Source of the DNA: an uncultured delta proteobacterium
GTDB lineage: Bacteria > Myxococcota_A > Polyangia > Polyangiales > Polyangiaceae
Direction of reading: 5' to 3'
Assembly: GCA_963782055.1 (NCBI GenBank)
Contig: CAWAIF010000003.1
Coordinates: forward strand, 5,440,001 to 5,504,000
DNA: 64,000 bases
The stretch's first letter is position 1; the number at the start of each line of letters is the position of its first letter. Both the position numbers and the translations under genes were made by a program. Below, one piece after another: positions 1 through 64,000 of this stretch. The notes beneath the pieces were generated by a model that did not search any database, was not told where the DNA came from, and saw nothing but the letters and a program-made list of their open reading frames with translations.

Positions 1-403
1 CGCACCCGGCGCCGCCGACGTAGCGGCGCGCCTCGTCCTCGTCGCCGACCAGCTCGCTCGTCTTGTACGGGCGTCCCTTCACGTGGAGGGTGCTCGTCGC
101 GTCGATGGGGCCCATCGACTCCAGGCGCCCGTCGGCGGGGCTGACGAGGGCGTCGGGGGCGGCGTCGACGGGGCGCGCGCCCTCGCGCAGCGGTCGCGTG
201 AAGAACTCGTCGAAGCTCTCCCACCCGCGCTGCTTCACGCAGTCGCCCGTGTCGACGTCGTAGACGCGCGAGTACAGCCCGACGACGGCGCGCTCCACCG
301 GCCCCGACCAGCGGTGCTCCGCGAGGCGGCCCATGGCACGACTCACCTCGCGACGTGGCACCACACGCAGGATCTGGGCGGCCGCATACGTGAGCACGCT
401 CAT
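1..403 (-). CDS. psd: Phosphatidylserine decarboxylase (5' part; runs off the window edge)
   Basis: Not in the ORF track; translated by hand from ATG at 403 (RBS GAGGAGG): MSVLTYAAAQILRVVPRREVSRAMGRLA...WESFDEFFTRPLREGARPVD...LVSPADGRL...LHVKGRPY. The FFTR.L..GARP and SPADG motifs are typical of Psd. Confidence 0.9.
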   Translation of the reverse strand, partial: MSVLTYAAAQILRVVPRREVSRAMGRLAEHRWSGPVERAVVGLYSRVYDVDTGDCVKQRGWESFDEFFTRPLREGARPVDAAPDALVSPADGRLESMGPIDATSTLHVKGRPYKTSELVGDEDEARRYVGGAGC

Positions 404-604
404 GAACCTCCTCGCGGGAGACGACGGACGGGGGCGGACAACGCCGCGCTGGCGGCCATGCGAATTGCTTGAACTTTCCGAGGGTCGACCGTTCGGCGCC
501 GAGCGGGGCGCAAAAAGCCCTCACTCGAATGCTAACTTTCCGTCCTCGGGCCGGTCAACGCTGTTACCACCGGCTTTCCAGCGTCATTTCAAGTTTCTAC
601 GGGC

Positions 605-2131
605 TCAGTCCTTGCCCAGATCCGGCTCGCCGGAGGCCCGGGCGGCGTCGCAGAGCGGCCCCAGAGGCCCGGGAGGCCTGGAAGAAGCGTCCAGCGTCTG
701 GCAGGCGGCCTCGGCGTCGAGCGGGTCCTGGGCGACGGCCTCCTCGAAGGAGGGATCGGCCAGATTGTCGTGGCTGCCCCGCGCCAGGCGCCCGCGGATG
801 GCCCACCAGGGCCCGTAGGCGGCCGCCACCTCCTTCGGGTCGGCGAGCAGCGGCCAGGCATCCCCCGCCTGGCCCTCCTTCTCCAGCGCGCGGGCCTGGA
901 GGTAGTGCACGCTCGGGTCCTCGGCGAAGGCGCCCTTGAGACCGGCGACCTCTTCCAGCGCCTCGGCCGGGTGGTCCCGGCCGAAGAGCAGCTCACCCAG
1001 GCGGACCTTCTCGCGGGAAGCGCGGGCGTCGGGCTGCTCGGCCAGGTCGAGCATGGCCGGAGTGGGTGCCGGCGGGCGGCTCGTCAGCTCGGCCCGCCAG
1101 CGCGTGTCCCAGGCCGCCAGGTCCAGGCCGCTCGCGGCGAGCATGGCGGCGTCCGGCTTCTTTCCCTCCCGCAGGGAGGCGAGGAGCTTGCGCACCGCCT
1201 CGTCCCCGGCGGTCTGCGCGTAGTAGCGCACGAAGCTGGTGACCTCGGCGAAGGCGACCATCGCGGCGTCGGCGCTGGGGAGCATGGCGATGGAGGGCCC
1301 GAGCTGATCGAGGCGGAGGTCGAGCTTCTTGCCGATGCCCCAGAGCACGATGGAGTCCGGCGGGGGGCGGTCGTCGAAGGGCCCGGGATCGCGCCAGCGC
1401 ACCTCCTCTCGCTTGGCGAGGCCCTCCTGCAGCCAGAGCGGCGCGCGATCCACCGTGGCGCGCGTGACGGCGAGGTGCGTGAGCTCGTGGGCGACGGTGT
1501 CGCGCCAGGAGTAGCCATGGCGGCTGGCGCGCGGGGAGAGCAAGGTCACCCGCCCCCACTTGGCGACGGCCACAGTGCCGGTGGTGGAGGCCGACTCGTA
1601 CGGGAGGCCCGTCATCGCGGCGAGGGCCACCAGATCCCGCACGACCACGATGCGCGTCGGCTTCGGCCAGGTGACACCCAGATCGCGCGTGAGGGCGTCG
1701 CGCGCCTTGACGACGGTGTCGACCAGGAGCGGCGTGAGCGCGCGATCGGCCTCGTCCTGGTAGCGGATCCAGACGTTCGCCGCCTTGTCCTCCACGATGA
1801 CGGTGTCCGCGGTCACGCGCGCGCAGCCGCGGGCGATGTCGGCGAGCTGCGAGCCCTCCTCCGATGCGGCGGAGGTGGGGTCGGAGAGCAGGGTCACGGC
1901 GCTGTCGCAGTCGCCCTCGTAGAGGGCGAGGCGGCCGCGCTCGCGCGTGACGTCCGGGTCGTCGGCGTCGGCGTCCTGCAGCACGCGGCGCGCCTCGTCG
2001 TAGTCCAGGCCGAGGATGAAGTCGTGGGCCTGGGCCGCCTTCGCCCTGTCGATGGGCCCGGCGTGCACGCGCGTCCCGAAGGCGGTGACGGCGAGCAGAG
2101 CCACTCCGACGAGTCCGAGCGCGCGCTTCAT
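605..2131 (-). CDS. Secreted TPR-like/peptidase MA-like (gluzincin) metalloprotease
   Basis: Start reassigned to MKRALGLVGVALLAV (signal peptide; ATGA overlap with upstream stop). HELTH (HExxH) is followed by APLWLQEGLA; helical TPR-like segments flank it. Confidence 0.75.
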   Translation of the reverse strand: MKRALGLVGVALLAVTAFGTRVHAGPIDRAKAAQAHDFILGLDYDEARRVLQDADADDPDVTRERGRLALYEGDCDSAVTLLSDPTSAASEEGSQLADIARGCARVTADTVIVEDKAANVWIRYQDEADRALTPLLVDTVVKARDALTRDLGVTWPKPTRIVVVRDLVALAAMTGLPYESASTTGTVAVAKWGRVTLLSPRASRHGYSWRDTVAHELTHLAVTRATVDRAPLWLQEGLAKREEVRWRDPGPFDDRPPPDSIVLWGIGKKLDLRLDQLGPSIAMLPSADAAMVAFAEVTSFVRYYAQTAGDEAVRKLLASLREGKKPDAAMLAASGLDLAAWDTRWRAELTSRPPAPTPAMLDLAEQPDARASREKVRLGELLFGRDHPAEALEEVAGLKGAFAEDPSVHYLQARALEKEGQAGDAWPLLADPKEVAAAYGPWWAIRGRLARGSHDNLADPSFEEAVAQDPLDAEAACQTLDASSRPPGPLGPLCDAARASGEPDLGKD

Positions 2132-5076
2132 CGCAACAGGCCCTCCGCGTAGCGCTTGATGGCGTCCTTCTGCTTGGCCGACGAGGCGCGGCCCAGCCCG
2201 TCGATCACGCGGCGGCGGAAGTCCTCCGGGCCCTTGTGCTGATCGGGGTTGGGGATGTCGGCGTGACCGCCGGCGGTGTCGTGTCCGTCGTCGGCGTCGT
2301 CCTGGCCGCTCTGCTGGCCCTCGTCCTGCCCGAGCGCCTGCTTGGCCAGCTCCAGCTTGTGCTGCGCGTCGCGCTGCCGGGCGAGACCCTCGTCCGCGTC
2401 GCCGCGCTGCAGCGCCTGCGCCGCCTCGCGCTGCGCCTCCTCCGCGCTCTCCAGCGCGTCCACGGCCGGCTCCGGGAGCGAGCCCTTGTCGCGCGCCTTG
2501 TCCGCGAGCTTGTGCGTGCGCTCGGCGAGCTCCGCCTCGCCCTGGCCGTCCTTCTGCAGATCGCCGGCGGCGCGCTCCGACGCGCGCTTGCGCATCTGCG
2601 CGAGCTGCTGCTCCGCCCACGCCACCTCTGGCTCCAGCTTGCGCTTGGCGTCGTCCAGGCGCTTCTGCGAGCCGTCGTCCGTCTCGTCGAAGGACTCCCA
2701 GCGCTGGCGCGCGGCGATGCGCTTCGCCTCGTCGAGGGCCTGCAGGGCGTCCCGCCCGCTCTGCACCGCGTTGGCGGCGTTGCCCTGCTCGAGCGATCGC
2801 GCCATCTGCTCGGCGTGCTCGCGCGCCGCGGCGCCCTTGCTCGTCCACGAGTCGCTGCCCGCGCCGACCGTCGGCATGCCGGCGGTGGCCTCGCGCACCG
2901 CCTTCGCGTGGGACTTCGCCTCGTCGCGGAAGTGCTGCACGTCCTCGGCGCTGGACGCCTGGCTGAGCGCCTGCTCCACCTTGCCCATCTGGCCGGCGTG
3001 GTCCTGCGTGAGCTGCTCCAGGTCCTGCGCGGCCTCGTTGAAGGCGCGCTCGGCCTCGCTGCTCTCGCCATCGTCGCCCTGCATCGGCGTGCCGCGGCCG
3101 CCGCCGGACTCCCCGCCCGCCCTGCCGCGCCCGCCCTTGGCGCCGAAGGAGGCCTCAGGCTTGTGCAGGCGCGCGGCGAGGTCGCGCGAGGCCAGCTCCG
3201 CGTGGGGGAAGTCGGCGGCGGCGCGGCCGCGCTGCACGCGCAGCAGGGCGGCGGTGATGGCGCCGCCGAGGTCGCGGCCGAGGGAGCCGAGCTGGTGGAG
3301 TTGTTTGGAGCCCCCCTGCAGCACCAGGACCGCCGCATCGACGCGCTGCATGCCGCGCGCTGTCTCGTCGCCGCCGCGCTGGATCTGCGAGAAGCCGAGG
3401 GCGAGATCGTCGGCCACGTCGGCGAGCTGGCGGCCGGCCTCGCGCGCGTCGCGCAGGGCGGTGCCGCGCAGGATGCCGTCGATCACCAGCACCATCGTCT
3501 CGGTCGCCTTGCGCAGGGCGGCGTGCGAGGCGCCGCTCGGCGCGCGCAGCTCCGCCTCCAGCCGGCCCTCCAGCTTGTGCTCCTGGCCGCGCAGCAGGGC
3601 GGCGAGGCGCGCCGGCACGTGGATGCCGCCGTAGGCATCGGCGAGGGTGTGGTCGAGCTGCTCGGAGGCGTCGTCCCCGCCGCGCTTCTCCTCGTCCAGG
3701 AACTTCTTGCGGTCGGCGGCGGCGGGCGGGACGCCGTGGGCGATGCGCCAGGCGAGCACGTCCACGTAGGTGTCGCGCAGCGCGCGCAGCGCGGCCATGC
3801 GCAGCGCCTGCGACTCGCCGACGTCGGGCGGGATGAGGGTGATGGCGGGGCTCGCGCCCCACTTGGGGCCGGTGATGGGGTCGTTGTCCTTGGCCTCCAC
3901 GCGCACCTCGATGGGGGCGTGGCTGCGGCGCAGAAAGCTGTCGGTCGCGCGGAGCATGGATCCGCCGCGGTCGACGCGCGTCTCGCCGTCCAGGCGGGCG
4001 AGCACGCGCCGCACCTCGCGCGTGCCGCAGCGCAGGACCAGGTGCACCTCCCGCAGGCCGTGATCGTCGTGCGCCTCGTACTTGATGGGGATGTCGGCGC
4101 CCGCGTTCTCCGCCAGGACGATGCGCTTCGGCGCGCCCTCCAGGGTGACCACCGGCGCCTCGTCGGGGATGGAGTTGACGAGGGTGTGGTCGGCGTCCTC
4201 GATCACGACGTCGCCGAAGCGCGCCACCACGCGCAGCTCGGCCGAGCCCTGCAGCGGCCAGCGGGCGACGACGCGGCCGGCGCCGTCATCGACGAAGGGC
4301 ACCTCGCTCTTGCCATCGGACAGGGCGATGCGGCGCCCGGCGTGCGCCGGCGTGCCACGAAAGGTGATGAGCGTGCCACGGTGCAGCCGCAGCGGGTGGT
4401 AGGGCAGGTAGCTCGTCGGCTCCAGGTGGAGGTAGTCCGGCGGGCGCGCGGACAGGTCCATCCCGTCCACCCAGCGCATGCCGACGGGCGCCACGCCGTG
4501 GCGGGCGAAGAGCACGTCGGCGCCCTCGATCACGCCCCACGCGTGGCTGCCGCCGACGAGCAGCGTAAGCACGACGAGCACCAGCGTCGCGATGTTGGTG
4601 TTGCGCGCGAGGTGGTCGGCGCCGGCGGCGATGCGGTCCTGCGGCAGGGCGCCGAGCTGCCGCGCGACGTGCAGCCGCGCGAGGACGACCGAGGCGCCGT
4701 CGTCGACGGCGTTGCCCTCGTCGTCGAGCAGGTCCAGGGCGCGCAGGGCGCGGGCCGCTCCCTCCGGCTCGACGCGGCCGAGCAGGCGCTGGATGATGGC
4801 GCGCGGGTCCGCCCAGATGCGACGCTCCCGCCAGGTGAGGGCGGCGAGCGCGAGGACCGCCCCGCCGAGGACCGCCCCTCCGCCCACGCGCGCGCGGAGG
4901 GTGCCCTGCCGGGCGAGGAGCATCGCCACGACGAAGAGGAAGGCGAAGCCAGCCAGCACGACGCGGCGGCGCGGGCCGCGCATCGTCTCGCGCCACACCA
5001 GGACGAGGTGGTCGAGCGCCTCGCCGATGAAGCGCTTGGTGCTCGGCTTCTTCCTCTTGCGCGGGCGCCTCACCAC
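2128..5076 (-). CDS. DUF4175-like membrane-anchored coiled-coil protein
   Basis: 982 aa ORF with N-terminal TM helices, an Ig-like middle (PDEAPVVTL, YEAHDDHGL, VEAKDND) and a long Q/E/A-rich helical C-terminus ending RYAEGLLR. Confidence 0.65.
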   Translation of the reverse strand: MVRRPRKRKKPSTKRFIGEALDHLVLVWRETMRGPRRRVVLAGFAFLFVVAMLLARQGTLRARVGGGAVLGGAVLALAALTWRERRIWADPRAIIQRLLGRVEPEGAARALRALDLLDDEGNAVDDGASVVLARLHVARQLGALPQDRIAAGADHLARNTNIATLVLVVLTLLVGGSHAWGVIEGADVLFARHGVAPVGMRWVDGMDLSARPPDYLHLEPTSYLPYHPLRLHRGTLITFRGTPAHAGRRIALSDGKSEVPFVDDGAGRVVARWPLQGSAELRVVARFGDVVIEDADHTLVNSIPDEAPVVTLEGAPKRIVLAENAGADIPIKYEAHDDHGLREVHLVLRCGTREVRRVLARLDGETRVDRGGSMLRATDSFLRRSHAPIEVRVEAKDNDPITGPKWGASPAITLIPPDVGESQALRMAALRALRDTYVDVLAWRIAHGVPPAAADRKKFLDEEKRGGDDASEQLDHTLADAYGGIHVPARLAALLRGQEHKLEGRLEAELRAPSGASHAALRKATETMVLVIDGILRGTALRDAREAGRQLADVADDLALGFSQIQRGGDETARGMQRVDAAVLVLQGGSKQLHQLGSLGRDLGGAITAALLRVQRGRAAADFPHAELASRDLAARLHKPEASFGAKGGRGRAGGESGGGRGTPMQGDDGESSEAERAFNEAAQDLEQLTQDHAGQMGKVEQALSQASSAEDVQHFRDEAKSHAKAVREATAGMPTVGAGSDSWTSKGAAAREHAEQMARSLEQGNAANAVQSGRDALQALDEAKRIAARQRWESFDETDDGSQKRLDDAKRKLEPEVAWAEQQLAQMRKRASERAAGDLQKDGQGEAELAERTHKLADKARDKGSLPEPAVDALESAEEAQREAAQALQRGDADEGLARQRDAQHKLELAKQALGQDEGQQSGQDDADDGHDTAGGHADIPNPDQHKGPEDFRRRVIDGLGRASSAKQKDAIKRYAEGLLR

Positions 5077-5127
5077 GCAGGGACGTTAGCACGTGCGCGC
5101 GACGCTGCCGTCGAGGCGGCGCCGGCG

Positions 5128-6714
5128 TCAGTGCTGAGGCGGAGGCTGGCCGAAGCCCGGGATCTGCGGGATCTGGAAGCTGGGGATGGGGAAGGCGCCG
5201 CCGTCTGCCCCGGGGAGCGACGGGATCTGGAAGCCGCTCGGGAAGGGCGGGAAGGGGGCGGTCGTCGTCCCGGCGTCGGGCCTGGCGGCGCCGGCGTCCT
5301 TCGCCGCTGTGGGGCCCACCGGATGGGGCGCGACGTACGTCTGACCCGCGCCGGTGTGGGAGAGCGGGGCGAGGGGGTCGATCGCGCCGCCGGCCGTCGT
5401 CGAGGCCTGCGCCGTGGCAGCCACGGTGCCGGACGCGGTGGGCTGCGTGGCGGTGGCGGGCGGCGTGTCGGTGGTGCCGCCGCCGGAGTCGCCCTGCGAG
5501 CTGACCACCGCGACGGTGATGCCCGCGCCCACGAGCAGAGGGATCACGACCACCGCGATCCAGATGCCGTTGCCGCGGCGGCGCCTTCCCGCGCGCGGCG
5601 GGGGCGCCTCCGGGTAGGACGGCGCGTACGGCGCGGGGCCGGGCATCATCCCGGGCATCGGCGGGCTGAAGGCGCTCGGGTCGATGGGCGGTCCGCCGCG
5701 CTGCGTGGTGGGCGCGGCGGGGATGGCGTCCAGCGCGGCGGCGCCGGGCACGACGGGCGACGCCGGCGGCGCGCTCATCGCGGCGGAGATCTCCGGGGAC
5801 GGCGGCCCGGCCTTCGCCGTCGCGGCGAAGCTCATGGGCGCGGGGATGGGCACCGGCTGGCCCTGCGCCACCGCCTCCAGCCCGAGGCGCATCTCGGTCG
5901 CGGTGGGGAATCGCATCTCCGGCCGCGGAGCCATCGCGCGGTGCACCAGCCCGGCCAGCGGGGGCGGCACCTCCGGCGCGGCGCTCACCAGCGGCGTCAC
6001 CTCCCCGCGCTCCACCTTGGCGGCGATGGCGCGCGGGTCGTCGCCGAGCACGGGTCGCGTGCCGCAGAGCATCTCGTAGAGCATCACCCCGACGGCGTAG
6101 ATGTCGGAGCGCGCGTCGGCCTGCGCGGCGGAGAAGGCCTGCTCCGGCGCCATGTACTCGGCGGTCCCCATGGTGATGCCGGCGAGCGTGAGGCTGGCCG
6201 CGCCCTCCCGCTTGACCTTGGCGATGCCGAAGTCGATGAGCTTGAGCACCGGCTTGCCCGCCGCGAAGGTGACGAAGACGTTCTCCGGCTTGAGGTCGCG
6301 GTGCACCACGCCCAGCGCGTGCGCCGCCTCCAGCGCCTCGAGGATCTGGCGGCCGTAGTCCACGGCCGTCGCGACCGGCAGCTTCTTCTCCCGGTCGAGC
6401 AGGGCCAGGAGCGTCTCGCCCTCCAGCAGCTCCATCACCATGTAGGCGTCGCCTTCGGGCGCCTGGTCCACGTCGATCACCTGGCAGACGTGCGGGCTCT
6501 TGATCTGCGCGGAAACGCGCGCCTCCTGCAGGAAGCGCTCGACGATCCCCGGGCGCCGCGCGAGGTCGGCGTGCATCACCTTGATGGCGAAGCGGGTGCC
6601 GAGGCGCTCGTGCACGGCCTCGTAGACGGCGCCCATCCCCCCGTCCCCGAGCGGGCGGAGCAGCCGGTACTTCCCTGCGAGGATGTGGCCGATGGTGACG
6701 GGCAAGAGGCTCAC
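5128..6714 (-). CDS. Hanks-type Ser/Thr protein kinase with TM helix and Pro-rich tail
   Basis: LGDGGMGAVY, FAIKVM, VHRDLKPENV, IDFGIAK, GTAEYMAPEQ, DIYAVG motifs; TM segment IWIAVVVIPLLVGAGITVAVV. Confidence 0.95.
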   Translation of the reverse strand: MSLLPVTIGHILAGKYRLLRPLGDGGMGAVYEAVHERLGTRFAIKVMHADLARRPGIVERFLQEARVSAQIKSPHVCQVIDVDQAPEGDAYMVMELLEGETLLALLDREKKLPVATAVDYGRQILEALEAAHALGVVHRDLKPENVFVTFAAGKPVLKLIDFGIAKVKREGAASLTLAGITMGTAEYMAPEQAFSAAQADARSDIYAVGVMLYEMLCGTRPVLGDDPRAIAAKVERGEVTPLVSAAPEVPPPLAGLVHRAMAPRPEMRFPTATEMRLGLEAVAQGQPVPIPAPMSFAATAKAGPPSPEISAAMSAPPASPVVPGAAALDAIPAAPTTQRGGPPIDPSAFSPPMPGMMPGPAPYAPSYPEAPPPRAGRRRRGNGIWIAVVVIPLLVGAGITVAVVSSQGDSGGGTTDTPPATATQPTASGTVAATAQASTTAGGAIDPLAPLSHTGAGQTYVAPHPVGPTAAKDAGAARPDAGTTTAPFPPFPSGFQIPSLPGADGGAFPIPSFQIPQIPGFGQPPPQH

Positions 6715-6818
6715 TGGCTCTTACCATCCATGCGATCCCGAGGCACCATGATGCAGAGCGTCGGCCGAAATGAGGCCTTGCCATCGCCCCGCTGTCCTGG
6801 AAAGAAGGAGGCTCGACC

Positions 6819-7820
6819 ATGGATCACCGCGCGACCATCCTGGGTGTCGGCCACCACGTCCCGAGCAAGGTCGTCACCAACGACGACCTCGCCAAGCTCA
6901 TGAGCACGTCCGACGAGTGGATCGTGCAGCGCACCGGCATCAAGGAGCGCCGCTACATCGAGCACTCCGGCATCGGTCCGAGCGACCTCGCGGTGCCCGC
7001 GACGAAGATGGCGCTGGAGCACGCGGGCCTGGAGGTCGGCCAGATCGACGCCATCGTCTTCGCGACGCTCTCGCCCGACCACAACTTCCCCGGCGCCGGC
7101 TGCTTCCTCGGGGAGAAGCTGGGCCTGCCCGGCGTGCCGGCGCTGGACGTGCGCAACCAGTGCTCCGGCTTCCTCTACGGGCTCTCCGTCGCCGACGCGT
7201 GGGTGCGCGCGGGCGTCTACAACCACGTGCTGCTCGTCGGCTCGGAGGTGCACTCCACCGGCGTGGAGTTCACCGACCGCGGGCGCGACGTGGCGGTGCT
7301 CTTCGGCGACGGCGCCGGCGCGGCGATCATCGGTCGCGCGCAGCACGAGGAGCAGGGCATCAAGGCGCTGCGCCTCCACGCCGACGGCTCCGGCGCCAAG
7401 GATCTCTGGGTGGAGGCGCCCGCGTCCAACCACATCCCGCGCCTCACGCACGAGATGCTGGACGAGGGCAAGCACTTCCCGGCGATGAACGGCAAGCAGG
7501 TCTTCCGCTGGGCCACCGAGAAGATGCCGGAGGTCACGCGCGAGGTCCTGGCGGAGGCCGGCATGACGGTGGCCGACATCGACCTCTTCGTGCCGCACCA
7601 GGCGAACATGCGCATCAACCAGCTGGTGGGTCAGAAGCTCGGCATCCCCGAGGAGAAGACGGTCCACAACATCCAGAAGTACGGCAACACCACCGCCGCG
7701 ACGCTCCCGCTCGGCCTCTCCGAGGCGTGGCGCGAGGGCCGGTGCAAGCGCGGGTCGAACGTGCTGATGGCGGCCTTCGGCAGCGGCTACACCTGGGCCG
7801 GCGCGGTCATCACGCTCTGA
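6819..7820 (+). CDS. fabH: 3-oxoacyl-ACP synthase III family protein (paralog 1)
   Basis: TSDEWIVQRTGI, NQCSGF (catalytic Cys), LFGDGAGA, PHQANMRI, YGNTTAA; Cys-His-Asn triad; RBS GGAGG. Confidence 0.92.
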   Translation: MDHRATILGVGHHVPSKVVTNDDLAKLMSTSDEWIVQRTGIKERRYIEHSGIGPSDLAVPATKMALEHAGLEVGQIDAIVFATLSPDHNFPGAGCFLGEKLGLPGVPALDVRNQCSGFLYGLSVADAWVRAGVYNHVLLVGSEVHSTGVEFTDRGRDVAVLFGDGAGAAIIGRAQHEEQGIKALRLHADGSGAKDLWVEAPASNHIPRLTHEMLDEGKHFPAMNGKQVFRWATEKMPEVTREVLAEAGMTVADIDLFVPHQANMRINQLVGQKLGIPEEKTVHNIQKYGNTTAATLPLGLSEAWREGRCKRGSNVLMAAFGSGYTWAGAVITL

Positions 7821-7889
7821 CTCCGCTTCTTTCCCCGCTGCCGCGGAGCGCCGCGCGCGGCGGGTGGGTCAGGGCGATGCCGGGGGAGG

Positions 7890-8978
7890 TCAGGCCGCCT
7901 CGCGGATGCGCAGGATCTCGTTGACCGCCTCGGCGTCGTCGATGGCGCTGAAGACGGGGAGCAGCGTGTCGCGGTCGCCCTGCTCGCCGAAGGCGCCGCT
8001 GGGCGCGAGGGCGCGGGCCTGCGGGCCGTCCAGCACGAGGAACACGTCCTCGTGGCTGCGGTTGCGCGCCGAGATGACGTACGCGATGCGCGAGCAATCC
8101 AGGTGCAGCTCCTCCCGGCCGCGGCGGATGAGCACGCGCCTGTCGGTCACGAAGTAGCGTGTCTGCCTCTTGAGACGGAGCGGGCGCACCAGCGCCCAGT
8201 AGCCCACGCCGGCCGCCGCCGCCGTCACCAACAGCGTGGCGAGGGCGACGCCCGCGACCAGCACGGCCGAGAGCGACGCGGAGAGCGCGTGCGCGCCGAC
8301 CACGCGCACCAGCGCGGGCACGGCCCGGGCGATCATGTGGAGCGCGGCGCCGAAGAGGAAGAGGGACACCACGGCGGTGAGCACGCGCCGCAGCGTCCAC
8401 GGGGAGCTCATGGGGATGGCGCTCCAGAGCACGCGCTCGCCCTCATCCAGGCGCTGGGCGAGCGGGCGATCGCCGTCGCCCTGCGGGGCGGAGGGGGCGA
8501 CGCCGCGCACGAGGGCCCAGAGCATGTCTGGCGCGCGCACGGCGCCGAGGCTCAGGCTCAGCGTGCGCCGGAGCGCGCCTGTCGGGACCGCGCGCACGAG
8601 CACCAGATCGCCCACGCCGGGCGCGCGCTCGTCCCAGCGGATGCGCGCGTAGCTGATGGTGCCACGATCGATGCTGCGGCGGAGCCGGCCGCGCCGCCAG
8701 ATGACGTGCCGCTCGGTCACCAGGTACTCGAGACGCGACTGCCACACGAGCGGCAGCCGCCACGCGCCCACGGCGAGCGTCGCGCACCAGGCGGCGAAGA
8801 CCAGCATGCCGCCGGCGTCCGCGCCGAGGGCGCGCGCGAGGACGAGCGCGAAGAGCAGGGAGACGACGGCCATGCCCGCGGCGGCGAAGGCGATGGCCCG
8901 GTACACCGGCGGCGTGCGGAGCGCCTCCGGACGACCAGACCAGAGGACCTTCTCTCCGTAGAGCGAATCGCGCGCCAT
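7890..8978 (-). CDS. Membrane protein with two bacterial PH-like (bPH) modules
   Basis: Internally duplicated unit: GE(K/R)VLWS, two TM helices, then Y(L/F)VT(E/D)R(H/R)V(I/L).RRGR. Start reassigned to ATG 8978. Confidence 0.65.
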   Translation of the reverse strand: MARDSLYGEKVLWSGRPEALRTPPVYRAIAFAAAGMAVVSLLFALVLARALGADAGGMLVFAAWCATLAVGAWRLPLVWQSRLEYLVTERHVIWRRGRLRRSIDRGTISYARIRWDERAPGVGDLVLVRAVPTGALRRTLSLSLGAVRAPDMLWALVRGVAPSAPQGDGDRPLAQRLDEGERVLWSAIPMSSPWTLRRVLTAVVSLFLFGAALHMIARAVPALVRVVGAHALSASLSAVLVAGVALATLLVTAAAAGVGYWALVRPLRLKRQTRYFVTDRRVLIRRGREELHLDCSRIAYVISARNRSHEDVFLVLDGPQARALAPSGAFGEQGDRDTLLPVFSAIDDAEAVNEILRIREAA

Positions 8979-9103
8979 GTGCCGGAAAACCCTTACCTTC
9001 AAGGTGCGGCCGAGGTGCCCGCGTGTCCAGCCCTCTCGCGGCATCCGTATCCGACATGGACGCCCCAGGTGCGCGTGCCCTTGGGTGAGCGGCTACCCCT
9101 GGC

Positions 9104-11284
9104 TCAGCCGATGGAGCTCGCCAGCGACCAGAGGACGCGCCGCAGCTCGGCCGGGCTGCGGACGCGGTAGGTCGCGCGGCTCCGCCCGAGGCCCACGTGG
9201 ATGGAGACGGCGTCCTCCGGGAGGGCGGCGAACATGTCCTCGTCGGTGCGGTCATCCCCGGCGCAGAGGATCGCCCCGGCCTCGTGGCGGGCGGTGAGGA
9301 TGGACTGGACGGCGGCGCCCTTGTTCACGCCGTGCAGGCGCACCTCCAGCACCTTGCTGCCCTCCAGCAGCTCGTACTGGGAGGCCTCGGGGAGCTCCAC
9401 CAGGCGGGTGCGGAGCTCACGGAGGCGCGTCTGCGCGAGCTGCGGCTCCGTCGCGCGGTAGTGCCAGGCCACCCCCGCCGTCTTGTCCTCGATCATGCTG
9501 CCGTCGGTGCGGGAGGTGACGTCCTCCAGCACGAGACGCACCGCCTCCTTCCACTCCAGCGAGGCTTCGGTGATGCAGGTCCAGGGGGCGCCGGGGCCGG
9601 TGCGCTCCCAGTACCCGTGCTCGGTGTGCAGGCCGACGGGCAGCTCCTCGAACCAGCGCTCCACCGACTCGCGCGAGCGGCCGGTGACGATGTGCACCCG
9701 CGCGCGGGGCAGCGCCGCGAGGTGGCGCACCAGGGCGAGGAGATCGGCGTCGGGCATGGCCAGGTCGGGGGTCGGGGCGAAGGGGACCAGGGTGCCGTCG
9801 TAGTCCAGGATGAAGGTGGTGGTGGGCGCCTCGGCGAAGCCCGCCAGCGCCTCGACCACCTCGTCGACGATGGGCGCCTGGCTCAGCACCTCCCCCGTGC
9901 CGGCGAGATCCTTCAAAAAGCTCTGCGTCCAGCGCTTGACGTCGTGGCGCTGCACACGGTCGCGCAGCTTCGCCATGCGCACGCGCTTCTCCGCGACGGG
10001 CATGTTGACGGCCTGCCGCACGGCGTAGGCGACGGCGTCGAGGTCGAAGGGGTTGACCAGCAGCGACTCGCGCAGCTCCGTCGCGGCGCCGGCGAACTCG
10101 CTGAGGATCAGGACGCCCTCGCCATCCACGCAGCAGGCCACGTACTCCTTGGCGACCAGGTTCATGCCGTCGCGCAGGGGGGTGACCAGCATCACGTCGG
10201 CGGCGGAGTACAGGGCCACCAGCTCGTCGCTGGAGACGGACCTGTACAGGAGGTGGATGGGCACCGAGGTCCCGGTGCCGTACTGCCCGTTCACGCGACC
10301 GACGAGCTCGTTCACCTCACGCCGGTAGGCGGCGTAGCTCTCCACGCGCGAGCGGGTCGGCACCGCGAGCTGGATGAAGTGCAGCTTCTCCCGCGCGGAG
10401 GGCTCGCGCTCGAGGAAGCGCTCGATGGCGGCGATGCGCCGCAGGATGCCCTTGGTGTAATCCAGGCGATCCACGCCGAGGACGATCGTCTTGTCCCGCG
10501 CCAGCTCGCGGATGCGCTTCGCCTCGACCTGGACGTCCTCCGACCGGGCGAGCGCCTCGAACTCGGCGGTGTCGATGCTGATCGGATACGCGCCGACGCG
10601 GACGGTGCGCTCCTCGTACTGCACGGTATCCAGCGTGGGCTCCATGCCGAGGAGCTGCGCCGCGCTGTAGGTGAAGTGGTAGGCGTCCGACGCCGTCTGG
10701 AAGCCGACGACGTCGGCCCCGAGCAAGCCCTTCAGGATCTCCTCGCGCCAGGGCAGGATGCGGAAGACCTCTGCCGCGGGGAAGGGGATGTGGAGGAAGA
10801 AGCCGATGCGCGCGGAGGGGAGGCGCGCGCGCAGCAGGCCCGGCAGCAGGGCGAGCTGGTAGTCGTGAATCCAGATGCGGTCCCCGGGGACGTACTGCGC
10901 GACGACGGCGTCGGCGAAGCGCTCGTTGATCTGGCGGTAGACGAGCCAGTCACGCTGGGCGTCGACGCGGACCTTGTCGAGCAGGTAGTGGCAGAGCGGC
11001 CAGAGCACGCCGTTGGCGAAGCCGTCGTAGTAGCGGGCGATCTCGCCCTGCGTGATGTAGACGGGCACCGCCCGCATCGCCTCCAGCTCGGCCGCGATCT
11101 TGCGGCGAACCGGCTCGGGCTGGCGGGTGATGTCGCCGGGCCAGCCTATCCACCGGCTCTCGCCGTCGGAGTGGACGCTGCGGAGCGCCGTCGCCAGGCC
11201 GCCGGAGGAGCGCACCAGCCGCACGTCCCCGTGCTCCGCATGGAGCGTGACGGGCAGGCGATTGGAGACGATGAGCGTGCGCAT
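9104..11284 (-). CDS. otsAB: Bifunctional trehalose-6-phosphate synthase/phosphatase
   Basis: VSNRLPV, SSGGLATAL, WIHDYQL, FFLHIPFP, GVDRLDYTKG, RDGMNLVAKEY (GT20), fused to a HAD domain (LDYDGTL, GDDRTDEDMF). Confidence 0.95.
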   Translation of the reverse strand: MRTLIVSNRLPVTLHAEHGDVRLVRSSGGLATALRSVHSDGESRWIGWPGDITRQPEPVRRKIAAELEAMRAVPVYITQGEIARYYDGFANGVLWPLCHYLLDKVRVDAQRDWLVYRQINERFADAVVAQYVPGDRIWIHDYQLALLPGLLRARLPSARIGFFLHIPFPAAEVFRILPWREEILKGLLGADVVGFQTASDAYHFTYSAAQLLGMEPTLDTVQYEERTVRVGAYPISIDTAEFEALARSEDVQVEAKRIRELARDKTIVLGVDRLDYTKGILRRIAAIERFLEREPSAREKLHFIQLAVPTRSRVESYAAYRREVNELVGRVNGQYGTGTSVPIHLLYRSVSSDELVALYSAADVMLVTPLRDGMNLVAKEYVACCVDGEGVLILSEFAGAATELRESLLVNPFDLDAVAYAVRQAVNMPVAEKRVRMAKLRDRVQRHDVKRWTQSFLKDLAGTGEVLSQAPIVDEVVEALAGFAEAPTTTFILDYDGTLVPFAPTPDLAMPDADLLALVRHLAALPRARVHIVTGRSRESVERWFEELPVGLHTEHGYWERTGPGAPWTCITEASLEWKEAVRLVLEDVTSRTDGSMIEDKTAGVAWHYRATEPQLAQTRLRELRTRLVELPEASQYELLEGSKVLEVRLHGVNKGAAVQSILTARHEAGAILCAGDDRTDEDMFAALPEDAVSIHVGLGRSRATYRVRSPAELRRVLWSLASSIG

Positions 11285-11341
11285 GGTGGTTGGAGTTCCA
11301 ACGGAGGCCGACCAAGGTTATGCACTCTGAGGCGAGGTCGC

Positions 11342-12325
11342 TCAAGCAGGAAAGGCCCGCGGGGCGTTTCTTCTCGCGGCGCCGCGCGCGCGCGCGGATC
11401 GCACGAGCTCGGCGCAGAGCGCGACGAAATCCAGGCCCGCCGCGCGCGCGGCCTCCGGGTAGAGGCTCGTCGGCGTCATACCTGGCATCGTGTTCACCTC
11501 CAGGAGAACAAGGGCATCGGGGTCCTCACGATCGCCTACCACGAAGTCGGCGCGCGAGAGGTCGCGGCACCCGAGCGTTCGGTGTGCGGCGACGGCGGCG
11601 GCGTGCACCCGACGCTCCATCGCGCTCCCGAGGACCGCCGGGCAGGTGTGCACGCTGCGGCCGGGCGCGTAGCGCGCCTCGTAGGTGTAAAACGCATCGT
11701 TCGGCGAGGCAATCTCGGTGGCGGCGAGGGCGCGCGCGCCCTCCCCGTTCACGTCCAGCACCGAGCACGTCACCTCCCGACCGGCGGCGAAGTGCTCCAC
11801 CACCGCCACCTCGTCCAGCGCCCACGCCTCCTCCAGCGCGCGCGCGACCTCGACGTCGCTCGCGCCGTCCAGCCGCGCCACGCCGATGGCGGAGCCGCTC
11901 CGGCTCGGCTTCACGACGACGCGCGCGCCCAGCGCGGCGCGCACGCGTCCGGCGGCCTCGAGCGCGTCCCCTCCCCTCGCGAGCGCGAGGCCGCGCGCGA
12001 CCGGCAGGCCCTCGGCGGCGAGCACGCGGCGCGCCATCGCCTTGTCCATCGCCAGCGCGCTGGCGAGCACGCCGGAGCCGACGTACGGCAGCCCCAGCAC
12101 CTCCAGCAGCCCCTGGAGCGAGCCGTCCTCCCCCACCTCGCCGTGCACCGCCGGGAAGACGACGTCGAAGTCGCCCTCGCGCAGCGCCTCCGCGACGCGC
12201 GCGTCCAGCTCCAGCAGGGTCACCTCCTCGCCGCCCTGCCGCAGCGCGCCGGCGACGCCCGCGGCCGACGCGCGGCTGACCTCCGCCTCCGACGAAGGCC
12301 CCCCCTGGACGACGGCGACCTTCAT
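11342..12325 (-). CDS. ddl: D-alanine--D-alanine ligase
   Basis: GGPSSEAEVS, VHGEVGEDGSLQG, LAMDK, VVKP..SGSAIGV, YTYEARY, SRADF, LEVNTMPGMTPTSLYP. Confidence 0.93.
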   Translation of the reverse strand: MKVAVVQGGPSSEAEVSRASAAGVAGALRQGGEEVTLLELDARVAEALREGDFDVVFPAVHGEVGEDGSLQGLLEVLGLPYVGSGVLASALAMDKAMARRVLAAEGLPVARGLALARGGDALEAAGRVRAALGARVVVKPSRSGSAIGVARLDGASDVEVARALEEAWALDEVAVVEHFAAGREVTCSVLDVNGEGARALAATEIASPNDAFYTYEARYAPGRSVHTCPAVLGSAMERRVHAAAVAAHRTLGCRDLSRADFVVGDREDPDALVLLEVNTMPGMTPTSLYPEAARAAGLDFVALCAELVRSARARGAARRNAPRAFPA

Positions 12326-12759
12326 CCGGCCTTCTTGGAGAGGTCCACCAGCTCGATGCCGAGCTGCTGCGAGACGTCGAAGATCTTCGGGTCACGGTAG
12401 AACTCGCCGAAGACGATGCGCACGATCCCGGCGTTGGCGATGAGGCGGAAGCAGCTCCAGCACGGCGACGCGGTGACGTAGATCGCGGAGCCGTCGATGC
12501 CCACGCCGTTGCGCGCGGCCTGCACCAGCGCGTTGGCCTCGGCGTGGACGGTGCGCACGCAGTGGCCATCCTCCATGAGGTGCCCGACCTCGTCGCAGTG
12601 CGGGAGGCCGCGGATGGAGCCGTTGTAGCCCGTCGCCAGGATGATCTTCTCGCGCACGATGACCGCGCCGACGTGCTTGCGGTCGCAGGTGGCGCGGGTG
12701 GCCACCTCGCGGCCGATGTTCATGAAGTACTCGTCCCAGGAAACGCGCTCTCGAGCCAT
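12322..12759 (-). CDS. dCMP deaminase (ComEB family)
   Basis: WDEYFM, ATGYNG, HAEANAL and SPCWSC zinc motifs; ATGA-coupled to ddl. Confidence 0.92.
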   Translation of the reverse strand: MARERVSWDEYFMNIGREVATRATCDRKHVGAVIVREKIILATGYNGSIRGLPHCDEVGHLMEDGHCVRTVHAEANALVQAARNGVGIDGSAIYVTASPCWSCFRLIANAGIVRIVFGEFYRDPKIFDVSQQLGIELVDLSKKAG

Positions 12760-12861
12760 GCGCCTCGATAGATTGGAAACGCCGGGGAATCAACGCACCC
12801 TCGCCCGGCCCGGACGGGTTTGGCTTGACGAACGGCGCCCGCCGCGGCACTCCCGTACGCC

Positions 12862-13362
12862 ATGCCCCGCAGGCTCGCTGCCTTTCTCGTCCTCGCGTGC
12901 GTCGCCACGTGGGCGTGGCTCGCGCTCGGGGCCGGCGGCGGCGACGACCCGGCCGCCACCGCGGCCATCGTGGCGAAGCTGGAGGCAACCCCCGCGACGA
13001 AGGCGCTGACGGCGGACGCGGTGCGCCGCTCGCGCGCGGCGACGGAGCGTGCCCGCCGGATGCGCGCCGCCGGGGACGAGCCGCACGCGAAGCTCGCCGA
13101 CGGTGTCGCCCGGCAGTGGGCGCTCGTCGGGCAGGCGCTCGCGCAGGCGGCGGTGACCGAGAAGAAGGCGGAGCAGGCGCGGCGTGCCGCGGCCGACGCC
13201 GGCGATCAGGTGGACCGCGAGCGCGCGCTCCTCGAGCAGCAGCTCGCGCAGAACGGCCGCATGGTCGCCGAGCTGGCGGAGCTGGAGGACGGCGGCGCGC
13301 CGGCGCCCCCGCCGAAGAAGGCGCCCCCGAAGAAGGCGCCCACGAAGGGCGGCAAGAAATGA
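12862..13362 (+). CDS. Hypothetical exported helical protein
   Basis: Signal-like N-terminus, Ala-rich coiled coil, (PKKAP)n tail; ATGA overlap with the next gene. Confidence 0.65.
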   Translation: MPRRLAAFLVLACVATWAWLALGAGGGDDPAATAAIVAKLEATPATKALTADAVRRSRAATERARRMRAAGDEPHAKLADGVARQWALVGQALAQAAVTEKKAEQARRAAADAGDQVDRERALLEQQLAQNGRMVAELAELEDGGAPAPPPKKAPPKKAPTKGGKK

Positions 13363-14450
13363 CCCTCCGCGCGGCGCTCGGCGTCGCTGGCTGCGTCCTC
13401 GCCCTCTCCGCGTGCGCGGGCGATCGCCTGCGCCCCCCCGCGCTGGCCGACGCCGCGCAGGCCGAGCGCTCCCCCGGCGCGCAGGAGGCGAAGCGCCTGG
13501 CGCCTCAGGCGTTCGCCGAGGCGGCGGCGGAGCGCAGGCTCGCCGACCAGGCCTTCGCCGACGGCGACGACGTCGCGGCGTCGCTCCACGCCGAGCAAGC
13601 GATCGCCGGCTACCAGCGCGCGCTGATGCTCGCGCGGCTGGCCCGCGCCACGACGGACCTGACGAAGGCGACGGCGGAGCAGCGCTCCAAGGAGCAGGAG
13701 CTGCGGTCGCTGACCGCCGCGCGCACCGACGCCGACAAGGCGGGGGACGATCTGCAGAAGCGCATCGCCGTCGCCCGCGAGCTGCGCGCCCCCGCCCCCG
13801 CCGGTCCTGCCGACGCCAAGCGCGAGGCCGCCCGCATGGTGGCGGCGCGCTCGCTCGCGGTGCAGGCGCGGCTGCTGTGCGGCGCCGCGCACCTCGTCTC
13901 GCCCTCGCTCGCCGGCCTGGAGAAGGCGGAGCACGCGGTGTCGGACCTGGAGAAGAAGCTCGACGCGCACCCGAAGACCGCGCCCATCGACGACGCCGCG
14001 CAGGCCCGGGTGAGCTGCCTGGACCTGCTCACGCACGCGCGGCGCAGCACGGTCGCCGCCGGCAAGACGGCGCCCGACGCGCTGCTCGCCGAGCTCTCCG
14101 CCGCGGGCATGTCGCCCTCGCGCGACGAGCGAGGCGTGGTGGTGACCCTGCGCGACGTCTTCCACGGCAACGCGGTGACGCCGCAGGCGAAGAAGCAGCT
14201 GGAGTCTCTCGGTCGCGTCGCGGCGGCGCACGCCGACGTGGGCGTGCAGGTCGTGGTGCACGAGGCCACGCCCCGCGCCGGCGGGGAGGCCCGGGCGAAG
14301 ACGGCGGCGGCCGCGCTGGTCTCGGGCGGCGCGGCGGCGGACAAGGTGGTGAGCGAGGACGCCGGCACCCGCGCCCCCATCGTGGACCCGGCGGACACCA
14401 AGAACCGCGGGCGGAACACGCGGGTAGAGATCGTCTTCGTGACGCGCTAG
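13359..14450 (+). CDS. Lipoprotein: coiled coil plus degenerate OmpA-like C-terminal domain
   Basis: Start ATG 13359 (MTLRAALGVAGCVLALSAC, lipobox). C-terminus DERGVVVTLRDVF...RGRNTRVEIVF is OmpA-like, but the GHTD motif is replaced by VHEA. Confidence 0.7.
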   Translation: MTLRAALGVAGCVLALSACAGDRLRPPALADAAQAERSPGAQEAKRLAPQAFAEAAAERRLADQAFADGDDVAASLHAEQAIAGYQRALMLARLARATTDLTKATAEQRSKEQELRSLTAARTDADKAGDDLQKRIAVARELRAPAPAGPADAKREAARMVAARSLAVQARLLCGAAHLVSPSLAGLEKAEHAVSDLEKKLDAHPKTAPIDDAAQARVSCLDLLTHARRSTVAAGKTAPDALLAELSAAGMSPSRDERGVVVTLRDVFHGNAVTPQAKKQLESLGRVAAAHADVGVQVVVHEATPRAGGEARAKTAAAALVSGGAAADKVVSEDAGTRAPIVDPADTKNRGRNTRVEIVFVTR

Positions 14451-14519
14451 CCGCGTCCGGTGCACGCCGACGCCGGGGGTGACTTTCCCTCGCGGGCTCG
14501 GGTACCCTTGCGGCCCAGG

Positions 14520-15218
<699 letters not shown>

Positions 15219-15317
15219 GAGGAGTGAAGCGGGCCCTCCGCCGCGCGTGGGGCGCCCACAAACGACGAGAGGCGCAGCTCGCGCCGCGCCTCCCGCCGTC
15301 TCCCACCGCGTTCTAGG

Positions 15318-17831
15318 TCACTCGGTGCCCGCGTCGGCGGCGCCGGAGGCCTCGATGCACTGCAGGCTGATCTGCGTGCCGGTCGCCGGCTGGCCGGTGG
15401 CCGAGAACTTCACGGCCTGCGGGCAACCACCCGCGGACGCGCCGGTCACGTAGCACCAGCCGGGTGTCTGCGTACCCTCGCACGAGCCGGTGAAGTCGGT
15501 CCCGGGTACGAGCTGGGCGAGCTGACAGACCGGGCCGAGATCGGCCTCCGTCGCCTGCGGAGTGACCTTCTGGAGGTCCGCCAGGCGCTGCTCGTTGAAG
15601 CGCTTGAGGATCTCCGGGTCCACCTGGCTGAGACCCTTGTTCGGGTCGCACGCCGTGCTCTGGTCCACGCCGGGCTGGAACACCACCAGGACGAGGCAGG
15701 GCACCGTGCCGTCCTGCGCGGGCGTGAGCTGCTGGGGCAGGCACTGGCCGGCGAGGGCGTTCTTCAGGCGGTCGATGATGGCGCGGACCGCCGGGCGGTA
15801 GCCGAAGTTTGGCTTGCTCTGGTCGGTCACGTTCTGCGCGCAGATGGACGCGACGACCGCCTGGGCGCCGAGGCCCTTGGCGACGCGCAGCTCGCGGATG
15901 GTCGGGTACGCCTTGCCCTTGACCTGCGTGGTGCTCTGCGGGCTGCCGCAGAGGGGCGGTCCGTCGGCGGCGGTGCCCGCGGAGTCGGTGCAGTCGCAGG
16001 CGTTCTTGTTCTCCGGCGCGGTGCAGTCCTTCGGCGACGGGAGGTCGAAGGTGCAGGCGTACTGGAGGTCGAGGCCAACCGCGGAGGTGGTGGTGTTCCA
16101 CTCACGCCCGTTGATCGGGTCGTTGGCGCCGCCGTTCGGCGGGGTGAGCCCGGCGCGCGGGGTGATCGACTCGATCATGTGCGGGTCGATGCCCGTCAGG
16201 TCGAAGTTCTGCGGGTCCTTGCCCACGATCTTCTGCCAGTCGGAGGCGTCCAGGGCGGACTTGAAGTTGCCCTGGGAGTCCTGGATGAGCTGGTTCGGCA
16301 CGCCGCCGATGATGGCGAAGAAGACCAGGTCGGGCGTGCGCGGCCCGAGCGGCAGGTCGCAGAGGGCGCCGGTGTCGTTCGGGTCGGTGGGCAGCGGGCC
16401 CTTCGCGAAGAGGGGGTTGGTGCAGTTGCGCACCGAGTCGTACGGGGCGGACGCGCCGCGGTGCGACTCGTGATCGCGATCGGGCACCTTGAGCGACTGC
16501 AGGCCGTCGATGTAGCGCTGGATGTGGAACTGCGGGTTGTACCCGTAGCGCGCCTTCATGTTGTCGGTGTACCGGACGTTCACGTTGTCCTGCTGCGCCG
16601 TGTAGAAGCCGAGGCAGCTGGAGCCGCACGACGTCTGGCAGTTGGAGTCCTGCGCGATGGGCGTGCCGTCCGCCTTGCTGCCGACGAAGCCGCACGAGGT
16701 GCAGTTGGGGTCGTTGGGGCCCGTCGTCGTCTCCTGGCCGACGGTGGGCGCGGCCGGGCTGAAGGCACCGTTCTGGAAGGTGCCGCACTCGTGGGTGGGC
16801 AGCGGCGCTTGCTGGCCGGTGGGCGAGCCCGGGTAGGCCAGCGTGCGGGTGACCCAGCCGCGACCGCCGATGGCCAGCGGGTCGCTCCAGGAGTCCTCCT
16901 CGTCGGTGACCATGATGATGGCGACCAGCGAATCCTCACGGAGAAAGTCGTGGCGCTGCTTCAGGATCGTGGCGTCCACGCCGACGAGCTGCGCCTTGGC
17001 GGGGTTGCCGCTGTTGGGGTCCAGGGTGATCTGGTCCCAGGGGTCCGGCTGGACGAGGAAGTGGTACCAGGACTCCAGCTGCGCCTCGAGGCCGCAGCCG
17101 TACTCCTGCACGCCCTGGACGAGGCTCTGGAAGTCGGTGATGAGGGTCTGCTCGTCCGCCGCCGTGGTGTAGGGCGTGACGTTCGGCTGCGCCTTGCCCG
17201 CGTTCTTGGGCTCGGCGGAGGGGAGCCAGGCGAGGAAGTTGCCGCCGGTGCCGTCCACCGGCTTGGCGTTGTTGACCGGGTCCTCGATGCCGCTGGCAGG
17301 CGGATTGTTGAGATCCGGCTTCTTGCGGTTGATGAGGTGGCCCTTGTCGTTGTTGTGGCGGTTGAACTTGCTGAGCTGCGGGATGGGGTTGATGTCGTCG
17401 TCCTTGCAGATGTCCGGCGCGCCGCCCGCGCCCAGCGCGGAGGTGACGATGCCGATGTGCATGTCGTAGACGGCGGGGAACTCTTCCTTCGACCCGTCGG
17501 GGCAGGCGCCGTTGACGCGGGCCACGATCGAGTTGGGGTCCGTCGCGTCGGTCAGACAGTTGGGCTCCAGCAGGCGGGTCACCATGTCGGGCACCGCCAG
17601 CGCCAGGAGCTCCTGCTTGTCACCCATCGACGCCGAGTTGTCGATCGCGAAGAGGAGGTCGACCTTGTCGACGGCCTGCTGTTTCACGACCGCGGTGAAG
17701 CTGGTCTTCGTCGTGGGGGTGAGCCCGGCGACCGGGCGGGTGAGGCAGCCGAAGCCGAGGACGCCCCCGAGCATGCCGGCCACCACCAGCCCTCGGGCGA
17801 TCTTCGACTTGAGAGACTTCTTCTCGACCAT
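15318..17831 (-). CDS. Large Cys-rich lipoprotein with vWA/MIDAS-like domain (tandem paralog B)
   Basis: Start ATG 17831, lipobox LGFGC. VDLLFAIDNSASM (DxSxS), GCGLEAQLESWY, IMVTDEEDS; many Cys. Confidence 0.8.
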   Translation of the reverse strand: MVEKKSLKSKIARGLVVAGMLGGVLGFGCLTRPVAGLTPTTKTSFTAVVKQQAVDKVDLLFAIDNSASMGDKQELLALAVPDMVTRLLEPNCLTDATDPNSIVARVNGACPDGSKEEFPAVYDMHIGIVTSALGAGGAPDICKDDDINPIPQLSKFNRHNNDKGHLINRKKPDLNNPPASGIEDPVNNAKPVDGTGGNFLAWLPSAEPKNAGKAQPNVTPYTTAADEQTLITDFQSLVQGVQEYGCGLEAQLESWYHFLVQPDPWDQITLDPNSGNPAKAQLVGVDATILKQRHDFLREDSLVAIIMVTDEEDSWSDPLAIGGRGWVTRTLAYPGSPTGQQAPLPTHECGTFQNGAFSPAAPTVGQETTTGPNDPNCTSCGFVGSKADGTPIAQDSNCQTSCGSSCLGFYTAQQDNVNVRYTDNMKARYGYNPQFHIQRYIDGLQSLKVPDRDHESHRGASAPYDSVRNCTNPLFAKGPLPTDPNDTGALCDLPLGPRTPDLVFFAIIGGVPNQLIQDSQGNFKSALDASDWQKIVGKDPQNFDLTGIDPHMIESITPRAGLTPPNGGANDPINGREWNTTTSAVGLDLQYACTFDLPSPKDCTAPENKNACDCTDSAGTAADGPPLCGSPQSTTQVKGKAYPTIRELRVAKGLGAQAVVASICAQNVTDQSKPNFGYRPAVRAIIDRLKNALAGQCLPQQLTPAQDGTVPCLVLVVFQPGVDQSTACDPNKGLSQVDPEILKRFNEQRLADLQKVTPQATEADLGPVCQLAQLVPGTDFTGSCEGTQTPGWCYVTGASAGGCPQAVKFSATGQPATGTQISLQCIEASGAADAGTE

Positions 17832-18029
17832 GGGAGCGCTCCTCCAGCGCGGGCGCGGCCCGCGCAAGCCTCGACAGTAGGGCCCCGGTGGACCCTGGAC
17901 CGGCTGCCAGTAAAGCACAGGCCGGGCCAGGGAAGGAAAGGGGAAATTGCCCGGCGGGACGCGGATTTGCCGGGGGCGCGGCGCCAACGACGTTGGCAGC
18001 CCGTAACCGGGGTGGGCATCGCTGCGGCC

Positions 18030-20510
18030 CTACTCGATGCACTGCAGGCTGATCTGGGTGCCGTTCGCCGGCTGGCCTCCCGCCGAGAACTTGATGGCCT
18101 GAAGGCACTCGCCGGCGGGGGAGCCCTCGACGTAGCACCAGCCTGCGGCCTGGGAGGACTCGCAGGTGTCCTTGAAGTCCACGTCGGGGACGAGCTGCGC
18201 CAGCTCGCACGCCGGCCCCAGGTCCGCCTCGGTGGCGCCGGGCTGCACCTCGCGCAGGTCGGCGAGGCGTTGCTCGTCGAAGCGCTTCAGGATCTCCGGG
18301 TCCACCGGGCCGAGGCCCTTCGCCGGGTCGCAGGCCGTGTTCGGGGGGGTGTCCTTCGGGAAGACGACGAGCACCAGGCACGGGACGGTGCCGTCCTGAG
18401 GCGAGCGGGAGAGTGGGTGAGGCAGGCACTGCCCGCCGAGGACCTGCTTGAGGCGGTCGACGATCGCGCGGATCGCCGGGCGGTATCCGAAGTCCGGCCG
18501 GGTGGCGTCGGTGACGTTCCGGGCGCAGATGGAGGCGACCACGCCCTGCGCGCCGAGGCCCTTGGCCACGCGCAGCTCGCGGATGGTGGGGTAGGCCTTG
18601 CCCTTCACCTGCGTGCTGCTCTGCGGGCTGCCGCAGAGCGGCGGGCCGTCCTTGGCCGTGGCGGCGTTCAGGATGCAGTCGCATGCGTTCTTGTTCTCGT
18701 CGGTGGTGCAGTCCTTCGGCGTGGGCAGGTCGAAGGTGCAGGCGTACTGGAGGTCGAGGCCCACCGCGGAGGTGTGGGTGTTCCACTCGCGGCCTTCGAT
18801 CGGATCCGTCGGCGCGTCGCTGGGCCCGGGGAGGCCCGGACGCGGGGCGATGGATTCGATCATGTGCGGGTCGATGCCGGTCAGGTCGAAGTCCTGCGGG
18901 TCCTTGCCGACGATCTTCTGCCAGTCCGCGGCGGTGAGCTGCGACTTCAGGTTGCCCTGCGCGTCCTCGATGAGCTGGTTGGGCACGCCGCCGATGATGG
19001 CGAAGAAGACGAGGTCGGGGGACCGGGGGCCACGCGGCAGGTTGCACAGGTCGGCGCCCGGGTCGGTGGGCAGGGGACCCTTGGCGAAGAGCGGGTTGGT
19101 GCAGTTGCGGTCGGGCTGGTAGGGCGCCGACGCGCCGCCGTGCGGCTCGTGATCGCGGTCGGGGACCTTCGGCGACTGCAGGCCGTCGATGTAGCGCTGG
19201 AGGTGAAACTGCGGGCTGTAGCCGTAGCGCGCCTTCATGTCGTCGGTGTAGCGGACGTTCAGGTTGTCCTGGTCTGGCGTGTAGAAGCCGGTGCAGGCCG
19301 CGCCGCACGAGGTCTGGCAGCTCGGGTCGCTCGCGATGGGCGTGCCGTCGGCCTTCTCGCCGACGAAGCCGCAGGAGGTGCAGTTGGGATCGTTGGGGCC
19401 GGTGGTGCTCTCCTGACCGACGACGGGCGAGGACGGGACGAAGACGCCGTTCTGCACGGTGCCGCACTCGTGGGTGGGGAGCGGCGCCTGCGCGCCGGTG
19501 GGCGAGCCCGGGTACGCCTGCGTCCGGGCGACCCAGCCGCGGCCGCCGACGGAGAGCGGATCGCTCCACGAGTCCTCCTCGTCGGTGACCATGATGACGG
19601 CGACGAGGGAGTCGTCGCGCAGGAAGTCGTGGCGCTGCTTCAGCAGGGTGGTGTCGATGCCGACGAGCTGCGCCTTGGGCGGGTTGCCGCTGCTGGGGTC
19701 GAGGGTGATCTGGTCCCAGGGATCGGGCTGGACGAGGAAGCGGTACCAGGACTCCAGCTGCGCTTCCAGGCCGCAGCCGTACTCCTGCACGCCCTCGACG
19801 AGGCTCTGGAAGTCGGCGACGAGCGACGCCTGCTGGCTCGCGTCGGTGTAGGCGGTGACGTCGGGCGCGGGCCTGCCGGCGTTCTTCGGGTTGCTCGACG
19901 GGAGCCACGCGAGGAAGTCGCCGCCGGTGCCGTCGAGGGGCTCGGCGGCGTCGACCGGATCCTCCACGCCGCCGGGCGGGGGGCTGGCGAGGTCCGGCTT
20001 CTTGCGGTTGATCAGGTGGCCCTTGTCGTTGTTGTGGCGGTCGAGCTTGGAGAGCTGCGGGACCGGGTTCTGGCTGCCCGTTCCCGTCTCCGGACAGATG
20101 TCCGGCGCGCCGCCGGCGCCGAGCGACGAGGTGACGACGCCGATGTGCATGTCGTAGACGGCGGGGAACTCCTCCTTCGAGCCGTCGGGACAGACGCCGT
20201 TGACGCGCGCGACCACCGAGCCGGGGTCCTGCGCGTCGGTGAGGCAGTTGGGGGTCAGCAGGCGGTCGATGAGATCCGGCACCGCCTTCGCCAGCAGGTC
20301 CTGCTTGTCCCCCATCGACGCGGAGTTGTCGATCATGAAGAGGAGGTCCACCTTGTCGACCTGCTGCTGCTTCAGCGTCTCCTCGACAATCTCGCTCCTG
20401 GTGGGCTTCACCCCGGCGACGGGCCGGGTCAGGCACCCGGCGCCGAGCACGCCGGCGAGCGAGGCCGTGATGACGAGAGACCGTGTTGCGCTTCGCTTGC
20501 TTGCGGACAT
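18030..20510 (-). CDS. Large Cys-rich lipoprotein with vWA/MIDAS-like domain (tandem paralog A)
   Basis: Start ATG 20510 after RBS GGAGGAGG, lipobox LGAGC. VDLLFMIDNSASM; colinear with and highly similar to 15318-17831. Confidence 0.8.
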   Translation of the reverse strand: MSASKRSATRSLVITASLAGVLGAGCLTRPVAGVKPTRSEIVEETLKQQQVDKVDLLFMIDNSASMGDKQDLLAKAVPDLIDRLLTPNCLTDAQDPGSVVARVNGVCPDGSKEEFPAVYDMHIGVVTSSLGAGGAPDICPETGTGSQNPVPQLSKLDRHNNDKGHLINRKKPDLASPPPGGVEDPVDAAEPLDGTGGDFLAWLPSSNPKNAGRPAPDVTAYTDASQQASLVADFQSLVEGVQEYGCGLEAQLESWYRFLVQPDPWDQITLDPSSGNPPKAQLVGIDTTLLKQRHDFLRDDSLVAVIMVTDEEDSWSDPLSVGGRGWVARTQAYPGSPTGAQAPLPTHECGTVQNGVFVPSSPVVGQESTTGPNDPNCTSCGFVGEKADGTPIASDPSCQTSCGAACTGFYTPDQDNLNVRYTDDMKARYGYSPQFHLQRYIDGLQSPKVPDRDHEPHGGASAPYQPDRNCTNPLFAKGPLPTDPGADLCNLPRGPRSPDLVFFAIIGGVPNQLIEDAQGNLKSQLTAADWQKIVGKDPQDFDLTGIDPHMIESIAPRPGLPGPSDAPTDPIEGREWNTHTSAVGLDLQYACTFDLPTPKDCTTDENKNACDCILNAATAKDGPPLCGSPQSSTQVKGKAYPTIRELRVAKGLGAQGVVASICARNVTDATRPDFGYRPAIRAIVDRLKQVLGGQCLPHPLSRSPQDGTVPCLVLVVFPKDTPPNTACDPAKGLGPVDPEILKRFDEQRLADLREVQPGATEADLGPACELAQLVPDVDFKDTCESSQAAGWCYVEGSPAGECLQAIKFSAGGQPANGTQISLQCIE

Positions 20511-20758
20511 GACAGACCTCCTCCGTCGCGGCACGCGTACCGCGCAGTCTCGATGATTCGGCCCGGCCGCCGCCGCGGTGGGCCGTTGCGTTTCTCCGTG
20601 CCAACGCACGGAACGGGCCAGGCGACGAATGCCTGTTTGCGACCCCAAACAGCGAATCACCGCGCGGCCGGGCGCCAACGCGATTGACGTCGCGCAACCG
20701 TGGTGGGCGGCGCGGCGTCAGTCTCGAATGACCGCGGCGCCGCCGTTCCGTCGGGCGC

Positions 20759-22927
<2,169 letters not shown>

Positions 22928-22995
22928 GGCCGGGAGAAAGATACTCACGCGCGCGGAGGATCCCAAGCCAGCCAGCTCGAGCACGTCCAACGCGC

Positions 22996-23538
22996 ATGGG
23001 AAGACGTGTCTTCGCCCTGCCGGCCGTGGTGTGCGCGGTGCTCTGCCTGGCGAGCGCTTCGCCCGCGAGGCCTCCGCCCCGCGTCACCCGCGTGGTCGTG
23101 AAGAAGTGGCCGCACACGCTCACCCTCTACGCGGACGGCGCCGTGGTGAAGACCTACAGGGTGGCGATCGGCCCCGGCGGCCCCGGGTTCAAGCGTCAGG
23201 AGGGCGACCAGGTGACGCCCGTCGGCCACTACCACGTGGTGTCGCGGCAGCCCTCGCAGTTTCACGTCTTCATGCGGCTGGATTACCCCAGCAAGGAGGA
23301 CTGGGCGCGCTTCGCCAGGCTGAAGGCGAGCGGCGCGCTCTCGAAGAAGGCGACGATCGGCGGGGACATCGGGATCCACGGGGCGCCGCCGCAGCCGGAG
23401 TGGAAGGCCATCCACAAGACGGTGGACTGGACGCTCGGCTGCATCGCGGTGGACGACGACGAGATTGAGGAGATTGCGCGGCTGGTGAAGGACGGCACGC
23501 CGGTGGACATCGAGGACGGGCCGCCCCCCTCTCCCTGA
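22996..23538 (+). CDS. L,D-transpeptidase (YkuD family)
   Basis: Signal peptide; KRQEGDQVTPVG, LDYP, GGDIGIHG, WTLGCIAV (His/Cys catalytic motif). Confidence 0.9.
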   Translation: MGRRVFALPAVVCAVLCLASASPARPPPRVTRVVVKKWPHTLTLYADGAVVKTYRVAIGPGGPGFKRQEGDQVTPVGHYHVVSRQPSQFHVFMRLDYPSKEDWARFARLKASGALSKKATIGGDIGIHGAPPQPEWKAIHKTVDWTLGCIAVDDDEIEEIARLVKDGTPVDIEDGPPPSP

Positions 23539-23539
23539 G

Positions 23540-23577
23540 CCTCACCCCCCGGCCCCTCTCCCTGAGAGGGAGAGGGG
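23540..23577. repeat. REP-like palindromic element between convergent genes (possible bidirectional terminator)
   Basis: CCTCACCCCCCGG followed by the perfect hairpin CCCCTCTCCC-TGAGA-GGGAGAGGGG (23553-23577). It has the shape of the widespread CCCTCACCC...CCTCTCCC..GGGAGAGGG repeat. Confidence 0.6.
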
Positions 23578-23588
23578 GCGAAGGGAGG

Positions 23589-24302
23589 TCAGGGGGTGAC
23601 GGGCTCGGTGCGGAACTTCAGGGTCTTGTCGCTGGTGCCGATCTGCCGGACGAACAGGCCGACGAAGGACCCGAAGAGCGCGTCGCTCGGGCCGATGCCG
23701 GTGGAGCCCGTCGGGCGCGAGACCCAGCGGCGCATCTGCTCGAGCATCTGCGGGGAGATGGGGTTGACCTCCACGATGACACCGAGGAAGTGCGGCACCG
23801 GCTTGAGCAGCGCCTTGTCGACGATGGGCAGGTCGCGCGCCTCGAAGCACTGGCGGAGCACGCCGTCGGTGCTCACCGCGGCGATGTCGCGCTCCGACCC
23901 GGTGCCGCCCGCGACGGGGCTGGTGATCTTGATGCGATAGACCTCGTCCCAGAGGTCGTAGACGACGCGGCAGCTCCGCACGGCGAGGGCGACGGGCTCG
24001 GTCTGGCCCTGCGGGATGACGTACGCGCGCATCGCCACCACGGTGGGCAGGCCGCTGGAGAGCTTGGCGAGGATGTGCGCGTCGGCGGCGTCGCGGAAGG
24101 AGAAGCTCGCGTGGAGCACGGTCTTGACCGGCGCGCCGCCGGGGGCGGCGACCTTCACCCACGCGAAGTTGGCCTGGCGCTCCGGGAGGGTGCTCGGCTT
24201 GGCGGGCGCGCCGGCCGGCTCGTCGGCGCGGGCGATCGACGGCGGCGCGATCGCCGCGACGAAGAGCCACGCGGCCAGGAGCAGGCGGGACGCCCGCCTC
24301 AC
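23589..24302 (-). CDS. DUF4390-like exported protein
   Basis: GTG start at 24302 overlaps the upstream stop (GTGA). Signal peptide; LSSGLPT, CRVVYDLWDEVYRI, VEVNP, LFGSFVGLFV. Confidence 0.65.
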   Translation of the reverse strand: MRRASRLLLAAWLFVAAIAPPSIARADEPAGAPAKPSTLPERQANFAWVKVAAPGGAPVKTVLHASFSFRDAADAHILAKLSSGLPTVVAMRAYVIPQGQTEPVALAVRSCRVVYDLWDEVYRIKITSPVAGGTGSERDIAAVSTDGVLRQCFEARDLPIVDKALLKPVPHFLGVIVEVNPISPQMLEQMRRWVSRPTGSTGIGPSDALFGSFVGLFVRQIGTSDKTLKFRTEPVTP

Positions 24303-25912
24303 GGCGCCGCCTCCGCGCGCACCGGGATGAAGCCGAGCAAGGTGGAGAGCCCGAGCGTCAGCGCGCCGGCCGACGTGTCGACGCGAAGCCCGAGGTTGAA
24401 GGTGAAGTCGACGGGGAACCGCGCGGCGCCGTCGTAGCCGCTGGGCGGCTGCTGCAGCAGGTGGTCGTCGGCGAGGGCGTAGAAGCCCGCCGAGGCGAAG
24501 GCGTCCACGCCGTAGACCGACTTGGTGCCGCGGTACAGGGGCAGGCGGTACTCGGCGAAGAGCTTGGCGACGTAGGTGCCGTAGCGCATCTCCGAGACGT
24601 CGGTGCCGAAGAAGCTCGGCGCCGCGCGCCGGTCGAAGGCGAGATTGAGGACGCGGTCGGGCAGCAGGTCGGTGAAATCGCCCACGTAGTAGCGCTCGAA
24701 GAGCGGGGCGTCGCCGACGATGGCGCCGCCGCGGGCCTCGAGTCGCAGGGTGTGATGCCACGGCAGCGTGATCCAGTGCGCGAGGCGCGCCTCGATCTTG
24801 CCGTACGGGTAGCTCGACCCGAAGGGGACGAGGGAGAGCTCGCCCAGCAAAGAGACGTAGGTGCCGCGCCCGGTGAGGACGGGCTCGTCGCGCGTGTCGT
24901 GCACCAGCGTGCCGCGGAGCGTGGAGAGGACCGAGCCGCCGGGCACGATGAAGAAGTCGATGGGCTCGACGTCCTGCCCGCGCACGTGCGACGCGGCGAG
25001 CGGCACCGTCGCGTCGACCTTCTCCAGGCGGTAGTCGGCGAGCAGGTGCGTGCCCGGGCCGAGCTCCCGCGCGACGCCCACCTGGCCGCCGAAGCGCTCG
25101 TAGCTGACGAGGGCGAAATCGGTCGCGCCGCTCTGCGTGGGGTCGTCGACGAGCACGTCGCGGTTGCCGAAGAAATCGCGCGCGTGGTTGAACAGGAGCT
25201 GCGCGCTCACCGACCACCGCGACCCGAGGAGCTGCGGGGCGGCGAAGCGGGCGCGCAGGGCGAGCTGGTCCTCCGCCACCGCGAGCCCGCCGCCGAGCGT
25301 GAGGCCGGTGCCGGCGAGGTTGGTCTCCGAGACGTCCAGCCCGCCGTAGGCGGTCAGCGGCCGCGCGGCGCCGCTGGGCTCGGCGTCGGAGGCGAGGCCG
25401 AGCCAGATGTCGTTGACCAGGATGGTGTTGCGCTCGGTGACGGTGACGACGAGCACCGCCGTTCCGCGCTTGCTGCCGCGGCGCAGGGAGAGCTGCACGT
25501 CCTTGAAGAAGCCCGTGCCCAGGAGGCGGAAGCGGGTGAGGTCGATCTCCTTGTCGTCGACGTCCAGCGTGTCGCCCGCCTTGAAGTGGACGTAGCGCAG
25601 CACCACCGGCGTGAGGGTGCGGGTGTTGCCGCGCACCTCGACGCCCTCGAGCACGTAACGCACGCCCACGCGCGCCGGGGCGATCGGCGCCGGGGCGACC
25701 TCCGCCGGCGTCGCGGTCCCCTGCCCTCCGCCGGCGTCGACCGGCGGCGGCGGAGGCGGCGGCGCGGTCTGGGTCGGGGCGGGCGGCGTGCCCTCCGGCG
25801 GCGTGAGCTCGCCGCCCCACGTGCGCAGCGGGCCGGCCGCGTACGCCGCGCGCGCGACGAGCAGCGCCCCGGCGGCTGCGGCCACGAGACGCGCGCGACG
25901 AAGCAAGCTCAC
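24299..25912 (-). CDS. Omp85 (BamA/TamA family) outer-membrane protein with one POTRA domain
   Basis: Signal peptide, Pro linker, POTRA (VEVRGNTRT...LLGTGFFKDV...VTVTER), then barrel motifs ETNLAGTG, DTRD.P..TGRG, PLFERYYVG. Confidence 0.85.
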   Translation of the reverse strand: MSLLRRARLVAAAAGALLVARAAYAAGPLRTWGGELTPPEGTPPAPTQTAPPPPPPPVDAGGGQGTATPAEVAPAPIAPARVGVRYVLEGVEVRGNTRTLTPVVLRYVHFKAGDTLDVDDKEIDLTRFRLLGTGFFKDVQLSLRRGSKRGTAVLVVTVTERNTILVNDIWLGLASDAEPSGAARPLTAYGGLDVSETNLAGTGLTLGGGLAVAEDQLALRARFAAPQLLGSRWSVSAQLLFNHARDFFGNRDVLVDDPTQSGATDFALVSYERFGGQVGVARELGPGTHLLADYRLEKVDATVPLAASHVRGQDVEPIDFFIVPGGSVLSTLRGTLVHDTRDEPVLTGRGTYVSLLGELSLVPFGSSYPYGKIEARLAHWITLPWHHTLRLEARGGAIVGDAPLFERYYVGDFTDLLPDRVLNLAFDRRAAPSFFGTDVSEMRYGTYVAKLFAEYRLPLYRGTKSVYGVDAFASAGFYALADDHLLQQPPSGYDGAARFPVDFTFNLGLRVDTSAGALTLGLSTLLGFIPVRAEAAP

Positions 25913-25973
25913 GCCGTGACCTTACCAAAATCGTCGCGTCCGACCCGCCGTCGTGCGCGGCGCGCGCTGGTGA

Positions 25974-26636
25974 TCAGCCGGCGGAGGGCGCCACGGCGTC
26001 CGGCTGCGCCTCCGGCGCGGCCGCGGCCACGAAGGGCAACGCGAGAGAGGCCTCCGCCGCCGCGGAGACGCGCGGGAAGCGAGAGAGGTCCACGCCGAAG
26101 CGTCGCGCGCTGTAGACCTGCGGCACCAGGAAGGCGTCGGCCGCGGAGAAGGCGTCGCCGTAGGCGAAGCGGCCGTGCACGCCCAGCATGTCGTGGCGGA
26201 CCATCGCGCGCTCCAGGCCTTCCAGCCCGCGCTCGTTGAAGTGGCGCCCCCACGCGATGCGCTCGGCGGCGGCCTCCGGCGCGTGGTGCAGCAGCACGTG
26301 GAGGTTCTGCAGCGGCTGGATGCCGGCGTTCACCATCTCCACCATCGCCCGCACGCGCGCCCGGTCGAAGGGATCACGCGGGTAGAGCGGCGGGTCGGGG
26401 TGCAGCTCCTCGAGCAGCTCGAAGAGCGCCACCGACTCGACGAAGGGTTTGCCGTCCACCTCCAGGCACGGCACGTAGCCCATCGGCGAGCGCGCGACGT
26501 GCTGCTCCGACGACTGCTCCTTCGCGAGCAGGTTCACCGGAACGCTCCGGTGAGGGAGGCCCTTGTACCCGAGGGCGATGCGCACGCGGTAGGAGGAGGA
26601 GCTGCGCCAGTAGGTGTAAAGGACGAGGTCGCTCAT
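25974..26636 (-). CDS. maiA: Maleylacetoacetate isomerase (GST zeta class)
   Basis: LYTYWRSSSSYRVRIAL, GIQPLQNL, ADAFLVPQVYSARRF, PEAQPDA. Confidence 0.93.
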   Translation of the reverse strand: MSDLVLYTYWRSSSSYRVRIALGYKGLPHRSVPVNLLAKEQSSEQHVARSPMGYVPCLEVDGKPFVESVALFELLEELHPDPPLYPRDPFDRARVRAMVEMVNAGIQPLQNLHVLLHHAPEAAAERIAWGRHFNERGLEGLERAMVRHDMLGVHGRFAYGDAFSAADAFLVPQVYSARRFGVDLSRFPRVSAAAEASLALPFVAAAAPEAQPDAVAPSAG

Positions 26637-26848
26637 GCCGCCGTGCATCATAGGAGTGACGCGAAGGTGACGCCGCGCAAAGACGGCGGCCGGGGCGATG
26701 CGTGTGGAGTGCATGGATCCACCCCGCGTAAACCATTGAAATCACGCGCATCAGTCGCTGTCGGGCCTGTGGACAACTTGTGATTGATTGAGCCGTCAAG
26801 CAATGGCTCGGCCCTGGGGCCGCGTGCCACGCGCCGTGAGGCGCGGGG

Positions 26849-27886
26849 TCACCGCAGGCGCGTGACCGCCCCGGAGGACTCGACACGCAGGGCATGGGCA
26901 CGGCTGCCCGTCGCCCCCCGCGGGAGTGCGACGCGCATCGTGCCGGGGCGGTCGAGCATCACGTCGACGCGCTCGGCCACGTCGGGGACGTGCGGCACCG
27001 CGACGTTCACCGGCGCGCGCCAGAGCGACGCGCCCGAGGCGTCGTACCGGAAGCCCTCCACCCGATCGCCCGCGCCAGCGCCGGTCGCGTGCATGAAGAG
27101 CGTGGCGCTCTCCGGGGTGTCCATCACGACGGTGACCGGACCGGGCGCGCGCCACCGGGCGCCGACGGCGAGCCCCTCCCGCGGGAAGGCGAGCATGCCG
27201 TCGTCCCGCAGGAGCTGGGCGCGTGGGCCGGTGGGCGTCGACGCGACGACGAGCACGCCGTGGCCCGGCCAGAAGGCGGCGGAGAGCGCGCCGCACGCGT
27301 CGGTGGCGAGCACCTGGAAGTCGGCGAAGGGCGCGCCGTCACCGTCCCACACGCGCCCGGCGACCAGATGCGTCGGCGGGTCGTAGACGAAGACGGAGGC
27401 GCCGCCGAGCGCGTGCGCGGCGAGCGCGAGGTGATGGACGGGCGGCTGGATGCCGGCCACCGGACGCTCCTTCGACCAGACGAGACGCGCGCCGTCGACG
27501 ACGAGGAGCACCGGATCGCGCTCGTCCTCGCGCGCCAGGAGGATGGCGCGGCGCGCGCCCGGGAAGCCCACGCGCTGCTCGAGGAAGGGGCCGCGCGCGG
27601 ACCGGCCGAAGTGATTGTGCAGCAGCCCCATGTGCGGGGCGAGCGCCGGGTCGTCCTCGAGGCGGGCGAGCGTGGTGCGGCGCGCCTCGCCCGCGGGGGC
27701 CGGCGGCGGCAGGTCCGCGTGTGTCGCGGAGACGAGGCCGGCGTCGGCGACGACGCCCGCCGCGTCCGCGGGCGGCGCGGGAGCGCTTGGCGCGGGAGCG
27801 TCCGGCGCGGCATCGGCACCCGAGCCCTGCGGGTGGTGGCACGCGCCCGCCGTGACGACGAAGAGCGCCGCGCGCAGCCCCCTCAC
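26849..27886 (-). CDS. Hypothetical lipoprotein
   Basis: GTG start at 27886 overlaps the cyclophilin stop. Lipobox-like TAGAC, Pro/Ala linker, beta-rich body. Confidence 0.55.
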
Positions 27887-28395
27887 GCGCCCTGGATGGT
27901 CACCCGGTTCATGCGGACGGGCGTCTTCGGCCTGTCGGAGGAGTCGGTCGGGGTCTTCTCGATGGCGTGGACCACGTCCATGCCCCTGACGACCTTGCCG
28001 AACACCGGGTGCTTGGACGCGCCGGGGGAGAACCAGTCGAGGTACCCGTTGTGGACGGTGTTGACGAAGAACTGGCACGAGCCGGTGTTGGGCGCGCCGG
28101 TGTTGGCCATCGAGAGCGTGCCCGGCTCGTTGGACAGGCGCGCGGTGTGCTCGTCCTGGATGGGGCCGTCGGGGCCGTCGCCGGTGCCGGCGATGGGGCT
28201 GTTGGGATCGCGGCTGTGCGGGCAGCCGAACTGCAGCATGAAGCCGTCGATGACGCGGTGGAAGTGCAGTCCGTCGTAGAAGCCGCCCTTGGCGAGCTTG
28301 ACGAAGTTGTTCGCGGTGATGGGCATCTGGTCGACGAAGAGCTCGACCTCGATGTTGCCGAGCGAGGTCTCGAGCAGCGCGGTGGGGTTGGCCAT
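27883..28395 (-). CDS. Cyclophilin-type peptidyl-prolyl cis-trans isomerase
   Basis: [48 protein letters not shown]. Confidence 0.95.
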
Positions 28396-28462
28396 GGGCC
28401 GGAAGCTAGAACAACGCCCGGCGTTCGGCTACGCCGAAGCGCGCACGTGGCCTCCGGGGCGG

Positions 28463-28852
28463 CTACTTGCAGGTCGGATCGGTGCAGTCGTTGGAGCAGG
28501 TGCCGGTGCCGACCTGCGAGCAGGTGCAGCTCTTGGTGCAGGCGTTGATGACGCAGTTGCCCGTGTTGTTGCAGGCCAGGGTGCAGCCGTCGCCGCCGCA
28601 GGAGAGGGTGACGTTGCCGGTGTTGGTGGCGGTGACGTCGCAGCCACCCTGGTCGCAGGTGAAGTTGCAGTTGCTGGTGCCCTTGCAGACGAAGTGGCAC
28701 CCGGCGCCGTCGCAGCTCTTGGCGCAGTTGCCGATTCCGTCGCAGGTGCAGGTGTCGCCCGCCGCGCAGGTCCCGCTGGAGTTACCGATGGTGGCGACGC
28801 TGCACCCGGTGACGAGCGCCGCGGCGAGCGCAAAGGACAGGATGTGACGCAT
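28463..28852 (-). CDS. Small Cys-rich repeat lipoprotein
   Basis: ATG 28852, MRHILSFALAAALVTGC lipobox, then about five 18-20 aa Cys/Thr/Asn/Gly repeats. Confidence 0.8.
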   Translation of the reverse strand: MRHILSFALAAALVTGCSVATIGNSSGTCAAGDTCTCDGIGNCAKSCDGAGCHFVCKGTSNCNFTCDQGGCDVTATNTGNVTLSCGGDGCTLACNNTGNCVINACTKSCTCSQVGTGTCSNDCTDPTCK

Positions 28853-28997
28853 GGAAAGCCTCCCTGCGCCGCCGGCCCGAGGCGCGTCGCTCAGGATATC
28901 GGGTCCCCGGACCCCAGCCAAGCTGGACCGTTGTGCCGTCAACGATTGCGACCGTCCAGGCTGTACAATCGCGCCGGCCCGACGGCACACTAGGCTG

Positions 28998-29591
28998 GTG
29001 CCGCCGAGGTTTCTGCTCCTCGAAGACGACGTGCTGGTGGCGCGGGCGATGCGACGCCTGATCAGCCCCTCGGGGGAGGTCGTCACCGCAGGGTCGAGGG
29101 CCGACGCCGAGCGCGAGCTGCGGGCGTCCATCGAGTGGACGGCGCTCTTCGTGGACGTTCGCCTGCCCGACGGCTCCGGGCTGGACCTGCTGGCCCTGGC
29201 GCGCGACCTCGGGTGCGGCGCGCCGGCGCTGGTGCTCACCGCGCTGCACGAGGCCGCCGAGATCAACCGCGCCTTCGCGCTCGACGCGCGCTTCCTCGTC
29301 AAGCCGGCGGAGGCGCCGCAGATCCTCGCCTTCGTCAAGGAGGCCATGGCCAAGCTGGCGAGCGTGGAGGAGCGCGCCGAGTCCTGGTCGGGGCGCTACC
29401 AGCTCACGCCCACCGAGCAGCGCATCCTCGTCGCCGCCGCGCAGGGAACGCCGCGCGACGACCTGATGGAGGGCGGGAACATCGCGAACGCCACCCTCAA
29501 GAAGCACGTCCACAACCTGCTGCGCAAGACGGGCGACCCTTCCCTTCTCGCGGCGGCGGTGCGCATGCTCGCCGAGCGCCCATCCGGCTGA
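28998..29591 (+). CDS. Response regulator with LuxR-type HTH
   Basis: LLLEDD, FVDVRLPDGSGLD, LVKP receiver; LTPTEQRIL...TLKKHVHNLLRKTG HTH. Start uncertain (GTG 28998). Confidence 0.85.
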   Translation: MPPRFLLLEDDVLVARAMRRLISPSGEVVTAGSRADAERELRASIEWTALFVDVRLPDGSGLDLLALARDLGCGAPALVLTALHEAAEINRAFALDARFLVKPAEAPQILAFVKEAMAKLASVEERAESWSGRYQLTPTEQRILVAAAQGTPRDDLMEGGNIANATLKKHVHNLLRKTGDPSLLAAAVRMLAERPSG

Positions 29592-29627
29592 CGCTAGGCG
29601 CCACGTCAATTTGGGCGCGCCTCCCCC

Positions 29628-30791
29628 TCACCACGCGAGCGCGGGGAACGGTCGACCGGGCCTGGCGAAGAGGAAGCCCTGGAGCAGATCGCAGCCCAGG
29701 TCCACGAGCACGTCCCGCTCCTCCGGGCGCTCGATCCCCTCCGCGACCACCAGCATGCCGAGCTCGTGGGCGACGCCGACCATGGCCGTCACGAGCGAGC
29801 GCTTCACCGGCTCGCGGTCCACGTCCCGGGTGATCGCCATGTCCAGCTTGACCAGCTCCGGCTCCATGAGCGCGAAGCTCGTGAGCCCGGCGTAGCCGGC
29901 GCCCAGGTCGTCCACCGCGATGCGGTAGCCCATCGCCCGCAGATCGCGGATGCGTGCCTTGGCGTCGGGCACCTCGTCCAGGGCGACGCGTTCGGTGATC
30001 TCCAGCACCACCCGCGACGCCATGCGCGCGAGCGCGGTGTCCGTGTCGTAGAGCGTGGCGTCCAGCAGGTCGCGCGCGTGGAGGTTGACGAAGAGCTGGC
30101 CGCAGGCCTCCTGGCTCGCCGGCTCCGGCGCCAGGCGGCGGATCGTCTGCCCCAGCCGGTGCACGAGCTGCAGGCGCTCGGCGGCGTCGAAGAGGGCGCC
30201 CGGGTGCGGCAGCGCCGGCTCCACGCTCCGGACGAGCGCCTCGTGCCCGAACACCTTGCGAGACCGGATGTCGACGATGGGCTGGTAGGCCATCCACAGC
30301 GTGCCGAGCGCGCGATCGAAGGTGGCCTGCAGGCCGGCGCGATCGCCGATCAGCTTCTCGCCATCACCAAGGAGGCCGAGCGCATCACGCTTGATGCGCG
30401 CGAGCCGGCACAGGCGGACCGCGTGCAGCGTGGTGGCGACGAGGTCGTCGTTCCGGAAGGGCTTGACGATGTAGCGCAGGGCCCCGAGCTCCACCGCCCG
30501 GATCGCCGTGTCCAGGCTGGGGGCCCCGGTCATCAGCAGGACCGGTACGTCCAGATCGCGCTCGCGGATGCGCCGGAGCAGGGCGATGCCGTCCAGACCG
30601 GGCATCTGGATGTCACTCAGCACCGCGTCGAAGGTGTGGCGGCCCAGCTCGGCGATCGCCGAGGCGCCATCGCCGACGGCCACGACATCGTACCCGGCGC
30701 GGGTCAGCAGGCGGTTGCAGACGGAGCGCAGGCCGTCCTCGTCGTCCACGACCAGCACGGAGCGTTTCGGTTCGGTGGCGAGCTGCGACAT
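29628..30791 (-). CDS. Response regulator receiver plus EAL c-di-GMP phosphodiesterase
   Basis: VVDDE, SDIQMPGLDG, IVKPF; YQPIVD, HEALVR, FVNL, LEITER, DDLGAGYAGL, KLD, VAEGIE, LQGFLFARP. Confidence 0.95.
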   Translation of the reverse strand: MSQLATEPKRSVLVVDDEDGLRSVCNRLLTRAGYDVVAVGDGASAIAELGRHTFDAVLSDIQMPGLDGIALLRRIRERDLDVPVLLMTGAPSLDTAIRAVELGALRYIVKPFRNDDLVATTLHAVRLCRLARIKRDALGLLGDGEKLIGDRAGLQATFDRALGTLWMAYQPIVDIRSRKVFGHEALVRSVEPALPHPGALFDAAERLQLVHRLGQTIRRLAPEPASQEACGQLFVNLHARDLLDATLYDTDTALARMASRVVLEITERVALDEVPDAKARIRDLRAMGYRIAVDDLGAGYAGLTSFALMEPELVKLDMAITRDVDREPVKRSLVTAMVGVAHELGMLVVAEGIERPEERDVLVDLGCDLLQGFLFARPGRPFPALAW

Positions 30792-30918
30792 CGTCTCCTT
30801 GGAGGCGGGCGCACGGTCGAATCGGCCGGCGCACCAACCTCCAAGTATCGAGGAGGGGCCTCAAATGTCGATACACCCCAGGGTGTAGACGCGGCGCGTC
30901 AGGGCGCGCACATCCTCC

Positions 30919-32469
30919 TCAATGGGGCGGCTCGGGCGGGGGCTGGGTCTCGTCCTGCACACAGGACGAGAGGTCGAAGAAGAGGAACTCCAGGGCCATC
31001 TCGTCGGCGGCGTGCGGGCTCTTGTTCGGGTCGGTGGCGCAGTAGCTCGGGAAGCTGCCGTACGGGGCGTCGGAGAGGTGCACGTCGGAGAAGATCGCCT
31101 TGCCGCACTGGTTCTGCACGTTCGTCGACACGGGCGTGTTGAAGCTGAAGTAGTAGGCGTCGTAGTTGCTCTTGATGTCGCCGTTGTACAGCCACGGGGT
31201 GGCGGTGCCGGCGGCGACCAGGCTCGACGAGAGCTGCCCCATGTCGTAGCGGATGTCGTTCAGCCCGGCGTAGCCGTGCTGCTCGCCGCCGCCGATGGAG
31301 GGGTCGATCTTGGTATTGTTGTCCTTGTACCAGTCGGCGAACGCCTGGCCCTTGGGGATCGCCACGTCGATGTTGAAGCAGCGGTCGACGTTGTAGCCAC
31401 CGAGCGGGCAGTAGGTCGAGTGGGTGTTGTCCGGCAGGTACTGGTTGCCTTCCCATGCGCCCACCGTCGGCAGCGGGTTCTGCCCCTGGCAGGTGTTGTC
31501 GTAGCCGCCGCACTGCGCCTTGGTGGAGAAGAAGTTGTAGAAGAAGTGAGTGGCGAAGGCGCGACCGCCGCCGTTCAGGTAGGCGAGCATGTTCTTGTAG
31601 CCCTGGTTCGTGCCGCCGGCGCCGCCGCGATCGAACGTGGAGCACTCGCACGCGTCGAAGACGATGTCGTGCTTGAGCATCTCCGCGGACGAGGCCCACA
31701 GGGCGGTGGCGCTGCCCGACCCGCCGGAGAAGGTCTGCCCGTCGTCGTACTGGCTCTTGTAGACGTGGACGCGGCCCTTGCCGGTGGGGCTGGTGAACTC
31801 GCTCGGGTCGATGCCGATGCGCGACTTGAGGAAGCACTCGGCGCCGTCGCAGCCGGTGGTGAGGGCGATGAGGGGGATGTTGTCGTCGGGGGAGGTCTCG
31901 TGCTGCTTGCGGGGGAAGCGCAGCGACTTGTCCGGCTGCGGGTTGTCCGTGCACTGCTTGACGGTGCCGATGGTCAGGTGGCGGCGCCACTTGCCGAGCT
32001 GCAACACCAGCGGGATGCTCGAGCCGACCGGCACGTCCTTCAGGGTGAAGCTGCCGTCCGCCTTCGTGGTCGTGGAGACGACGGGGTTGCCGGAGGCGGG
32101 CGCCTGGCACGCGGTGCACGTCACGCCCTGCGCGAAGGGCTGCAGCGGGGCGTTGGGGACGTAGACGTAGACGTTGTAGAGCGGGTTGACGCCCGCGGGA
32201 TCGTAGACCTTGCCGCTGATGCTCGTCGTCGCGCCGCCGCCGCAGGTGACCTGCTGGCACTCCAGGTTGACGCACGGGTGCGCGCCGTCGGTGTCGGCGT
32301 CGCCGAGGTCGATGACCGGATCGCCGTCGTTCTGCCCGACCGCGCCGTCGTCGGTGCCGGCGCCGGCGTCGCCGAAGCGGTTGTCTGTGGGGCCTCCGCA
32401 GGCGGAGAACACCATGGCCGCGGCGAAGGCGGTGACGCTCAAGACAGTGATCGGAGTAAGCAACCGCAT
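30919..32469 (-). CDS. Myxobacterial lipoprotein with carboxypeptidase-regulatory-like N-terminal domain
   Basis: Lipobox FSAC; SISGKVYDPAG, ADGSFTLKDVP, LGKWRR; C-terminus CGKAIFSDVH...LEFLFFDLSSCV. Confidence 0.75.
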   Translation of the reverse strand: MRLLTPITVLSVTAFAAAMVFSACGGPTDNRFGDAGAGTDDGAVGQNDGDPVIDLGDADTDGAHPCVNLECQQVTCGGGATTSISGKVYDPAGVNPLYNVYVYVPNAPLQPFAQGVTCTACQAPASGNPVVSTTTKADGSFTLKDVPVGSSIPLVLQLGKWRRHLTIGTVKQCTDNPQPDKSLRFPRKQHETSPDDNIPLIALTTGCDGAECFLKSRIGIDPSEFTSPTGKGRVHVYKSQYDDGQTFSGGSGSATALWASSAEMLKHDIVFDACECSTFDRGGAGGTNQGYKNMLAYLNGGGRAFATHFFYNFFSTKAQCGGYDNTCQGQNPLPTVGAWEGNQYLPDNTHSTYCPLGGYNVDRCFNIDVAIPKGQAFADWYKDNNTKIDPSIGGGEQHGYAGLNDIRYDMGQLSSSLVAAGTATPWLYNGDIKSNYDAYYFSFNTPVSTNVQNQCGKAIFSDVHLSDAPYGSFPSYCATDPNKSPHAADEMALEFLFFDLSSCVQDETQPPPEPPH

Positions 32470-32632
32470 GAAGAGGCTCCTTGAAAGGACGGGCGCACGC
32501 TGGTCGGTCGCTCCACCGAACGCGGGGGGGAGCGGTCCGCCAGCCGGGTTGATCTTGGAGGATCGGCGTGCGGTTGCAAGAGAATTGAGGTCGTTGACGC
32601 GCTGAGCCAGCCCTGTTTCCGGGACGGGCAGG

Positions 32633-32705
32633 CGCCCCCGAGACGATTCGAACGTCCGACCAACGGTTTAGGAAACCGCTGCTCTATCCTCTGAGCTACG
32701 GGGGC
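32633..32705 (-). tRNA. tRNA-Arg(CCT), canonical
   Basis: GCCCCCG TA GCTC AGAGGATA GAGC A GCGGT TT-CCT-AA ACCGT TGGTC GGACG TTCGAAT CGTCT CGGGGGC G; full cloverleaf, CCA not encoded. Confidence 0.97.
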
Positions 32706-32865
32706 CGAAAAGGGCGCGGAGCATGCCACAGGGGCGCCTGGCGGCCAACCTGGACGGACGCCCGGCGCTTGCGCGACTGACCGGCGCCGGCCGCGGGGTG
32801 CCGCGCCGGCCTGCGTGATATCACCAGTGCGCACCCGGCTGGCGGGCTGCGGAATCGAAGGCTGC

Positions 32866-34080
32866 GTGAAGGGCTTGCTCCGTCGTCCCCTCTTCTGGAT
32901 CGCGCTGGCGCTCCTCGGCGTGGCCGCAGCGGTGCTCGTCGTCCGCTCCCGCGGGCCGCGCGTGGAGGTGGTCGCCATCATGTGTCGGGACATCGAGCAG
33001 CACGTGGTGGCGAGCGGGCGGGTGATGCCACCGGCGCGCATCAGCGTGGCGTCCAACGTGGCCGGGCTCGTCGTGGCGGTCGGCGCGGTGGAGGGGGAGC
33101 ACGTCAAGGAAGGCGCGCTGCTGGTGCAGATCGACGACGCCGAGGAGCGCGCGCAGGTGGCGCAGGCGAAGGCCGCCGTGGCGCAGGCGAGCGCGAGGGT
33201 GGACCAGCTGCGGCGGGTCGGGGCCATCGTGGCCAACCAGAGCCTCAGCCAGGCGCAGACGAACCTGGACAAGGCGACGCTGGACTACGAGCGCGCAAAG
33301 GGCCTCGTGAAGGCCGGCGCCATCCCGCAGACCGAGCTCGAGCAGGCGCGCCAGGGGCTCGACGTCGCGCGCGCCCAGAAGAACTCGGCGGAGGCGCAGC
33401 AGCTCGCGGCCACGCCGATGGGCGCGGACTCGCGCGTGGCGCTGAGCGCGCTGATGCAGGCGCGGGCGCAGCAGCGCGGGGCGGAGGTGCGGCTGGCGGA
33501 GACCCGCCTCACCGCCGCGCACGACGGGGTGGTGCTGACGCGCGCGGTGGAGGTGGGCGACAACGTCCAGCCGGGGCGCGCGCTGATGACCATGGCGGCG
33601 GACGGCGACGTGGAGCTCGTCTTCCAGCCGGACGAGCGCAACCTGGCGACCATCGCGCTGGGGGAGAAGGGTCGCGCGTCGGCCGACGCCTTCCCGCGCG
33701 ACGCGTTCGACGCCCAGGTGAGCTACATCGCGCCGTCGATCGACCCGCAGCGGGGCACGGTGGAGGTGCGCCTGCGCGTCCCCTCCCCGCCCGCGTACCT
33801 GAAGCCGGACATGACGGTGTCCATCGACCTGACGGTGGCGTCGAGGAAGCAGGCGCTGGTGATCCCGTCGACCGCGGTGCACGGGATGGCCACGCCCGCC
33901 CCGTGGGCGCTGGCGGTGGAGGGCGGCCGCGCGGTGCGCAAGGACCTGAAGCTGGGGCTCACCGGCGACGGCGACGTGGAGGTCGTGGGCGGCCTCGCGG
34001 AGGGCGCCCAGGTGATCGTGCCCGACGGACAGAGCGTGCGGCCGGGCGAGCGCGTGCGCGCCGTCCCGGGAGGGGGGTGA
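32866..34080 (+). CDS. Efflux periplasmic adaptor (MacA/HlyD family)
   Basis: N-terminal TM, VVASGRV, lipoyl halves (VEGEHVKEGALLVQID; DGVVL..VEVGDNVQPG), coiled coil, YLKPDMTVSID. Confidence 0.9.
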   Translation: MKGLLRRPLFWIALALLGVAAAVLVVRSRGPRVEVVAIMCRDIEQHVVASGRVMPPARISVASNVAGLVVAVGAVEGEHVKEGALLVQIDDAEERAQVAQAKAAVAQASARVDQLRRVGAIVANQSLSQAQTNLDKATLDYERAKGLVKAGAIPQTELEQARQGLDVARAQKNSAEAQQLAATPMGADSRVALSALMQARAQQRGAEVRLAETRLTAAHDGVVLTRAVEVGDNVQPGRALMTMAADGDVELVFQPDERNLATIALGEKGRASADAFPRDAFDAQVSYIAPSIDPQRGTVEVRLRVPSPPAYLKPDMTVSIDLTVASRKQALVIPSTAVHGMATPAPWALAVEGGRAVRKDLKLGLTGDGDVEVVGGLAEGAQVIVPDGQSVRPGERVRAVPGGG

Positions 34081-34083
34081 GCC

Positions 34084-35290
34084 GTGCCCTTCGAGTGGTT
34101 CGTCGCGCTGCGCTACATGCGCGAGGCGAAGGCGCAGACCGTGCTCATCCTCTCGGCGGTCGCGGTGGGGGTGAGCGTGATCGTCTTCCTCTCTGCGCTC
34201 ATCAACGGCCTGCAAACGAGCCTCGTCGCGAAGACGCTCGGGTCGCAGCCGCACGTCACCCTGCGCCCGCCCGAGGAGGTGCCGCGCCCGCTCGATGACG
34301 GCAAGGTCGCCGTCGCGCGCACGGTGGAGAAGGCGTCGCAGCGCCTCAAGTCGATCGACGAGTGGCCCAAGGTCGTGGCCAAGGTGGAGGCCATCCCCGG
34401 CGTGGTGGCGGTCTCGCCGGCGGTGACCGGCGCGGGCTTCGCCGAGCGAGGCAACGCCAGGCGCGCCGTCGTGGTGCGCGGCGTGGACCCCGAGCGCTTC
34501 CTGCAGGTCATCGACGTGAAGGCGAAGACGACCTCCGGACGCTTCGACGTCTCCGGCGCCAACGTGGTCATCGGCTCGCAGCTGGCGGACGACCTGGGCG
34601 TCGCCGTCGGCGACAAGATCCGCCTCACGACCACCGAGGGCCATGAGGAGGTGGTGCCCATCGCCGGGATCTTCGAGCTGGGCAACAAGGGCGTCGACCA
34701 GACGTGGGTGCTCACCTCCCTGCGGCAGGCGCAGTCGCTCTACGCCCTCCCCGGTGGCGCGACCACGCTGGAGGTCAAGGTGGCCCAGGTGTTCGACGCG
34801 GAGAGGATCGCCGGGGAGATCCACGACCGCACGGGCCTGCAGTCCGACAGCTGGATGAAGGTCAATGCTCAGCTTCTGGTCGGGCTGCGATCGCAGAACA
34901 GCTCCAAGTACATGATCGAGTTCTTCGTGGTCCTCGCGGTGGCGCTCGGCATCGCGAGCGTGCTCATCGTCTCGGTGGTGCAGAAGTCGAAGGAGATCGG
35001 CATCCTGCGCGCGTGCGGCACGCCGGCGCGGCGCGTGCTCTCGGTGTTCCTCATCCAGGGCGGCCTGCTCGGCCTCTGCGGCTCGTTCGTGGGCTGCGGC
35101 CTGGGCGCCCTCTTCGCGCTCTTCTTCGAGCGGCTGGCGAGCAACCCCGACGGCACGCCGCAGTTCCCGGTGGACCTCGCGCCGAGCCTCTTCGCCGGGG
35201 CCACTGCCCTCGCCGTGGGGGTCGGGCTGGTGGCCGCGGTCCTGCCCGCGCGGCGCGCGGCGCGCCTCGACCCGGCGACGGCGATCCGCA

Positions 35291-35298
<8 letters not shown>
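34084..35298 (+). CDS. ABC transporter permease (LolC/E-MacB/FtsX family)
   Basis: [36 protein letters not shown]; four-TM FtsX architecture. Confidence 0.92.
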
Positions 35299-35989
<691 letters not shown>

Positions 35990-36005
35990 CCGCCCCGCGG
36001 CACCG

Positions 36006-37562
36006 GTGATACCCTCCCCGTCCGCCTTGAGCGCCCTGCCCAACTTCGCCGCCGCCATCCAGCAGGACCTGCGCAACGGCGAGGTCGCCGGCGTCGCCAT
36101 CGCGATCGTGCTGGTCGGCGTGCTCTGGCTGCTGCTGCCCCAGCGCGGCAAGCGGCTCGCGCGGCAGCCGGTGGTGATGCTCGTCCTGCACCTGGTGGCG
36201 CACACGCTCATGCGCGTGGTGGTCACCTCGGAGGGCACGCTGCGCGTCGGCGTGAGCATCTCTGCGGTGGTGTTCCTGCTCGCGTCGATCGGCCGCAGCG
36301 CGGTGCTGCTCGTCCTCGACGTGGGGCTGGGGCGCAGGCTCACCAAGCCGCTGCCCAAGATCATCCGCGATCTGGTGCAGGGCGTCGTCTACGTCTTCGT
36401 CGCGCTCGCCTCGCTGCGCGCCGCGGGCATCGAGCCGGGGTCCATCCTGACGACGTCCGCCGTGCTCACCGCGGTCATCGGCCTGTCTCTCCAGGACACG
36501 ATGGGCAACCTCTTCGCCGGACTCGCGCTGCAGATGCAGACGCCCTTCGTCGTCGGCGACTGGATCCAGTACGACGACGTGGCGTCCCACCTGGGCAAGG
36601 TCATCGAGGTCAACTGGCGCGCCACCAAGGTGGTCACGCTGGACGACGTGGAGATCGTCGTCCCCAACGGCGTGCTGGCGAAGGCGCCGATCATCAACTA
36701 CTCGCGGCCGGGCGGGCCGGTGGCGCGATCGGTGGTGGTGAGCGTGCTGCTGTCCATCCCGCCGAAGAAGGTGCAGCGGGTGCTGCTGGACGCCATGCGC
36801 GACATCGACGGCGTGCTTTCGGACCCTCCGCCCACGGTCTTCACCAGCAACTTCAACGACTGCGGCACCGAGCTGAAGGTGCGCTTCTGGACCGACCAGT
36901 TCCACCGGCGCTTCGCCATCGACGGCGAGGTGCTGGATCGCATCTGGTACGCGCTGGAACGAGCCGGCACGCCCATGGCCTGGCCCACGCGCGAGCACTA
37001 CGTCCACCAGGTGACGGAGGAGACGGAGGCGCGCGCGGCGAAGGAGCGCGCGTCGAGCCACCTGGAGGCCATGCGCAGCGTCGACTTCCTCGCCGCGCTG
37101 CCGGAGGAGGAGGTCACCCGGCTCGCCGGCTACGCGCGCTCGCACCTGTACGCCCGCGGCGAGGGCATCGTGCGGCGGGGCGACAAGACCAACGAGCTCT
37201 TCGTCGTGCGCGACGGCGAGGTGAAGGTGATGGTGCCCGCGGGCAGGGGCGGGGCCCTGACCGAGGTGGCGCGCCTGGGGCCCGGGAAGTTCTTCGGCGA
37301 GATGGCGCTGATGACCGGCGAGCCGCGCAACGCCGACGTGGTCGCGGCGACGGACACCGAGCTGATCGCCATCGGCTTCGAGGCCTTCCACGCGACGCTG
37401 AAGGCGCACCCCGAGCTCGCCGACAGGGTGAGCCGCGTGCTCGCCGAGCGACAGGCCAAGCTGTCCGAGCACGTCGCGCGCAACTCGGAGGAGACGAAGA
37501 AGCAGATCGAGGAGACGCAGTCGCAGCTCCTCGGCAAGATCCGCCACTTCTTCTCGCTGTGA
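36006..37562 (+). CDS. MscS-family channel fused to a C-terminal cyclic-nucleotide-binding domain
   Basis: [34 protein letters not shown] (MscS core); [22 protein letters not shown] (cNMP-binding). Confidence 0.92.
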
Positions 37563-38255
37563 TCAGGCGAAGGCGCGCGCCAGCCCGAACGCCGCCACCG
37601 CCGCGAGTCCGCCGATGAGCAGCGTCTGCAGCGCGCCGCGCCACGAGGGGACGTCGGTGAAGCGCGCCTTGACGGCCCCGAAGACGAGCAGCGCCACGGC
37701 GGTGAGGGCGGTGGAGAAGAGCAGGCCTCGCCGCGCCTCCGGGACGAGGAAGTAGGGGAGCAGCGGCAGCGCGGCGCCCGCGGCGTAGGACCCGCCGATG
37801 GTGAGCGCGCTCCACACCGCCCGCTTCGGGTCCGGCGCCTCCAGCCCGAGCTCGAAGCGCATCATGAAGGCGACCCACTTCTCCGGGGAGCGCGTGAGCG
37901 CCTCGACGACGGGCCGGCTCTCCTCGCTGCTCAGGCCCAGGTCGGCGAGGACGGCGCGCACCTCCTCCTCCTCCAGGTGCGGGACCATCTGCACCTCGCG
38001 CTGCTCGCGCGCGTGCTCGGCGGCGTAGTGCTCGGCGTCGCCGCGCGCGGCGAGGAACCCACCGAGGCCCATGGCGATGGCGCCCGCCGCGACCTCGGCG
38101 AGCCCCGCGGTGACCACGATGTGCGAGGACGCGACCGCGCCGGAGAGGCCGGCGGCGAGCGCGAAGGGCACGGTGAGGCCGTCGGACATGCCGATGACGA
38201 CGTCGCGGACGGTGTCGCCGCCGGAGAAGTGCCGCTCGACGTGCGTCTTGGACAT
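37563..38255 (-). CDS. VIT1/CCC1 family Fe/Mn transporter
   Basis: VRDVVIGMSDGLTVPFALAAGL, AGAIAMGLGG, FMMRFELGLE; start ATG 38255. Confidence 0.93.
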   Translation of the reverse strand: MSKTHVERHFSGGDTVRDVVIGMSDGLTVPFALAAGLSGAVASSHIVVTAGLAEVAAGAIAMGLGGFLAARGDAEHYAAEHAREQREVQMVPHLEEEEVRAVLADLGLSSEESRPVVEALTRSPEKWVAFMMRFELGLEAPDPKRAVWSALTIGGSYAAGAALPLLPYFLVPEARRGLLFSTALTAVALLVFGAVKARFTDVPSWRGALQTLLIGGLAAVAAFGLARAFA

Positions 38256-38289
38256 GCGGGCGATGCTAGCCGCCCGCGGTGCCGCGCGC

Positions 38290-38991
38290 CTACGGCAGGT
38301 AGCAGACGGTGGCGACGAGCTGCGTGGCGTCCAGGCTCCCGCCGGCGCCGCCCCAGCCGACGACGAAATCCACGGTGTCCCCCACGTCCACCGGCTCCGT
38401 GAGGCCGAAGGCCGCGTCGCCGCCGGAGGCGTCGCCCAGGTTGATCTCACCGTCGAAGAGCGAGCCGGCGCCGTGGAGGACGTGCACGTCCACGGTCGTC
38501 GGCGGCTTGATGGAGAGGCCGACGAAGCGCCCGCCGAGCGCGATGGTCCGCTTGACGGGTGAGGTCCACCGTACGACGGCGGACTCCCCTTCGAGCCCCG
38601 GCATCAGGACGACCGCGCCCGCCGGCACGTCGGCCGTCTGGAACCAGGTCACGGTCTGCGAGGTCGGGTTGAAGCCCACCGCCGGCTGCGCCCCGCCCGT
38701 CAGGGAGGTCACCCACAGGTCGGCCGGACCGAAGGCCTGCTCGTTCGGGAGCGGGCTGAAGATCCCGGGCTCGAACTCGTAGCCGTAGCTCCACGGGCCC
38801 GTCGGGTTGTCGGTGAGGGAGAAGTCGACGGCGACGTCGTCGCAGTGCGGCGTCGGGCCGGCCTCGGGCACGCCGGCGTCGAAGAGGAAGGAGGCGTCGG
38901 GCACGGCGGGCTGCGGCCGCGGAGGCAGGTCGATGCGGGTGCACGCCGCGACCGCGGGCGACACCAGGACGAGGAAGACGAGCCGGCGCAC
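38290..38991 (-). CDS. Hypothetical lipoprotein with beta-sandwich domain
   Basis: GTG 38991, lipobox VAAC, DAG linker, DFS..NP.GPWSYG, VVRWTSP, GDTVDFVVG. Confidence 0.65.
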   Translation of the reverse strand: MRRLVFLVLVSPAVAACTRIDLPPRPQPAVPDASFLFDAGVPEAGPTPHCDDVAVDFSLTDNPTGPWSYGYEFEPGIFSPLPNEQAFGPADLWVTSLTGGAQPAVGFNPTSQTVTWFQTADVPAGAVVLMPGLEGESAVVRWTSPVKRTIALGGRFVGLSIKPPTTVDVHVLHGAGSLFDGEINLGDASGGDAAFGLTEPVDVGDTVDFVVGWGGAGGSLDATQLVATVCYLP

Positions 38992-39016
38992 GATGGGCTC
39001 ATCATAGCGCTCTTTG

Positions 39017-39100
39017 CGGAAGGAAGAGGACTCGCACCCCACGCGGAGACCGCGCGCGCTGTTTTCGAGACAGGCCCGACGCTTGGTCGGTTTTCCTTCC
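39017..39100 (-). tRNA. Non-canonical tRNA-Ser(CGA)-like gene
   Basis: GGAAGGA AAA CCGAC-CAAGC-GTCGG GC CTGT CT-CGA-AA ACAG CGCG CGCGG-TCT-CCGCG T GGGG TGCGAGT CCTC T TCCTTCC G. Perfect 7-bp acceptor, G73, long variable arm; atypical A8, 5-bp D-stem, T-loop TGCGAGT, one terminal mismatch in each of the anticodon and T stems. Confidence 0.75.
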
Positions 39101-39102
39101 AG

Positions 39103-39128
39103 TCTCGCGCCGGATGCCCGGCGCGAGA
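39103..39128 (-). other. Perfect 11-bp hairpin between the HNH stop and the tRNA-Ser-like gene
   Basis: Plus strand TCTCGCGCCGG-ATGC-CCGGCGCGAGA. No U-tract follows on the minus strand; it ends 2 nt before the tRNA 5' end. Confidence 0.7.
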
Positions 39129-39139
39129 TCCCGCCTTGT

Positions 39140-39643
39140 TCACGCGCAGAACACCTGCCACGGGGCGGGGACGGTGGCGGGGTCGACCTGCAGCGCCGTC
39201 GTCGCCGGCAGCCACGAGGGCTTCACCGGCTTGGAGAGCAGGCGCATGTGCGCCTCCTCCGGCGTGCGGCCGCCCTTCCTGTCGTTGCAGGCGCGGCACG
39301 CGGTCACGATGTTCGTCCAGTCCGTCGGGCCTCCGCGGGCGCGGGGCACGACGTGGTCGTAGGTGAGCTCGCGCATCGCCCGGCGGGCGCCGCAGTACTG
39401 GCAGCGGAAGGCGTCGCGGGTGAAGACGTTCAGCCGCGAGAAGCGGACCGTCCGCCGCACCGGCACGTGGCCGCGCGTCAGCCGCACCACCGCGGGCGCC
39501 CGCACCGCGAGCGCCTGCGAGCGGATGATCTCGTCGTACTCGGCGACGACCTCGACCTTGCCGAGGAAGCTGAGCACGATCGCGCGCTGCCAGGGGATGA
39601 CCCTGTGCGGCGCCATCGCCGGCGTGAGCATGAGTGTCCGCAT
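39140..39643 (-). CDS. HNH endonuclease (McrA/HNH_5-like, zinc-binding)
   Basis: ATG 39643, 167 aa: FSRLNVFTRDAFRCQYCG, LTYDHVVPRARGG, WTNIVTACRACNDRKGGRTPEEA. Confidence 0.93.
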   Translation of the reverse strand: MRTLMLTPAMAPHRVIPWQRAIVLSFLGKVEVVAEYDEIIRSQALAVRAPAVVRLTRGHVPVRRTVRFSRLNVFTRDAFRCQYCGARRAMRELTYDHVVPRARGGPTDWTNIVTACRACNDRKGGRTPEEAHMRLLSKPVKPSWLPATTALQVDPATVPAPWQVFCA

Positions 39644-39734
39644 GACCGTTACCTTCGTCTCTTCCTCTTCACGAGGCTGCTGACGCGCGGCGCGGCTCGA
39701 GCCGGACGATGCCACCCGTCCGGGGTGGCGTCGG

Positions 39735-39806
39735 CGCCTCCGCCAAGAGTCGAACTTGGCCACCGAGCTTCGGAGGCTCGAGCCTGGATTCCGCCAGGAC
39801 GGAGGC
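39735..39806 (-). tRNA. Non-canonical tRNA-Arg(CCG)-like gene
   Basis: GCCTCCG T CCTGG-CGGAAT-CCAGG CT CGAGC CT-CCG-AA GCTCG GTGG CCAAG TTCGACT CTTGG CGGAGGC G. All four stems pair perfectly; atypical 5-bp D-stem with 6-nt loop; CCA not encoded. Confidence 0.85.
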
Positions 39807-39868
39807 CTGCGTCCACGGGTCCACGCGCCCTTCGGGTCGTGGGCCGGCCTTCGGCCGGACCTCGTGTG

Positions 39869-39896
39869 GACGCCATCGGCGACGCCGTCCTGACGC
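39869..39896 (-). promoter_or_regulatory. Putative ECF-sigma-type promoter/regulatory motif (copy 1) upstream of the tRNA-Arg/HNH/tRNA-Ser unit
   Basis: Minus strand GCGTCAGGACG-G-CGT-C-GCC-GATGG-CGTC, i.e. CGTCAGG-N16-CGTC; same motif and spacing as 47900-47927. Confidence 0.55.
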
Positions 39897-39947
39897 CGGT
39901 GTTGCCTGCGAGAGACGCGAGGCGTGGGCTGCCGGTAGAGTGATCCC

Positions 39948-41117
39948 ATGCGGTTGGTGCGAAGGGGCCTCGTCGCGACCGGCGTTCTGGTCGCCGCTGG
40001 CGCGGCGGCGTGCTCGGTGCTCACGCCGCTGGACGACCTCACGCAGGGCTACGACGCTGGCGCCGACTCGCCCGCGGCGCCGCGCTGCGAGGGCGGCCTC
40101 GCCGCGTGCAACGGCGCGTGCGTCGACCTGTCCTCTGACGGCCGCAACTGCGGGCGCTGCGGCCACGACTGCGTCGGTGGAGGGTGCTCGGCGTCGGCGT
40201 GCCTGCCCCTGACAATCGCCACCGGCCAGCACTCGCCCTTCGGCATCGCGGTGGACGCGACGCGCGTGTACTGGGCGAACAACGACTACAAGGCCTCCTT
40301 CGCGAGCTGTCCCATCACGGGGTGCGCGGACGGCGGAGTCACCACGCTCCTCGACAACCAGGATCTCCCGGCCGACGTCTTCGTATCTGGCGGCAAGCTC
40401 TACATGACCGACTACGGTGTCAGCGGCGACGCGGGCGGACCGGGGCTGGTGCTCTCCTGCGATCCCACCAACTGCGCGGCCACGCTGGCCACGATCACCT
40501 CCACGACGCCCGACAACCCCGTGGCCGTCGTGGCGGACAAGAGCTCGGTGTTCTGGACCAACGCCAAGGACGGGACCATCGGCACGTGCAGCGCGATCGG
40601 GTGCGTCTCGCCCGGCACCTTCGCGAAGGACAAGGGCGGTGGGCCGTGGTACGGCCTCGCGATCGCGGGCAACGGCGTGTACTGGACGAGCGACGTGCCC
40701 GACGCCGGCGCGGTGAACCGCTGCGACGTCGGCGGGTGCGCCGCGCCGACGCTCGTCTCGAGCAGCCCCGGCCGCCCGTTCGACCTCGCCGTCTTCGGGG
40801 ACTCGGTCTACTGGACCACCGGCGCCGGCGGCCAGGTCCTTCGCTGTCCGCTCGCCGGCTGCAGCACGCCCCAGATCTTCGCCGACAACCAGGCGGCGCC
40901 GGCGGGCATCGCCGCCGACGCCTCCGGCGTCTACTGGTTGAACCAGGCTTCCGGCACCGTGCTGCGCTGCGACCTGCAGGGCTGCGGCGCGAACGGGCCG
41001 GCGGTGCTCGCGGGCGGTCAGGGCGCGCCATGGGAGATCGTGCTCGACGCCACCAGCCTCTACTGGGGAGACTCCGCGAGCGCGGACGGGCGCGTCATGC
41101 GCCTCGCGAAGCCGTGA
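39948..41117 (+). CDS. Lipoprotein with myxobacterial Cys-rich module and YWTD-like beta-propeller
   Basis: Lipobox AAAC; CNGACVDLSSDGRNCGRCGHDC; about seven repeats of P..IA.D...VYW(T/A). Confidence 0.85.
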   Translation: MRLVRRGLVATGVLVAAGAAACSVLTPLDDLTQGYDAGADSPAAPRCEGGLAACNGACVDLSSDGRNCGRCGHDCVGGGCSASACLPLTIATGQHSPFGIAVDATRVYWANNDYKASFASCPITGCADGGVTTLLDNQDLPADVFVSGGKLYMTDYGVSGDAGGPGLVLSCDPTNCAATLATITSTTPDNPVAVVADKSSVFWTNAKDGTIGTCSAIGCVSPGTFAKDKGGGPWYGLAIAGNGVYWTSDVPDAGAVNRCDVGGCAAPTLVSSSPGRPFDLAVFGDSVYWTTGAGGQVLRCPLAGCSTPQIFADNQAAPAGIAADASGVYWLNQASGTVLRCDLQGCGANGPAVLAGGQGAPWEIVLDATSLYWGDSASADGRVMRLAKP

Positions 41118-41163
41118 CCGGCCACGATTGACCCGCCCGCCCGCGGGGTCCGATAGTCAGAGG

Positions 41164-42450
41164 ATGCGCCGACTGCTGCTCTTCCTCGTCCCGATCACCC
41201 TCGTCGCGGGCTGCAAGAAGCACCCGCCGCCTGTGGCCACGCACGACCCGGCAGCCCCGGCGTCAGCGCGCTCGTCGTCGGCCGCGTCCGCGTCGGCGGC
41301 GAAGCCGAAGCCGGCGGCGCCGCGCCCCGTTCCCTCGCAGACGTGCACGCTCGACCCGCCACGAGGCGTTGTGGTCACGGCTTCCGGTCACGGCGGCTAC
41401 GACCACGACATCGCCGCGTCGAAGGCCGGGGTGGTCGTCGGGTGGCTCGAGTCGGTGCCCTCGAAGGACATCCCCGACTACTCCGCGCGCGTCGAGATGG
41501 TGCGCGCGTTCGACGCGTCGCTCGTCCCGGCGGGTCCGCCCGACGAGATCGCGCACGACGATCCGAGCGGCGGCTTCATCACCGCGGTCGCGCCCTGGGC
41601 GAACGACGGCACGCTCGGGACGGGGACGTGTCAGTTTGCCGCGGAGGCGAGCGACCTCGAGTGCAGCGTGGACCGGCTGAAGGGCAAGACGCTGGGCGCC
41701 TTCGAGGTCAAGCCCTTCGACACGCCGCCGGGGGATCACGTCGCGGTCGCGGCGGTGGGCGCGAAGGCCGTGCTCCTCCACAGCTACTGCAGCATCGTGG
41801 AGTCCTTCGCGACCAGCGAGGACGCGTCGCACGAGCTCAGGGGCGGCAGCGAGGACGATCACTACTGCGAGGGCAACGCCGGGGTCGACGTCCTCGCGGT
41901 CACGGCCACCACGGGGGGCCACGCCTTCGGCGCCTGGCGGCGCAAGGGGGTCATCGAGGGTCGGGAGATCGCCCCGGACGGCAAGCCGTCGGGGAAGGTC
42001 GTCAGGCTCAGCGCGCCGGGCCGGATGGTGGGGGCGCCAACGGTCCGCTGGGACGGCACGCAGGCGATCGCCGCGTACGCGTCGCGGGCGAAGGCGAGCG
42101 ACCCGTGGAAGATCACCTTCGCGAAGTGGAAGCCCGGCGCGACGGTGGTGCGCGCGGCGGTCGACACCGGCGCCGAGCCGGCGATGGCCCCCGCGCTCGC
42201 CGCCACCTCCGACCCGGCGTGCGTGCTGATGTCGTGGACGGAGGGCCGCGGCCACGGCACGCGCGGCCATGCCGCCCACGTCTGCGCCGACGCCCTGGTC
42301 CAGGCGAGCAAGGTCGACGTCTCCGGCGCGGGCATGGAGGCGGGTGACACCGAGCTGGCGGCCGCGCCCAACGGGGCGTACGTGGTCTGGCAGGAGGTGC
42401 CGGCGAAGGGCCCCGCGGACCTGCGCGTCGCGCGGCTGCGCTGCAGGTAG
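41164..42450 (+). CDS. Hypothetical lipoprotein
   Basis: MRRLLLFLVPITLVAGC lipobox, Pro/Ala/Ser linker, beta-rich repeats ending in V.W.E. Confidence 0.7.
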   Translation: MRRLLLFLVPITLVAGCKKHPPPVATHDPAAPASARSSSAASASAAKPKPAAPRPVPSQTCTLDPPRGVVVTASGHGGYDHDIAASKAGVVVGWLESVPSKDIPDYSARVEMVRAFDASLVPAGPPDEIAHDDPSGGFITAVAPWANDGTLGTGTCQFAAEASDLECSVDRLKGKTLGAFEVKPFDTPPGDHVAVAAVGAKAVLLHSYCSIVESFATSEDASHELRGGSEDDHYCEGNAGVDVLAVTATTGGHAFGAWRRKGVIEGREIAPDGKPSGKVVRLSAPGRMVGAPTVRWDGTQAIAAYASRAKASDPWKITFAKWKPGATVVRAAVDTGAEPAMAPALAATSDPACVLMSWTEGRGHGTRGHAAHVCADALVQASKVDVSGAGMEAGDTELAAAPNGAYVVWQEVPAKGPADLRVARLRCR

Positions 42451-42545
42451 TACACCGGCCACCTCGACCGGGACCTGTCAATGATTCCGACACCTTCGCG
42501 ACGCGCCGGGGCCTAGCCGCATCGAAGGCCGTGTGATACCTTCGT

Positions 42546-42574
42546 TCGCAAAGTGAATCTTCGTTCACCTGCGA
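42546..42574. promoter_or_regulatory. Palindromic operator-like site upstream of the emrA-like gene
   Basis: TCGCA-AA-GTGAA-TCTTCG-TTCAC-C-TGCGA nested inverted repeat about 75 nt before the ATG. Confidence 0.4.
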
Positions 42575-42646
42575 TCTTCGCGGCGCCGCGCACCGTCCGA
42601 GCGCCCGCCTGACGGCACGAGCGAGGGGTCCCAAGGAGACCACTGC

Positions 42647-43883
42647 ATGACGACCGCGAACTCAGAGACGCTCCCGGCCCACACCGCGGAGAAGGGGGAG
42701 GCCCCCGCCGCTCCAGCGAAGAAGCGGAGCACGCGGCCGTACATCATCCTCGGCACCATCATCGCGGTGGGCCTCGTCGGCTACGGCATCTTCTCCGCGG
42801 CCACGCGAGGCCATCAGTCGACCGACGACGCGCAGGTGGACGCCAACGTGGTGCCCGTCTCCGCCCGCGTGGGCGGCCAGGTCTTCAAGGTACTCGTCGG
42901 CGACAACGAGCCGGTCAAGAAGGACCAGCCCATCGTCCAGATCGACAAGTCGGACTACCAGAATCCGGCTCAAGCAGGCCCAGGCCGAGCAGGCCGCGGC
43001 CGAGGCCCAGGCGGCGGCCGCCGACGCGCAGGTGCTCATCGTCGCGGCCACCTCCAAAGGCGGGCTGTCGGCGGCGAAGGCGCTGGTCAGCGGCTCGGCC
43101 ACTTCGGTCAGCTCGGCGGCCGCACAGATCGCGTCGGCCCGGGCGTCGCTCGCCCGCGCGCAGGCGGAGGACTCCCGCGCCCAGACGGATCTCGCCCGCG
43201 CCCAGTCGCTCCGCAAGGACGACGCCATCCCGCAGGCGCAGCTCGACACCGCGCGCGCCAACGCCGCGGCGTCCAGCGCCGCCGTCGCGCAGGCGCAGGC
43301 GCAGCTCTCCGCAGCGGAGGAGTCGAAGAGCGCCGCCCAGACGCGCGTGACCGAGGCGAAGGGTCGCCTGGAGCAGAGCACGCCGGTGGACGCCCAGCTC
43401 GCCGCCGCCAAGGCCAACGCCGACCTCGCCCACGCCCGCGCGGACGCCGCCAAGCAGGCGGTGGAGCTCGCCAAGCAGCAGCTCTCGTACACCACGATCG
43501 TCGCCCCGGCCGATGGCGTCCTCTCCAAGCTCGCGGTGCGCGAGGGCCAGCTCGTGCAGCCCGGCAGCCAGATCGTGAGCGTGGTGCCCTCCGCCACCTA
43601 CGTCGTCGCCAACTTCAAGGAGACGCAGGTCGGGCAGATGCAGAAGGGCCAGCACGCAGAGATCGAGGTGGACGCCTACCCCGGCCGCAAGTTCGAGGGC
43701 GTGGTGGAGTCCACGTCCCCCGGCACCGGCGCCCGCTTCTCGCTCATGCCGCCGGACAACGCGTCAGGCAACTTCGTCAAGGTCGTGCAGCGCGTCCCGG
43801 TGAAGATCGCCTGGTCGAACCTGCCGCCGGACGTGCACATGGCGGCGGGTCTGTCGGCGGACGTGACCGTCCTCACTCGCTAA
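42647..43883 (+). pseudogene. EmrA/HlyD-family membrane fusion protein with a one-base frameshift (assembly error or pseudogene)
   Basis: N-half STDDAQVDANVVPVSARVGGQV (ORF 42647) and C-half VVANFKETQV...PPDNASGNFVKVVQRVPVKI (ORF 43032) join if one A at 42962-42963 is removed (CAG A ATC CGG CTC AAG). Confidence 0.85.
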
Positions 43884-43896
43884 CCCCAAGGTGCTC

Positions 43897-45444
43897 ATGA
43901 AAGGTCCCCATCGGCTCGGCGGTCGTGCGCTCGGCGCCGCCGCGATGCTGCTCTCGCTCGCCGCGGCCCCGGCCGCGCTCGCACAGGCTCCGGCGACCGG
44001 TGCGCCCCGTCCCGACACGGGCGCCGGGACGCCCTCGCCGGCCGGCACCGGTAGCGCGACGCCGCCGCCGGCCGACACCGGTAGCGCGACGCCGCCGCCG
44101 GCCGACACCGGTAGCGCGACGCCGCCGCCGGCCGACACCGGTAGCGCGACGCCGCCGCCGGCCGACACCGGTAGCGCGACGCCGCCGCCGGCCGCGCCTC
44201 CACCCGCGGCCGGTCCGGTCCTCGCCTTGAGCGACTGCGTCTCGTACGCGCTCGCGCACAACCCCGACGTGCTCACCAGCGACAAGCAGGTGGACGAGGC
44301 GCGCGCGTCCCGCGCGGAGACCGCGGGCCACTTCGGGCCGAAGGTCCAGCTCGACGGCAACCTGCAGATCTGGGACGGCCCCTTCCAGATCAACTTCGGC
44401 GGCGGGTCGATCCAGGTGCGCGACCAGTTCACCTGGACCGCATCCGCTTCGCTGATCCAGCCGCTGACGCCGCTCTTCGTGATCTACGACGAGTACAAGC
44501 TGCGCGACTACGGCGTGGACGTGGCGCAGATCCAGAAGAACGCCACGCGCCGCGACGTGGCGTTTCGCGTGGCCGAGGCGTACCTGCGGCTGCTGGAGGC
44601 CACCCGCCTCTCCAGCGTGGCGACCACCTCGGTGGACGAGCTCATGGGACAGCAGCGCCAGGCGGAGTCCCTGCACCAGAACGGCGTCATCGGCAAGAAC
44701 GACCTCCTGCGCGCGGTGCTCGCCGTCGCCAACGCGCGTCAGCTCGTGATCCAGTCGCGCGGCATGGTCACCCTCGCGCAGGGGCGGCTGGAGATGCTGA
44801 TGGGGCGGCGTCACGACGCGCCGTTCGAACCGGTGCCCTACACCAACGCGCCACCTCCGCTCGAGCCGTCGACGGTCGCCGACGCCGAGACGCAGGCCGC
44901 GACGAAGCGGATGGAGCTGGTCTCGCTGGACCGGCGGATCGACCAGGCGGGCATGGCCCTCTCCGTCGCCAAGCTGAAGCTCCTGCCGCAGGTGAACGCC
45001 ATGGGCACCTACCAGCACTTCGACGGCTCCGCGTTCCAGCAGCACGACGCCGCGTTCGTCGGGCTCACGGGCACGTGGGACATCTGGGACTGGGGCACCA
45101 CCTGGAACGGCATCAAGGAGGCGCGCGCGCGGAAGGACCAGGCGCAGCTCGCGCGGACCAAGCTGGAGGACGAGGTCCGCCTGGAGGCGCGCCAGGCGTT
45201 CGTCAACGCGAACACGGCGAGGGACGCGCTGGCGGTGGCCAAGACCGCCGTGACCCAGGCGGAGGAGAACTACCGCATCGTGACCAAGCGGTTCCAGGCC
45301 GCCGCCGGCACCTCCTTCGACGTCGTCGACGCCGAGACGCTCCTGACCCGTGCCCGCGCCCAGGTGGAGACGGCGACGTACGACTACCTCATCGCCCGCT
45401 CTGCCCTGCAGCGGGCGACCGGGGCGACGACGCCGCGCCTCTGA
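43897..45444 (+). CDS. TolC-family outer-membrane efflux protein
   Basis: Signal peptide, repeat linker, LSDCVSYALAHNPDV, VAEAYLRLL, LLPQVN, WDIWDWG, AEENYRIVTKRF..GTSFDVVDAE. Confidence 0.9.
   Translation: MKGPHRLGGRALGAAAMLLSLAAAPAALAQAPATGAPRPDTGAGTPSPAGTGSATPPPADTGSATPPPADTGSATPPPADTGSATPPPADTGSATPPPAAPPPAAGPVLALSDCVSYALAHNPDVLTSDKQVDEARASRAETAGHFGPKVQLDGNLQIWDGPFQINFGGGSIQVRDQFTWTASASLIQPLTPLFVIYDEYKLRDYGVDVAQIQKNATRRDVAFRVAEAYLRLLEATRLSSVATTSVDELMGQQRQAESLHQNGVIGKNDLLRAVLAVANARQLVIQSRGMVTLAQGRLEMLMGRRHDAPFEPVPYTNAPPPLEPSTVADAETQAATKRMELVSLDRRIDQAGMALSVAKLKLLPQVNAMGTYQHFDGSAFQQHDAAFVGLTGTWDIWDWGTTWNGIKEARARKDQAQLARTKLEDEVRLEARQAFVNANTARDALAVAKTAVTQAEENYRIVTKRFQAAAGTSFDVVDAETLLTRARAQVETATYDYLIARSALQRATGATTPRL
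44041..44190 (+). repeat. 30-bp tandem repeat, five copies, in frame within tolC
   Basis: GCCGACACCGGTAGCGCGACGCCGCCGCCG x5 (first copy has one mismatch), encoding ADTGSATPPP. Confidence 0.95.
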
Positions 45445-45452
45445 GCCGCGTT

Positions 45453-45540
45453 CCCCCCCCTGTCCGCCCCTGTCCGCCGTCCCCTGTCCCGCCTGTCCGC
45501 CCTGTCCCGCCTGTCCCGCCTGTCCCCCCTCCCTGTCCCC
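45453..45540. repeat. Degenerate CCTGTCC tandem array (8 copies, mostly 9-10 nt period)
   Basis: TGTCC starts at 45461, 45471, 45485, 45494, 45503, 45512, 45521 and 45534 in a C-rich, A-free tract. Confidence 0.85.
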
Positions 45541-45640
45541 GGACACCCAACGTCGAAGTGCGAGGGTACTTGCAGTGCGACGTTTCCCCTGAAATCTGCA
45601 GGGAGGGGGGGGTGGCATGGGGGGTGCTCTGGGGGTGTGG

Positions 45641-46207
45641 ATGGACCCTGTGTTCTTCACGATCAAGCGGGCCTATTACGCGACGCTGAAGCTGACGCGG
45701 CGGGCGCTGGCGGCGCTCGGGCTGACGTCCGCGCGCTACGATCTGCTCGACGCGCTGTACCGACTGGGCACGCGCACCAGTCCCTTCCAGAGCGACCTGC
45801 GGCGGGCGCTCGGGGTCGCGCGGTCCACCATCAGCGTGATGATGCGAGCGCTCGAGCGGATCGGGCTGGTGAGACGGCGGCGTAGCGGGCGGGACATGCT
45901 CGTCGAGCTCACGCCGGAGGGGCGGCGGTGCGTACGGAGGGCGTTCTTCGGGCTGGTGCTGGTGGGGCACGTCAGCGCGGCACTGGACGGGGCGCTCGCG
46001 CCCGGGGGGCGTCGGTGGCCGGCCGCCCGCGCGTGCGCGCGGGCGCGCCGACACCTCGAGGTGCTCTGCCTGCGCATTCGCGACGGATTCGGCGACGACG
46101 CCGAGCTGGACCGCCTCGGCAGCGCCTGGTGGTGCCGCGAGCAGGACCGGCTGCTCCGGCTGCGCCTGCGCCGCGAGCGGCGCCAGGGGAGCCTGGACGG
46201 CCCGTGA
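45641..46207 (+). CDS. MarR-family winged-helix regulator
   Basis: LGLTSARYDLL, QSDLRRALGVARSTISVMMRALERIGLVRR, VELTPEGR. Confidence 0.8.
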   Translation: MDPVFFTIKRAYYATLKLTRRALAALGLTSARYDLLDALYRLGTRTSPFQSDLRRALGVARSTISVMMRALERIGLVRRRRSGRDMLVELTPEGRRCVRRAFFGLVLVGHVSAALDGALAPGGRRWPAARACARARRHLEVLCLRIRDGFGDDAELDRLGSAWWCREQDRLLRLRLRRERRQGSLDGP

Positions 46208-46327
46208 CGTAACCACCTGCGTGACGCCGCGCCGCTCCACTTCGGCGCGTCGACGACGGTCGCGAGCCGGGGCTGGTCTGCCGAGCCCGAGGACCTTACC
46301 GTCGAGACTTCGACCGGAGGTGTCCCG

Positions 46328-47761
46328 ATGCTCAAGCCGCGCTACCCCTACTACCTCGCCAACCACGCGCTGGAGCCCAACGCCGACCTGGTCGTGCACG
46401 ACAAGTACACCGGCGAGGTGGCCACGCGCGTCGCGCTCGCCGACGCTCCGGTGATCGAGGCGTCGATCGCCGCCGCCGCGCGCGCGGCGAAGGCGATGCG
46501 CGAGCTGCGTCCCTACGACCGGCAGAGGGTCCTCGAGCACTGCGTGGCGCGCTTCCGCGAGCGCGCCGACGAGCTGGCGCTCGCCCTGTGCATCGAGGCG
46601 GGCAAGCCCATCCGCGACGCGCGCGGCGAGGTGGCTCGCCTGGTGGATACCTTCAAGGTCGCCGCCGAGGAAGCGGTGCGCATCGACGGCCAGGTGCTCA
46701 ACCTGGAGATCTCCCCGCGGGCGAAGGGCTTCCGCGGCTTCACGAAGCGCGTGCCGCTCGGGCCGTGCTCCTTCATCACGCCCTTCAACTTCCCCCTCAA
46801 CCTGGTGGCGCACAAGGTCGCGCCGGCGATCGCCGCGGGCTGCCCGTTCGTGCTCAAGCCTTCCGAGCGCACACCCGTCGGCGCGCTCATCGTCGGCGAG
46901 GTCCTCGCCGAGACCGACCTGCCGGAGGGCGCCTTCTCGGTGCTGCCCGCGCTCGTGCACGACGTGGGGCCCTTCGTGGAAGACGACCGGCTTAAGCTGC
47001 TCTCCTTCACCGGCTCGGGCAAGGTGGGCTGGGACCTGAAGGCGCGCGCCGGCCGCAAGAAGGTGGTGCTGGAGCTCGGCGGCAACGCTGCGTGCGTCGT
47101 CGACGCCGACCAGAAGGACCGGCTGGACTTCGTCGTCGAGCGCATCGTCTTCGGCGGCTACTACCAGTCGGGGCAAAGCTGCATCTCGGTGCAGCGCGTC
47201 CTCGTGCACGAGAGCCTTTACGACGCCGTGCGCGAGCGCCTGGTGGCCAAGGTGTCCGGCCTGGTCGCCGGTAACCCGCGCGACGAGACCACCTTCCTCG
47301 GCCCGATGATCGACGAGGCGGCGGCGGCGCGACTGGAGGGCTGGATCGAGAGCGCGCGGGCGCGCGGCGCGAAGGTGCTCTGCGGGGGCGGGCGCACGCG
47401 CGCCACGATCCAGGCCGCGGTGCTGGAGAACGTCCCGCGCGACGAGCCGCTTTGGGCGCAAGAGGCCTTCGGCCCGGTCACGGTCCTCGAGCGCTTCTCC
47501 GACTACGAGGACGCGCTGGTCACGGTGAACGACAGCCGGTACGGCCTGCAGGCGGGCGTGTTCACCGACAGCCTCTCGCACGCGACGCGCGCCTGGGACG
47601 AGCTCGAGGTGGGCGGCGTCGTGGTGGGCGACGTGCCGAGCTTCCGCGTCGACAACATGCCCTACGGCGGCGTGAAGGGCTCCGGCCTCGGGCGCGAGGG
47701 CATCCGCTGGGCGATCGAGGACATGACCGAGCCCCGGCTGCTGGTCATCCGCGATCGGTGA
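46328..47761 (+). CDS. Aldehyde dehydrogenase family protein
   Basis: ITPFNFPLNL, LKPSE, FTGSGKVG, LELGGNA, GQSCISVQR, EAFGPV, PYGGVKGSGLGREG; RBS GGAGG. Confidence 0.96.
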   Translation: MLKPRYPYYLANHALEPNADLVVHDKYTGEVATRVALADAPVIEASIAAAARAAKAMRELRPYDRQRVLEHCVARFRERADELALALCIEAGKPIRDARGEVARLVDTFKVAAEEAVRIDGQVLNLEISPRAKGFRGFTKRVPLGPCSFITPFNFPLNLVAHKVAPAIAAGCPFVLKPSERTPVGALIVGEVLAETDLPEGAFSVLPALVHDVGPFVEDDRLKLLSFTGSGKVGWDLKARAGRKKVVLELGGNAACVVDADQKDRLDFVVERIVFGGYYQSGQSCISVQRVLVHESLYDAVRERLVAKVSGLVAGNPRDETTFLGPMIDEAAAARLEGWIESARARGAKVLCGGGRTRATIQAAVLENVPRDEPLWAQEAFGPVTVLERFSDYEDALVTVNDSRYGLQAGVFTDSLSHATRAWDELEVGGVVVGDVPSFRVDNMPYGGVKGSGLGREGIRWAIEDMTEPRLLVIRDR

Positions 47762-47899
47762 GCGCCTCGCGCGGTGGACGGTCAGCGCCACGCGGCAGGA
47801 TCGCGCGGCGGGACCTCTCCGGCGGCGTGTCGAGGGACGCAAGAAGGAGCGCCGCGAGGCGAAGGACCATGAGGTGCGGACGCGACGCCGTCGCGGAGC

Positions 47900-47927
47900 G
47901 CGTCAGGACGCCGTGGCCCCGCTCGTC
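47900..47927 (+). promoter_or_regulatory. Putative ECF-sigma-type promoter/regulatory motif (copy 2) upstream of the tRNA-Cys-like gene
   Basis: GCGTCAGGACG-C-CGT-G-GCC-CCGCT-CGTC (CGTCAGG-N16-CGTC), ending 10 nt before the tRNA-like 5' end. Confidence 0.55.
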
Positions 47928-47937
47928 TCCAGCCGAC

Positions 47938-48009
47938 GAGCCGGTTCTCTGACGAGGAGCGCGGTCTGCAACACCGTGCGCGAGGGTCTGATTCCCTCCC
48001 GGCTCTCCA
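47938..48009 (+). tRNA. Non-canonical tRNA-Cys(GCA)-like gene with encoded CCA
   Basis: GAGCCGG TTCTC-TGAC-GAGGA GC GCGGT CT-GCA-AC ACCGT GCGC GAGGG TCTGATT CCCTC CCGGCTC T CCA. Perfect acceptor and T stems, U73 (Cys identity); minimal D-arm and T-loop TCTGATT. Confidence 0.8.
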
Positions 48010-48011
48010 CC

Positions 48012-48044
48012 GGCGAGCGCCGCTGCGGCGCCGCCGCGCTCGCC
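48012..48044. terminator. GC hairpin between the tRNA-Cys-like gene and the convergent LuxR gene
   Basis: GGCGAGCGC...GCGCTCGCC 9-bp inverted repeat; no U-tract. Confidence 0.4.
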
Positions 48045-49082
48045 TCACCTCCAGAACGCGGCCACCACCGCGGCGCGCGACTCGACCTTCGCCTTGCCGA
48101 GGATGGCGCTGACGTGCAGTTCCACCGTCCCCACCGCGCAGCCGAGCTTCTCGGCGATGACCTTGTTGGCGTCCCCCAGCACCAGACACCCGAGCACCTG
48201 CGTCTGCCGCGGCGTCAGCCGCCACGCCCGCGCCATCCGCCGCAGCAGCGCGTCGTCCACGCCCTGCGCGCCGCTGTGGAACACCACCAGGCGGTGGGTG
48301 GGTACACCCCGGGCCGCCACGCGGAGCACCGTGGCGCGCGGGTCCTTCCCGGCGGCGACGGCGGCGATGCGGTCGCGCACCCGGCGGCCGTCGGCGACGA
48401 GCAGCTCGCGCCCGGCGCGGCTGGCGAGCACCGGCCGAGAGCGGCCGTCCACCAGGAACGCCGCCGCCCCGAGCAGGTCCAGCGCCGCCGCGAGCCCCAC
48501 CTCGTGGAGGCGGGCGTGCGCGAGCGACTCCTCCAGGCGCAGCCGCTCGACCAGGACCGGCACCACCGCGCGCAGCACGTCCCGCTCGCGCACGCCGAAG
48601 CGCTCCGGGCGGAAGGCGCCGAGCCACGCGAGCAGGCGCGGGCCGTCGCAGAGCAGCACGCGGATCTGGTCCATCCCCCCCACGCCGATGCGCGGGAAGA
48701 TCTCCTCGTAGAGGCGCGCCGTGGTCGGCGTGATGCCCCCCGCCTGGATCTCCGGCAGCCGGAGCACCCGGTTGCGCTGGGCGCGCTCCGGGCGGAGCGG
48801 GTCGTAGGAGCCGCTGGCGCTCGGCGACCGGCGCAGGAATGCCCAGTACGGGCGCAGCCCCTTGCGGAAGGGCGAGGGAAACGTCGTCAGGTACCGGTAC
48901 TCCCAGCCGGTGGCGTCGGCGGCGGGGGCGAGCCGGTGCGCCACGGCGTAGGTACTCCTCAGCAAAGTGCCGAGTTGGGGAACTACCCAGTCGAGGACGC
49001 GGTTCCCCGCCGGCTCGGCGCGGACGCGCGCGCGGAGCTCGCGGAGCGCACGGCGCTCATCGGCAGTCGAAGCGCTGGACAC
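48045..49082 (-). CDS. LuxR-type C-terminal HTH regulator with GAF/PAS-like N-terminus
   Basis: LTPRQTQVLGCLVLGDANKVIAEKLGCAVGTVELHVSAILGK. Confidence 0.85.
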   Translation of the reverse strand: MSSASTADERRALRELRARVRAEPAGNRVLDWVVPQLGTLLRSTYAVAHRLAPAADATGWEYRYLTTFPSPFRKGLRPYWAFLRRSPSASGSYDPLRPERAQRNRVLRLPEIQAGGITPTTARLYEEIFPRIGVGGMDQIRVLLCDGPRLLAWLGAFRPERFGVRERDVLRAVVPVLVERLRLEESLAHARLHEVGLAAALDLLGAAAFLVDGRSRPVLASRAGRELLVADGRRVRDRIAAVAAGKDPRATVLRVAARGVPTHRLVVFHSGAQGVDDALLRRMARAWRLTPRQTQVLGCLVLGDANKVIAEKLGCAVGTVELHVSAILGKAKVESRAAVVAAFWR

Positions 49083-49153
49083 ACCCCAGCAGTATCAGCA
49101 CGACGCGCGCGCGGGAAGACTGCACGCGACGCGCGTCGCCGGTCGATCATGCC

Positions 49154-50824
49154 TCAGCCGTGACGGCTGGCCCCGCACCCTCTTGCCGCGCGACGCCGGA
49201 TCAGGGCCGCGCCGACGGCGGCGGTGGCGAGAAGGAGCGCGCCTCCGCCCCGCCCGGGCATGCCCGCGGTGACGCAGCCGCAGCCGCCCGAGCCCTCCCC
49301 TCCTCCGCCCGCGCCGCCGTCGTCGGTCAGGCCCGCCTCGTCGCCCGGCGTGAGCCCGCCGTCGGCGCCCACGCCCCCGTCACCACCGCCGCCCGGCTCC
49401 ACCCCTGGCGGCGGGAGGGCGGCGGGGTCCTGCAGGATGACCGCGCTCCGCGCGGGGACGCTGAGCGAGCCCGCGGGCACGTCCTTGGTGTAGGTCAGCG
49501 CGTACGCCGGCATGGTGCCGGCGGCGTCGACCGCCCCGCCGCCGGTCCACTCCGCCTGCTTCATCGCCCTGGGCACCGTGGCGGTGAGCGCGGCGCCGGA
49601 CGAGTTGACCAGCACCATCCCCGCGACGTAGTCGCGCTCGTACAGGCCGCCCTGCGCGCCGCCCTTGCCGGCGACGAGGAGCTGCTCCACGTCCGCCGGC
49701 GGCTCGGCGACGTACCCGCCGAGGTCGATCTCGTACTCCGGATACCAGGTGATGTCGGAGTTGCCGAACATGATGTAGCTCGTGCCGTTGCGCACCAGGA
49801 GGTAGGTGCCGATGAGCAGCTCACGCTCCGCCATGGTCAGGTCGGTGCCGGCCTTGGTGACGTCGGCGATCCACGTCTTGGCGTTGCCGGTGACGTAGCG
49901 GCTTATCCGCCGGACTGACGTGTACCAGTCGCCCGCGTTGGCCGTCACCGCCTGCCAGTTCTCGGTGAACGCGCCGTCGGTGCCGTCCAGGAAGGCCGGC
50001 TCCTCGTCGATGAGGGAGTCCGGGTTGGGGATGACGAGGTAGCGCCCGTGCGTCTTCGTCGGGGCGAAGGCCTTGCGCAGGTCGTCGAAGTACTGCGTGG
50101 CGCGCGGGTTCCACCACGCGGCGAGCGCCCCGTGCGAGGAGCCGCCGGCGAGCGGCGACCACCAGCCGCTCGGCTGATAGCCGTACCAGGGGTGGAAGGC
50201 GACATCGAAGAAGAAGCCGGTGGACTCGGTGGTGGCGAAGGTCTTCGCCCACGTGGTCATGGTGTCCGCCATGTACTGCTTCCACTCCGCCGACGTGATG
50301 TCCATCAGCCAGTACGGGTCCGGGTAGAAGATGCGGTCGCTCGTGAAGCCGGTGCTCGTGCCGTGCTGGTAGGCGTTCTCGCGCGTGAGGGAGTGCGCGG
50401 TGACGTATGGCGAGAAGACGTCGGTGTCCTCCTGGCCGTACGTGTCCGGCCCCACGATGTTGCCCACCGGGTTCTGCTGGTCCGCGCCGTTGAGCCCGTA
50501 GGCCAGGTGATAGACGAGCACCAGGAAGTCCGGGTTCATCTGCCGGTACTCGTCGATCTGCTTCTTGAAGACCTTCTGCGTCCCCACGTAGTGCGTGACG
50601 ATGAACTGCTTCTGCGCCTGCGAGATGGACTGCACGGCGTCGGCGAGCTGGTCCTTCCACACCAGCACGTAGCGCCTCGTGGAGGGCAGCGGGTGGGTGA
50701 GGCCGCTCGGCTGCAGCACGGCCGGCGTGAGGGGGTAGGTCACGCCCTTGGGGTGGGAGTCGGCGAGCGCCGGTGGCGCCACCCCCAGCACCAGCGAGAA
50801 GACGGCGAGATGGCTCAACCTCAT
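49154..50824 (-). CDS. Secreted putative glycoside hydrolase (GHL15-like) with MYXO-CTERM sorting signal
   Basis: Signal peptide; NPDFLVLVY, WLMDITS.EW, GFFFDV, DGAFTENW, YERDY..GMVLVNSS; C-terminal GCGC-linker-hydrophobic-RRR tail. Confidence 0.65.
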   Translation of the reverse strand: MRLSHLAVFSLVLGVAPPALADSHPKGVTYPLTPAVLQPSGLTHPLPSTRRYVLVWKDQLADAVQSISQAQKQFIVTHYVGTQKVFKKQIDEYRQMNPDFLVLVYHLAYGLNGADQQNPVGNIVGPDTYGQEDTDVFSPYVTAHSLTRENAYQHGTSTGFTSDRIFYPDPYWLMDITSAEWKQYMADTMTTWAKTFATTESTGFFFDVAFHPWYGYQPSGWWSPLAGGSSHGALAAWWNPRATQYFDDLRKAFAPTKTHGRYLVIPNPDSLIDEEPAFLDGTDGAFTENWQAVTANAGDWYTSVRRISRYVTGNAKTWIADVTKAGTDLTMAERELLIGTYLLVRNGTSYIMFGNSDITWYPEYEIDLGGYVAEPPADVEQLLVAGKGGAQGGLYERDYVAGMVLVNSSGAALTATVPRAMKQAEWTGGGAVDAAGTMPAYALTYTKDVPAGSLSVPARSAVILQDPAALPPPGVEPGGGGDGGVGADGGLTPGDEAGLTDDGGAGGGGEGSGGCGCVTAGMPGRGGGALLLATAAVGAALIRRRAARGCGASRHG

Positions 50825-50927
50825 GCGTCCAAGCGGACCACCATCCGGGGCCCGAGGAAAGGCTCTCCCGCGGGCGCCCGGCGCACGGGGTCTTGGCGCT
50901 CCCCTGGCCCCGTGCTACGTCCGTGGC

Positions 50928-51959
50928 GTGAAAAACGCCTATATTTCAGGGGTCGGCGGGTACGTCCCGCCGCGCGTGGTCACCAACGACGACCTGCGCG
51001 AGAAGTACGGCATCGACACGACGCACGAGTGGATCCTGCAGCGCACCGGGATCGAGGAGCGCCGCTACGCCGACGAGGGCGTGGGCAGCTCCGACCTGGC
51101 GGTCCCCGCGTGCAAGGAGGCGATCGCCAACGCCGGCATCGCGCCGGGCGACCTGGACATGATCCTGCTCGCCACCCTCTCGCCGGACATGCACTTCCCC
51201 GGGACGAGCGTCTTCTTGCAGCGCAAGCTCGGCCTGCCGGAGGGCGACGACCCCAAGTTCGTCCCGTGCATGGACATCCGCAACCAGTGCTCCGGCTTCA
51301 TCTACGGGCTGGCGACGGCCTCCTCCCTGGTGAAGGCGGGCGGCATGAAGCACGTCCTGCTCGTCGGCACCGAGACGCACTCCGCCGCCCTGGACTTTTC
51401 CACGCGCGGCCGCCAGGTCACCTCCCTGTTCGGCGACGGCGCGGGCGCGGTGATCGTCAGCGGCACCGACGAGGAGCAGGGCCTGCGCAACTTCTTCCTC
51501 GGGGCCGACGGCCGCGGCGCGGAGGCGCTCTGCCTCCGCCTCTGGGACATCGCCAAGCGCCCGTACGTCCCGGTCGACGCCGAGGGCTTCGGCCACGTCA
51601 CGCCGGAGATGCTCTGGCCGCAGATGGAGGGCAAGACGGTCTTCAAGAACGCGGTCGAGCGCATGTGCATGGGGCTCATGCAGGCGCTCTGGGACCAGCA
51701 GCTCTCGACGAACGACGTCGACCTCTTCTTCTTCCACCAGGCGAACATGCGCATCAACCAGTACGTCGCGCAGCAGCTCGCCATCCCGGAGGAGAAGCTC
51801 GTCCACAACATCCAGAAGTACGGCAACACCACCGCCGCCACGATCCCGCTCCTGCTGTGGGAGGCCACGAAGAACGGCCGCCTGAAGCGCGGCATGAAGA
51901 TCGCGATGGTGGCCTTCGGCGCGGGCTTCACGTGGGGCTCCGCCATCATGGACTGGTGA
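50928..51959 (+). CDS. fabH: 3-oxoacyl-ACP synthase III family protein (paralog 2)
   Basis: GTG 50928; TTHEWILQRTGI, NQCSGF, LFGDGAGA, HQANMRI, YGNTTAA. Confidence 0.92.
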   Translation: MKNAYISGVGGYVPPRVVTNDDLREKYGIDTTHEWILQRTGIEERRYADEGVGSSDLAVPACKEAIANAGIAPGDLDMILLATLSPDMHFPGTSVFLQRKLGLPEGDDPKFVPCMDIRNQCSGFIYGLATASSLVKAGGMKHVLLVGTETHSAALDFSTRGRQVTSLFGDGAGAVIVSGTDEEQGLRNFFLGADGRGAEALCLRLWDIAKRPYVPVDAEGFGHVTPEMLWPQMEGKTVFKNAVERMCMGLMQALWDQQLSTNDVDLFFFHQANMRINQYVAQQLAIPEEKLVHNIQKYGNTTAATIPLLLWEATKNGRLKRGMKIAMVAFGAGFTWGSAIMDW

Positions 51960-52029
51960 CCGGCCGCCTCTGATATGCTCCCCGATCCCTGCCGCGGGCT
52001 CCGCCCGGCGGCCCCCCAGGAGGTGGATC

Positions 52030-53164
52030 TTGGAGCGCACGCGTAACGATCTCGGCTCGCCTCTCGGCAAGTTCTGTCTGGCGGTGGAGGAGCACCGCCG
52101 CACGCCCGAGGGGCGCGTGCGTACCGCCGAGCACTTCCTCGCCTTCTTCTTCCCGCCCGACGGCAAGGCGCCCCAGGACCGCATCTTCTTGCACATCCCG
52201 CAGGCGGTGCGCGGCCCGATCATCTCCGGCTGGGGGATCCGCGGCGCGAAGGCCGCCCTGCGCGACGACGACGAGAAGGTCTCCTCGGTGGTGTTCGACT
52301 CGCTCGTGGCCGGGGACCTGGTGGCCAACGCCTTCGAGGACGGGCTGCCGCCGGCGGTCGTGATCGGCTGGGCGCCGCTGGCCGACTGGTGGACCTTCTG
52401 GCGACAGAGCGCCCTCACCAAGCCGACGCTCCTCAAGGCGCTCGTCACCGCCTACGACCTCGGCCTCTTCGACGCCCGCTGGCTGCTGTCCACGCTGGAG
52501 AGCCGCGGCGGGGAGCTCAAGGGCACCGACGTGCTGAGCACCGGCCTGACGAAGGACGAGCTCGCGGAGTGGATCCGCAAGGTGCACGAGTCGGGCAACG
52601 GCTCGCCCAAGGGGCTCCTCGAGGCGCTCGGCTGGGACAAGCTGGTCCACAAGGCGCCCAACGAGGCGCTGCTCGGCGTGCTCGACGCCTTCGCGCGGAA
52701 GGTCGCCCTCGTCACCGAGCCGGAGCCGTCGAAGGAGGAGCCGGCGACCGCGGCGGGCGAGGGCCCGGCGGCGAGCTCCATCGCCAACGCGCTGACGCAG
52801 GCCGCCGACGGCAACACGAAGGACGTGGAGGAGGCGGTCACCAGCCACGGCGCGGAGGAGGACGCCGACGCCGCCTTCAAGACCGACCCGCCGCCCGCGG
52901 AGGAGGGGACCCCCGAGCCGACGACCGCGGAGGCGCGGGCCGCCGCCGAGATCCCGGTCGAGACGGATTCTGGCGCAGACCGGCCCCTACCCCGCCGCCT
53001 CGTCGGGCCGCGCGGAGACGGCGCCCAAGAGCGCCGCCGCGGCCACGCCGCCGGCCAAGGAGTCCGCCCGCAAGGTCGGCAAGGCGAAGGTCCAGGACGA
53101 CGACGACGACGAGGATGGCGACACCACCCTCTACCGCCACGGAAAGCCGGTCGCGCGACGCTGA
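52030..53164 (+). CDS. Hypothetical protein with an apparent one-base frameshift near 52966
   Basis: TTG start after RBS AGGAGG. GC3-rich coding switches frame at GAG ACG G ATT CTG GCG CAG. The corrected tail ...KAKVQDDDDDEDGDTTLYRHGKPVARR ends at TGA 53162-53164 and removes the overlap with the next gene. Confidence 0.65.
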
Positions 53165-53231
53165 CGTCCCGGAGGGCCGGGCGAAAAGCCCGATGGGCAC
53201 GGACACGGCGCCTGAGCTACCCTCCCGGCCC

Positions 53232-54245
53232 ATGCGTCAGGTCTGGATCACCAAGGCAGGCCCTCCCGAAGTGCTTCAGGTCCGCGAGGCCCCCGACCCG
53301 GAGGCGGGCGCGGGCAAGGTGCGCGTGCGCGTCAAGGCGTGCGGCATCAACTTCGCCGACCTGATGGCGCGCGTCGGCCTCTACCCCGACGCCCCCAAGA
53401 TCCCGTGCGTCGTGGGCTACGAGGTCTCCGGCGTCGTCGACCAGGTGGGCGAGGGCGTGGAGGGCCTCGCCGAGGGGGATCGCGTGATGGCGATGCCCTA
53501 CTTCGGCGGCTACACCGACACGCTCGTCGTCCCTCCGGAGCAGGTGTTCAAGGTGCCCGACGGCCTCGGCTTCGAGGAGGCCGCGGCGATGCCGGTCGTC
53601 TACGGCACCGCCTACAACATGATGCTCTTCTGCGGCACGACGCGGCGCGGGTCGACGATCCTCGTGCACTCGGCGGCGGGCGGCGTGGGGCTCGCCGTCA
53701 TCGACATCGCCAGGACACGCGACTGCGTCGTCATCGGCACCGCGTCGCGCGGCAAGCACGACTTCCTGCGCGAGCGCGGGTGCCAGCACCCCATCGACTC
53801 CCGCGGTGACACCGTCGCGGCGGTGCGCGCCATCGTCGGCGACGAGGGCGTGGACCTCGTCCTGGATCCCGTCGGCGGCAAGTCGTGGCAGGAGGGCTTC
53901 GACCTGCTCGCCCCGTGCGGGCGCATGGTCTGCTTCGGCTTCTCCGCGGCTGCCACCGGGGAGAAGCGCAACCTGCTGAAGGCGGCGCTGCAGCTGGTGC
54001 GGGTGCCGCGCTTCAGCCCGACGAAGCTGATGGACCAGAACAAGACGGTGGGCGGCACCAACATGGCCCACCTGTTCTCGCGGATGGACCTCTTGCGGCC
54101 CATGTTCGAGGACATGATGATGATGTACGAGCACGGCGAGCTGCACCCCCACGTCGATCGCACCTTCCGCTTCGAGGAGGCCGCCGCCGCGCACCACCAC
54201 ATCCACGACCGCAAGGCGATGGGCAAGGTGCTGCTCGTGCCGTGA
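53232..54245 (+). CDS. MDR-family NADPH:quinone/enoyl reductase (VAT-1-like)
   Basis: GINFADLMARVGLYP, VVGYEVSGVV, VHSAAGGVG, VDLVLDPVGG, GKVLL; start ATG 53232. Confidence 0.92.
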   Translation: MRQVWITKAGPPEVLQVREAPDPEAGAGKVRVRVKACGINFADLMARVGLYPDAPKIPCVVGYEVSGVVDQVGEGVEGLAEGDRVMAMPYFGGYTDTLVVPPEQVFKVPDGLGFEEAAAMPVVYGTAYNMMLFCGTTRRGSTILVHSAAGGVGLAVIDIARTRDCVVIGTASRGKHDFLRERGCQHPIDSRGDTVAAVRAIVGDEGVDLVLDPVGGKSWQEGFDLLAPCGRMVCFGFSAAATGEKRNLLKAALQLVRVPRFSPTKLMDQNKTVGGTNMAHLFSRMDLLRPMFEDMMMMYEHGELHPHVDRTFRFEEAAAAHHHIHDRKAMGKVLLVP

Positions 54246-54292
54246 CGACAACACCCGCGCCGCGCCGCGGGTTCGGGAATGCCGAGGGAACC

Positions 54293-55201
54293 ATGCACAA
54301 GGGCATCGTGATCACCACGGCGGCGCTCGGCGCCGTCCTCGCGGCGTGCGTGCCGCAGTCCAAGTACGATCTGGCCATCAAGGACGCGCAGCAGGCGCAC
54401 GCCGAGATGCACAAGAAGGACACCGACGCGGCGAAGCAGGCCGCGGCGAACAAGGCCACCATCGACGGCCTCAAGGGGCAGATCGACGGCCTGGGCAAGC
54501 AGCTGTTGCGCGTGGAGGAGGAGCTGGCGGCGGCGCAGAAGAAGAGCGCGGACCTGCAGGCGAAGCTGGACGACGCGACCGCCCAGGACGCCGCCCTGCG
54601 CAAGGAGCTGGACAAGCTCGGGCACAACGCCGACAAGCTCCTCGCCGAGAAGGGCACCCTGGCGAGCGCGCTCGCCGACGCCAAGGCCCGCCTGGAGGAG
54701 CTGCGCAAGGCGCAGTCCGACGCCGAGGCGCGCGCCGCCCTCTTCAAGCAGGTCGCCCTCAAGCTGCAGAAGATGGTCGACTCCGGGCAGCTCAAGGTGG
54801 TGCTGCGCCACGGCCGCATGGTCATCCAGCTCGAGAGCGACGTGCTCTTCGACTCCGGGCAGGTGCGCATCAAGCCGCGCGGCCGGGCCGCGCTGAGGGA
54901 GGTGGCGAAGGTCCTCGCCTCGGTCAACCGCGACTTCCAGGTCGCGGGCGACACCGACAACGTGCCCATCTCCACCGCGCGCTTCCCCTCCAACTGGGAG
55001 CTGTCCACCGCGCGCGCCGTCGAGGTCGCGCGGTTTCTGGTCGCGCAGGGCATGAAGCCGCAGAAGCTCTCCGCCGCCGGCTACGCCGAGTTCGATCCGG
55101 TGGCGTCCAACGCCACCGCGGAGGGCCGCGCGAAGAACCGGCGGATCGAGATCACCCTGCAGCCCAACCTGGCGGACGTGCAGCTCCCCGCGGTGAAGTA
55201 G
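54293..55201 (+). CDS. OmpA/MotB-family lipoprotein with coiled coil
   Basis: Lipobox LAAC; LFDSG, VAGDTDNVPI, NWELSTARA, GRAKNRRIEI. Confidence 0.92.
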   Translation: MHKGIVITTAALGAVLAACVPQSKYDLAIKDAQQAHAEMHKKDTDAAKQAAANKATIDGLKGQIDGLGKQLLRVEEELAAAQKKSADLQAKLDDATAQDAALRKELDKLGHNADKLLAEKGTLASALADAKARLEELRKAQSDAEARAALFKQVALKLQKMVDSGQLKVVLRHGRMVIQLESDVLFDSGQVRIKPRGRAALREVAKVLASVNRDFQVAGDTDNVPISTARFPSNWELSTARAVEVARFLVAQGMKPQKLSAAGYAEFDPVASNATAEGRAKNRRIEITLQPNLADVQLPAVK

Positions 55202-55298
55202 GCGCTGGAACCACAGGCGGGCAGCAGGCCGACCACCGGAGCCGCACACGCGGTCCTGGCACTCCACCGTGCATAAACAGGGCCCGCGGCGAGCTCGA

Positions 55299-56579
55299 TC
55301 AGAAGCGTCGTCGCGAGAAGAGGTACACGATCACCCCCACCGTCATCGCCCCGGCGGCCACGATCCACTCCTTCGCCTCCGCGCCGCTCAGGAGCACCAG
55401 CGCCACGAGCACCGTCGGGAAGGCCGACCAGGACTGGGAGGGACGCAGGCCGCGCTGCCGCTTGAAGGCGAAGTAGGCGAGGGAGAGGGCGACGATGAGG
55501 TACTGGATGACGACCGAGATGCTGGAGAGCACCAGCAGCTCGCCCAGGCTGCCCATCGAGACCAGCGCCGTCGCCGCCGCCCACGTCACCGCGAGCGCGA
55601 GCAGCGGCACGCCCCCCTTGCTCTGCCGCGCGAAGCGCGATTGCGGCGCGAGGGCGGAGAGGAAGCGCGGCGTCGTCGCCACCATGCCGAAGGCGATGCC
55701 CAGCGCGGAGAGGCTGATGCCGATGGAGACCACCACGTGCCCGAGCTTCCCGGCGTACGCCGAGCCCATCGCCACGAGCGGCGCGTGCTGGTCCGCCAGG
55801 TCGTGCACGCCGGTCACCGCCCCGTGCTGCAGCACGAGGTAGAGCAGCGTGGAGAAGGTGAGCGAGCCGAGCACCGCCACCGGGATGGTGCGCTCCCCCC
55901 CCTTCGCCTGCCCGGCGACGACCGGCACGATCTCGAAGCCCTGGAAGACGAAGGTGGCCGTCAGCGCCGCGCGCGCCCAGTGCACCGAGCCGGTGGGCTC
56001 GAGCGGCTGGTGGCCGTCCGCGGAGACGAGCACCGTCGCGGCGACGGCGAGCGCCACCAGCGGCAGCAGCTTGAGCACCGTCAGCGTGGACCAGATCCAC
56101 GCGGAGATCTCCACGCCCGTCGCCGCCACCAACGTCAGGATGGTGAGCAGGGCCACCGCCGCCACGTGCACGCCGACGGCGCCGACGCGGGCCGGCAGCA
56201 CGGCGCCCATGAAGCCCGTCATGACGGTGCTCATGCTGAAGAGCGCCGCGGTGTACGCGAGCCACCCCACCAGGAAGCCCGCCGTCTGCCCGAAGGCCTC
56301 GCGGGCGTAGACGACCGGACCGCCGTCCTCGTCGAAGCGCGCGCCCACGGTGGAGACCGCCAGCGCCACAGGGAACAGACCCAGCCCGGTCGCCGCGAGC
56401 ACCGCGATGCTCGTCCACCCCGGCGCCAGCCCCGCCAGCTTCTGCGGGGTGAAGAAGATCCCGATGCCGACGATGCCGTTGATGCCCAGCGTGAGCAGGG
56501 ACCACACGCCGAGCGGCCTCGCGTGCGCGGCCGGCTCTGCCCCCCGCGTGACGACCGCGTTGTCTCCAGGGCCCGGCAT
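55299..56579 (-). CDS. APC-family amino acid permease
   Basis: GINGIVGIGIF, GGPVVYAREAFG, FVFQGFE; about 12 TM helices. Confidence 0.9.
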   Translation of the reverse strand: MPGPGDNAVVTRGAEPAAHARPLGVWSLLTLGINGIVGIGIFFTPQKLAGLAPGWTSIAVLAATGLGLFPVALAVSTVGARFDEDGGPVVYAREAFGQTAGFLVGWLAYTAALFSMSTVMTGFMGAVLPARVGAVGVHVAAVALLTILTLVAATGVEISAWIWSTLTVLKLLPLVALAVAATVLVSADGHQPLEPTGSVHWARAALTATFVFQGFEIVPVVAGQAKGGERTIPVAVLGSLTFSTLLYLVLQHGAVTGVHDLADQHAPLVAMGSAYAGKLGHVVVSIGISLSALGIAFGMVATTPRFLSALAPQSRFARQSKGGVPLLALAVTWAAATALVSMGSLGELLVLSSISVVIQYLIVALSLAYFAFKRQRGLRPSQSWSAFPTVLVALVLLSGAEAKEWIVAAGAMTVGVIVYLFSRRRF

Positions 56580-56805
56580 GGACCGGAGCGACGTTACTTC
56601 GGGCGAAGGGGTCCCTCAAGGGCGAAGGGGCCGGGCGCCCCGAACGCGCACGCCCCGCCCGTCAACCTTCGCACGCGCGCTCTGCCGGCCCGGCAAACCG
56701 CATGAAACGGCGGTGGAGTGATTCTTGCTGAACGGCCGCCACCTCTGCGGCAACATGATTCCAGCTCGGCCTCGCGGCCCGGGCCAGAACTCCGGGAAGG
56801 GCTTC

Positions 56806-58089
56806 ATGCGCACGACCATCGGCTTCGGGACCTTGCTTCTCTCCGCCACCCTCTTCGCCTGCGGCGGCAGCACCGCCGACAACCCCACGAGCGACGGCGG
56901 CGACACCCAGGACGCCGGCGACACGCAGGACGCGGGCGACACCCAGGACGCCGGTCCCCCCGACACCGGTACGGTCGACGCCGGCTTCCCGGCGCCGCAC
57001 CCCCTGCCCCCGCAGGTCCAGAGCTACGGCGGCGCCGTCCTCAGCGCTCCCAAGGTCGTCCCCATCTTCTTCCAGAACGACGCGATGCAGGCGCAGCTGG
57101 AGACCTTCCTCGGCAAGCTCCCCGGCTCCTCCTACTGGAAGGACACCACCGGCGAGTACGGCGTGGGCGACATCTCGGTCGGCAAGTCCATCGTCGTGAC
57201 CGACGTCGCGCCCTCGCAGGTCACGCCGGCGTCGATCGAGTCCTGGATCTCCAGCCACCTGGATGGCAGCGATCCCAACTGGCCGTCCATCGACAAGAAC
57301 ACCATCTACACGGTCTTCTACCCCGCCAGCACCATCATCTCCGACAGCCAGCTCGGCACGAGCTGCAGCACCTTCGGCGGGTACCACGACGAGGGCAAGG
57401 GCCCCAACGCCTCGCACTTCATCTACGCGGTGCTCCCGCGCTGCAGCAAGTTCGGCAGCCTCTCCGGCGTCGACGCGGTGACCGCGGCCCTCTCGCACGA
57501 GCTCGTCGAGGCCTCCACCGACCCGACCGTCCAGACCGACCCCGCCTACGCGCTCACCGACATGGACCACTTCGTCTGGAGCGTCGTGCCGCTCGGCGAG
57601 GTCGGCGACATGTGCGCGTACGAGCCGCAGAGCTACCAGCGGCTGCTGGGCAACTTCGTCGTGCAGCGCACCTGGTCCAACAAGTCGGCCAAGGCGGGCC
57701 ACGACCCGTGCGTCCCCGTCCTCGCCGACCCGTACTTCAACGCGGCACCGGTGCTGAGCGACACCGTGAGCATCGACTACTACGGGCAGACGATCGACAC
57801 CAAGGGCATCCAGATCCCCGTCGGTCAGTCCAAGACGATCGACGTGCAGCTCTTCTCCGACGCCCCCACGACCTCCTGGACCGTGCAGGCGGTGGACACG
57901 GCGTACTTCAACAACCAGCCCGCCGAGCTGAAGTTCTCCATGGACAAGCAGAGCGGCCAGAACGGCGACACCCTCCACATGACGATCACCCGCCTGAAGA
58001 ACGGCAGCATCGGCGGGACCGAGTTCGTCCTGTACTCGCAGAAGGGCGTCCAGAGCGCCAACCTGTGGTTCGGCTTCGTGCAGAACTGA
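56806..58089 (+). CDS. Lipoprotein with Phi-1/EXORDIUM-like domain
   Basis: Lipobox LFAC; YGGAVL, FGGYH, ALSHELVEASTDP, GEVGDMC, VQRTWSN....C. Confidence 0.65.
   Translation: MRTTIGFGTLLLSATLFACGGSTADNPTSDGGDTQDAGDTQDAGDTQDAGPPDTGTVDAGFPAPHPLPPQVQSYGGAVLSAPKVVPIFFQNDAMQAQLETFLGKLPGSSYWKDTTGEYGVGDISVGKSIVVTDVAPSQVTPASIESWISSHLDGSDPNWPSIDKNTIYTVFYPASTIISDSQLGTSCSTFGGYHDEGKGPNASHFIYAVLPRCSKFGSLSGVDAVTAALSHELVEASTDPTVQTDPAYALTDMDHFVWSVVPLGEVGDMCAYEPQSYQRLLGNFVVQRTWSNKSAKAGHDPCVPVLADPYFNAAPVLSDTVSIDYYGQTIDTKGIQIPVGQSKTIDVQLFSDAPTTSWTVQAVDTAYFNNQPAELKFSMDKQSGQNGDTLHMTITRLKNGSIGGTEFVLYSQKGVQSANLWFGFVQN
56899..56952 (+). repeat. 18-bp tandem repeat x3 (GDTQDA) in the lipoprotein linker
   Basis: GGCGACACSCAGGACGCS three times. 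Confidence 0.85.
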
Positions 58090-58099
58090 GCGGCGCCGG

Positions 58100-58621
58100 T
58101 CACTCGCACGCGCCGGTGTAGGCCACCGACGTCCCGCCCGCGTGGGCGTAGCACGAGTTGGAGTACGTCTTCTTGTCGCAGCCGCACACCGGCATGATGA
58201 CCTGCGGACAGATCTGCGGCCGCGCCTTGCAGATGCCCTTGCCGCCGCAGTTGCCGTTGCCCTCCTCGCAGTAGTCGTTCTTCTGGGGGCAGTTGGCGTT
58301 GCTGGTGCAGCCGACGCCGCCGGAGTCGATCAAGCCGGAGTCGATCACACCGGAGTCGGCCTCACCGGAGTCGCTCGCCCCCGAATCGGTGACGCCCGAG
58401 TCGGCAGCGGCGTCGGGCGACGCGTCGCCCGTCGAGCCGTCGCCGGAGGACGCTTCTGGCGAGGCATCCCCACCCCCGTCGCCGCCGGCCGCGTCCGCCG
58501 GGGCATCGACCGTGGCGTCCGCGCCGCCGTCGTCACCGGTACCGGCGTCGTCGCCGCCGCAAGCCGCGATGGCCGCGGCGAGCACCACCGAGCCCGCGAG
58601 GATCAAGGAAAGGGAGCGCAT
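58100..58621 (-). CDS. Lipoprotein with C-terminal Kazal-type inhibitor domain
   Basis: Lipobox IAAC, DA/DSG linker, CPQVIMPVCGCDKKTYSNSC...GAC. Confidence 0.88.
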   Translation of the reverse strand: MRSLSLILAGSVVLAAAIAACGGDDAGTGDDGGADATVDAPADAAGGDGGGDASPEASSGDGSTGDASPDAAADSGVTDSGASDSGEADSGVIDSGLIDSGGVGCTSNANCPQKNDYCEEGNGNCGGKGICKARPQICPQVIMPVCGCDKKTYSNSCYAHAGGTSVAYTGACE

Positions 58622-58714
58622 GCCCCGCATGGTACCGCCATCTCGGTCCACGCGCCCTTCATGACCTCTCCTGGGCCTTCGGGCTGTCTTGTCGGGCCAC
58701 CCCTTCCAGCACTC

Positions 58715-59128
58715 TCAGGAGAAGTGAACGCTGCACGTCGTACCGTCGCAGTGGACGAGCCTCGCGCGCTTCGCCGCCGTGTAGCGTCGTCGCGCCACGA
58801 ACCGATACGCCCGCTCGAGGACGCGGCGGAGCAGCGGCAGGTAGTACACGTACGCCAGCGGGCGCAGCAGCGGGCGCGTCATCATCACGCGCGCGACCGC
58901 CTCCGCGCCGGAGTAGACCCGGCCGTCCGGGGCGACGAGCCGCATCGCGTCCATGCACTGCGCCTGCGTGAGGCCGGGGAAGTCGTCGAGCGCGTGCGGC
59001 TGCTGGAAGTCACGCACCTCGATCCTCGCGCCCCGCGTCGCCCACCGCAGCAGGCGGTCGGCCTGCTTGCGGCAGAAGGGGCAGTGGCCGTCATAGAGCA
59101 CGACGCTCGTGTTCGAGGGGGCGCTCAC
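58715..59128 (-). CDS. DCC1-like thiol-disulfide oxidoreductase (DUF393)
   Basis: VLYDGHCPFC, GRVYSGAEAV, YRFVARRRY, terminal CDGTTC; GTGA-coupled start. Confidence 0.88.
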   Translation of the reverse strand: MSAPSNTSVVLYDGHCPFCRKQADRLLRWATRGARIEVRDFQQPHALDDFPGLTQAQCMDAMRLVAPDGRVYSGAEAVARVMMTRPLLRPLAYVYYLPLLRRVLERAYRFVARRRYTAAKRARLVHCDGTTCSVHFS

Positions 59129-59943
59129 GGCGAGCTCACCAGGTTGTCGGTGAAGCGGTTCCACTGGTGCTGCTGCATGCCATCGACCTCCACGCGGGTG
59201 CCGGGGACCTGCCGCCGGATGCCCCATGCGCCCTCGCACACGGCGCGGTTGCGGACGGCGCGCTCCAGGCCGCCGGCGCCGGGCCCGACGTTGGCCGACT
59301 CGTCCCGGCCCTCCACGCGCGCCGTGACCGTCTTTCCGTCGCGCTCGAGGAGGAACGCGTTGGTGGTCTCGCGCGAGAAGAAGTGCGCGGTCACGTCTGG
59401 CGTGAGCGGGTGCTTGGTCGGGTCGTAGCTGGGGCGGACCCTGACGCCCGCGCGATCGGAGGTGAGGGCCACGTCCTCGATACGCACCCAGTCCGGCTTC
59501 GACTGCCCGGGGAGCACGATGCGGACGAAGTCGCCCACGCCCGCCGGACGGCCGGCGGCGGGGGCGCCGGTCCTGTCGTAGAGCTCGAACGTCGCGTTCT
59601 CCTTGCCGGAGAGCGCGGTCCACTGGTTGACGTCGAGGAGCTTCTTCGCCTGCGCGGCGAAGGCGGTGCGCGCCTCCGGCTCGCTGGCGTACTCCCGCGA
59701 GCTCGAGGCGCTCGACGACATCTTCCCGCGCCCGACGGTCTGCACCTCGTGGCTCACCACGCGCTCGGCGCGGGCCTTCATGTTCCTGGCGACCGTGGCC
59801 AGGTCCGCCGCGGCATGCGCGGTGCCGAGCGCGTCGGGGTCGATCTCGCGCGGCCCCGGTGTGGGGCCGGGCCCCCCCGGCGCGTCGGTGGATGGCTGCA
59901 ACTCACGGCGACTGGCGCCCGTGGCGCCCGAGATGTTGGACAT
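59125..59943 (-). CDS. Conserved hypothetical protein
   Basis: ATG 59943 after RBS GGAGGAG; globular domain LLDVNQW...GDFVRIVLPG..DWVRIE...VRPS..P...TAHFF. Confidence 0.7.
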   Translation of the reverse strand: MSNISGATGASRRELQPSTDAPGGPGPTPGPREIDPDALGTAHAAADLATVARNMKARAERVVSHEVQTVGRGKMSSSASSSREYASEPEARTAFAAQAKKLLDVNQWTALSGKENATFELYDRTGAPAAGRPAGVGDFVRIVLPGQSKPDWVRIEDVALTSDRAGVRVRPSYDPTKHPLTPDVTAHFFSRETTNAFLLERDGKTVTARVEGRDESANVGPGAGGLERAVRNRAVCEGAWGIRRQVPGTRVEVDGMQQHQWNRFTDNLVSSP

Positions 59944-59996
59944 GGTCTCCTCCGGATCTCCGGCCTCTCGGCCCGGGGAAGGAGGGAGTTGCGCGC

Positions 59997-61067
59997 TCAG
60001 ACGGCGCCGCGCTCGATCGCCGCCGCCGCGGTGCGGGACAGGATCTGCACGCCGGCGATCATGGCGGCGAAGCGCTCGTCGTGGGTCAGGCCCTTCTTGT
60101 ATCTTGCATAGATCTGCTGCGCGACGACCGCCGTCTTGAAGAGCGCGAAGGCGTAGTAGAAGAGCATGCGCGAGACGTCGCGCCCGGTCTTCTCGGCGTA
60201 GCGCGCGACGATCTCCCGGCGACCCAGGCCGCCGGGCGCGGCCGTCGGGCCGAAGGCGAAGGCCTTGACCATCTCGTCGTCGCCCGCCTCCACCCAGTAG
60301 GAGAGCGCGGTGCCCAGGTCCATGAGCGGATCCCCGATGGTGGACATCTCCCAGTCGAGCACGCCCACGATGCGCGTCAGGTCCGCCTCGTCCAGCACCA
60401 GGTTGTCGTACTTCCAGTCGTTGTGGAGGATCGTCGGCGCCGCGGAGGCGGGCAGGTTCTTCTTCAGCCACTCCGCGACCGAGAGCACGTCGGGCACGTC
60501 GTCGGTCTGCGCGGCGACGTAGCGCTCGCTCCAGCCGGTCACCTGCCGCTCCACGTAACCCTCCGGCTTGCCCAGGTCGAGCAGGCCGTGCTCCTCCAGG
60601 TCGATGGCGTGCAGCTCGGCGAGGCCGTCCACCAGCGACTCGGAGAGACGCCGCGCCGTCGCCTCGTGCAGCGTCACGCCCTTCGGCGAGGGGCCGCGCA
60701 GGATGACGCCGCGCACGCGCTCCATCACGTAGAAGGGCGCGCCGAGCACGTCGTCTTCGTCGCACCGGGCGACCACGCGTGGCGCCTTGTCGTAGAAGGG
60801 CGCGAGGCGGGTGAGCATGCGCACCTCGCGGCTCATGTCGTGCGCGGTCTTCACCTTGTTCCCGAAGGGGGGCCGCCGGAGCACCAGCTCCCGCCCCTTG
60901 GCGCGCACCAGGTACGTCAGGTTGGAGTGCCCGCCGGGGAACTGCTCGATCGCGAGGTCGCCCGCGGCGAGCGGCGCCAGCGCAGGTACTTGACGGGTCA
61001 AGTATTGCGCGAGGGCGGCGGCGTCGAGCTCCTCGCCGGCGCGGACGGGGCGCGTGGCGTCGATCAT
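59997..61067 (-). CDS. APH-family phosphotransferase (ACAD10/11 kinase-domain / LvaA-like)
   Basis: [56 protein letters not shown]. Confidence 0.9.
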
Positions 61068-61083
61068 GGCCCCCAGCGTACCC

Positions 61084-61995
61084 TCACCCCGCGGGCGGCG
61101 AGTAGCGCTCCGCGACGGCCTTGCCCATCGCGTGGTAGCCCTTGTCCACGTAGACCACCGACGCGGTGATGCCGCTCCCGAGGGGGCTGCAGAGGAACGC
61201 CGCGGTGGCGCCCACGTCCTCGGCGGCGATGGGCTCGGGGAGCGGGGAGTTCTCCTTCGCGTACTCGACCATCGCGTCGATGATGCCGATCGCGCTGGCC
61301 GCGCGCGAGGCCCACGGCCCGGCGGAGATGGTGTTGACGCGCAGCCCCCACTTGCGGCCCGCCTCGAAGGCGAGCACGCGCGTGTCGCTCTCCAGCGCGG
61401 CCTTCGCGGTGGACATGCCGCCGCCGTAGCCGGGGATGACGCGCTCGCTCGCCATGTAGGTGAGGGAGACGAAGGACCCGCCCGGCCGCATGAGCGGGCC
61501 GAAGCGCGAGACCATCGAGACCATGGAGTAGGCGCTCACGCCGATGGCGGTGAGGTAGCCCTCGCGCGAGGTCTCCAGCAGCGGCTTCTTCACCTCCGGG
61601 CCGTTGGCGAGGGAGTGCACGACGATGTCCACCGGGTTCTCGCCGAAGTCCGCCACCACCTGCTTCGCCAGCCCCTCGACGGTGAAGTCCCCGCGTGTGG
61701 CGTAGCGCTTGCTCGTGCGCACCTCCTCCGGCACCTGCGCGAGGGTGTCGTACGCCGCGTCGAAGGGGTAGATCTTCTCGAACTGGAGGAGCTTGCCGTC
61801 CTTCATCTTGCGCGAGGCGTCCAGCTTCCCGCGCGCGAGGAGGGTCGTCAGGATGTTGTACGCCGGCGGCCAGGTCCCCAGACAGACCGTCGCCCCCGCC
61901 TCGGCGAGAGACTTGGCGATCGCGAACCCGAAGCCCCCATCGTCCGCGACGCCCGCGACGAGCGCGCGCTTGCCCGTGAGATCGATGCTCAGCAT
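61084..61995 (-). CDS. fabI: Enoyl-ACP reductase, plant-plastid/chlamydial type
   Basis: [82 protein letters not shown]. Confidence 0.93.
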
Positions 61996-62047
61996 GGTGG
62001 GCCGGGGTTTTCGCCCAGGTCATGCCCCGACGCAAGGGCCACGCGGC

Positions 62048-63253
62048 CTAGCCCACCTCCAGCCCGTAGCCCCGGAGGATCCGCTTCGCCACGGAGGCCT
62101 TGTGCACCTCGTCGGCGCCATCGTAGATGCGCGAGGCGCGCTCGAAGCGCCAGAAGCTGGCCAGCGGGGTGTCGTCGGTCATGCCCAGCGCGCCGTGTGT
62201 CTGGATCGCGCGGTCTATCGTCTTCATCAGCACGTCCGACGCGAAGAACTTCACCATCGAGATCTCCTCCCGCGCCGCGTACGCGCCCTCCTTCTCCATC
62301 TTCCAGGCGGCGTGCAGGATCATCAGGCGCGCGGCGTGGATCTCCGCCCGGCACTCGGCGATCCACTGCTGCACCATCTGCCGCGTCCCGAGCGGCTTGC
62401 CCGGCGCGATCATCCGCTTCGCCGCGCGCGCGCACATCAGCTCGAAGCTGCGCTCGCAGATGCCCATCCAGCGCATGCAGTGGTGAATGCGCCCCGGGCC
62501 CAGGCGCTCCTGCGCGATGAGGAAGCCCGCCCCCTCCTCCCCCAGGCGGTTGGTGACCGGCACGCGCACGCCCTCGAAGCTCAGCTCCGCGTGGCTCGGC
62601 CAGTCCTCGCCGGCGTGCCCCATCACCGAGACGTTGCGCACCGTCCTCAGGCCGGGCGCGTCCATCGGCACCAGGATCTGGCTCGCGCGCAGGTGCGGCG
62701 CGGCGCCGGGGTTGGTGACCGCCATCACGATGGTGAAGGCCGCGCCGTCGGCGCCGGTGGTGAACCACTTGCGGCCGTCGATGACGTAGTCGTCGCCGTC
62801 GCGCCGGGCGGTCGTCTCCAGCCACGTGGGGTTGGAGCCCGCCGCCTCCGGCTCGGTCATGGCGAAGCAGCTGCGCACGTCGCCCTCCACGAGCGGACGC
62901 AGCCAGCGCGCCTTCTGCTCGTCGGAGCCGAACTGCATCAGGATCTCCATGTTCCCTGCGTCGGGCGCCTGGCAGTTGAAGGCGTAGTGGCCGAGCGGCG
63001 TGCGCCCCAGCTCCTCGCTGACGCGGGCGTGTTCCATGAGGGACAGGCCCATGCCGCCCCACTCCTTCGGGAGCTGCGGCGCCCAGAGGCCCATGCGCTT
63101 GACCTCGGCGCGCGCCTCCCGGAGCTCCGGCAGGATGGCGCGGAAGGACCCGCGCTCGCCGTACAGCCGCTCGATGGGATACAGCCGCTCCTCGACGAAG
63201 GCGCGGACGGTCTTCAGGGTGGGGGCGAGGGTTTCGGGGAGAGAGAAGTCCAT
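62048..63253 (-). CDS. Acyl-CoA dehydrogenase (ACAD10/11, LvaC-like)
   Basis: FNCQAPDAGNMEIL, SCFAMTEP, GRKWF, AQERLGPGRIHHCMR, RIYDGADEVH. Confidence 0.95.
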   Translation of the reverse strand: MDFSLPETLAPTLKTVRAFVEERLYPIERLYGERGSFRAILPELREARAEVKRMGLWAPQLPKEWGGMGLSLMEHARVSEELGRTPLGHYAFNCQAPDAGNMEILMQFGSDEQKARWLRPLVEGDVRSCFAMTEPEAAGSNPTWLETTARRDGDDYVIDGRKWFTTGADGAAFTIVMAVTNPGAAPHLRASQILVPMDAPGLRTVRNVSVMGHAGEDWPSHAELSFEGVRVPVTNRLGEEGAGFLIAQERLGPGRIHHCMRWMGICERSFELMCARAAKRMIAPGKPLGTRQMVQQWIAECRAEIHAARLMILHAAWKMEKEGAYAAREEISMVKFFASDVLMKTIDRAIQTHGALGMTDDTPLASFWRFERASRIYDGADEVHKASVAKRILRGYGLEVG

Positions 63254-63256
63254 GGG

Positions 63257-64000
63257 TCACCCGTTGAAATCGTGCGCCGCGATGACGACCAGGTCCTCGC
63301 CCTTCGCGAGGCGGACGTCGCCGGGGTTGATGCGTGTCTTGCCGTCCTTGCCGATGACGGCGACGAGCGTGACGTTGTGCGTCTTCTTCATCTCGAGGAA
63401 CAGGTCGAAGTACGACATCCCGACCCACTCCTTCTTCACCGCCAGGCGCGAGAACTTGTGGCCGTACTCGTAGGTGAGGAGTTCGTTGAAGACGCTGGAG
63501 ACGCCACGGTTGAGCGCGGCCTGAGCGAGCAAGAAGGCGCTGTGCTCGCCGCCCACCACGAAGTCGTCCACGCTCCCCAGCGCCAGGTGCGGCGCGTACT
63601 CGCGCCGGTTGAGCTCCGCGCAGGTGTAGACCCTGGGGTTGAGCTTCTCCACCGTGAGCGCGCCCAGGATGGTGCGGGCGTCGGCGTCGCGCTCGCTGCG
63701 TCCGCGGCTGGTGTCGGAGAGCAGGATGCACGTGGTGGCGCGGCGCACGCCGGCGCGCTCGAGCGCCGAGACCTTGGTGAAGTCGTCGTCGACGAAGATG
63801 ACGCGGGAGCGCAGCGCGGGGTCGATGCGCGGCGTGCCGCCGTCGAACCGCGCGAGCACGACGATGGGCGTCGGGTCCCCCTTCCGCGCGCTCTCGCACT
63901 CGCGCACGATGATCTCCGCCTTGCGGTTCCACCCGCACAGGATGATGTGCCCCTCCAGCTCCTCCAGGTCCACGCCGCCTCCTTCCGCCCCGCGCAGCCG
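63257..64000 (-). CDS. Potassium channel protein, RCK (TrkA-N/TrkA-C) part; 5' end outside the window
   Basis: GHIILCGWN, DFTKVSALERAGV, DARTILGALTVEKLNP, INP....L..GEDLVVIA. Confidence 0.85.
   Translation of the reverse strand, partial: RLRGAEGGGVDLEELEGHIILCGWNRKAEIIVRECESARKGDPTPIVVLARFDGGTPRIDPALRSRVIFVDDDFTKVSALERAGVRRATTCILLSDTSRGRSERDADARTILGALTVEKLNPRVYTCAELNRREYAPHLALGSVDDFVVGGEHSAFLLAQAALNRGVSSVFNELLTYEYGHKFSRLAVKKEWVGMSYFDLFLEMKKTHNVTLVAVIGKDGKTRINPGDVRLAKGEDLVVIAAHDFNG

Follow-up and report, generated by a model that had tools for sequence, protein, structure and literature searches.

Arrays of tRNA genes nearly always carry the kind of HNH nuclease gene considered here. An HNH gene has been described in the tRNA arrays of mycobacteria (PMC5966550, PMC12803027), and in Anabaena PCC 7120 translation inhibitors induce the HNH gene together with the trn operon and rtcB (PMC8421152). 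In that operon, 23 of the 26 tRNAs are charged, some of the array tRNAs are cut rather than resistant, and the data point to general translation stress (PMC8421152). The array-linked HNH gene all8564 and rtcB are both among the genes repressed by TrcR (PMC10272220). As to function, homing has been proposed for all8564 (PMC8421152) and for mycobacterial arrays (PMC5966550), and arrays have also been discussed as anti-defence units (PMC12803027). Both the association of tRNAs with the HNH gene and the 8/4 fold of certain tRNA-Ser (see below) are already known.

The locus described here lies in a window of 64,000 nucleotides (the whole stretch of DNA that was analysed) from an uncultured member of the Polyangiaceae, with a genome of 7.58 Mb, 72% GC, and 97% completeness. 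On the minus strand, from 39895 to 39017, the unit comprises, in the 5' to 3' direction, a 27-bp motif, a palindromic repeat, tRNA-Arg(CCG), a 7-codon ORF, the 167-aa HNH gene, an 11-bp hairpin, and tRNA-Ser(CGA) (Table 1). A third array-type tRNA, Cys(GCA), is found 8 kb from the unit. We read this unit as what erosion has left of a myxobacterial translation-stress long tRNA array (L-array), probably still under regulation and working by the mechanism proposed below, and would give this reading a probability of roughly 0.7.

Table 1. Features of the unit and of the related site 8 kb away (positions in the window).
Feature	Position	Strand	Basis or remark
Bipartite promoter-like motif CGTCAG-N17-CGTC (ECF-sigma-like -35/-10), putative promoter of the unit	39869..39895	-	sequence
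REP-like palindromic repeat copy (~46 bp), inserted in the leader, not unit-specific	39824..39863	-	genome repeat search
Array-type tRNA-Arg(CCG): 7/5 acceptor branch, 5-bp D-stem right after U8, A20, G73; CCA not encoded	39735..39806	-	ARAGORN and alignment
Lys/Arg-only mini-ORF, GTG start, MKRKRRR, codons AAG/AGG/AGA/CGA	39649..39672	-	stop 5 nt before the HNH ATG
167-aa zinc-binding HNH nuclease of the array-associated family; N-terminal beta domain and HNH core	39140..39643	-	Pfam HNH/HNH_5
11-bp hairpin between the HNH stop and the Ser tRNA	39103..39128	-	z -4.5, without U-tract
(8/4) tRNA-Ser(CGA): 8-bp acceptor, 4-bp T-stem, 5-bp D-stem, long variable arm, G73; CCA not encoded	39017..39100	-	relaxed ARAGORN and alignment
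Second motif copy, ending 10 nt before the Cys tRNA	47901..47927	+	sequence
Array-type tRNA-Cys(GCA), third tRNA remaining from this array	47938..48009	+	ARAGORN, array-set membership

The HNH gene is intact, as a preliminary description of this DNA had claimed: residues C81/C84, D96-H97, N111, C116/C119, and N120 are present and invariant in the 85 aligned homologues of the 120 listed, and structure prediction gives a model with a pLDDT of 89. The best named homologues are Myxococcales/Polyangiaceae records. A fold search matched only the HNH core to solved structures, which included the Geobacter Gme nickase (4H9D) and the HNH domains of IscB and Cas9, and the N-terminal 70 aa met only unnamed clusters in the protein atlas. 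Because of its likeness to the Gme HNH, the enzyme would most likely nick damaged or foreign nucleic acid in a non-specific and metal-dependent manner. With 39% identity (E 1e-26), it matches the HNH protein adjoining the tRNA operon of pCC7120delta, in which ARAGORN called 24 tRNAs; from its position, we take that neighbouring gene to be all8564. In a tree, the window protein is nested among the array HNHs, as a linked HNH of the All8564 family. The kinship with HNH-associated arrays and translation stress that had been suggested earlier is supported by the array context, by the identity of the nucleases, and by a motif in common with rtcB (see below).

The resemblance to the Anabaena trn L-array (PMC8421152) lies in a homologous HNH gene beside redundant extra tRNAs and in a promoter signal common with rtcB; the relatives of the window, moreover, carry the full array with RNA-repair cargo. 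It differs from the Anabaena system, as far as the latter is described in PMC8421152, in keeping only two tRNAs plus one, in having the HNH gene embedded rather than upstream, in possessing a Lys/Arg mini-ORF, and in being chromosomal. The signals also differ: that of Anabaena consists of the tandem repeats of a repressor (TrcR, PMC10272220), whereas that of the window is a bipartite ECF-like motif. With the array units found in mycobacteria, on plasmids, and in large phages (PMC5966550, PMC12803027), the locus shares the presence of one HNH gene among redundant, structurally deviant tRNAs; unlike them, it is reduced and gives no sign of present mobility, and the portions of these two papers that deal with array units yielded no mention of a leader mini-ORF.

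The two RNAs flanking the nuclease gene are, by their alignments, ordinary members of the Arg and (8/4) Ser families of the array. For each of the two array families, Arg(CCG) and Ser(CGA), 19 sequences were collected from loci around HNH homologues; these were picked from relaxed-score ARAGORN calls, a choice favouring paired sequences, and are relatives rather than independent samples, and with that proviso 97% of cells were paired in the Arg family (slid controls, 37–47%), with two-sided changes in 20 of its 22 pairs, and 93% in the Ser family, with two-sided changes in 25 of 27. The anticodon arms covary in both families. So do all five pairs of the D-stem in each, which establishes as real the unusual 5-bp D-stems with loops of 5–6 nt noticed earlier. 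The stems of the window copies are all intact and differ from those of relatives by two-sided changes, and the copies score like array members (90.8 bits for Arg, 89.5 bits for Ser, with models that include them). Both RNAs are members of genuine tRNA families with strong covariation.

The preliminary description had given both RNAs 7-bp acceptor stems. This is right for the Arg tRNA, which is of the 7/5 type. The Ser tRNA is, on its pairing pattern, an (8/4) tRNA-Ser and not of the 7-bp acceptor type, since the eighth acceptor pair is formed in 19 of 19 orthologues, eight of them with two-sided change, next to a 4-bp T-stem. Its anticodon stem consists of four pairs and a mismatch, this position being broken in 15 of the 19. 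The long variable arm and G73 of the Ser tRNA are present; of the Arg identity elements put forward, A20 and G73 are both found in the window, but A20 in only 10 of 19 family members. The 8-bp acceptor, 4-bp T-stem, long D-stem with a small loop, long variable arm, G73, Ser anticodon, and origin in a tRNA cluster all recall the (8/4) tRNA-Ser, or allo-tRNA, of Mukai et al. (PMC5389517). The D-loop of the window Ser tRNA differs in being 5 nt long, and its serylation is a prediction; the shape of its Arg partner, 7/5 with a 5-bp D-stem, was not found in those sections of PMC5389517 that were covered.

It had been supposed that standard annotation might miss these tRNAs. ARAGORN calls the Arg tRNA, as 39806–39733, at its default score and the Ser tRNA, as 39100–39016, only at a relaxed score, with the flag 'possible pseudogene'. 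The Rfam model RF00005 misses both, and the Cys tRNA at 47938 as well, at E<=1 and again at E<=10; an Rfam scan of positions 28000–52000 returned the canonical tRNA-Arg(CCT) and one chance match. The case thus exhibits tRNAs overlooked by Rfam's model. Since ordinary copies of Arg(CCG) (C2:407735), Ser(CGA) (C2:470993), and Cys(GCA) (C3:5807615) exist elsewhere in the genome, the array-type Arg, Ser, and Cys are extras, and, in aligning with the array families, they are separately derived. No further array-type tRNA or remnant was found in the genome with two covariance models and blastn.

The ancestry of the unit emerges from comparison with other loci. In the best 30 same-family loci (the window and 29 others), at least three tRNAs lie near the HNH gene in 23 of the 29 others; the same holds for 42 of 80 metagenome loci and 55 of 80 viral loci. 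The larger regions contain arrays in which as many as about 45 tRNAs are called; their order recurs (...Cys, Arg, Arg(CCG), Met, Met, Pro, Val, Ile, Leu, Leu, HNH, Pro, Ser, Ser...), and they have a cargo of Ro60/TROVE, RNA ligase, 2'-5' ligase, and ARPP genes. The unit corresponds to this order with the middle missing on both sides of the HNH gene, and the tRNA-Cys, here 8 kb away, is in full arrays just upstream of Arg(CCG). A long co-oriented cluster of tens of tRNA genes, absent here, is present at orthologous loci. Taken together, this comparison shows the ancestors to have had some 15–45 non-canonical tRNAs together with Ro60/TROVE and RNA-ligase genes and this HNH gene, and the lineage to have deleted the stretches from Arg(CCG) to HNH and from HNH to Ser(CGA), left Cys(GCA) 8 kb off, and lost Ro60.

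A quick IQ-TREE analysis (132 rows after exclusion of duplicate loci and of proteins shorter than 130 aa; SH-aLRT only, midpoint root) places the window in a 22-row clade (SH-aLRT 99) that contains array-embedded HNH genes. Within it, the window's 8-row subclade keeps 0–4 different tRNAs. Among the nearest rows, L001, the closest named relative, reads Arg-Leu-HNH-Ser-Ile, with the same Arg-type tRNA and 8/4 Ser(CGA) around the nuclease gene and an array-type Cys in a separate small cluster of its genome; L002 and L004 keep Met only, and L053, L083, and L005 have no tRNA. HNH genes with one tRNA or none also occur inside array-bearing clades (Kofleriaceae, family f8). The HNH gene has, in other words, outlived its tRNAs again and again.

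These comparisons bear directly on the proposal, made in the preliminary description, of a dedicated minimal tRNA-HNH-tRNA cassette whose RNAs serve as partners or guides of the nuclease, in the manner of HEARO/OMEGA or Y RNAs, or as processing signals for it. The likeness of the HNH core to that of IscB and Cas9 might be quoted for such an arrangement, as might L001 and phage Mx1, where the HNH gene is likewise flanked by a tRNA on each side. The identities of the flanking tRNAs, however, vary freely, and tRNAs are often absent; Arg(CCG) is the nearest upstream tRNA in none of 160 loci (0 of 80 metagenomic, 0 of 80 viral), this tRNA being mostly Leu, and close relatives retain the HNH gene next to other tRNAs or to none. 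The protein, with 167 aa and the HNH core only, lacks RuvC and the IscB architecture (45 bits vs. a cut-off of 175), and the Rfam scan gave no HEARO or Y-RNA match. A bacterial Y RNA is a tRNA-like RNA without an anticodon arm. The two RNAs here have normal, covarying anticodon arms, and vWA_Ro60 was not found in the genome. That the unit is such a cassette is scarcely credible; it is, judging from these relationships, an eroded form of the known HNH-linked L-array.

Another mechanism to be considered is homing, in which a SegB-like HNH endonuclease would cut array-less alleles and so move itself and its flanking tRNAs. This accords with the proposals cited above and with the occurrence of HNH homologues in phages and plasmids. 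Phage Mx1, for example, has Leu-HNH-ORF-Leu and phage Rctr197k has an array ending in Leu-HNH, the same Leu-HNH junction, and an ancient spread among phages could be explained by homing. Yet the HNH family is matched in 129 of the 201 genomes of the order, mostly once in each, it is kept without tRNAs in many lineages, and the composition of the unit is host-like (GC 0.72, as in the flanks; GC3 of the HNH gene 0.98), with one full-length copy in the genome. Neighbouring genes differ among same-genus genomes, and neither repeats nor an integrase were seen. Since it is so widespread, mostly single, and host-like, the HNH gene looks like an old, retained one; the mobile unit envisaged in the preliminary description is, at least as a recent one, unlikely, and homing is a very improbable account of the locus.

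The region between the Arg tRNA and the HNH gene, earlier regarded as a structured spacer, is no more stable than its shuffles (z -0.5) and contains instead the Lys/Arg mini-ORF. The HNH ribosome-binding site overlaps the last codon and stop of this ORF, and in the family these two codons frequently serve as the HNH SD as well. Such an ORF, counted within 150 nt upstream of HNH, is present in 21 of the best 30 same-family loci and in 23 of 108 loci overall, as against 24 of 2113 random windows, and in 18 of 80 viral loci, as against 32 of 2303 (a background of about 1%). Outside the family it is mostly absent: of 75 metagenome loci, 3 have it, and of 21 loci belonging to other families of the order, 1 does. 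In the large loci, nine of the 148 crude ORFs are mini-ORFs of this kind, and eight of the nine precede HNH. A nearly pure Lys/Arg mini-ORF thus stands before the nuclease gene in one bacterial family and in many phages.

In the 25 chromosomal mini-ORFs, of which 22 have an SD, Lys and Arg codons make up 141 of 171 in frame but 61 and 29 of 146 in the other frames, with a single GAA; viral mini-ORFs have 95 of 113 in-frame codons for Lys or Arg. AGA, AGG, and CGA account for 63 of the 79 Arg codons, compared with 57 of 407 in the HNH genes and about 11% genome-wide. By these biases, selection acts on the basic peptide or on these codons and not merely on purines. The window mini-ORF lacks the GGAG SD of its relatives, and its own SD looks degenerate; with a GTG start besides, and with no counterpart in most of the eroded subclade, it may be fading. 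At the level of the family, it is a conserved upstream ORF with its own SD and signs of selection on the peptide. It resembles orf34 of Salmonella speF (PMC6386406) and the macrolide leaders of the ErmDL type (PMC8298421), which are short upstream ORFs with consecutive Arg/Lys codons positioned to control the next gene; Arg/Lys-X-Arg/Lys are macrolide arrest motifs (PMC8298421). It differs from those leaders in that the mini-ORFs have 4–12 codons, are nearly pure Lys/Arg, and stop over the ribosome-binding site of the next gene, which here encodes a nuclease in a tRNA operon; control by the mini-ORF is predicted. No conserved hairpin switch or RNA structure was seen around it among the compared loci, and the direction of any control is, for that reason, a guess. 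A genome scan found no other mini-ORF in which every codon is a rare-type Lys/Arg codon, and none of 41 candidates was convincing as another gene with a Lys/Arg leader.

The shared upstream motif noted in the preliminary description recurs at the second site, before the Cys tRNA, and looks like a promoter. Its copy in the unit ends 62 nt before the Arg tRNA, or about 16 nt if the repeat is discounted. In relaxed form, it occurs in nine of the 11 upstream regions examined in the eroded clade, whereas 80 of 20,000 random windows have it, a count that is circular insofar as the motif was defined on those sequences, two of which are near-identical, and in 1 of 125 other HNH loci (a duplicate). Outside the sequences that defined it, the motif lies 12 nt before the genome's own rtcB and before a truncated copy of that gene; 4 of 15 similar rtcB genes have it upstream, and three other array pieces (L164, L167, and L118) have it at their start. 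The HNH gene stays behind a promoter-like signal that it has in common with rtcB. An L-array is normally silent and is induced with rtcB by translation stress, and the one feature of the locus with a bearing on such behaviour is this common motif.

The distribution of the motif has clear limits. It is absent from 11 of the 15 similar and 29 of the 30 more distant rtcB genes, and occurs within 600 nt upstream in only 1 of 18 array-start hairpin matches; most full arrays are without it near their start, and several carry a leader ORF and a terminator-like hairpin there. The first pattern used was exact only at the two window sites, with 68 weaker matches in the genome, and its exact sequence had no match in the relatives' loci. 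There is no genome-wide excess of the motif at its spacing. A search for a cognate sigma factor identified none, with motif matches within 900 nt of 3 of 41 sigma genes. A candidate regulon of 15 genes is mostly background, although the homologue of one member adjoins rtcB in the genome G002. WYL, sigma-54, and sigma-70 were considered as well; there was no match to a sigma-70 site, and the motif is not an inverted repeat. In its -10 CGTC, its spacer of 16+/-1, and a -35 starting with YGTC, it recalls the ECF41-type promoter TGTCACA-n16-CGTC (PMC3426412). Architecture alone is alike: the -35 here is YGTCAG/YGTCCG instead of TGTCACA, the targets are RNA-repair and tRNA genes, and the site does not qualify as an ECF41-dependent promoter, which would combine a -35 TGTCACA with an adjacent ECF41 gene and a COE target.

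From these arrangements we infer that stress causes the unit to be co-transcribed with rtcB, that the transcript yields spare tRNAs for Arg and Ser, and that HNH synthesis depends on read-through of the Lys/Arg leader. A stress-responsive alternative sigma factor would read the motif at 39895–39869, which is also before the Cys tRNA and rtcB, and give a single transcript containing the Arg tRNA, the mini-ORF, HNH, and the Ser tRNA. RNase P and 3' nucleases would excise both tRNAs, to which CCA would then be added, and these would serve as spare, oddly shaped Arg and Ser adaptors whenever the housekeeping tRNAs or the ribosomes suffer damage. As a by-product, this excision would release the HNH message. 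A ribosome that reads the mini-ORF through would terminate on the HNH start and re-initiate, so that HNH is made; one stalled on rare Arg/Lys codons or on +X+ motifs would cover the HNH ribosome-binding site. Production of HNH would accordingly require both induction of the operon and working decoding of Lys and Arg, that is, it would be confined to recovery, and the part of the unit under lasting selection would be HNH and not the tRNAs.

A wider and more tentative proposal, which we consider possible without favouring it, is that the conserved polybasic mini-ORF gates the array-associated HNH nucleases both in Polyangiaceae-like myxobacteria and in many large phages, acting as a sensor of translational health that stalls at rare Lys/Arg codons when the tRNAs for these are cut, or at +X+ motifs under macrolides, the nuclease being made only after the spare tRNAs of the array restore decoding. 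Together with the ECF-type promoter common to rtcB, this might constitute a myxobacterial translation-stress regulon with the nuclease, rather than the set of tRNAs, at its core. The mini-ORF and the common signal hint at a nuclease that is switched according to the performance of the ribosomes. Apparently, the Lys/Arg mini-ORF fronting a nuclease and the promoter-like signal in common with rtcB are the new parts, inasmuch as no description of such a mini-ORF or of a myxobacterial regulon was found in searches of the open-access literature. The 7-codon leader and the 27-bp motif offer a small, testable handle on the control of the nuclease and on its role in translation stress.

A different outcome of the same origin would be a dying relic, in which the tRNAs and the mini-ORF merely persist, without expression or effect on fitness, and HNH alone, or nothing, is still used. 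The redundancy of all three tRNAs fits such decay, as do the degenerate SD of the mini-ORF, the repeat inserted in the leader, the failure to find Ro60 in a genome 97% complete, and the same-genus genomes G111 and G045, in which these queries revealed no array-type Arg, Ser, or Cys. Against this, the Arg and Ser stems are all intact with their two-sided differences, L001 keeps the same pair around HNH, the promoter-like motif is retained before both fragments and rtcB, and the mini-ORF, open and consisting entirely of rare-type Lys/Arg codons, is the only one of its kind in the genome scan. We regard a mere relic as unlikely.

An anti-phage or anti-toxin function, in which odd tRNAs would resist or act as decoys for anticodon nucleases and the mini-ORF would sense the loss of tRNA-Lys/Arg and control the nuclease, would be compatible with the regulated remnant preferred here. 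The same HNH gene, array order, and mini-ORF are indeed present in large phage contigs, RtcB and Ro60 repair or handle cut RNA, and the discussion of arrays as anti-defence units points the same way. PADLOC, however, gave no full-length match, only matches to the HNH core; the genes neighbouring the unit in the window are not of the defence type; and the cutting of some array tRNAs and the general translation stress seen in Anabaena do not favour it. We think this function quite improbable at the locus.

Some minor points may be mentioned. The contigs from sequencing run X1 cover only short pieces, at low depth. No terminator was called on the minus strand at the hairpin at 39128–39103, which has no U-tract; as a hairpin between HNH and Ser, it is confirmed. 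The leader, earlier called structured, does fold with a z of -2.8, but most of it is one copy of a dispersed repeat of about 46 bp, and a unit-specific RNA or ribozyme is ruled out at this place. The repeat is a feature of this genome, with 63 copies in 30 clusters and 0 in the relatives' loci.

At the head of full and partial tRNA arrays there is frequently a short leader ORF, and behind it a conserved GC hairpin whose tail is T-rich, as at the 5' ends of L114, L118, L121, L167 and L169, the first of which carries two such sets, one after another. This arrangement is like a translation-coupled attenuator; the leader ORF and T-tailed hairpin are absent upstream of the window's unit. Inside the arrays of two relatives lies a 29-nt match to the 23S rRNA of G000, the window's own genome, located some 170-230 nt downstream of the HNH stop codon (see the table). 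The matching part of 23S rRNA is the region of helix 69/70, the homing site of I-CeuI; the array copy could possibly act as an rRNA mimic or decoy among the tRNAs.

Stable forms in which HNH accompanies a single tRNA exist at Nitrospirota loci L046-L068 and at L152-L159, the arrangement in Nitrospirota being tRNA-Leu(GAG)-HNH and that in family f8 tRNA-Arg(CCT)-HNH. G000 also encodes a second, more distant HNH paralogue, which is found in many genomes of the family.

Upstream of rtcB in G000 there are a HipA-family gene and a truncated duplicate of the rtcB 5' end, the latter bearing the same promoter-like motif (CGTCAG-N17-CGTC in the window) as rtcB itself. This motif also precedes the gene for a 236-aa protein of no known family, a homologue of which adjoins rtcB in the relative G002, and this gene is a candidate member of a putative regulon.

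Coordinates of the features (C2 and C3, contigs of G000; L086 and L100, array loci of relatives)
Feature	Location	Detail
23S rRNA-like stretch	L086:2172-2200 (G013)	28/29 identical to G000 23S rRNA
23S rRNA-like stretch	L100:2228-2256 (G051)	matches G000 23S rRNA
Second HNH paralogue	G000:C2:137595-137942	48% over part of length
rtcB locus (L386)	G000:C3:6825848-6829491	
236-aa protein gene	G000:C3:4176646-4177356	motif 10 nt upstream
tRNA-Arg near-duplicate	G000:C2:407911-407996	anticodon CCT; 3' end broken
tRNA-like gene	G000:C3:6242435-6242514	enlarged anticodon loop
~46-bp repeat	window 39824-39863	one copy
~46-bp repeat	G000:C3:1343656-1344247; G000:C3:3482843-3483247	further sites (examples)
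False tRNA-SeC call	G000:C2:59636	

A palindromic repeat of ~46 bp is present in G000 in 63 copies forming 30 clusters, some of which are tandem arrays of at least 10 copies, and it also adjoins tRNA-Ser(GCT) and the tRNA-Ala of an rRNA operon. A second dispersed family, of ~80 bp, is likewise abundant and produced the false tRNA-SeC call.

Two other tRNA-like genes were observed in G000. One is a near-duplicate of the 5' part of the housekeeping tRNA-Arg(CCG), whose intact gene follows 100 nt downstream, and it resembles a scar left by integration; the other, with foreign-looking, AT-richer genes nearby, is probably a tRNA disrupted at the edge of an island.

Follow-up and report, generated by a model that had tools for sequence, protein, structure and literature searches.

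RNA repair operons of the RtcR-sigma54 type combine rtcBA with rsr and Y RNAs, and they are controlled by sigma54 together with a CARF activator. A second related system is the trn operon (L-array) of Anabaena sp. PCC 7120, for which the available text of PMC8421152 describes arrays that are induced by translation stress and 23 of 26 tRNAs that are charged. As far as the accessible parts of PMC8421152 and PMC10272220 show, this operon and the TrcR regulon resemble the locus described here in having a long array of atypical tRNAs, which is whole in relatives of the present genome, with a linked HNH gene. Here we analyzed a window of 64,000 nucleotides (that is, the whole stretch of DNA under study), the genome that contains it (G000) and a number of relatives. 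The bipartite motif found in this window probably represents the -35 and -10 promoter boxes read by a single ECF-type sigma factor, which would regulate itself and, judging from the genes that the motif precedes, drive a translation-maintenance regulon.

Predicted promoter sites and array-type tRNA genes in the window

The preliminary description reported one motif with one spacing at two loci, each facing an atypical tRNA gene, and this was found to be accurate with regard to letters, coordinates and ARAGORN tRNAs. GCGTCAGGACG occupies 39896-39886 (minus strand) and 47900-47910 (plus strand), as re-read from the window sequence, and a CGTC box stands 16 nt past CGTCAGG at both sites. The features of the window are as follows:

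32631..32705, minus strand: canonical tRNA-Arg(CCT), predicted regulon member (Rfam 64.7 bits; ARAGORN)
32757..32781, minus strand: site 3 of the window, GTCAG-N16-CGTC, 51 nt upstream of the canonical tRNA-Arg(CCT)
39013..39100, minus strand: array-type tRNA-Ser(CGA), missed by ARAGORN (81% identity to the G019 array tRNA-Ser, E 4e-14)
39140..39643, minus strand: HNH endonuclease gene of the L-array type (Pfam HNH_5/HNH)
39649..39672, minus strand: seven-codon Lys/Arg-rich uORF immediately 5' of the HNH start (from sequence coordinates)
39682..39707, minus strand: relaxed site GTCCG-N17-CGTC, directly upstream of the uORF-HNH unit, with the same arrangement in congeners G004 and G005; weak taken alone, since background matches to the relaxed pattern are frequent
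39733..39806, minus strand: array-type tRNA-Arg(CCG) (ARAGORN), CCA end only partly encoded
39821..39863, minus strand: 46-nt REP-like repeat with twin hairpins, an insertion in the leader of site 1 (58 genome copies, many tandem)
39869..39894, minus strand: site 1, predicted ECF promoter (-35 GTCAGG 39894-39889; 17-nt spacer after GTCAG; -10 CGTC 39872-39869)
47902..47927, plus strand: site 2, predicted ECF promoter (-35 GTCAGG 47902-47907; -10 CGTC 47924-47927)
47938..48009, plus strand: array-type tRNA-Cys(GCA) (ARAGORN), U73 and CCA present

With an independent PWM, site 1 scored 16.9 and site 2 scored 14.7, and the gap from site 2 to the tRNA-Cys(GCA) gene is 10 nt. The motif had been considered missing before tRNA-Arg(CCT), which is contradicted by site 3, whose spacer is one base shorter than those of sites 1 and 2. 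Enrichment within the window was only modestly above chance: two matches to GCGTCAGGACG were observed versus 0.27 expected (at least two in 5 of 100 shuffles), and two matches to the bipartite form versus 0.21 expected (two reached in 3 of 100 shuffles). Across the genome this 11-mer matched 21 times, and the full pattern of the preliminary description matched just the two window sites. The 11-nt core is indeed identical at both sites, but the conserved part consists of two boxes only, [G/T]TCAG(G)-N16/17-CGTC, and the rest of that core is mostly spacer. The spacers of sites 1 and 2 share 10 of 17 letters, which was equalled by 7 of 171 site pairs, and this additional likeness may well be chance. 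Since the inverted repeat at site 1 derives from the REP-like repeat, it does not belong to the motif.

The tRNAs and the HNH gene had been suggested to be scattered remains of a tRNA array, and homology searches pointed to the same origin. The best matches of the Arg(CCG), Cys(GCA) and Ser(CGA) genes are array tRNAs adjoining HNH homologs; tRNA-Arg(CCG) is 84% identical to a G047 array tRNA (E about 1e-16) and tRNA-Cys(GCA), the T-loop of which departs from most homologs, is 85% identical to a G053 array tRNA-Cys. Rfam RF00005 gave no score to either tRNA-Arg(CCG) (39733-39806) or tRNA-Cys(GCA) (47938-48009). In relatives, homologs of the window HNH are located within arrays that reach 38 tRNAs. 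Of 20 loci from relatives, 12 have a comparable polybasic uORF in front of HNH, and attenuator-like leaders are present on the arrays. The intact arrays of relatives carry a TROVE gene, which is absent from G000. Here the HNH gene is flanked by just two array tRNAs and the third lies 8 kb off, short of a long same-strand cluster. Based on sequence comparison, the three tRNA genes and HNH appear to be relics of an HNH/Ro60 tRNA L-array, not an array. No sigma70-like promoter was seen at these relics, and a second HNH gene (contig C2) was without a strict intergenic site in the motif scans.

Distribution of the motif across the genome

Intergenic DNA makes up 13.8% of the genome. For GTCAG-Nx-CGTC, 30 of 59 matches were intergenic at x=16 and 28 of 109 at x=17, and the other spacers between 10 and 24 gave 6-22 intergenic matches. 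The motif was found upstream of 16 of 49 tRNA genes in sense orientation (a count whose pattern was chosen after tRNA matches had been seen), 0 of 49 in antisense and 0-2 of 49 at seven control spacers; for protein genes the figure was 53 of 5841. Using a PWM trained on 61 sigma-upstream sites from other genomes, themselves found with the same core, 14 tRNA-proximal matches were obtained at spacers 16/17 versus 3 over eight control spacers. An ATG was located 8-15 nt past CGTC in 6 of 13 matches versus 1 of 14 control matches, and tRNA starts were never less than 10 nt from CGTC. Many sites adjoin a sigma70-like -35, and many strict intergenic matches face convergent genes or genes without a translation role. 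It should be noted that whole-genome ARAGORN calls at a lowered threshold were mostly false.

Targets were named with Pfam, NCBIfam and Rfam. They include five aminoacyl-tRNA synthetase genes (alaS, thrS, metG, cysS and aspS), infC (IF3), queG, mutS2, an ApaH-like phosphatase gene, the rRNA operon and tmRNA. A relaxed form was found upstream of three more synthetase genes (pheS, ileS and leuS) and rsmI, and rtcB carries a GTCCGG variant; because the background of the relaxed pattern is high (73 versus 42-64), each of these genes is uncertain individually. The motif also precedes another atypical tRNA-like gene (G000:C3:981474-981551), for which we found no homolog in 200 relatives, no Rfam match and no significant array match. 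A genome scan for the motif at related genes, as had been advised, yielded a third atypical tRNA-like gene, the rtcB variant and tmRNA, but no TROVE gene. The atypical-tRNA regulon proposed at that time would contain atypical tRNAs and HNH without being restricted to them, the prediction being a translation regulon spread over the genome, with housekeeping tRNAs among its members.

Candidate sigma factor, predicted partner and co-occurrence with the motif

The earlier suggestion of an ECF-type promoter is supported by the architecture of boxes and spacer, and a candidate for the dedicated sigma factor could be identified. Among the 41 sigma-domain genes, a full-strength site was seen at just one (score 19.2; second 14.1; remainder at most 10.1):

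G000:C3:5122740-5123405: candidate ECF-type sigma gene, 221 aa (aligned homologs 213-252 aa)

The protein is small, without regions 1.1 or 3, as is typical in size for ECF (group IV) sigma factors. Pfam Sigma70_r2 (region 2) was matched at cut-off with 24.0 bits, TIGR02937 gave 30 bits, below its cut-off of 42.9, and a Pfam region-4 match was not found. Its structural model resembles region 2 of E. coli sigmaE (TM 0.83 by target) and has confident C-terminal helices, and the top full-length fold matches are ECF sigmas (best E 3e-4). The motif upstream of the sigma's own gene is kept in 15 of 15 and 71 of 80 ortholog loci (overlapping sets), with 1-7 of 80 at control spacers; the -35 consensus at these 71 sites is GTCAGG(A). 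The antisense control (46 of 80) is an invalid null because a divergent motif copy is present in 6 of 11 loci inspected, and such copies face phosphatase/VWA genes, where those were identified.

A downstream gene encoding an HxxxCxxC protein (zf-HC2) adjoins the sigma gene in 67 of 80 loci. This partner is 275-410 aa long. Its N-terminal domain, without family assignment, is followed by two HxxxCxxC motifs in a central or C-terminal position; the motif was present in 35 of 35 sequences (twice in 32), and a transmembrane stretch in 0 of 35 (highest 19-residue hydropathy mean 1.48). It is the predicted anti-sigma of the candidate sigma. The counterparts in Myxococcus xanthus are likely MXAN_1510 (sigma) and MXAN_1511 (zinc-finger partner). 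All 32 genomes searched of the Myxococcus genus group contain the candidate sigma; in a phylum-wide sample it was found in only 2 of 301 genomes and is therefore patchy across the phylum.

The motif upstream of mutS2 was found in 10 of 12 sigma-positive versus 0 of 16 sigma-negative genomes, and that upstream of HNH/tRNA-array units in 11 of 11 versus 2 of 24, the 'sigma-negative' class being genomes, partly incomplete, in which this query did not find the sigma. The thrS motif (4/10 versus 0/10, p=0.09) and the Arg-tRNA loci (4/10 versus 2/12) track the sigma weakly. The 14 sigma-positive relatives include 6 congeners, so these counts are not independent. In Myxococcus sp. Y35 the motif stands at the head of three separate clusters with atypical tRNAs, rtcB, an RlaP gene and the phosphatase; its whole genome shows no excess (34 motif matches versus 72 for the reversed pattern). 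For the L138 sigma promoter region, three RNA-read runs from one study gave even coverage in both mate directions, intergenic DNA included, without end pile-up, which is uninformative for start sites. The M. xanthus Cappable-seq supplement holds c-di-GMP gene rows only, MXAN_1509-1511 and tRNA rows not being among them.

Proposed mechanism and comparison with described systems

Because the motif stands before a third of the tRNA genes, before charging and rescue genes and before one sigma gene, this sigma most likely uses it as its promoter. The sigma would be kept inactive by the soluble zinc-finger protein predicted from the neighbouring gene and, when released, would transcribe the translation-maintenance regulon, with the holoenzyme binding the sites and transcripts presumably beginning a few bases past CGTC. 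The sites may serve housekeeping tRNAs as extra upstream promoters and the array relics as their sole evident promoter. The array appears to have broken up in this lineage, each surviving piece having kept or gained its own site, and the regulon would let the cell turn on its reserve translation components along with the housekeeping ones when protein synthesis is in difficulty. The least certain step is the trigger. Stalled translation or tRNA damage, for example via faster loss of a labile anti-sigma, is slightly favoured; thiol or zinc sensing through the HxxxCxxC motifs is considerably less probable, and a growth-resumption programme even less so. More broadly, it is a real possibility, somewhat short of probable, that myxobacteria including M. 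xanthus (likely MXAN_1510/1511) possess an undescribed ECF sigma with its anti-sigma which together detect, in the cytoplasm, that translation is failing or tRNA is damaged, and then restock the entire decoding apparatus (tRNAs both housekeeping and cryptic, synthetases, rRNA, tmRNA, MutS2 and RtcB), and that horizontally spread tRNA arrays are captured by this regulon, have their sigma70 promoters replaced and can then fragment yet stay co-regulated.

The sigma may be rightly identified and nevertheless belong to a SigR/RsrA-like thiol or zinc stress response, with translation genes as part of the output. We regard this as a minority possibility of some weight: the soluble partner carries two HxxxCxxC motifs, RsrA operates through disulfide formation (PMC4921905, available text), and sites are present at an OsmC-like gene, cysS, metG and one Cys/Met-metabolism gene. 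However, none of four WCGPC thioredoxin genes (0/4) has a site, most prominent among the targets are genes for tRNAs, synthetases, rescue and repair, the same arrays answer translation stress in Anabaena (available text of PMC8421152), and arrays of relatives bear the attenuator-like leaders. It is unlikely that the motif is the promoter of another sigma or a transcription factor site, with the ECF gene merely a target. The 41 sigma-domain genes of G000 offer other candidates, the boxes could be taken for direct GTC repeats with two helical turns between them, and the adjoining sigma70-like -35 elements recall activator or repressor sites; yet mutS2 and HNH leaders are without the motif where the candidate sigma was not found, the 16/17 spacer and CGTC fit ECF promoter architecture (ECF41 TGTCACA/CGTC, available part of PMC7826278), no sigma70-like promoter is seen at the array relics, and ATG and tRNA starts cluster shortly past CGTC. 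Action in RNA, as a leader structure or processing signal of atypical tRNAs, had also been considered and is very improbable: both window sites pair with downstream sequence in MFE folds, but these are no better than shuffles (z -0.71 and -1.08), the site-1 hairpin is the REP-like repeat, and protein genes, rRNA and the sigma gene also have the motif upstream without sharing a downstream structure, the two boxes alone being conserved. Chance likeness in a 72% GC genome, or local duplication, would fit the window significance of just 3-5 of 100 shuffles, but is of negligible probability and already excluded for the core motif, since the tRNA-upstream enrichment is strand- and spacer-specific and the motif is kept before most sigma orthologs (71/80).

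With a sigma-driven translation-maintenance regulon, an unstudied sigma of the Myxococcus genus group would have an assigned promoter, a set of target genes and a probable function. It would add a third regulatory route for inducing cryptic tRNA arrays, beside the TrcR repressor and leader attenuators, and would explain the persistence of lone atypical tRNA genes once an array breaks up. An ECF sigma giving second promoters to many tRNA genes, synthetases and rRNA would be unusual, and the literature searched, with most subscription papers outside its reach, contains no report of such an ECF sigma for myxobacteria.

Among described ECF systems, ECF41 (PMC7826278, available part) shares the CGTC -10, a GTCA core in the -35, near-identical spacing and autoregulation. 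On the other hand, its -35 is TGTCACA rather than GTCAGG, it has a fused C-terminal regulatory extension and no anti-sigma, whereas the candidate sigma has no extension and an adjoining zinc-finger partner, and it controls itself and one neighbour only, whereas the regulon here is large. An ECF41 identity is not supported, given the -35, the absent extension and the adjoining zinc-finger gene. An ECF group with a GTCAGG/CGTC promoter was not found in the searched part of the ECF reclassification supplement. According to the available parts of PMC4921905 and PMC8999054, SigR-RsrA of Streptomyces coelicolor (ECF12) is likewise an autoregulated ECF with a soluble zinc-binding (here predicted) anti-sigma, and has a large regulon with ribosome-related genes and a tie to translation-inhibiting antibiotics; it differs in its promoter, in the thioredoxin targets lacking here and in its partner, which here has 275-410 aa and two HxxxCxxC motifs. 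The RtcR-sigma54 operon differs from the present case, where the predicted promoter is of ECF type and the predicted translation regulon is far wider. It also induces RtcB, and Ro60/TROVE-linked tRNA-like RNAs recur in relatives' arrays (RtcR is mentioned in the available part of PMC10272220).

The TrcR regulon, as described in the accessible text, is similar in that array, HNH and rtcB are co-regulated via a common promoter motif and the regulator is autoregulated. TrcR is a ribbon-helix-helix repressor acting on AT-rich direct repeats over the sigma70 -10 box, whereas the motif here is non-repeated, GC-rich and bipartite; here, moreover, housekeeping tRNAs, synthetases, rRNA and MutS2 are included and the array is fragmented. 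Because the motif is of -35/-10 form and tracks an ECF sigma, control would be positive, unlike that by TrcR. The predicted regulon is best read as a positively acting counterpart of cyanobacterial TrcR.

Distribution of the motif in the source genome

Both copies of the bipartite motif GTCAG(G)-N16/17-CGTC were present in the window as the preliminary description had reported, each facing a tRNA gene that was called by ARAGORN and unscored by Rfam RF00005. The canonical tRNA-Arg(CCT), previously thought to lack the motif, also has a site, at 32781-32757. The features concerned are as follows:

39894-39869 (-), site 1, before tRNA-Arg(CCG) 39733-39806
47902-47927 (+), site 2, before tRNA-Cys(GCA) 47938-48009
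39863-39821 (-), REP-like 46-nt repeat, found in 57 other places of the source genome (G000), single or tandem in runs of up to 13
39672-39649 (-), Lys/Arg-rich uORF of seven codons, just upstream of the HNH start
G000:C3:981474-981551 (+), tRNA-like gene (L079), the third one behind a strict site

On the basis of the window alone, significance was modest (two sites versus 0.21-0.27 expected; 3-5 of 100 shuffles reached two). The spacers of sites 1 and 2 share 10 of 17 letters, a similarity reached by 7 of 171 site pairs, and therefore the 11-nt core described earlier reduces to a -35 box plus a largely incidental spacer. G000 is a myxobacterial genome (7.58 Mb, ∼72% GC, 97% complete) whose proteins have close homologs labelled Polyangiaceae, and 13.8% of it is intergenic according to de novo gene calling. 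Matches to GTCAG-Nx-CGTC had an intergenic peak at spacers 16 and 17 (30/59 and 28/109, respectively, with 6-22 intergenic matches at each remaining spacer within 10-24). The pattern [GTA]TCAG-N16/17-CGT[CA] was found at most 260 nt upstream of 16 of the 49 tRNA genes (as called by ARAGORN, normal T-loops only; the set counts the Arg gene of site 1 and a single call that is probably false, and two of the 16 have one site in common), compared with 0/49 on the antisense strand and 0-2/49 at seven control spacers, and upstream of 53 of 5841 protein genes. As this pattern had been picked after the tRNA matches were seen, the test was redone with a matrix trained on 61 sites upstream of sigma genes in other genomes, which gave 14 tRNA-proximal matches at spacers 16/17 versus 3 across eight control spacers.

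Strict intergenic sites (GTCAG-type -35) preceded alaS, thrS, metG, cysS, aspS and infC, as well as mutS2, queG, an OsmC-like gene, GNAT genes and an ApaH-like phosphatase gene; strict sites were also found before the 16S rRNA gene and tmRNA. A relaxed -35 (GTCCGG and similar) brought in rtcB, pheS, ileS, leuS and rsmI, which are individually weak because the relaxed pattern had 73 matches versus 42-64 at control spacers. Beyond the window, matches lay before one further atypical tRNA-like gene (L079) and, in the relaxed form, before rtcB, and they were not restricted to atypical tRNAs. Many further matches, before unrelated or convergent genes, are probably background.

An ATG lay 8-15 nt past CGTC in 6 of 13 strict matches versus 1 of 14 control matches, and no tRNA start was nearer than 10 nt, a spacing that would be compatible with CGTC as a -10 box and a start site few bases downstream. 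By a loose pattern, about half of the site-bearing housekeeping tRNAs also had a sigma70-like promoter further down, and the same pattern found none at the array relics in G000. The L079 gene has a cloverleaf, GG D-loop, TTCGA T-loop, CCA and a 9-nt anticodon loop; neither ARAGORN nor Rfam called it, and no homolog was found among 200 relatives. A strong intergenic site at G000:C3:3575920 (+) (L375) lies upstream of an RNA of ∼500 nt and may be its promoter. A near-identical second copy of the rtcB promoter region (G000:C3:6827288 and 6829489 (-)) lies 2.2 kb upstream, suggesting local duplication, and surrounds a small gene pair that we take to be toxin-antitoxin-like.

The motif is conserved before a candidate sigma gene and co-occurs with it

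Only one of the 41 G000 genes with a Sigma70_r2 match has a full-strength upstream site: G000:C3:5122740-5123405 (score 19.2, training range 14.2-22.3; next gene 14.1, others ≤10.1). The 221-aa product scored at the cut-off for Pfam region 2 and below it for TIGR02937, and the top fold matches of its AlphaFold model (pLDDT 84, pTM 0.50) were ECF sigmas. Among 121 genomes sampled from the family and order, it was detected in 15, G000 counted; the detection rate was 32 of 32 in the Myxococcus genus group and 2 of 301 in a sample spanning the phylum. GTCAGG(A)-N-CGTC was kept upstream of the gene in 15/15 loci and in 71/80 named loci (overlapping sets; control spacers at the 80 loci gave 1-7 matches); according to PMC7826278, ECF promoter prediction conventionally rests on autoregulation. 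The next gene encodes an HxxxCxxC-motif protein in 67 of 80 loci, with a Pfam zf-HC2 match and no transmembrane stretch in 35/35 aligned. We infer that the motif is the promoter of the candidate sigma and that the zinc-finger neighbour is its putative anti-sigma. The second canonical tRNA-Val(GAC) (L121, G000:C3:6296199-6296271 (-)) starts 11 nt after a site and, since no sigma70-like promoter was seen, may depend on this sigma alone.

Among relatives, the motif preceded mutS2 in 10/12 sigma-positive versus 0/16 sigma-negative genomes (two truncated loci excluded), and an HNH gene or array leader in 11/11 versus 2/24 (control spacers 1/11 and 1-2/24; five loci with short upstream DNA left out, one treated separately, and G027 anchored at HNH because its initial anchor was a housekeeping tRNA); six positives are congeneric and negative means not found with this query, and therefore these counts overstate independence. 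Co-occurrence was weaker for thrS (4/10 versus 0/10) and Arg-tRNA loci (4/10 versus 2/12). In the congener G004, 5 of 30 examined matches (49 in all) were upstream of tRNAs. In another congener, G001 (L010), rtcB and HNH are adjacent and divergent, with the motif oriented to HNH.

The sigma locus agrees in gene order and lengths, the basis of this mapping, with MXAN_1508-1511 of M. xanthus DK1622 (supplementary table, PMC6791715). MXAN_1509 is named a diadenosine tetraphosphate hydrolase in a preprint (10.1101/2020.12.14.422803), and a literature search by locus tag gave no mention of MXAN_1510 or MXAN_1511. At L135:809-3576 (-) in Myxococcus, a divergent motif copy is directed at the genes for an ApaH-like phosphatase and for a VWA-domain protein of 589 aa, likely MXAN_1509 and MXAN_1508. 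Myxococcus sp. Y35 had no genome-wide excess (34 exact matches versus 72 for the reversed pattern); among 32 matches examined, the motif headed three separate atypical-tRNA clusters and also tRNA-Gln, tRNA-Leu, rtcB, an RlaP gene, the phosphatase and the sigma itself. Public RNA reads gave even coverage over the sigma promoter region of L138, with no start site apparent.

Array relics and leaders

The suggestion that the tRNAs and HNH are scattered array remains was supported: the Arg(CCG), Cys(GCA) and Ser(CGA) genes, the last directly after HNH and not called by ARAGORN, match array tRNAs at 81-85%, and HNH homologs in relatives are embedded in arrays that hold up to 38 tRNAs on one strand; some of these arrays include a TROVE/Ro60 gene. 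By this similarity the atypical tRNAs of the window are array relics. In four other genomes (L024, L025, L026, L029) an HNH homolog lies immediately beside tRNA-Arg(CCT), and in the window 6.4 kb from it (32631-32705); this proximity suggests the tRNA as an old array insertion site. The Lys/Arg-rich uORF recurs before HNH at 12 of 20 loci in relatives and may link translation of HNH to the supply of Lys/Arg tRNAs.

In many arrays of sigma-negative relatives, a sigma70-like promoter comes first, followed by a leader ORF and, just past the stop codon of the ORF, by a terminator-like hairpin with alternative pairing (11/24 loci by pattern search). The hairpin is conserved ∼30-38 nt past the stop in eight array leaders (L060, L062, L066, L069, L071, L073, L076, L213) and in L286 and L287, and the ORF sequence varies between them. 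Such an arrangement looks like a ribosome-controlled attenuator, presumably akin to wblC/whiB7 leaders. In G046, G047 and G001 an ECF-type site, not a sigma70-like promoter, heads such a leader; no attenuator-like hairpin was found in G000 intergenic DNA.

Proposed regulation and known systems

In the proposed mechanism, the candidate sigma would use the motif as a -35/-10 promoter, the zinc-finger neighbour would act as anti-sigma, and sigma release would yield more tRNAs, synthetases, rRNA, rescue and repair factors. Stalled translation or tRNA damage is the favoured trigger, given which genes bear the site, the fact that such arrays are known to be inducible and the count of sites at thioredoxin genes (0/4 in G000). 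That count also speaks against the main rival, thiol or zinc sensing, which would follow SigR-RsrA as described in PMC4921905. An RNA-level role, raised earlier as an alternative, was rejected, as was the site-1 hairpin as part of the motif, because folds including the motif were no better than shuffles and the inverted repeat there is the 46-nt repeat, with 58 copies in G000. This repeat also occurs upstream of tRNA-Ser(GCT) and inside the rRNA spacer.

The candidate may already be placed in an existing ECF group (the ECF supplement was covered in part), and the literature searched, which scarcely covered subscription papers, contained no myxobacterial GTCAGG/CGTC ECF sigma over the decoding apparatus and array fragments. 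ECF sigmas under their own control and tRNA arrays induced by stress have both been described before. The window relics are of the L-array type, long tRNA arrays with HNH, known from Anabaena (PMC8421152; PMC10272220); there, translational stress induces the array together with HNH and rtcB, with TrcR as the repressor. The new combination would be a myxobacterial ECF sigma that covers much of the decoding apparatus and has taken over array fragments.

Follow-up and report, generated by a model that had tools for sequence, protein, structure and literature searches.

A compact tRNA-Cys with a covarying elbow pair, apparently stranded from a tRNA array of the Polyangiaceae

The two kinds of system that most resemble the gene described here are already known, namely, the L-arrays of supernumerary tRNAs and a compact tRNA scaffold that occurs in mitochondria, in the Pyl system and in the products of laboratory selection. 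The trn operon of Anabaena PCC 7120 is reported to be induced when translation is impaired, with 23 of its 26 tRNAs charged in vivo and with HNH and rtcB genes co-induced (PMC8421152). The compact scaffold is described for tRNA-Pyl and mammalian mt-tRNA-Ser(UCN) (PMC7609411). According to the structural work on human mt-tRNA-Ser(UGA), a missing linker base shifts the D-stem, the elbow formed with the short D-loop stays canonical, and charging, which is lost on breaking G19:C56, is regained with an engineered A19:U56 pair (PMC10412605). Selected ZtRNAs that combine the same scaffold with a GG/UUCRA elbow are reported to function in E. coli translation (PMC6337575). Other non-canonical tRNAs, including the 8/4 selC* tRNA-Cys, were described by Mukai et al. 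(PMC5389517). A natural bacterial tRNA-Cys with the compact fold, or natural covariation of A19-U56, was not found in the literature covered by our search, outside which most subscription journals lie.

Such a gene is present in the window, that is, the whole 64,000-nt stretch analyzed here, from a member of the Polyangiaceae. We consider it probable that this is an intact compact tRNA-Cys from the Polyangiaceae L-arrays, stranded by the break-up of its array, the product of which would be charged by CysRS and serve as a spare under stress.

The gene and its compact fold

The gene (47938..48009, +) comprises 72 nt including the encoded CCA, as delineated by ARAGORN, the fold, our own covariance model and a homologue match confined to the tRNA. 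An earlier, sequence-only reading had recognized a 72-nt tRNA-Cys(GCA) cloverleaf between aldehyde dehydrogenase and LuxR genes, and both statements agree with our data: ARAGORN makes the same call at 47938-48009(+), the upstream aldehyde dehydrogenase gene ends at 47761, and the convergent LuxR-type gene ends at 48045. The 145-nt span assigned by that reading does contain the gene, which itself takes up only 72 nt. All the features listed there are present, including the GAGCCGG/CCGGCTC acceptor stem, the GAGGG/CCCTC T-stem, the TGAC and TCTGATT loops, U73 and the encoded CCA; to these, we add a 6-bp anticodon stem, a 1-nt acceptor/D linker and a 3-nt variable region.

The 5' strand of the acceptor stem (47938..47944, +) pairs with 47999-48005, followed by U73 (48006) and CCA (48007-48009). 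The segment with the D-arm and its two linkers (47945..47959, +) consists of one base at 47945, a 4-bp D-stem (47946-49/47954-57) enclosing the 4-nt D-loop TGAC, in which G18 is 47951 and A19 is 47952, and two nucleotides at 47958-59. The anticodon arm and variable region (47960..47981, +) include a 6-bp stem (47960-65/47973-78), the GCA anticodon (47968-47970) and three variable nucleotides (47979-81), and the T-arm (47982..47998, +) has a 5-bp stem and the loop TCTGATT, with U54, C55 (47988), U56 (47989), G57 and A58. The minimum-energy fold of 47938-48009 is the cloverleaf (z -2.67; 2 of 200 shuffles equally stable). ARAGORN draws the D-arm with a 3-bp stem and the loop GACGA, in which A19 is the same base as in the 4-bp TCTC/GAGG register that the homologues prefer (99% of cells paired).

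The features of canonical class I tRNAs (G18G19, TΨC, 2-nt linker, 7-11-nt D-loop, 5-bp anticodon stem, Rfam score) are missing from this gene, which instead has the type I mt-tRNA-Ser(UCN)/ZtRNA scaffold, in the sense of fold and not of descent. The GG/UUCRA elbow sequence is replaced with GA/UCUGA, the pairing being retained as A19-U56. A strict architecture scan of both strands of the 7.58-Mb genome returned a single match, the window tRNA-Cys, which is also the sole exception among 50 filtered ARAGORN calls, the other 49 of which combine a D-loop GG with TTC. A canonical tRNA-Cys is encoded separately (C3:5807615-5807687) and scores 43 bits with our covariance model, compared to 95.7 bits for the window gene. 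Rfam RF00005 leaves the latter unmatched even at E <= 1 and is blind to compact tRNA-Cys in all 8 family-bearing loci tested; Rfam-type searches therefore miss these genes, and array inventories are probably incomplete. Identity as a DUF3800-VI RNA was rejected (21.1 bits, below the cut-off of 35; E 0.67). Elsewhere in the genome, a tRNA-like sequence at C3:6242435-6242514 (-), called '?(Cys|Leu)' by ARAGORN, has canonical D- and T-arms and an enlarged anticodon loop.

The family of the window gene comprises 98 distinct sequences, pooled from all loci and mostly located in Polyangiaceae tRNA arrays, that passed a filter on architecture in which the D- and T-loop letters were left free. In a search at the DNA level, 28 of 382 other Polyangiaceae genomes gave matches and the 6 congeners none; 2 of the 29 non-self matches (L047 and L050) are not tRNAs and were dropped. 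A pattern scan of genomes yielded 34 loci, mostly from Polyangiaceae, including Minicystis rosea DSM 24000 and Chondromyces apiculatus DSM 436 (both of the G19-C56 type), along with one Planctomycetota and two other Myxococcota metagenome-assembled genomes (MAGs). Further pattern scans identified 77 metagenome loci and 2 viral contigs with compact tRNA-Cys; an earlier, narrower pattern had given no matches on viral contigs, and blastn detected none in cultured phages and plasmids. The covariance model found nothing above 52 bits, that is, ordinary tRNAs only, in 150 other genomes of the phylum. Because the family was gathered by similarity and with patterns in which several positions are fixed, it under-represents decayed copies; one sequence, L137, does have a disrupted T-stem. 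Two relatives from outside the Polyangiaceae (L077 3988-4059 and L061 2402-2473, the latter adjoining selA) have a 5-bp D-stem and a CGG triloop.

The homologues establish the conservation of the fold, which consists of a 7-bp acceptor stem, 1-nt linker, 4-bp D-stem, 3-5-nt D-loop, 2-nt linker, 6-bp anticodon stem, 3-nt variable region and 5-bp T-stem. Across 26 distinct sequences, 98.6% of 624 cells are paired, with double changes in 12 of the 24 pairs, compared to 45-55% of cells in slid controls. Pairing reaches 100% in the acceptor stem (double changes in 3 of 7 pairs), 99% in the D-stem (one double change) and 96.8% in the anticodon stem (double changes in 5 of 6 pairs). The D-loop is 4 nt long in 72 of the 98 family members, 3 nt in 23 and 5 nt in 3, and the variable region is 3 nt long in 96; these counts come from a set that was pre-filtered on architecture, and the independent test is the covariation in the 26 sequences. 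Array tRNAs for Arg(CCG) and Arg(ACG) are often compact as well, with a 5-6-nt D-loop, 2-nt linker, 3-nt variable region and 6-bp anticodon stem, the last called in 19 of 33 and 18 of 22 array genes, respectively.

Pairing at the elbow

The sequence-only reading had proposed that A19 and U56 form a compensatory pair, maintained by selection on the fold, and that the two positions should covary among relatives, random unpaired substitutions being the contrary outcome. Of the 98 distinct sequences, 62 have G-C at 19:56 and 34 have A-U, with one A-C and one G-U, so that 96 carry one of the two pairs and only 2 are mismatched. Among the distinct metagenome and viral matches, which were retrieved with a pattern that let A or G at 19 and C or T at 56 vary independently in all four combinations, the check holds equally, with 60 of 61 being G-C or A-U; the 2x2 table leaves out 5 of the 61 (acceptor pairing < 6; all G-C; some of them parsing offsets). 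A Fisher p for that table takes no account of relatedness and is not relied on here. Six more sequences were reached via Arg(CCG), five with G-C and one with A-U, the A-U copy having a broken T-stem. As this covariation shows, 19:56 evidently requires a Watson-Crick pair of either kind, G-C and A-U alternating among relatives. The replacement of a near-universal G-C pair with a matching A-U pair in a third of the relatives, in stems that covary themselves, points to a working structure under selection and not to decay, and provides natural bacterial evidence that the elbow is needed as a pair, not as a sequence. General drift does not account for U56 because C56 is present in all 726 tabulated non-Cys array tRNAs, a control that rests on ARAGORN calls, in which tRNAs without C56 may be missed.

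Two trees bear on the number of exchanges. In the array tree, built from 22 other array tRNA families in 35 of 45 loci (those with fewer than six other tRNA families and the near-duplicate L074 being left out), G-C is basal, A-U arises once, and there are at most three returns to G-C. The Cys-gene tree is based on 69 columns, without L052 and L087-L089. By parsimony, positions 19 and 56 each changed 4-5 times, whichever tree is used. The array tree rejects a monophyletic A-U group (AU test p 0.0001), whereas a single A-U origin is not rejected on the Cys-gene tree (AU test p 0.108); given that a single origin fits the latter, the covariation could stem from a single event or from a few. From these phylogenies, the number of independent 19:56 swaps is estimated at between one and about four.

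The neighboring position 55 behaves differently: C55 does not covary, being found with G18 in 18 of the 98 sequences, some of them G-C and others A-U at 19:56. A second elbow swap, in which A18 accompanies G55, is seen in 4 of the 98 compact Cys genes. Among non-Cys array tRNAs, G55 is found in 60 of 62 without a D-loop GG and U55 in 629 of 664 with GG. Array tRNAs for Gly, Met, His, Val(GAC), Leu(CAA) and Thr(GGU) show A18-G19 together with G55, and Ala array genes frequently combine GG with G55. The combination of C55 and U56 is not peculiar to the window gene, the same loop being present in the arrayed relatives L162/L186 and L212. The C55 of the window gene removes the target consensus of TruB, given as GUUYRANYC (PMC7912444).

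The tRNA arrays and the isolated copy

For 65 of the distinct sequences, 1 kb of flanking DNA was available on both sides, and 61 of these have at least two co-oriented tRNAs within that distance. The arrays reach 34 tRNA calls per 8 kb and cover most amino acids, and genes for HNH, TROVE/Ro60, RtcB and Band-7 proteins recur in them (91 ORFs scanned in 23 loci). The compact gene fills the Cys slot, which in two arrays, L052 and L226, is taken by a more canonical tRNA-Cys. Three other near-solitary compact copies are found in reduced arrays, two of them adjoining RtcB; the loci having been found via Cys, they allow no claim that Cys is preferentially kept in such arrays. Of the 22 genomes known from Arg(CCG) only, 16 were scored; compact tRNA-Cys is present in 12 of the 22 (0 of 7 in one genus), and the 10 without a match include some on short contigs.

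A conserved AT-rich motif, in which TCAA recurs at a spacing of 13 nt, is located 60-78 nt ahead of the first tRNA at 9 of 15 array starts, before Lys(UUU) in L054, L060, L065, L067, L072, L073, L076, L081 and L085, and is seen also in L059; it is a probable array promoter or regulator site. Three further peculiarities of the arrays deserve a record. A tRNA-like element directly after array Asp(GUC) (L075 ~3780-3870, L069 ~3735-3825, L084 ~1387-1455) could be a Y-RNA-like tRNA mimic; parts of it resemble D- and T-arms, its anticodon arm varies or is lacking, and it has no Rfam match at threshold. The RtcB gene of L075 and L069 is divergent. ARAGORN calls array tRNAs with a CUA anticodon in one locus and UUA in another (L039 ~2170 (-) and L049 ~2680 (-)), possible nonsense suppressors or decayed genes.

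Three array-type features lie 8-9 kb from the window tRNA-Cys. A tRNA-Arg(CCG) called by ARAGORN (39733..39806, -), with a 6-bp anticodon stem and a 3-nt variable region, is 87% identical to the array Arg(CCG) of L066 and has matches in 33 of 382 other Polyangiaceae genomes; like the tRNA-Cys, it falls below the Rfam threshold. An HNH endonuclease gene of array type (39140..39643, -; Pfam HNH_5/HNH) has homologues with 50-69% identity in 29 of the 44 tRNA-bearing loci tested, the best (69%) in L069. Finally, a divergent tRNA-Ser(CGA)-like gene of array type (39018..39100, -), 73% identical to the array Ser(CGA) of L063, is missed by ARAGORN and Rfam; its anticodon arm folds poorly, and it is possibly decaying. 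Ser(CGA) is located behind HNH in L063 and L069, too, in the same position, and the order Arg(CCG)-HNH-Ser(CGA) agrees with that of the reduced array L069 (Cys, Arg(CCG), Leu, HNH, Ser(CGA)). Inverting about 39.9-48.0 kb of the window would put Cys directly before Arg(CCG)-HNH-Ser, the array arrangement; at the candidate breakpoints, only 71% GC-rich inverted arms were found, and the congeners are not syntenic. The Cys, Arg(CCG) and Ser(CGA)-like genes are the only array tRNA remnants found in the genome.

The nearest relative of the window gene resides in an intact array, surrounded by 10 other tRNAs, and has the same TGAC and TCTGATT loops, indicating that the odd elbow was inherited and did not result from decay after isolation. 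The two sequences differ at two positions that make up one compensatory pair, C-G to T-A at 47962/47976 in the anticodon stem, so that the separation may be recent; their flanks share nothing. Gene content and order thus place the origin of the gene in an array, and the window tRNA-Cys is, by this comparison, a relic apparently left alone when the array of its genome broke up. The designation 'orphan' used in the sequence-only reading holds locally, in that there is no other tRNA within 1 kb, but not by origin, the gene being derived from a tRNA array.

Several other sequences were noticed in the same genome: a second, partial array-type HNH homologue (G000 C2:137685-137930; 59% over 82 aa); a HlyD-type membrane-fusion gene at 42647-43900 of the window that appears split over two frames near 43000, by a frameshift or a sequencing error; and partial duplicates of tRNA-Arg(CCG) and tRNA-Lys(UUU) near intact genes (G000 C2:407911-407996 and C3:3428051-3428118), the second about 10 kb from its intact gene, which suggests integration sites. 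When three sets of DNA contigs were aligned with 38400-49200 of the window, only short pieces matched, and these bear neither on expression nor on the assembly.

The strongest alternative, to which we give somewhat less than an even chance, is that the window gene is a silent remnant: other members of the family would function in arrays, and this copy would have lost its promoter too recently to have decayed. This reading is compatible with the structural part of our explanation. The array promoter motif is absent, with a genome maximum of 18.7, compared to 20.9-57.4 for the 9 training sites, and no occurrence in the window; no sigma-70-like promoter is predicted at 47700-48200 either. Only the three remnants remain, the Ser(CGA) one with a poorly folding anticodon arm; TROVE was not found in the 97% complete genome; RtcB lies at a distance of 1.3 Mb and is not accompanied by any array tRNA within 17 kb; the gene is absent from all 6 congeners; and just two differences separate it from the arrayed relative. 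Against silence, none of the 22 stem pairs is disrupted and the two differences together preserve a pair, while the flanks are unlike those of the relative's array. Furthermore, the gene starts 176 nt behind the co-oriented aldehyde dehydrogenase ORF, with no terminator predicted between them, and the three near-solitary copies elsewhere, two of them beside RtcB, provide parallels. Given that the genome lacks the array promoter motif, transcription of the window copy would depend on read-through from the aldehyde dehydrogenase gene, failing which the copy would be silent; its chances of being expressed are about even.

Charging, function and comparison with known systems

Returning to the stranded, CysRS-charged spare as the preferred explanation, U73 and the GCA anticodon are described as the CysRS determinants, with G2-C71 and C3-G70 as minor bacterial ones (PMC9976931). 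Both main determinants are present in the window gene, and U73, which was not part of the scan pattern, is found in all 98 family members. The minor determinants are absent (A2-U71 and G3-C70 in the window gene; A2-U71 in 93 and G3-C70 in 76 of the 98), which counts against easy charging. The genome encodes one CysRS, and there is no second tRNA-synt_2d match. Under the proposed mechanism, the loss of one linker base together with the extra anticodon-stem pair would shift the D-arm towards the T-arm, and the 4-nt D-loop could still meet the T-loop such that the elbow forms, by analogy with human mt-tRNA-Ser(UGA). U73 and GCA would then direct charging by the single housekeeping CysRS, and the charged tRNA would decode UGC and UGU on the ribosome. 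In intact arrays, the spare tRNA would be made under translational stress or tRNA damage, beside RNA-repair genes, as the Anabaena trn operon suggests. A CysRS-charged spare for translational stress is, on this analysis, the most likely function.

A different reading is that the compact core and the altered elbow protect the tRNA from toxins that cleave tRNAs or from enzymes that read the elbow, such that Cys decoding survives the loss of housekeeping tRNA-Cys. The arrays are accompanied by RtcB/Ro60 repair genes and are termed putative antidefence in PMC12803027, phage tRNAs that neutralize defence nucleases have already been published, two viral contigs carry family members, and the second elbow swap recurs (G55 in 60 of 62 without GG, against U55 in 629 of 664 with it). 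However, G19-C56 is retained in 62 of the 98 sequences, and the array tree includes up to three reversions to G-C, in keeping with isosteric pairs being swapped neutrally; there is nothing unusual in the anticodon loop, and no nuclease that reads position 19 or 56 was identified. Evasion appears unlikely. About equally improbable, in our judgment, is a wider reading that combines a bacterial origin of this translation-competent tRNA, independent of mitochondria and the Pyl system, with a core and an A19-U56 elbow that resist a nuclease or modification enzyme directed at normal tRNA-Cys, a benefit that would let the gene persist, expressed on its own, after loss of the array.

Staphylococcal non-proteinogenic tRNA-Gly and Y RNA are models for non-ribosomal donors and tRNA mimics, and loss of GG/TΨC is typical of such RNAs. 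The window tRNA could accordingly be imagined as a non-ribosomal cysteinyl donor, or as a mimic that avoids EF-Tu or binds Ro60, and the loss of GG/TΨC, the Ro60/TROVE genes in several arrays and the failure of RF00005 in 8 of 8 loci tested are in line with this. We regard it as very unlikely: the gene fills the Cys slot of arrays for most amino acids, the same slot that canonical tRNA-Cys fills in L052 and L226, the elbow pair is retained and not lost, no transferase is linked, and no Rfam Y RNA family was matched at the gathering threshold in 9 sources. Non-ribosomal Cys transfer had been suggested in the sequence-only reading, and finds no partner here: there is no candidate transferase among 25 window proteins, no CDPS and no TROVE in the genome, and a single CysRS; a search of the genome for PEARL/lantibiotic dehydratases gave no match, but neither did the control genomes, so that this negative carries no weight. 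Nor do the data favor another of its suggestions, a boost to the synthesis of Cys-rich lipoproteins, given that Cys accounts for 1.2% of codons (a crude ORF-filter count), a canonical tRNA-Cys exists, and the relatives sit in arrays that cover most amino acids. Random decay of a housekeeping tRNA-Cys copy into a pseudogene, for which the solitary position and the RF00005 failure even at E <= 1 might be invoked, has next to no probability, being already contradicted by the covariation, with 98 distinct relatives and compensatory changes in every stem and the elbow, and by the dissimilarity to the canonical gene (43 vs 95.7 bits).

With respect to known systems, the family's arrays share with the L-arrays (the Anabaena trn operon, PMC8421152; the mycobacterial array units, PMC12803027) co-oriented supernumerary tRNAs, embedded HNH genes, RtcB nearby, a patchy distribution and a redundant anticodon; the window copy differs in having lost its array. 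In the Anabaena array itself, ARAGORN detects no tRNA-Cys and the compact model has no match, and the TrcR site TGTAGTAT (PMC10272220) is unlike the array promoter motif found here. Among the rows listed in the supplement of the L-array survey, Minicystis rosea has one GCA tRNA, so the compact gene was probably not counted. In the cultured M. rosea DSM 24000 and C. apiculatus DSM 436, charging, folding and stress induction are directly testable.

The selC* tRNA-Cys (PMC5389517) is likewise a non-canonical second tRNA-Cys with U73 and GCA from deltaproteobacteria-related lineages, but its reported acceptor/T fold is 8/4, its variable arm is long, and selB*/cysS* are linked to it, whereas the window gene has a 7/5 fold, a 3-nt variable region, no second CysRS, and aldehyde dehydrogenase and LuxR genes as neighbors. 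Bacterial Y RNAs are a poor fit, with no Rfam Y RNA at gathering score and no TROVE in the genome. The tRNA-Pyl and the synthetic ZtRNA have the same secondary scaffold, and the GG/UUCRA elbow of ZtRNA is that of the family's G-C majority; the window gene differs from both in its GCA anticodon, in place of CUA, and in U73. In addition, tRNA-Pyl lacks the 19-56 pair, and ZtRNA is laboratory-selected with a 5-nt D-loop. The genome has one PF01409 match, in a 363-aa frame that we read as PheRS alpha by size and score, and hence shows no sign of PylRS.

A further likeness is to mammalian mt-tRNA-Ser(UCN/UGA) (PMC10412605, PMC7609411), which has the same 1-nt acceptor/D linker, small D-loop, extra anticodon-stem pair and 3-nt variable region, and keeps its elbow via 18/19 and 55/56, with A19:U56 reported to be functional there when engineered. 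The tRNA described here is bacterial, has Cys identity, a D-loop of 4 nt instead of 5 and two bases between the D- and anticodon stems, and the family carries A19-U56 naturally, in 34 of the 98 sequences. The resemblance is most likely convergent. The compact tRNA-Cys, the scaffold of which may serve tRNA engineering, is a natural bacterial instance of the fold known from mt-tRNA-Ser(UCN), tRNA-Pyl and the laboratory ZtRNA.
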